Assembly (NCBI RefSeq): GCF_001194135.2
Contig: NC_068997.1
Location: 40,749,721-40,802,489 of the forward strand
From: Octopus bimaculoides
Taxonomy: Eukaryota
Direction of reading: 5' to 3'
DNA: 52,769 bases
In this document: positions 1-52,769 of the stretch, in pieces
How positions within the stretch are numbered: the stretch's first letter is position 1
Layout of the letters: every line of letters starts with the position of its first letter
The notes under the pieces: model-generated
Database searches by the model: none
The model's input: only the letters and a program-made list of their open reading frames with translations
What the model was told of the DNA's origin: nothing
Made by a program: the position numbers and the translations under genes

Positions 1-12307: not shown

Positions 12308-12767
12308 CAGAGAGAGAGAGATTATTAGATTGATTGATAGATAGATAGATTGGTAGAGATAAAGATGTGTATGCGTGTATATATATATATATATATATAT
12401 ACATACAGGTATATGTAAGTGTATATATGTCTATATATATGTATTTATGTATGTATGCATGCATGTATGTATGTATGTATGTATGTATGTATGTACGTAT
12501 GTATATTTCTTTGTATATATGTATGTACGGGTATTTAAAGCATATGAGTTCATTAAGCTTATATACGCCTGTCATGCATATCTACTTTGTATATACTTCC
12601 TTGTGTGTGTGTGTGTGCGTGTGTGTGTGTGCGTGTGTGTGTGTGTGCGTGTGGGTATGTGTGCGTGTGTGTGTGTATACCTCCTTTGTATGTGTGTGTG
12701 AGTGCGTGCAGACTTACACACATTCATGCGTGTAAACATAAGCACATAAATGTACATATACATATGT

Positions 12768-12798
<31 letters not shown>

Positions 12799-13030
12799 CT
12801 GTATGACATATATTAATCAGTTAATTATCTCAGCGCTCACACCCACGGACGCTAACATGTATGTATGTATGTATGTATGTACGTATGTATGTATGTATGT
12901 TTGTATGTATGTGCGTTCACAAGTACATGTGTATACACACATATATACGTACATGCAAAACATATACGCGTGTGCGTGTGTCTGTCTGAGTGCGTGTGTC
13001 TGTCTGAGAGTGTGTGTGGTTGGGTGGGTG
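12183..13030. repeat. Compound microsatellite block (AGAT, GGAT, TA, ATGT, GT, CA)
   Basis: Directly visible simple repeats. Source of many spurious ORFs. Confidence 0.95.
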
Positions 13031-13576
13031 GGTGAGTACGCGCGGGTGGATAGTTAGCTATGTGATTAATCCAAACCATTGTTTTTACGCTTGTATCTAA
13101 ACTGAACTGATAAATTCCTGAGCATGACTCACATCCTCTTACGATGGCTGCTACCCACTGAGATGCGTGTAAGCCAGCGACAAGGCTGGACGCTTTTATT
13201 CACAAATCTCCCACAGATAGGACATTTGAAATCCACGCGTTGCTCAAGCTTTCTTTGATCATCTATATAGCAATCTCTTTTATAAGATAATGGCTGTACA
13301 CTATTTTTCAAATTGTTTCTCTCCCCATTACACAGATTGTTTTCCGTAATGTTCGACCTAAAACGTTTAATATGTCGATCACATTGTTCGAGTATTCCCG
13401 AAGAAAATACTCTTGTCAGTTGTTGGTGTTATACGGATCAGACTGTCTACGTCTACGTAGAAATGTCTCGCGGTTGCTACACAGTTTGCAACTGTGATAA
13501 TATATGCAAATTTTGGTCATTAGATAGACCATTTTCAGTGCGTGCCTGATGCGGCATTGACTTGATATATAATCAT

Positions 13577-13795
13577 TGGCGAGCTGGCAGAATCATTAAG
13601 AGCGCAGAGTAAAATGCTTAATGATATTTCGTCCGTCTTTACGTTCTAAGTTCCAATTCCGCCGAGGTCTACTTTGCATTTTATCCTTTACGGATCGATA
13701 AAATAAGTATCAGTTGTGTACTGGAGTCGATGTAATCGACTATCCACCTTTCCCACAATTTCAGGTTTTGTGCTTATAGTTGAAAGGCTTATTAG
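13577..13795 (+). mobile_element. SINE-A full-length copy
   Basis: GGCGAGCTGGCAGAATC head, body, and GTGCTTATAGTTGAAAGG tail variant. Confidence 0.88.
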
Positions 13796-14061
13796 CCAAG
13801 AATATTTTACTCTGTCGTCTGCCAACAACAAATCAATTATTTTGGTTTCTTCGAGATTCTCTCCGCTCTGTATTGTATGAAACCTATACTAGGGTATCTA
13901 TTCAGTCCCATCGTTATACACAAAATCCTTTCTAATATCTTCTACTCACTTCACTAATTCTGTTATTATGTGTGCATGCATATACATACACACACGCACA
14001 TATTTTCCTATACATATACATACATACGCACATGCACACACATATATACATTTATATATGT

Positions 14062-14135
14062 ATGTTATTCTTCTTTTATTCTTCCTTTATAGGTTTCAGC
14101 CCTAAGGATGTGGCCATTCTTGAGCACCGGCAGAG
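14062..14135 (-). mobile_element. CR1/SINE-B-type 3' tail fused to the U6 copy
   Basis: GCCGGTGCTCAAGAATGGCCACATCCTTAGGGCTGAAAC plus an A-rich tail aligns with SINE-B tail GCGGTGCTCCAGCATGGCCGCAGTCAAATGACTGA(A/G)AC (42444-42481) and the CR1 3' UTR at 46031-46012. Confidence 0.75.
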
Positions 14136-14207
14136 AAAAATATGGAACGCTTCATGAATTTGCATGTCATCATTTCAATTTTAGTATGTATTGTATCGAA
14201 GCAATAC
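14136..14207 (-). pseudogene. U6: U6 snRNA pseudogene lacking the central 34 nt
   Basis: Minus strand GTATTGCTTCG..ATACTAAAATTGAAATGATGACATGCAAATTCATGAAGCGTTCCATATTTTT. The 3' block matches canonical U6 GATGACACGCAAATTCGTGAAGCGTTCCATATTTT at 33 of 35 positions, both differences CpG transitions. The 5' block matches ATACTAAAATTGGAACGAT at 17 of 19. Confidence 0.9.
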
Positions 14208-14824
14208 ATACACACCCATACACAAACACACCCATACACAAACACACCCCTACACAAACACACACAGGCACACGCAGACACTTAAAATAGAAATCGGTAG
14301 TTTGTTACTATAGGCTTCGTGTGAATATATTGCCAGTTATTCAATCGGAGTTTGAACAGTGGCTGACAAATTTGGTGTCTAAACAGCGAGCTTTAATGGC
14401 GAGATTTCGTGAGATTAGGGAGAGTACGAGATGTCAACAATTTTGAACTAGTAACAAAGGAGGAAATATATTTAATGGGTAGTAACCATTCCACCACAGT
14501 ATAAATTGACGGTTTCTCTTGTGATTTGTCATAGCTACAAGAATTGTTTACAATATATTTTTGTGTCGTCGTTCTGAAGCAAATGCCGGAAGTAATATAG
14601 TACCGGAATATCTCTAGATAAATATATGGGTAGTATATCGTGTGTACGATATGGATAATGCATTTAGTGCTGGTGTTGGGTGCATTTTCCAGTTTATATG
14701 TGTGCACGTGAGCTTGTATGATGCATTTAAATAAATATGAAGTTGTTATATGCGTATTTGCGTATTGTAATATCAAGTTGAGAGTGTTATAATACTCTGG
14801 AAGTAAGATAACGAAGATAGTGTT

Positions 14825-14891
<67 letters not shown>

Positions 14892-15604
14892 GTGTGTTGG
14901 GGAGTGTTGTGGGTTTGTGACAGTCATATAGGTGCATACATGAACATGCGTGCATGGTTTTTTATAAATTTGAGCTTTCATACATTTGTGAGTCTATTTG
15001 CTGCTTGAAGTACATCTATTTCGTAGACGGTCAGTCCCGTTTTCCAATTGGTCGTTGTATATATGGTGTGGCTGAATATTGCCTGTATAAGTGGAATCAT
15101 TAAGCGGACACAATGTCACTTCCAATATAGTTGATGTATAATTGAGAATAGAGCATAAAGTATTTTGTGCAGCATAGATGATGTAAATGCAGTGAGTAGG
15201 GCTGGAGAGAACGACGCGTTCTGAGGTTGCGTCTAGATCCATTCTACGCTTATTGTTAATACGAATAAACGTTCCCAAATTGTATATGGCAAGCATTACT
15301 GTATATTTAGTTGTATTCATATCATTATATTCAACAAAAGATATAAAATGCTTTCGTCCACTCTAGAGCAGACGTACAAAAGAGAAGCATATCCGGTGTA
15401 TGGTGTCAGTGCAATCAGGTCGATGCAATTGTATGTACAGCAAACAACGTCATTCTATAGTTCATAGTAATGCGTCAACTTGAGCAAGGGTGTGCGTGAT
15501 CCGCTGGAGTAATCCTCTGTAGCAATTATTATGCGGTTCATGCGTTTATGTTTAGGAGTCATTGTTACAATATTATTGTAGTTTTGTGCAGTATTTGTGT
15601 AATA

Positions 15605-15812
15605 GTTGCAGTCATGATCATAAGGTTGTGGTTTCGATTCCTGGGCCGGGTGATACGTTGTGTTCTTGAGCAAAACACTTTCTTATTTCTCCAGTCCACA
15701 CAGCTGTCAAAAGTTAGTTATCCTGCAACGGACTGGCGTCCAATCCAGGGTGGAGGAAAAACATATACACGCTACAGAATCCGGGAAACCGGCCTTGTGA
15801 GACAATCCGAAG
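15605..15812 (+). mobile_element. SINE family C (tRNA-like head, CORE-like CTTGAGCAAAACACTT)
   Basis: GGTTTCGATTCC B-box-like motif. Shares CTCCAGTCCAC.CAGCTGT..GACTGGCGTCC with 44641-44850. Confidence 0.75.
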
Positions 15813-15890
15813 GGCTTTATTTTTATTCGACACTGACCTATTTGGCATCAGATGTTTTAATGTTTCTCTCGTTCGCTCTTTTCTCTTTCT

Positions 15891-15933
<43 letters not shown>

Positions 15934-16022
15934 GTTTATGTGTGTGAGCATATTTCTAATGGTGTGTATGAAGAGAGGGAATGTATTTATGTCACTCGGG
16001 TTCAAATAATATATTATAATCC

Positions 16023-16055
<33 letters not shown>

Positions 16056-16066
16056 TCTCTCTCTCC

Positions 16067-16114
<48 letters not shown>

Positions 16115-16377
16115 CTATCTCTCTACCTTTTACTCTTTCTTGTATGCACGCACACGCGTATGTGTGTAAGTTTCTGCGCATGTGTTTGTGTGTGTGAGTG
16201 TTTGCATCCAGCGCCAAAAAAAAATGTCGTCCAAACAGGCTAAAATGCCCAGTCATCCTCGCGAAATTGTCAGCATCGGACCAGCCAAACAATCCCACTC
16301 TTTTCCTAAGCAATCTTTAGAGCGAAGACAAGCCACAAAACAAACAACAAATACTATAGACACTGGATGATTACTTC

Positions 16378-16575
16378 CATTTCTTTTATTTGTTTCAGTC
16401 ATTTGACTGTGGCCATGCTGGAGCAGCGCCTTTAGTCGAACAAGTCGACCCCAGAACTTATTCTTTGTAAGCCTAATGCTTATTCTAACGGTCTCTGTGC
16501 CGAACCGCAAATTACGGGGACGTAAACACACCAGCATCGGTTGTCAAGCAATGGTGGAGGGACAAGCACAGACAC
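16378..16575 (-). mobile_element. SINE-B 3' half
   Basis: Reverse complement of the 3' half of the 42108-42496 copy. Confidence 0.9.
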
Positions 16576-16599
16576 ACAAACATACACACATATATACAA

Positions 16600-16634
<35 letters not shown>

Positions 16635-17196
16635 AACATACACACATATATACAAACATACACACATATATACAAACACTCACACACACACACACACACA
16701 TATAAATNNNNNNNNNNNNNNNNNNNNNNNNNNNNNNNNNNNNNNNNNNNNNNNNNNNNNNNNNNNNNNNNNNNNNNNNNNNNNNNNNNNNNNNNNNNNN
16801 NNNNNNNNNNNNNNNNNNNNNNNNNNNNNNNNNNNNNNNNNNNNNNNNNNNNNNNNNNNNNNNNNNNNNNNNNNNNNNNNNNNNNNNNNNNNNNNNNNNN
16901 NNNNNNNNNNNNNNNNNNNNNNNNNNNNNNNNNNNNNNNNNNNNNNNNNNNNNNNNNNNNNNNNNNNNNNNNNNNNNNNNNNNNNNNNNNNNNNNNNNNN
17001 NNNNNNNNNNNNNNNNNNNNNNNNNNNNNNNNNNNNNNNNNNNNNNNNNNNNNNNNNNNNNNNNNNNNNNNNNNNNNNNNNNNNNNNNNNNNNNNNNNNN
17101 NNNNNNNNNNNNNNNNNNNNNNNNNNNNNNNNNNNNNNNNNNNNNNNNNNTGTGTGTGTGTGTGTGTGTGTGTCTGTGTCTGTGTGTGCGCGCGCG

Positions 17197-17418
17197 GTCT
17201 GGCAGAAACGTTAGCACGCTGGGCGAAATGCTTAGCAGTATTTTGTCTGCTGCTACGTTCTGAGTTCAAATTCCGCCGAGGTCGACTTAGCCTTTCATCC
17301 TTTCGGTGTCGATAAATAAAGCACCAGTTACGCACTGGGGTTGATGTAATCGACTTAATCCGTTTGTCAGTTCTTGTTTGTCCCCTCTATGTTTAGCCCC
17401 TTGTGGGCAATAAAGAAT
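17197..17418 (+). mobile_element. SINE-A with alternative 3' tail (TTAATCCGTTTGTC..GTTTAGCCCCTTGTGGG)
   Basis: Standard head and body. The same alternative tail occurs at 37618-37675. Confidence 0.9.
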
Positions 17419-19362
17419 ATGTGTGTGCGCGCGGGTGCATATACATGTATGTATGTATGTATGTATGTTTGTATATATGTATGTGATACCGATACGGCGG
17501 CTTTTAAGCTAGCTCCGTGGAGGGCTCTTCATTAGGTCTTTGGCCCAACAATGACACTTCATGCATTGAGTACATATTAAATTTTATTAAACATGACCAA
17601 TATTTTTCAAGCAATGAACAATTTTCATCAAAACAATGGTATAATTTGTCGACTTGGAACTTATTGCAAAGCTGCATGATAAAAAAAAACAGTACCACCA
17701 CCATCGCCACCACATCAGCCATACACACACCGTTCAGATTTCTGACTTCTGTCGCCACCACCATCAATACCTTTGACTTCGCCACCTTCCTCTCCATTAC
17801 CATCACCACTGTCTTTCACACCACTTACTCTCTGACCGCCTCGGCTACCACCACCACCAACATCACTGCCCTCTCCACCTTTATCACAACTACAGCTCAT
17901 ACTATTACTATCACTCCATTTACCATCGGTCAGTATATTTAGTTCAATATGTTAGTTTAGTGTTCAGCCCCTCTTTCTCTCACATACCCACTCTTTTAAT
18001 AAAAACATCATCAACTCTTCCTAAATTTCTTTGTCTCTCTTTCTCTCCCTCCTTTTTTCTTTCTCTATCACATCCTGTTCTCACCACCTCCCTCACCGTC
18101 TCTATACCTACTATTACTCTATTACTCTCACCCCAGTACGAGCCCTATTATTACTCTCACCCCAGTATGAGCAATAGTAGAAGTGTCAATGGATAGTGAG
18201 AGAGGGGATCGGAGTGTGACACACTGACACACAGAAATTAGTTTTCGCATTTATTATATTAGTTATATACTTTATTACTAGTTAATGGTTATTAACTGTT
18301 CGTGATAATATGACATTTTATAGCACACTCTTGTCAATTAATTGGTGAAGTTGATACTCATTATTCAATCGCTGATTGAGTTACTGTAAATTTACTCACA
18401 CGAAACCTATGGTAACTGACTACGATTTCAGTACATAACTTTACGCACGCTCACACTCTGACCACCCCACCGACCCCACATACAATCAAACAAACAAATA
18501 TATATATATAAACACATATACACATTCGTATATGAATGTATATATAAATGTACATATATTGTGTCTCTGTGTGTGTGTAGGTGACCATGCGTGTGCCTTT
18601 CTGTCTGCGTTTGTTTCCCTCCCACTGTTTAACAGGCAGACAGACAGACAGACAGACAGACAGACAGGCGGACAGACAGAGACAGACAGGCGGACAGACA
18701 GACAGACAGACAGACNNNNNNNNNNCAGGCGGACAGACAGACAGACAGACAGGCAGGCGGACAGACAGACAGATGGATAGAATGATAGACAGACAGACAG
18801 ACAGACAGACAGATAGATAGATACATACATACATACATACATACATACATACATACATACATACATACATGTGCATCTATAAGTACGATATTTGCACCTT
18901 CAGCTACAGAGAATATCGATGACACACTCACATAAAAAGTCCACCATTATTAAACGCCCACCTGCCCACCTATCTACACCTCCCAACACATTTCGGCATC
19001 GGATTAGCACACATTTGTCTTCTTTCTTATTTCTTTATTTTCTCACCATTTTTTCTCCACTTTTTCCTTATTCTTTTCTGATTTTCCTGTAAGTTTTGTA
19101 TAAGATGTTTTCTAGTTAATATTCTCGATTCCAACTCCCAAAGTTGGCCGTTAGCTACGGTCAGTAAAGAATGGTGAGGGACAGAGTTCTTTGACTTAGA
19201 AGGGGTATCTTTGATTGTTTTTTGTTTGTTTGCTTTTTTTCTTCTTTCATACGTGATCGAAAAATTTTATAGACTTCAAGAATTTTTTTGATAGTAGAAA
19301 AGTTAGACTGAGAGTTAATGTACAAAAATATTCTCAATAGGTTTACTTCTTGTGTATATATA

Positions 19363-19393
<31 letters not shown>

Positions 19394-19429
19394 GCATGTA
19401 TGTATTTATATATATATATATAATGTATG

Positions 19430-19461
<32 letters not shown>

Positions 19462-19775
19462 TATATAAATATATATATATACACACACATACGCACACAC
19501 ACACACACACTCACTCACACATGTATATATTTGGCTTTGCTGTTTTTATCTTTTTTCCTTATTTTGCGATTTGTATGAGAGAACGCTTTTTTTTATTTTT
19601 TTATATTTGATTATTCTTTTTTATCCATTGTGTTTGGCCACCGGCTAATACTGACCGTTACCAGACTCATGCGCCTTGTACACATAATCAGATCTCTCCA
19701 AACGTGTTCGTGTATATAGGTGTTTTGTATAAATGCGAATATGTAAATATATACACATGCATATATGTCTGTGCA

Positions 19776-19816
<41 letters not shown>

Positions 19817-20307
19817 GCGTGTGTGTATGTATGCGTGTATGTCTGTATGTGTGTAATATATGTACGCACATACATAAATGTAGATAGATATAGATATAAC
19901 TATAAATGTATCTCCATTTACTTTGACAAAGTTTGGGAATCTAATTCAATGCCTCAGTTTTCTAGCAGGGGTCGATAAAATACACTATTATCGATTACTG
20001 CTATCACATCCCTCGAAAAACAGTTCTGTGTGTAAGAGAAATGATTTGGTGAAGAGCCAAGCATGATATGATTTTGCTAGAGTAGTATTACCGTCCGAGT
20101 CCATTCTCTCTTTCATGTCTCCGATGTCAATAAAATAATATTAGTATTACTGTAAGATACATTGTCAAAGTAATTATGTGTGTGTTTGTGTGTGTATGTG
20201 TGTGTGTGTGCATGAATTTATGCGATTTTATTTGAGTCTCTGTCAGTGCATGTATGTGTGTGTGTATGAGTTTGTATGAGTTTATGTTAGTGTGTGTCAG
20301 GCTTGTA

Positions 20308-20346
<39 letters not shown>

Positions 20347-20732
20347 GTAGATGATGACATAACATCGTTCGACTGTTTGATAATCAAACTGAGTAACTCC
20401 AGCCAATAGTGGACAGCTTCACTGTGATAGCTTCCCGTGCTAAAAACAACAACCAAATATTCCTTAAGTAACACCCTATCTTCTTGATAATGGAGTGACA
20501 CATTGGACAAGGCAGTCCCAGAAAGAAAAGTGTGCCTGAGTGGAAGACTTGAATATTCATTTGATTATAGATCACCTCATTTAGGGCTAACCAGTGGCGA
20601 AACAACGACAGAAACAACGACAGACCTTAATAGGAACTCGATTTGGTTGCGCCGAATCAATTTTGAAAGTAAATGATATTTTTTAGTTGCAAAAGAGTCG
20701 TTTAACTTATTTGAATTGAGATACTCAAAAAT

Positions 20733-20979
20733 CAATGGCTCTTGGTCAGTTTTTGCCTCTGGACACTTTGATTCCTATTTTACTCTGATGGACCCCCAAA
20801 GCCATTCGATGTTTAAAACAATCCCATTATAGATTTATAATTATTATTATGAATTGGATAAAAATAGCGTTAAAGTATTTTGTGTATAAGTAGAGCCAAT
20901 TTACTGCACATACATTTTAACTACAAGTTTTTATATAGACCCCCCAAAGGGCCATGTGGACCTCAGTTGAGAACCACTG
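20733..20979. mobile_element. hAT-type MITE
   Basis: Right end GTTGAGAACCACTG. Internal CCTCTGGAC.CTTTGATTCCTATTTTACTCT is shared with 45064-45301. Left TIR is degenerate. Confidence 0.65.
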
Positions 20980-21094
20980 CTCAAAATGAACTTTCTCTGC
21001 AAGAACATTTTCTGGTAAATTACAAATTAATATGCTTGGATTGAAAAACTTTTTCTTTCCAACTGCATTCAAAGTAATTTCTCAGATCACCTGT

Positions 21095-21693
21095 GTCCAC
21101 TAGTTAGGGATCAATCTGATGTCGAACACTGTGTTTGGAAGTCAAAGAGCAGTCGCTGTGTCTTAGTTTTGGTGATGCTGTACCCTTACACTGAGGCTGG
21201 CATCGACAAACATTCCTGGACTGCCTTTTGTCACAACTGCATTGCTAGATCAGGTTCAAGACCATGGCTGGACGCCTGGTATCTGAAATATCAGGTGATC
21301 ACAGACAATGCAATGATGCTGGAGCTACAAAGGACTACTAATGTGATCATGAGTGACAATGTTACCGGGTTAACTTTGGGCGTAAACTCGAGCCACCTAC
21401 ATGGCCGGATCCGGAGAACATTGCTGGTTATTTACAAACTCTATAGATATGGAAGCATTATCAACCGGGTCTATCTGAGAGGTCTCTAAGCGATGAAACC
21501 GTACTGCATGCACTCATTTGGTATCCAAACATTGCTAGCTTGTTGAGTTTTGATGAACATCTGTTGTCATGAGTAGGATAGAAGCTTCTATCGGTAAAAA
21601 TTGCCCATCCACCATTGTGAACGCGTATGAAACGACTGAAAGGAAATACTTTGCTCTTCTGTCGAGACTTTATTTTCATTCTTCAACTAACAC
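21095..21693 (+). mobile_element. Degraded Tx1/L1-clade LINE C-terminal fragment, cut by N gap
   Basis: DNVTGLTLGV, KLYRYGSIINRVYLRG, DETVLHALI..NIASLLSFDEHLLS. Same region as 11414-11700 of the other Tx1 copy. Confidence 0.7.
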
Positions 21694-22367
21694 NNNNNNN
21701 NNNNNNNNNNNNNNNNNNNNNNNNNNNNNNNNNNNNNNNNNNNNNNNNNNNNNNNNNNNNNNNNNNNNNNNNNNNNNNNNNNNNNNNNNNNNNNNNNNNN
21801 NNNNNNNNNNNNNNNNNNNNNNNNNNNNNNNNNNNNNNNNNNNNNNNNNNNNNNNNNNNNNNNNNNNNNNNNNNNNNNNNNNNNNNNNNNNNNNNNNNNN
21901 NNNNNNNNNNNNNNNNNNNNNNNNNNNNNNNNNNNNNNNNNNNNNNNNNNNNNNNNNNNNNNNNNNNNNNNNNNNNNNNNNNNNNNNNNNNNNNNNNNNN
22001 NNNNNNNNNNNNNNNNNNNNNNNNNNNNNNNNNNNNNNNNNNNNNNNNNNNNNNNNNNNNNNNNNNNNNNNNNNNNNNNNNNNNNNNNNNNNNNNNNNNN
22101 NNNNNNNNNNNNNNNNNNNNNNNNNNNNNNNNNNNNNNNNNNNNNNNNNNNNNNNNNNNNNNNNNNNNNNNNNNNNNNNNNNNNNNNNNNNNNNNNNNNN
22201 NNNNNNNNNNNNNNNNNNNNNNNNNNNNNNNNNNNNNNNNNNNNNNNNNNNNNNNNNNNNNNNNNNNNNNNNNNNNNNNNNNNNNNNNNNNNNNNNNNNN
22301 NNNNNNNNNNNNNNNNNNNNNNNNNNNNNNNNNNNNNNNNNNNNNNNNNNNNNNNNNNNNNNNNNNN

Positions 22368-22727
22368 TTCATCTTTTCGGGGTTGATTAAATAAGTACCA
22401 GTTACGCACTGGGGACGATGTAATCGACTTAATCGTTTCCCCCAAATTTTAGGCCTTGTGCCCTACAATAGAAGGGATTATTATTATTATTAGTAGTAGT
22501 AGTAGTAGTAAGCAGCGAGCTGATATAGTCGTTAGCACGCCGAACAAGATGCTTAGCGGTATTTCGTCCTTTTTCTTACGTTTTGAATCCAAATTTCCCC
22601 GAGGTTGACTTTGCCTTTCATCCTTTAGGGGTCGATAAAATAAGTACCAGTTGGCCACTGGGGTCGACGCAATCGACTTCCATCACCCCAACATTGCTGG
22701 CCTTGTGCCAAAATATGAAACCATTAG
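22368..22727 (+). mobile_element. Two tandem SINE-A copies (22368-22490 partial, 22511-22727)
   Basis: Separated by an (ATT)n(AGT)n tail. Confidence 0.88.
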
Positions 22728-23947
22728 TATTACTATTGTCATCGTCGTTGTTGTTTGCTGTTGTTGTTGGAGAATGGAACAATAGGTGACTAGGTGAAAT
22801 AGCTCTATCGACATAGGTATGGCCGTTTCGTTAAGGAACTTGTTTTGTAGTTTCGGGATTGCAGGTTCGATCGCACTGCAGAAATTTCGGGTTGACACAA
22901 AAGCTTGTCATTGAAATTTAGTTGGCAGAAACTGACCAGTTAACCCATACATGGATTGTCCATGATATCAAGCGCTTGGCTTCATCGAAATGATTCAAGA
23001 AATCTACTCTTTTACAATCATTAGAATCAAGACTCCACCCTGGAGATAATCCAAAGGCCATGGTTTCTTCCTTCGTTTCTCCTGACAGTCTCGGAGGTTC
23101 AGTGATATATTTATAACTGCTTTTCTTTTCTTCTCTAATCGTGCCATAAAAGATGTAATTTCGTTCTTTTTTATTATGAATTCATGAAGTACCAGTTATG
23201 TATTATGTCAGTTCTTCTGTTGCCGAGTGTCAATGAAAGATAGGATTATTGATAATGATTTCTATTGATCTAGTTTTATTATCAGATTAATTTTATGTAA
23301 TTCGTTTTTACTTCCTCCTTTCGTCGATGATCACAAACCCAGGGTGAGATTTCTCAATGTTAGCTAACGTTTTACTGAAATCCTGTTACTTGTCTTGGTC
23401 AGTTATGGCTTCAACATTTTCTTTATTATTTTTAACTTGTTATTCTAACCTAGATTACCTATTAACTCTTTATTTACTGCTCTTCATATCATTTGTCTGC
23501 CATTTACTTTACAATTACGCTAGTCTAGAAATTTCGTTAAAAGCGAGTACACTATAAATCAAGCTTCATGGATAGGTGAAAAAATAAGAGCCGGCCATAT
23601 TACTTTAGGCGATATGGCATGCGGAAGATTTTTATTCAAACTAAATAAAAAGATTTCGTTGTTTATAGTTTTAATTTATGAATCATAATGAAAAGATAGA
23701 TAAGACGATTTTCATTTTGATTCTCCGCTACGCTACATGGATTAAATATTTTTTCCTTCTTGCTACATCGTTGTTCAAAGACTATCTTTTAGTCTTCTTA
23801 TTGTGTTTCAATCCTCGTGAAAGCCACCCTACAAAGTTTCAAATCATCTTAAATTTCATTTTTCTTTTTCTTTTTTTTTTCCGAAACTTCGAAATTCATC
23901 ATTCATTGTGCTGTACTTATCTCACAAAAATTTCTTGTTGAAATAGT

Positions 23948-24622
23948 AATATTGGTGTCCAATTTTGGCACAAGGCCATCAAGTTCTGCTGAAGGGAGTA
24001 AGTCGATTACATCGGCCCCAATGCTCAACTGGTACTTCTTTTACCGAGCCCAGAAGGATGAAAGGCAAAGTCAACCTCAGAGGAATTTGAACTGAGAATG
24101 TAAAGACGGACGAAAGACCGCTAAGCATTTTGCCCAGTGAGTTAACGATTCTATCAGCTAGCCGCCTTATAAATGAACAATCGGTTTCAAATTTTAGCAT
24201 AAGGCTAGCAATTTCAGGGAAGGGGTAAATCGATTGCATCAACTCCAGTACTCGACCGGAATTTATTTTATCGACCTCCAAAAGGATGAAAGGCAAAACC
24301 GACCTCGGTGGAATTTGGACTTGGCATACAAAGTCGAAAGAAATGCTGCTGAGTATTTTTTCCAGCGCAGTAACGATTCTACCAGCCCGCCGCCTAGAAC
24401 TATCGGTTTCAAATTTTGGTACAAGGCCACCAAGTTCAGTGGAGGCGGGTAAGTCGATTACATCCACCCCAGTACTTGACTGCTACTTTTTTTTATTTTT
24501 CCACCGAATGAATAAAAAATAAAGTCGGACTTCCTGGCATTTGAATTCAGAACGTAAAGACGGACGAAATAACGCTAAGCATTTTTACCGGTGTGTTTAC
24601 GATTCTACCGGCTCGCTGTTTT
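23948..24622 (-). mobile_element. Three tandem SINE-A copies
   Basis: Consecutive reverse-complement copies. TTATAAATGAAC is repeated at 24167-24178 and 24621-24632. Confidence 0.9.
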
Positions 24623-25124
24623 ATAAATGAACGAAATATCAGCAACAAACATAAAGATACTTTGATGTAATACTTTATTAAAAAGAATAAAGAAGTAATA
24701 TAACCGTGAGTGTATTTTCAATGGTGAAATCAAGTTCTCAGTTTACAATGCAATCATGTTTGTTTAGTGTTACTTATCAATCAATGACAAGTATTAAGTA
24801 TTAATCTAATGCTCACATCGGTTGCAGTTCCTGAAAATATTTTGACATCCTGTCCTCAATGTCTATTGTCGTTTGCTTAACACTCGTACTAATTCCCTTT
24901 TATTTATTCCTTAATCTCTTGAAATGTATAATTGTTATCTTTATCTGTCAAATATCCCAGGAGTCATAATTGGCCATATTTTTCCCTCTTACTGACCGTG
25001 TTTTGAGGACAATGACAAGCAACTTAATCTTTACACTAATAAATCAGCAATGGATGAGACTGTTATAAAAGGGGAAGAAAAGCCTCACGTGGTACAGATA
25101 TACAGTGCTACTGCTGCTGCTTAG

Positions 25125-25335
25125 TCAACATCCACCCGCTCTCCTATTCGGCTTTGATCAGGAAGACCTCAGATCAAAGGTGATTCAGAATTGACTATTT
25201 CGACTTTATTTAGGCAATACATTTAGGCCTACATTAAACAATGTGCCCTTTTTTAAGTAATGTAGGGTGTGATTTGAGAAGAAATTGACTGCTATTTCTT
25301 GCAGGTCGAGTGGGCTACATAGAGAATTCCTTGCT
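25125..25335 (-). mobile_element. Family E repeat
   Basis: Reverse complement of 6262-6468-type sequence (AATGTGCCCTTTTTTAAG..GGGTGTGATTTGAG..GCTATTTC). Confidence 0.6.
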
Positions 25336-26171
25336 AGTTACAGCAGGCAGCGCAGATAGAACACATCACGTGGTACATCTAAATATAATAACTAACATTT
25401 ATTACAGTATAAAAGGTAAAATATAATAATAAACAGTCAACAGCTAGTAATATGAATAGAGGTGCAACGCTGAGAAGGAAGCTATAATGTTTCTAACAAA
25501 TATGGCCGCCGTCAACATGACCAATATCGAAATCACACAATCTAAGTAAAAATATCGATTTTTTTCCTTTTACTACACAGATGACTATTGATGTAGGAGA
25601 ATAAAGTCAATTGATCCTAGTATATTACTTATTTTTATCGATCTAAGCAACGATCGATCGCAAGATAGGTAAAACTGAACCTAGAGAGACTTCAATACAG
25701 ATCAGTGAAGTACTAAAGTTGGTAGCGTCATCGTATCTGGGAACATGTCTCGATGTTTCGTCTTTCATTCATACACACGCTTCACGATTTATTCAAAGGT
25801 TATTTTTGCAATTATAGTTGTTTATGTAACTGTTTTGTTTTCTCCGAGATTTCATTCATGATTTCACAAGGGAAAAGAAACATGAAAGAAAATAAATGTG
25901 AGCATAAAAATCAAGAAGTAATTTAACAAAATCACATTGTAGACTTTGCAAGATAGCTTCCAGCAACTACATTCTTGTTAAACTTGAATGACTACTCTTG
26001 AAATAGGATTTAGCCATACAGTTTGCTTGGAAGAATTTATCATTTACTGAGTCTTAAGTTACACTACACGAGTGTGGATTTTGCTTTTATTGCAGTAAAG
26101 ACAATGTACATGTAAACATTAATTTCTAGCATTGTTAGTATTACTGGTTGGATAATATTGACATTAATGTA

Positions 26172-26400
26172 GAGCGGCGAGCTGGCAGAATCGTTAGCAC
26201 ACCGAACAAATCGCTTAGCGGCATTTCGTCTGTCCTTGCGTTCTGAGTTCAAATTACGCTGAAGTTGAATTTGCCTTTCGTGTTTTCGAGATCGATAAAA
26301 TAAGTATCAGTTGAGTACAGGGGTCGATATAATAGATTTACCCCCTCCCTACCTCCACCCCGAAATTTCTGGCCTTGTGCCAAAATTTGAAACCAATATT
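26172..26400 (+). mobile_element. SINE-A full-length with TSD
   Basis: Flanked by AATATTGACATTAATGT and AATATTGGCATTAACGT. Confidence 0.92.
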
Positions 26401-27111
26401 GGCATTAACGTTACCAAATTTATTCTAAGGAGGTGTCGATTTTCCATGTAAAATACCAGAATGATATCAACAAAATTAAATTGGAAAATGAAGCCCTTTC
26501 TATGAAATGAGTAATTCTACTGAAATGTCAGGTAGGTTTACCACTATATACACACACACATGCACACATATATACAGTACATACTAACACACATTCACGC
26601 ATAAAACGCACACTAAGCACACATATATACAACACACACGCATGCGCACACATATTTCACGAAATATCTAGCAACATAAATTAACTGAGATTGGGTCCAA
26701 TATATTAAACAGAAGTCTCAGTTTGCAGAATAGAGTGAACTAACAAAACAAGCAAAAACAAAAGATGAAAGTCTCCAGCAACACAGATTTCCGATAAATT
26801 AATAATTTAATGATCGTTCTAAATGAAGAGAATAGTTTTGGCATTATTTTCTTTTAATTTTGTTTTCCTTATGCGTTGCCAAATATTAAAAAGTGATTAA
26901 AAATAAACATTTTCTGAAAGCTGAAAATTTTTTTCTGTTTATTTGATTCGGCATTATTTTATTTTCCCTCGAATTCATTAATTTATTTTTCTAATATAGA
27001 ATAAAATTCTTCATAGCAACGATGCGGTAAATAGCTGTACATAATAATCATAGTAAATGTCTCATCAAAAAGCTTTAATGCAAAGATGCAGTGGAATCTG
27101 TCTCCTGCTAC

Positions 27112-27164
<53 letters not shown>

Positions 27165-27703
27165 ACCATCGTAATACTCAGATATTGCAGTATAACAGAG
27201 GATAAGCTACTCCGTTAGACACAGATCAATTGTTACAAGAGGTGGGCGGGAGGGAGTGCTGATAGAGTTAGTAATATTGACAAATGATTGGAGATATTTA
27301 TCTGTGATACGGATTAGGGTGAAATTTAACCAAGAATAAACATCTCTAACTCACAGCAGACTAGAAAATATTCTATTGACAGGGGAAGCTAAAACAGAAC
27401 GCAAATAGGAAAATTAAGACTAAAGGCTATCAAATCAAGGCTTCGGTGGTTCAAATCCTTTCAACAGCACTGTTCTTCGTCTAACATTAAGGTACTTCGT
27501 TTCCAACAGCCCAGCTTGCATAGTTGTAAGTTGGTGACCAAGGAGAGTTGATTCATTGCTCTAAGCACCGACAGCACTGTAAGATTAACGAGTGTTTCAG
27601 TAGCTCGCTCGCAGGGTTGGGTTTCAGTCCTTCTCAGCGTCTGTGTCCTAATACATTGGTTAATAGAGTGGCTTTGTTTTCTGCTCTGTTACCAATAATC
27701 TAA

Positions 27704-27998
27704 AGGAGATATGGTTAAGATGCTCGCATTTCAACAACATGGTTACAGGTTCAGTCCCACAGCGCGGCACCTTAGGCACGTGTCCTCTGCTATAGAACCC
27801 GGTCGACCAATGCCTTGTACGTAAATTTTGTAGAAGGAAACTGTATGGAAGCCTGCCGTATATTTGTGTGTGCGTGCGTGTTTGTGTTTACTTCATCATC
27901 ATCATTTGTTGGTTTACGTCCTCGTGACTTAGCGGTTCGGTGAATGAGACTGACAGAATAAGTACTACACTTAACTTAAAATAAGTACTGGAGTCATT
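27704..27998 (+). mobile_element. SINE-B diverged copy
   Basis: GGTTCAGTCCCAC..GGCACCTTAGGCACGTGTC..GTTTACGTCC..ATAAGTACT. Confidence 0.85.
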
Positions 27999-28039
27999 TT
28001 GAGTTAACGGTAAGATATTACTAACCAAACCAACGTAGG

Positions 28040-28235
28040 AGTCTGTAGAAACAGCAACAAAAACTCCCTCGAATTATACCCTGGTGTATTGGATAAGGAA
28101 AGGACACATTATATTGTGCTACATACAATAGTGTTCTATGTATCAGTGGATGGTCACACTTGGAATGCATTTAATCACTGTTCCTCGCAATGATTGTTCA
28201 TTTAGAGCTAAGCAATGACAACGACAACAGCAACA
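28040..28235 (+). mobile_element. Family E repeat
   Basis: CTCCCTCGAATTATACCC..GGACACATT..GATGGTCACACTTGGAATGC..CAACAAC. Confidence 0.55.
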
Positions 28236-28780
28236 ACATTAAAACATGCTCATATATATTCAGGGAGACTTTGACTTTTACATTATCCGATAGACTCTCA
28301 AGTCGGCTAAAGACGGCAGAATTTTTGGAGCGTGAAACAAAATGGTGAGCGGGAATTTAATTACATTTTTATTTAAAATATCGCTGAAATCAATTTATAT
28401 TTCATCCTTCCGATACCGGTAAAATAAATAGAATACTGCACTCAGTCACCAGGATTACATTTATTGACACCGAAAGGAGGAAATGCTAGGTCGATCTCAG
28501 GCGGATTTGAACTGAGAACGTAGAGAGACAAAAGACACAGCATTGAGCATCATTTTATGCAAAACTCTAGCGATTCTACATATCAGCGTTCCATCCGTAA
28601 ATATAGGCCACAAGGCGCGAAACAAACGTTTCTCATACGTTTGTCACAAGGTCGTACAGAAGACTCATATATTATCAAGAGGCAAAATGAGGCAGGGAAG
28701 GTGGAGAGAAAGAGGAAAGGCGATTTGCGTATATATAAATATATACAAACATATGTATATGCAAATTACACACGAACACC

Positions 28781-28843
<63 letters not shown>

Positions 28844-29010
28844 NNNNNNNNNNACACACACACACACACACACGCACGCACGCACGTACATATTAAGATT
28901 TTAGTTCGCCATAGCGATACAAATAACTTGATGTTAGAACTCAATATACAGCTGTAAGATAATGAAGACAATTACGCAATTCTTGTTCCATTGTCGTCAG
29001 TTTAAATTTC

Positions 29011-29066
<56 letters not shown>

Positions 29067-29397
29067 CAAATATGTATGCATGATATATGTAAGTCTGCCT
29101 CTGCGTAATACTAACGTAGCCTGCCGGCAAACAGTGGTGGTGCTCATGTATATGTATGGTAGACAGCCGTACAGTTAATCTCTCTGTATTCACTATAGTA
29201 GCACACATGTCAATACAGAGTTAGAATTTATTTTGCTGCAGCAATTAATTATGAAAACATCGTGTTGCGATAAATAAAAACTGAATGAGTTGTTGCAAAA
29301 CAACTCCGGCTTTATTTTATTTAGTAAGGATATGAGATAGGTAAGTAGGTAGGTAATGTACGTCCTCTCTAGCAGAACAGCTATTGTGTGCGTGCGT

Positions 29398-29441
<44 letters not shown>

Positions 29442-29521
29442 ATGTGTGTGTGAGTGTGTGTGTGTTTGTGTGTGCGCGTGTACACACAGGTACACAAATA
29501 TACACACACATACATAGATAC

Positions 29522-29648
29522 TTACTCTTTTACTCTTTTACTTGTTTCAGTCTTTTTAACTGCGGTCATGCTGGAGCACCGCCTTTAGTCGAGCAAATCG
29601 ACCCCAGGACTTATTCTTTAGAAGCCTAGTACTTATTCTATCGGTCTC
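29522..29648 (-). mobile_element. SINE-B 3' end cut by N gap
   Basis: TTACTTGTTTCAGTC..TGCGGTCATGCTGGAGCACCGCCTTTAGTCGAGCAAATCGACCCCAGG. Confidence 0.9.
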
Positions 29649-30774
29649 NNNNNNNNNNNNNNNNNNNNNNNNNNNNNNNNNNNNNNNNNNNNNNNNNNNN
29701 NNNNNNNNNNNNNNNNNNNNNNNNNNNNNNNNNNNNNNNNNNNNNNNNNNNNNNNNNNNNNNNNNNNNNNNNNNNNNNNNNNNNNNNNNNNNNNNNNNNN
29801 NNNNNNNNNNNNNNNNNNNNNNNNNNNNNNNNNNNNNNNNNNNNNNNNNNNNNNNNNNNNNNNNNNNNNNNNNNNNNNNNNNNNNNNNNNNNNNNNNNNN
29901 NNNNNNNNNNNNNNNNNNNNNNNNNNNNNNNNNNNNNNNNNNNNNNNNNNNNNNNNNNNNNNNNNNNNNNNNNNNNNNNNNNNNNNNNNNNNNNNNNNNN
30001 NNNNNNNNNNNNNNNNNNNNNNNNNNNNNNNNNNNNNNNNNNNNNNNNNNNNNNNNNNNNNNNNNNNNNNNNNNNNNNNNNNNNNNNNNNNNNNNNNNNN
30101 NNNNNNNNNNNNNNNNNNNNNNNNNNNNNNNNNNNNNNNNNNNNNNNNNNNNNNNNNNNNNNNNNNNNNNNNNNNNNNNNNNNNNNNNNNNNNNNNNNNN
30201 NNNNNNNNNNNNNNNNNNNNNNNNNNNNNNNNNNNNNNNNNNNNNNNNNNNNNNNNNNNNNNNNNNNNNNNNNNNNNNNNNNNNNNTATGTATGTATGTA
30301 TATATATATATATGTATATATAGATAGATAGATAGATATAGATATAGATATAGATATATGCATACATATACATATACATAAACATAACATATACATGTAT
30401 GTATATATGTATGCATGTTTGTATGTATATATATATGTACACACACATATACGTGCATATACATACATATTTCTGACATTCTTTGTGAAAAGGAAATAGG
30501 GATCGTAACCAAGGGGTTTATGCCATCCTACACTGGTTGTTAGGGATTACTCAATGAAGCTGACAATTGCTGCCGGTCAATGATTTGAGGAAAAGCATGG
30601 TTGAGTTATGTAGTTACAGACATAATTGCACGAGTACGCATGCTCACCATTATGAAAGTGTGTGTGCGCATGCTCACGAGCCTGTGAGTGTGTAAACGTA
30701 CACAATAGTCAAAGTATTGTCCATAATTATTATACTTCAGTTCTTTTACATATACATACATACATACATAGGCA

Positions 30775-30990
30775 CAGGAGTGACTGTGTGGTTAGAAGTT
30801 AGCTTCCCAAACACATGATTCTGCGTCCAGTCCCACTGTGTGGCATTTTGGGCATATGTCTTCTACTATAGCATTGCGAGTAGACTTGGTGGACGGAAAC
30901 TGAAAGACGACCGTCTTTTGTGAGTGTATGTGCGTGGGTTCGATCCATTCGACTAAAATTCTTGATGGCCGCAGTCTAACAACTGAATTG
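30775..30990 (+). mobile_element. SINE-B with internal deletion
   Basis: AGGAGTGACTGTGTGGT head, TTTGGTGGACGGAAACTGAAAGA, GATGGCCGCAGTC tail. Confidence 0.85.
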
Positions 30991-31129
30991 AGTTCAAGAT
31001 GGAAGAGAAGAGAGAAGATATAAAATATCACAGGCTGTGCTTATGGAGTTGCATATGCAAATATATAAAAAGTAGACATGGTTGAATAGCTAATTGGTCA
31101 CAGTCGTGGAGTACTGTAACTGATCCCAG

Positions 31130-31257
31130 CTTCAGCTACTGTTTTCTTCCTACACCTCAACCTCATGTTTCAGCTATTGTTTTCTGCCTAAGTCTCTTGC
31201 TTGGGCTGTGGTTTTCTGCCTAGACCTCATGCTTGAGCTATTATTTTCTGACTCATG
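31130..31257 (+). repeat. Degenerate minisatellite, about 32 bp unit, 4 copies
   Basis: Units resemble CTTGAGCTATTGTTTTCTGCCTAGACCTCATG at 31130, 31168, 31200 and 31232. Confidence 0.75.
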
Positions 31258-31388
31258 CCAAACTTTTGAGTGTAAATGAGTAGACGTATTCGGTGATTCG
31301 CTCATTTTGGTTCAGAATTACATTAATTGTGTGTTTCGAGTATTCAGTGTTGCATATTGTATGGATTAATATGTAAGCTGTTCTCCAA

Positions 31389-31585
31389 GTCGGCGAGCTG
31401 GCGAAATGCTTGGTGGTATTTCGTCTGTCTTTATGTTCTGAGTTCAAATTCCGCTGAGGTCGACTTTACCTTTAAACCTTTCAGGAGTCGATAATTTAAG
31501 TACCAGTTGCGTACTGGGGTCGATCTAATCGACTGCCCCCCCCTCTCCAAACAATTTTGGGCCTTGTGCCTAGAGTAGAAATGAA
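31389..31585 (+). mobile_element. SINE-A copy with shortened head
   Basis: Body plus GGCCTTGTGCCTAGAGTAGAAA tail. Confidence 0.88.
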
Positions 31586-33149
31586 TGCGTAAGCTGTACC
31601 GTTCATCTACCAATGAAATACGTGATGTCGAAACCGACTATTCGTATAACACTCATATGGTATTTATGTGTACTAAAATATGCACGCGTGCACGCACAGA
31701 TCTTTCGCAAGTAGAAACACACACGCAAACACAGATAATCACATGCATGCACGATTATACAAATATAGCCGATGAAGCGTTTCGTAACTACTCGGAGTTT
31801 CATGTATGATACAATCGCCCAGATTTTAGGATATATGTATATATATATATATATATNNNNNNNNNNNNNNNNNNNNNNNNNNNNNNNNNNNNNNNNNNNN
31901 NNNNNNNNNNNNNNNNNNNNNNNNNNNNNNNNNNNNNNNNNNNNNNNNNNNNNNNNNNNNNNNNNNNNNNNNNNNNNNNNNNNNNNNNNNNNNNNNNNNN
32001 NNNNNNNNNNNNNNNNNNNNNNNNNNNNNNNNNNNNNNNNNNNNNNNNNNNNNNNNNNNNNNNNNNNNNNNNNNNNNNNNNNNNNNNNNNNNNNNNNNNN
32101 NNNNNNNNNNNNNNNNNNNNNNNNNNNNNNNNNNNNNNNNNNNNNTATATATATATATATATATATATATATGCATATTCATTCTTCTGGAAATTTTCCA
32201 ACACCATTTTGTGTGTGCGTTTGTATGTTTACGAGGGGGTTGTGTATAACTCAGGTGTAATTAATGGAGTCGATACGTTGAGTATTTTTATGAATGAGAT
32301 GTTGTAAGTCGTTGGCAGATGAACAAGTGTAAATATGTTGGCAAATACGATGAAACAGAATAAATAATGAGGTGAAATCAGGAATCCGTAGCAAGTGGAA
32401 GAGTTCGGTCAAGAATGTCATTAAGTTCAGTTTGCCTCTGGAACGAAGAGGCTAAAGTTTGGGACCATTTTTAGTTCGTCTGACAGGCAGGAAAATAGCG
32501 AAATAACGAATGGATTTCGTCATGGGTTTAATTTGATATCGATTCGTTGGGATTTGAATAGTATTTCATGGCGAATGTTCTTTTGTAATTTAACACGAAT
32601 TCTTAACATATATGCAAGGCCACTGGTTCTGGGAGGGTAAATAAGAAACGGAGCTAATTCTTTGATTCGGAGAAACTGGACGAGTTTCGAACCGAGTTCG
32701 TGGAGATCTGTTACATAATACTACGAGGTGTTTTATTCCATCGTCGGTCTATTAATTAGGCAATCCATTAGTTATAGTTGTAATTTAATTCTAAAATCTG
32801 AAAACGATATCTTTATTATGTAATTTCTCTATTATATAGCTATTATATTAATTGAAAGTGTGGGTAAGTGATATTTGGTAATTTGATAGATGAATTGAAA
32901 GGAATATTCATGGTAGACATATATTCATAATTATTTCTTAATTAGACTTAAAATATCAGTTTTGTAGATTTGGTTAGCTGTATGACTACCCTTTGGCGAT
33001 CACCTGTTATAATTCATTTCTCTATTTAGCTACTCAGGGAAAATTGTATGAGACTTCATTCATACAAAACATGAAACGTTTAAAAAGAGACGAGGTGTAC
33101 AAGGAAGTGTTGGAGCATGCAATTTACATAAGCACAACAACAAGGAATC

Positions 33150-33553
33150 ATGCAGTAGATTAAATCGACCCTAGTATCTGACTGGTATTGATTTTATTGG
33201 ACTATAAGTGATCAAAAAGGCAAAGTTGACCTGACCGGAAAATGAATTCAGATCCTAAACGGAGGCCACAAAATATTATGTCTGGTGGCTCTACTGATTT
33301 TGCCAATTCACTGCCTTAATAACAATAATAATAATAGTGATTTCAAATTTTGGCACAGCGCCAGCAATTTCCAGAATAGGGGTAAGTTGATTACATCGAC
33401 TCCAGTGCTTGGTTGATACTTAATTTATCGACCCCGAAAGAATGAAAGGCAAAGTCGAGCTCGGCGAAATTTGAACTCAGGACGTAAAGACGGACGAAAT
33501 GCCGCAAAGCATTTTGCTCGACATGCCAACGATTCTGCCAGCTCGTCGCCTTA
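33150..33553 (-). mobile_element. Two tandem SINE-A copies separated by (AAT)n
   Basis: Degenerate copy at 33150-33318 and a well-preserved copy at 33340-33553. Confidence 0.85.
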
Positions 33554-33604
33554 ACAACAACAACAACAACAACAACAATAATAATGATAATAATAATTTA
33601 AATA

Positions 33605-34565
33605 ACTGCCACTAATGAGCGTTTTAAGAAAGATGCGTGTGGGGTACATGCCAGGCAGGGTGAAAGTAAACAACCTGTAGTTTATGGATGACCTAAAGCT
33701 ATTTGCTAAGACTGAGAAAGAAATTGAGAGTTTGACAGCAACTGTGCAGATAATTAGCAAAGATATTGGCATGGCATTTGGGATCGGGAAATGTGGTGTG
33801 AGGATTCTCAAAAGGGGGAAAATCAGTAAAAGCCATGGGATCAAGCTGGAAAGTGGTGAAACTATAAAAGAAGTCGGAGAGGAAGGATATAAGTACCGGG
33901 GTATCATTGAAAGAGATAAGATGAATGAACACAAGATGAAAGAAATGTACAGGAAAGAGTATTTGAGGGGAACTCGGCTTGTGATCCAATCGAAGCTAAA
34001 TGGCCGCTATAAGATTAGAGCAATTAACACGTGGGCTGTTGCTTTGATAAAATATAGGGCAGAAATAGTATATTGGGAGAAGCATGAATTACAAGAGATA
34101 GACCGGAGAACACGTAAATTAACGACAATGAACAAGGAACTACACCCCAAGAGTGATGTGTCAAAATTTAATGTAAAGAGATGGGAAGAAGAACGGGGAT
34201 TAGTGTGTTGTGAAGGTTCTGTTAGGGAAGTGGAAAATAGCCTGGCTTGGTGTGTCAAGGGGAGAAAAAAAATGATCGAAGCAATGAAAGTGCAGGGAAC
34301 CTTAAAAGTGAACGAAGCTGTAGTTCCAACACAGTTTAAGAAAGACCAGAGAGAGCAGATGAAGAAAATTTGGCAGGACAAGAAAATGCAGTCAGTTCTT
34401 GAAGAATAGAGGTGAAACTGATTGGAATAGAACCTGGTAATTGTTGCAGAAAGGAGACTTAAAAGGGCCCACTGAGGCACTAGTGTACAATGCTCAAGAG
34501 CAAGCTCTTAGAACAAGCTAATCCAAATCTTACATTGTTAAAAGCACTGACTCGCCACAGTGAAG
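33605..34565 (+). mobile_element. R4/Dong-clade LINE fragment 1 (RT YxDD region and post-RT)
   Basis: FMDDLKLFAK, IGMAFGIGKC, YKYRGI, KLNGRYKIRAINTWAV, LHPKSDV, GDLKGPTEALVYNAQEQALRT. Confidence 0.92.
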
Positions 34566-35946
34566 GAATGTTACAGAAGAGTTCGAGCAGTTCTAAAATC
34601 CGAGTTAAATGCACGCAACAAGGTATTAGCTATAAACACCTGAGCAGTTCCGGTTGTTTCTTACAGTTTCAATGTGTTGAACTGGAATATGAGCGAAACA
34701 AGGAAGATTCGCAGGAAAATCTGTAAGCTGCTGACTTGCAATACGATGCACCACCCAAAGGTAGACGCAGATCGCCTTTACCATTCCAGAGCTCAAGGAG
34801 GTATGAAGAAGAGCAAAAAATTTGCTAGTGAGTTTATGCATAATACCCAGGTTGAACAGCATGATGGAAGTGCTGCAACTGTAGTTGCAAAGAAGGTGAA
34901 ATCAATAGCAAAACAAAATGCATTTGAACAAATGGCTGATAGGTGGGAACAGAAACCTCTGCATGACAAGTATATGGCTCGTAGAAAACAAGCTGATATA
35001 GACCAGAAGCATACTTATTTGTTGCTACAGAGCTCAGGGAGTGATGTCTTTATCTTTGGCTGCTCAAGATCAGAGCTTATTGACCCGGAACTATCAAGCC
35101 AACGTGATGAAATTTGGATTAGATCCAAAGTGCCGGTATTGAATAGGATAGAAACAGTGGACCACCTAATCTCTGAGTGTAAGGTTTTAGCACCTGTAGA
35201 GTATAAACCAAGACATGACAGTGTTGGCCGCCAACACTGGATAATGTGTTGGCATTATAAAATCAAGACTGCTGGCAAATGGTACAAACATCACCCTGAG
35301 GTTGTAACTGAGGGAGAAAATGTAACTATTCTTTGGGATTTTCCAGTATGTACAGACCGAAGCATCAAAGCAAATAAACCAGATATTGTTGTGAAAGACC
35401 AAAACGATAAAGTCTGTTTATTGATTGACATGTGCATACTCTGTGATCATGATATCTCGGCAAAAGAATTTGATAAGCTCAGAAAATATATAAAGATTTG
35501 CTAATTGAAATCAAAAAGACGTGGCATCTCAAGACGGTTACAATACCAGGAGCACTTGGAATGATCAAAAAAGGAACTGAACATTATCTAACAATGATCC
35601 CTGGCTTACCATTCATACAGGAAGGGCAAAAGTTTGTCTTAACTGGTACGTCACACATACTGAGAAGAGCATCGTCGCTGTGAATTTTCTTTCCTATTTT
35701 CAACTTCATTTTCTTTGTTTACTTTCATTTTACTTTTTTTTATTTTTGTATTTTTATCTCTGTCTTTCTCCCCCTTTTTGTGTATCACATGACTTTGCAG
35801 ATGAACAGCCTGGTGTGTTAATTTGAATGGCCTACCACTGTATACCACGAATTTCTCTGTCCTAGGTGTCAGGAAGACACTCGGCAAGAATTGGAAACAG
35901 AACTGAAAGAAGATAATAATAACAATAATAATAATAATAATAATAA
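34563..35946 (+). mobile_element. R4/Dong-clade LINE fragment 2 (post-RT, CCHC remnant, restriction-like endonuclease, 3' UTR, (AAT)n tail)
   Basis: KECYRRVRAVLKSELNARNKVLAINT, ETVDHLISEC, RHD, TILWDF, ANKPDIVV..IDM..KEFDKLRKY, GALGMIKK. Stop at 35683. Confidence 0.92.
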
Positions 35947-36040
35947 TCCTTTCTACTATAGGCACAAGTAACGCCTGAAATTTGGAGGGAGGGGGTAAGT
36001 CAATCACATCGACCCCAGTGTTTCACTGGTACTTAATTTA
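35944..36040 (-). mobile_element. SINE-A 3' end sharing the (AAT)n tract with the Dong tail
   Basis: AATCCTTTCTACTATAGGCACAAG..CCTGAAATTT..ATCGACCCCAGTG. Confidence 0.85.
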
Positions 36041-36239
36041 TGTGCCGAAATTGCCTTGACTGCCTTGAGTCAACAGCTGATGAGGGGAATATTGATATCC
36101 ATGCCTGTGTTTCTGCCTGTCTTGAGTGTTGCTGTTGTCTGTCACTAATTTTTGTTCTCTTGGATGATAGCGCCATGTTGACACCTTACAGGCTTTAATG
36201 CAGTTCTTTTTAAATATCACTTAATGACTTCCGCTCCTT

Positions 36240-36423
36240 TCAATTTTTATTCTCTCTCTTTCCCCCTCTCTTTCTCTCTCTCTCCTTCTTTCTTCTCTCC
36301 GCTTGTTCTCCATCTTATGTTCTCTCTCTCTCATCCTTCTTTCTGTACTTTGATAAATCTCTCTATCCCTCCCTTCTTTGTCTGTTTGTTTTTCTTCATC
36401 TCTCCTACAAATTCTCTCTCTTC

Positions 36424-36490
<67 letters not shown>

Positions 36491-36545
36491 GCTCTCACTC
36501 TCTCTCCAACCCTTCTCGACCTGATTCTAATCTTCTCCCACAACG
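36240..36545. repeat. (CT)n-rich polypyrimidine tract
   Basis: Directly visible. Confidence 0.85.
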
Positions 36546-37452
36546 CTTTTCAGATTTCCTCATGATTCTAAATCTACAGTCTTCTTTCTTATTGAACTTG
36601 AACCTATAACCTATCCCTTCGTTCTCCTCTATATTTCTGTCTTTGTTCAGAGGCTAACACCCAACAATCTCCTATCTCTTTTTCTTCTTGGTGTCATCAT
36701 TCGTTTCTGTTATTTTTTCCTTTATTCATTTGTTGGGATTCTTTCTTTGTTACTCCGTCCTGTTCTGGTTCTCCTCACAGTATGAGTGAATTATTCTCTG
36801 ATTTTTCGTGAAGTTGACACACTTGAATATTCGCTGCTCTTTATTTTTCCTACGCATGTTGCCAACTGGTCTCATTTTCTCAATTGTTTTGTTGCTTCCA
36901 GTCTTCCGGCTATCATTGCCTGATACCATTTGTTGTTAATCTATCGGTATTCTGCCAATAAATTATGCTGATCTTCAATCAATTGATGGTGTTTTACTTT
37001 TCTCCGCTTAAATCACCTTGTGTGTGAGTGTGTCTATTATGTATGTACGTATGTGAGTGAGTGTGCGTGTATGTTTGTGTGTAAAACAGAGAGGGGGAGG
37101 AAGGAGATGCCCACATCTCCCATATTACTTTCCAAGGTTCATTGAGAAAATGAGAGTAAGTTATTTCCCTTTTATGTAGGCGTTCATTCTCTGGTTAAAA
37201 ATATATTCACTTCCTATCAAGACAAAAAACAAAAGCGACACATAAAAGTTCCAAACAAATAAACACAGTTTTGCACATAAACAATACAATGTAGCGGTTG
37301 AAATCAGCTCTAGGTAAGTATTAATATGAAATCATCTGGTTCTGGACAAATGTACTTTTACTAATCATTCAGCGTGACATTCTTAAGTCTTATAAACGAA
37401 GAAGACATAGAATGATGTACAGATATATTATGTCTTAATATATGAGGTGAGA

Positions 37453-37898
37453 AAGGCGACAAGCTAGCAGAATCGTTAGCACGCCGGGCGAAATGCTCAG
37501 CGGTATTTCGTCTGCCGTAACGTTCTGGGTTCAAATTCCGCCGAGGTCGACTTTGCCTTTCATCCGTTCGGGGTCGATTAAAGGAGTAACAGTCACACAC
37601 TGGGGTCAATGTAATCGACTTAATCCGATTGTTGTCCCCTCTATGTTTAGCCCCCTGTAGGAAACAAAGAAATAGATATATGAGGTGAGATTAAGGCAGA
37701 ATCGTTAGCGCGTCGGGCAAAATGCTCAGCAGCATTTCATTCCTCTTTACGTCATCAGTTCAAATTCTGCCGACGTCGATTTTGGCTGTCATCCTTTCAG
37801 GACGATAAAATAAGTACCATTTGAACGTCGGGGGTCGATGTATTTGACTTAACCTCTCCCCAAAATTGCTGGCTTTGTGTCAAAATTTGAAACCAATA
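37453..37898 (+). mobile_element. Two tandem SINE-A copies with a triplicated target site
   Basis: ATATGAGGTGAGA at 37440-37452 and 37678-37690, ATATAAGGTGAGA at 37896-37908. Confidence 0.92.
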
Positions 37899-49279: not shown

Positions 49280-50505
49280 CTAAATAATAATGGAGAAAGA
49301 AAGCGGTAAAAAAAAAAAGAATGTAAAAATATACTTATAGGAAGGAATTGTTGCTAAAGTTTGGTTTAGATCAAATTTGAGATTTAAACTAAGTTATTTT
49401 TCGCTTTTTTAAACGTTTGTTTATATCAATCTGTAGTTAATGATGATTCTATGACAACATCTCAATTTCCATGCATTCTTGTGTGTTAGAAACTGACGTA
49501 TATGGAATACAGCGTGTGTATATATATGATGCTATTAATGCTTATATTTATGTTTGCGTGTGTGTGTACGCCAAAGTTCTTTTGTTCAGAGACAGCAGTA
49601 TACATGTATATAATATATATATATATATATATGAATACATACATACATGCATACATACATATAGATATAGATATATGAATATGATAGCATTTTCATATGT
49701 AACTATGTATACGTACTGTGCATGTATGTATGTATGTATGTATGTAATTATGATACTTTGTATTGAATGTATGAACACAATAGTGAATATATATATATGT
49801 AAAAGGAACTATGTAAATGGATATATAAATGAAATTTACACATTAATATGTGTAAGTATACATATACATATATATTAGTGAATATGCATGCATACCTTCA
49901 CGCACATGCACGCATGTATATGTATGTGTATATGTGTATACGTGTGTGTGTGTATATTAATGATTTTGAGAGGTGGATGGTGGGGACATAAGATGTTTTG
50001 ACGTTCATGCTGGATTTTTTTTTTATCAGAACTCTTCCAATTAAGAACTAAAGGAAAAAAATTGGTTACAGATATGGTTGTATAGGTGATCCGTATATTG
50101 TAGCTGAAAAATGTCCCATGCCACGTTATGAGGGAACTTATCTAGCTCGCTCGTTTTCTGTCAATCAAAAATTATCGGTACACACACGCATATGTGAACG
50201 CACGCACAAAATGGCATCTTTTAGCAAGTTCGCAACACCACCTAAGGAAACAATGTTGAAGAATTTAATTCCTCGTCATTTAGTGGACAGGGTATAATTT
50301 CTGTGCTGCTGCCCAATATTATGAGAGGAAACGGATTTAGATGTCAGGTCAGACGTCTTTATGTTGGATTCAATACAGCCGACATATTGTATTCTTTTCT
50401 TGATGTATGTATGTATGTATGTATGTATGTATGTATGTATGTATGTATGTGTGTATGTATGTATGTATGTATGTATGTATGTATGTATGTGTGTATGTAT
50501 GTATG

Positions 50506-50800
50506 GGTGACGTCGCGTGCCTTAGTGGTTAAGGTATTCGGCTTGCGATCGTAAGGTCCTGAGTTCGATTCATGGCTGCGCGTTGTGTCCTTGAGAAAGA
50601 CACTTTATCTCACGTTGCTTCAGTGTACTTAACTGACAAAAATGAGTTGTACTTGTAATTCAAAGGTTCAGCCTTGTTACATTCTGTGTTACGCTGATTC
50701 TCCCTCTAAACTAAATCAAATGAACGCGAATCTGCCGAGTACTCAGCCACTTGCACGCTAATTTCATGAGAAGGCTGTTCCGTTGATCGGAGCACCAGGA
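50506..50800 (+). mobile_element. SINE family D
   Basis: tRNA-like head CTTAGTGGTTAAGG..GAGTTCGATTC, CORE-like GTGTCCTTGAGAAAGACACTT. Confidence 0.8.
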
Positions 50801-50842
50801 TGTTCACATGGAATGTATTAGTTTGACGCTTAGTAAAAAAAG

Positions 50843-50880
50843 TGTTTTTGACGTTTCGAGCATAGATCTTCGTCGGGAAT
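50843..50880 (-). ncRNA. Decayed minimal hammerhead-like motif of the Penelope-associated type
   Basis: Minus strand CCGACGA-A-GATC(TAT)GCTC-GAAA-C-GTC. One core mismatch (CCGA for CTGA), one stem II mismatch, weak stem I. Confidence 0.4.
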
Positions 50881-51018
50881 GAAAAATGAAAGGGGAAAAG
50901 TCCAAAGAAGGAAAAACCACTAACAGCACGTGTATAGTTATGCGTGTATGTATGTATGAATGACTGGATTGATGGATTAATGCATGTCTGTATGAATAGA
51001 TGGTTGGATGAATGGTTG

Positions 51019-51060
<42 letters not shown>

Positions 51061-51849
51061 TAGATGGATGGATGGATGGATGGATCGATCGATCGATTGA
51101 TCGATGGATGACGGATGTTCTTCCTAGCTTAACTTCTAGATTATATTTTCACTAACCACTTATCTGAGACAAGGTTGTAGAAAACACGTACTACAAAAAG
51201 GGTCTCGTGTTTCTTTCCCACATCTTTTGCACATCGTTTAAATTGTAAGAAACACTTGTACATATGCAGTATATGAATTATGGAATTATGATCTTTCTGT
51301 TAGGATCCAAATACCTGGATCCAGGTGGTTTGGTAGACATCTTGTTACTCCACTCCCACCATAAATTATTGGTATTACGCTGAATATGCATTTTCGAAGC
51401 GAGATTTGCAACCCTCGACTTCAATGGTCTATGGATGACATTTTTTTTTTTGTATTTTTCTTACACATTGCTGTTGATGTTTGTGTTGTTTTACCCTAGA
51501 TCATCCATGACTGAGCAAGCTGATGATTTTAAAGCATTTTTCACCCATGACAATCTCATCATTTTTCAACGTACAAAAAAACTACGTGTTTTCTTTCTGG
51601 GACGGGGTCGTGATTTGAGGGTGATTTGGCTGATGTTTTTAGCTGGTTAAATTGAACGTAGAGGTGTCCTGGTGACTGGTTTCCATAACGGAACATGCTA
51701 TTTTTTTTTATTTTGTAATCCAACACAACAAAACCAAGGAGGTTATGTTTTAATTTGATGGCTGCCTTTGCATTTAGACTGTACTCGCTTAAGTATGTTC
51801 ATATTTATTGGTCATTGTTTTCTTTCTCACTCTATTCCAAGTTGCTCTA

Positions 51850-52300
51850 GCTACAACATCAAGCTTCGTGGAAGGACAGTATCCAGAGAAGATTTTCTCA
51901 TAGTTGACATTGATATTGATAGACAGTGTCTTTAGTCTTGGTCTTACATTACTTGGTGTCAGTTGATGTTGTCTGCCCTTTGTGTAGCAGGTAAGTACTT
52001 TCTACACAGAATTTTGACCGCAAAATTTCCCGCGCTATAGTGAGCCAATTATACACCAGTCTAACCCCCATGGCTCTATAAGATATACATAGCAGTGATT
52101 CTTTATAGAACATCAACATTCTGTTTGAGCATCTCCCTATTAAGACCCTTCCTGGTGTGTACCCATTATGTAGGGCTCTCACAGTTTTAGTGAAAGCTTC
52201 AAAATTATGGAGAAGAAACACTTTCCATACCAAAAAATGTGATGCTTGTGAGTGTTTTCTGTAAACTTCATGACCATGTTACCATTGGCATTAAGTCTGT
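51850..52300 (-). mobile_element. Degraded RTE-clade LINE RT fragment
   Basis: VWKVFLLHNFEAFTKTVRALHNG..GRVLIG resembles RTE LWK.L...GCP..F...VR.LH.GM..RV, followed by a GVRLVY motif. Confidence 0.55.
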
Positions 52301-52582
52301 CTGAGACTAGTGACCATTCATTGCATCCCATTTCGAAAACTGATCAGAAGACAAATACAAAATATCTAATGAACAAAAGAGACAGTGAATCCTTTAAGCC
52401 CCGAAAATGCCGATTATATAACATTTTTGTTGAAGCTATCACATGTGATCAGCCACTGACACAGCATGTCATAACATGCCCACCCATCCAGCATGATACT
52501 GCAACTACAATATACAATACCATTCATAGAGAAGACAGCCCTGAGATATAGAGAATGTTTCTTTTACTGAATGTATACATAC

Positions 52583-52769
52583 GCAGGAGTGACTGTGTGG
52601 TAAGTAGCTTGCTTACCAACCACATGGGTCTGGGTTCAGTCCCACTGTGTGGCACCTTGGGTAAGTGTCTTCTACTATAGCCTCGGGCCGACCAAAGCCT
52701 TGTGAGTGGATTTGGTAGACGGAAACTGAAAGAAGCCTGTCGTATATATATATATATATATATATATAT
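52583..52769 (+). mobile_element. SINE-B 5' half, running off the window end
   Basis: AGGAGTGACTGTGTGGTAAGTAGCTTGCTTACCAACCACATGG..GGAAACTGAAAGAAGCC(TA)n. Confidence 0.92.

Follow-up and report, generated by a model that had tools for sequence, protein, structure and literature searches.

U6-L1 chimeric retrocopies have reportedly been described in mammals, by Buzdin in 2002 and by Garcia-Perez in 2007. U6 is also found joined to LINEs other than L1 and to the SINEs that depend on them. The platypus genome contains 40 U6-L2 or U6-Mon-1 chimeras, which have short L2 pieces, mostly 5'-truncated U6 and target-site duplications (TSDs) of 1-9 bp (PMC4476161); Anolis harbours U6-L1, U6-L2, U6-RTE and U6-AnolisSINE2 chimeras (Doucet et al. 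2015, PMC4476161); and one unresolved, possible U6-CR1 chimera is present in turkey (PMC4476161). Chimeras formed with stringent LINEs are characterized by a short LINE piece, an often 5'-truncated U6, small TSDs and a microsatellite 3' end, and internal deletion of U6 is not reported in that paper, from which the term is absent (PMC4476161). A related type of element is represented by the SINEU families of crocodilians, SINEs that are headed by U1 or U2 snRNA and carry CR1-type tails (Kojima 2015, PMC4494074).

The locus described here lies on the minus strand of a stretch of 52,769 nucleotides of Octopus bimaculoides DNA (the window), and is formed by a U6-like segment joined at its 3' T-tract to a short LINE-type tail. 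Like the vertebrate U6/LINE chimeras, it has a sense U6 at its 5' side, the U-tract of which is joined to a LINE or SINE 3' piece in the same orientation; like the platypus L2 chimeras in particular, it combines a short LINE piece, a simple-repeat 3' end without poly(A), a probably 5'-truncated U6 and a short candidate flanking duplication. It differs from the vertebrate chimeras in its host, which is a mollusc, in its partner, a LINE of CR1-like type or a SINE dependent on it, and in the state of its U6, which has lost 34 nt of its core and has an unusually diverged 5' stem-loop; moreover, it has been seen at a single locus. The snRNA-derived 5' part and CR1-type 3' tail are shared with SINEU, as are an internal deletion (SINEU-3) and internal T-runs. 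However, SINEU are multicopy, with common junctions, subfamilies and U1/U2 heads, whereas the octopus element is derived from U6 and is known from one locus. It is probably a single dead chimeric retrocopy made by reverse-transcriptase template switching. This process is already known from vertebrates, while the host phylum is new and the internal deletion is unusual; no invertebrate U6 chimera or U6-headed SINE was found in the literature searched. A previous description of the locus made from its letters alone (the sequence-only reading) had implied a greater novelty, which was overstated, since U6 chimeras with L2, with RTE, with one possible CR1 and with the SINEs of these LINEs are known (PMC4476161).

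The U6-like segment and its internal deletion

The U6-like segment extends from 14207 to 14136 (-) and reads GTATTGCTTCGATACAATACATACTAAAATTGAAATGAT-GACATGCAAATTCATGAAGCGTTCCATATTTTT. In a permissive Infernal search, the Rfam U6 model RF00026 was aligned to 14205-14136 (-) over its whole length (positions 1-105) with a single 34-column gap, and gave 24.8 bits, below its gathering score of 44; the E-values were 4.9e-4 in a search of 501 nt and 8.9e-5 in a search of 91 nt; across the window no Rfam match reached its gathering score. The 3' part, GACATGCAAATTCATGAAGCGTTCCATATTTTT (14136-14168 (-)), runs through the terminal T5 and forms, together with the GAT that precedes it, a match to the canonical U6 3' 36-mer at 14136-14171 with two mismatches, both CpG transitions; the chance expectation for such a match was 0.00 in 100 shuffles. 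The 5' part, TGCTTCGATACAATACATACTAAAATTGAAAT (14172-14203 (-)), corresponds to human U6 positions ~6-36 in both the Infernal and the pairwise alignments, and comprises a heavily substituted stem-loop region and a well-conserved ACTAAAATTG block. The pairwise alignment was made to a human U6 sequence entered by hand and agrees with the Infernal picture. The sequence-only reading had described a minus-strand U6 from which 34 nt were lost between two GAT trinucleotides, and had proposed a search with RF00026; the single gap, the alignment of the whole model (below the gathering score) and the 36-mer with its two mismatches bear this description out.

Divergence from canonical U6 is concentrated at the 5' end, where about 6-7 of the first ~20 positions differ, versus 5 of the ~57 positions beyond them (~9%), three of these five being CpG transitions; 3/5 CpG sites in the U6 part are mutated. 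The assignment of the 5' part to U6 made previously holds, with the reservation that its first ~20 nt are far more diverged and that the first four nucleotides of the segment (GTAT) may be target-site DNA instead of U6. The 5' stem-loop, GUAUUGCUUCGAUACAAUAC, folds, by prediction, into a perfect 6-bp hairpin (GUAUUG/CAAUAC) that the MFE and centroid structures have in common; simple neutral decay from an ordinary U6 does not account for so much divergence beside an intact hairpin. A reading of the stem as 'compensatory' was nevertheless downgraded, because it is register-dependent, four of the nucleotides may be target DNA and the folding z-score of the whole sequence (-0.6) is not significant. 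For a SINE, a reading discussed below, the hairpin is weak evidence; it is composed of GTAT/ATAC microsatellite motifs and partly of putative target DNA. With its core deleted and a score of 24.8 bits versus 44, the segment cannot be classed as a functional U6. The substituted 5' loop, GCTTCGATACA (14196-14202 (-), element positions 6-16), is two mismatches away from the Pol III B box GGTTCGANNCC; this 11-mer is misplaced for a type-2 promoter and the likeness is probably a coincidence.

The 34 nt that are absent correspond to ACAGAGAAGATTAGCATGGCCCCTGCGCAAGGAT, a block that in canonical U6 has GAT on each side. A GAT microhomology is present at the deletion junction (14169-14171 (-); junction sequence ACTAAAATTGAAATGATGACATGCAAATTC), and because the triplet flanks the missing block at both ends the breakpoint is ambiguous by 3 nt. 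The ACAGAGA box, the AGC triad and most of the internal stem-loop were lost with this block. The U6 part is consequently not colinear with the mature snRNA, and it is probably also ~5 nt short at its 5' end. In the chimeras published so far U6 has no internal deletion, so that the loss would be an extra event beyond the template switch. It could have taken place in either of two ways: while making cDNA, the reverse transcriptase may have passed from one GAU triplet to the other and skipped the internal stem-loop, or the block may have been removed later from the genome by a microhomology-mediated deletion.

A transcribed U6 variant or paralogue, already with the altered 5' stem and the deletion, might instead have been the source, captured once by the LINE machinery. 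Such a source would account for a first 20 nt far more diverged than the rest with the hairpin kept, and for the precision of a deletion lying between two GAT triplets. Against such a source, the stem may be partly target DNA derived from GTAT/ATAC microsatellite motifs, and no U6 gene of any kind, with which the 5' stem could be compared, was found in the window or in two comparison loci, one from O. vulgaris (L001; OX597828.1, 69.9 kb) and the other from O. bimaculoides (L002; CM046617.1, 41.3 kb). Among the accounts considered here, this is the one to which we give the least credence.

The tail and its LINE and SINE relatives

The U6 part is joined to the tail at the natural U6 3' end, where ...GTTCCATATTTTT is followed by CTCT and then by the tail module in the same orientation (junction sequence GTTCCATATTTTTCTCTGCCGGTGCTCAAG). 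The CTCT filler (14132-14135 (-)) shows no homology to U6 or to the LINE/SINE sequence that precedes the module, and in its place other elements have A(A/C)GG(C/T). The module itself, GCCGGTGCTCAAGAATGGCCACATCCTTAGGGCTGAAAC (14093-14131 (-)), contains two hairpins followed by GAAAC and stands at the 3' end of at least four different elements; the filler (14135-14132) and the LINE-type tail (14131-14093) follow the U6 part in the order given in the sequence-only reading. The A-rich tail of that reading is present as an A-rich stretch at 14092-14065 (CTATAAAGGAAGAATAAAAGAAGAATAA) which is really made of two copies of an ~11-nt unit (AAGGAAGAATA/AAAGAAGAATA), in the order CTAT, AAAGGAAGAATA, AAAGAAGAATA and A (14065-14092 (-)). 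These terminal short repeats correspond to (AGTAAAAG)n in SINE and LINE copies. Downstream of the tail there is a TA/TG microsatellite of about 70 nt (13994-14064 (-)), which plausibly belongs to the retrotransposed unit, since TA/TG sequence directly follows the tail in a LINE copy described below and in a SINE copy of the window (w29580). Two pairs in hairpin 1 and one in hairpin 2 are broken in the U6 copy, which fits decay. Sub-threshold Rfam matches to mir-297, mir-466, mir-3149 and mir-1277 at 13957-14063 (-) score up to 53 bits, far below the gathering score of 90, and were rejected as genes; they are TG/TA microsatellite hairpins, repeats that commonly give rise to false positives of this sort.

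In a sensitive self-comparison the tail proved to be related, with divergence, to the ~60 nt at the end of a SINE that is abundant in the window. This octopus SINE has a body with an internal TA/TG microsatellite and ends in the CR1-like module, with the hairpin CAGTCAAATGACTG followed by (AGTAAAAG)n; copies are present in the window at 42145-42495 (+), 41000-41298 (+), 16381-16631 (-) and 29494-29648 (-, cut by an assembly gap), and elsewhere at L001 69385-69780 and L002 18358-18690. The SINE families of the window also occur in L001 (O. vulgaris) and L002 (O. bimaculoides), with 70-94% identity, which identifies the window as octopod DNA and bears out the cephalopod source that the sequence-only reading had thought probable. 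Octopus tRNA-derived SINEs, the OR and OK families, are said to have been reported by Ohshima and Okada in 1994. Such tRNA-derived SINEs of octopus have been annotated as tRNA-Core and tRNA-Deu (PMC8967140). The U6 element has in common with them the 3' module (GGYGGTGCTCCAGCATGGCC, hairpin, CTGAAAC and A-rich repeats), but they have long bodies with an internal microsatellite and dozens of copies per 100 kb, and the U6 element is devoid of their body sequence.

The distribution of the module was examined with a 17-mer scan of the tail in 164 kb of octopus DNA, with up to four mismatches allowed, which returned 13 matches, two of them overlapping at window 46005-46027, and therefore 12 distinct ones, including the U6 tail. 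The module has the form GG(C/T)GGTGCTCCAGCATGGCC-RCA-hairpin-CTGAAAC-A-rich short repeats, with GGTGCNCNAGNATGG as its core, and is terminal in every element with a readable end. The sequences that precede it are unrelated, and comprise two SINE bodies, the ends of LINE ORFs and one unclassified element. Two of the module-bearing copies are 5'-truncated LINE ends (L001 ~63.5-63.93 kb and window ~46.4-46.0 kb), and in both the upstream ORF closes with ..N.LP..LR.L..VDVAVFK..LD.FLS..PDEPT. RNAalifold predicts two hairpins in the module; in an alignment of nine module sequences 89.8% of cells pair, a figure that falls to 18-43% if the partners are slid. Covariation is seen at one pair, which is U-A in five sequences and C-G in three; the observed score was reached by 4/500 shuffles, and the U6 tail shows the C-G state, as does the LINE copy closest to it. 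By these comparisons of sequence, the tail of the U6 element is a genuine LINE/SINE 3' module.

Variants of the module are found in individual copies. In the 5'-truncated CR1-like LINE 3' end at window ~46000-46400 (-), the ORF of which closes ..VDVAVFKERLDKFLSEIPDEPTSG.., the first hairpin contains the 11-mer CTCCAGCATGG in tandem triplication. An element at L002 40330-40460 (+) also ends in the module, in which the hairpin is a variant with full compensation, CAGCCACTTGGCTG; the sequence upstream of it has no match among the SINE bodies and differs from the LINE ORF end as well.

A LINE carrying the module was recognized in a scaffold of the ENA metagenome collection (L029; COWA16-1_SAMN05421426, sample ERZ23491053), which is apparently DNA of a cephalopod (or other mollusc) host within a metagenome assembly. 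Its CR1-like ORF2 (378-1709) has its stop codon 11 nt before GGCGGTGCCCCAGCATGGCCACAGCCTGCGGGCTGAAACAGAGTAAAAGAG; the tail spans 1721-1771 and is followed by (TA/TG)n. The product of this ORF, a 443-aa RVT_1 protein (P0122) returned by a protein search, has the same C-terminus as the module-linked ORF ends. It could be aligned to an avian CR1 ORF2 from the reverse transcriptase to the last residues, including the C-terminal WN.LP...FK..LD region, with 33% identity and an E-value of 6e-55; the avian sequence was entered by hand, and the alignment is also compatible with L2 or with other elements of the CR1 superclade. These sequence matches support a CR1-like partner (CR1/L2 superclade), a designation that stops short of a clade because of the way in which the comparator was obtained. 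The 3' end of the partner LINE consists of a hairpin and short tandem repeats, not of poly(A). The sequence-only reading had seen the tail as a CR1-type LINE 3' end, and the position of the module 11 nt after the stop of a CR1-like ORF2, together with the identity of the two tails, agrees with it.

With 33 of 40 positions identical (82%), the module of L029 is the nearest LINE copy to the U6 tail among those compared. A SINE tail, at L002 31874, is about as close, and for this reason the donor RNA of the tail could have been either that of the LINE or that of one of its SINEs. Two other LINEs were considered and set aside. The first is a fragment in the window (33300-35950 (+)), with ORFs at 33684-34409 and 34674-35504 and a 3' end with (AAT)n; it belongs to a different family with an unrelated 3' end, and only 600 bp of it are common with L001. 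The C-terminal parts of its ORFs have no Pfam matches, and their best database relatives are only ~58% identical. The second, L030, has the same C-terminal domain and a different tail, and is uninformative on the tail of the U6 element.

Candidate target site and proposed origin of the composite element

A pair of identical 12-mers brackets the U6 part, the tail and the microsatellite together. The upstream copy of GTGTGTATGTAT (14204-14215 (-)) forms the final unit of a (TGTGTTTGTGTATGGG)n array that lies upstream of the U6 part (14206-14263 (-)), and it abuts TGCTTCG; its last four nucleotides, GTAT, are those with which U6 begins in the sequence-only reading. The downstream copy (13982-13993 (-)) follows the 3' microsatellite. 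A search for TSDs, as that reading had advised, thus finds a 12-bp repeat on both sides of the unit, but one of low-complexity, microsatellite-like sequence. The 12-mer occurs five times in the window, and in an empirical null a 12-mer of TG/TA type is met again 150-300 nt downstream with a frequency of 1-5%; on account of both figures the repeat is a suggestive candidate TSD, not a proof, and a coincidence is possible. If the TSD is real, the inserted unit would be 14203-13994, i.e. U6 minus about five 5' nucleotides, the filler, the tail and the microsatellite, and GTAT would be target DNA. The empty site would then have been ...GTATGG-GTGTGTATGTAT-ATGCATGCAC..., that is, GTGTGTATGTAT followed by ATGCATGCACAC.

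CR1-type LINEs yield very short 5'-truncated copies, and endonuclease nicks can favour T-rich or A-rich sites, so that an extremely 5'-truncated LINE or SINE tail might have been inserted after the T-tract of an older U6 retropseudogene; the low complexity of the 12-bp repeat also leaves room for such a history. A fragment made of the tail only must, however, have landed within ~4 nt of the place where U6 ends, and with matching orientation, which by chance is very unlikely because the other ~12 modules in the 164 kb include no clear case of a bare tail cut at the module edge. A separate tail TSD would in addition require a repeat of the U6 3' end (CATATTTTTCTCT) after the tail, and there is none at the locus. 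The lack of this repeat and of clear bare tails elsewhere weighs against independent insertions, as does the single 12-bp repeat around both parts. Stand-alone U6 pseudogenes, moreover, are not expected to be made by stringent LINEs (Doucet et al. 2015, PMC4476161). Two independent events are therefore considered highly improbable.

The build of the element is also that of a SINE, and the locus might be one copy of a multicopy U6-headed family, with a deleted U6 head and a CR1-like tail, amplified from a master copy by the CR1-like LINE. The start of the tail coincides with the 5' boundary of the conserved module recognized by the LINE, the tail is common to the partner LINE (33/40 with L029), and the heavily changed 5' region still folds into a perfect 6-bp stem, which could mean evolution as a transcribed RNA; internal head deletions are typical of SINE evolution, as in SINEU-3 and the FLAM/FAM Alu, and U1/U2 snRNA-headed SINEs with CR1 tails exist in crocodilians (PMC4494074). 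Against this stand the copy number and the prospects of transcription. One copy is present in ~164 kb of octopus DNA, versus dozens for real SINE families, a count that disfavours the family while excluding only a very abundant one, as sampling on this scale is nearly powerless below about 10,000 copies per genome. No A box is present within two mismatches, and only the misplaced B-box-like 11-mer is found; Pol III would stop at the T5 that immediately precedes the tail (element positions 68-72); U6 genes depend on upstream promoters, which are lost in a retrocopy; and the microsatellite upstream is without any TATA-like sequence. The candidate TSD, furthermore, puts GTAT, four of the six nucleotides of the 5' stem arm, in target DNA, and no U6-headed SINE was found in the literature searched. 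Membership of a U6-headed SINE family is accordingly regarded as unlikely. Slightly less likely still is its more specific form, an octopod-specific family, mobilised by the CR1-like LINE, in which a deleted head with a remodelled 5' stem-loop precedes the CR1-like tail. If true, U6 would for the first time be known as the head of a SINE class, and the family would need to be transcribed despite the internal T5 and without an external U6 promoter.

Searches of larger collections were of little consequence for copy number. The U6/tail junction pattern had 0 matches in metagenome and viral collections, which hold no octopus DNA, and in a metagenome collection likewise without octopus DNA the tail pattern matched 26 chance 20-22-mers, none of which extended. 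A six-frame peptide query of the element gave no match in a set of 5.8 billion proteins, a result that carries no weight, as a control with the abundant SINE gave only ~7; exact protein matches for three ORFs of the window were also absent.

Template switching is preferred to these accounts because of the sense orientation of U6, the junction at its U-tract, the filler nucleotides, the short LINE 3' end and the candidate TSD around the whole unit, and with the same features the proposal of the sequence-only reading that the U6/LINE process operated here with a CR1-like partner finds support. Target-primed reverse transcription by the enzyme of the CR1-like LINE would have begun at the 3' end of the RNA of that LINE or of one of its SINEs. 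The cDNA would at first have taken in the TA/TG and A-rich repeats at the terminus and then the two-hairpin recognition module, which amounts to about 60 nt in addition to the microsatellite. Once it had come to the 5' edge of the module, the enzyme would have jumped to the 3' oligo-U of U6, with the addition of about four untemplated nucleotides (CTCT in the sense strand), and copied U6 nearly to its 5' end. The product would have been integrated into a TG/TA microsatellite with a TSD of ~12 bp, and the 34-nt core would have been lost by one of the two routes given above. Presumably without promoter or function, the copy would subsequently have decayed, with three of five U6 CpG sites mutated and two tail pairs broken.

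On the template-switching account, the locus would extend U6/LINE chimeras from vertebrates to a mollusc, with a CR1-like partner that has a defined two-hairpin module. It would support the view that non-LTR reverse transcriptases are in general prone to template jumping onto U6, and that such jumping is the route by which the tails of stringent LINEs are joined to small RNAs, the first step in the birth of a SINE. The presence of one module in the CR1-like LINE and in very abundant octopus SINEs points, in addition, to the LINE that drives SINE expansion in octopus. As one decayed locus, the element itself is likely to be of no functional consequence.

Other repeats of the window

The window is AT-rich and contains many TG/TA microsatellites and assembly gaps, and no tRNA was called in it by ARAGORN. 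In its most GC-rich part there is a short RT-like ORF (10244-10540 (+); ..SRAFDWIHHQYL..NGYISKPFSMKISIQDCHLLSLLY..), which is probably another decayed LINE fragment. A second very abundant repeat family, ~210 bp in length and with at least 29 copies in 164 kb, is represented at 13577-13794, 200 bp from the U6 element, to which it is unrelated.
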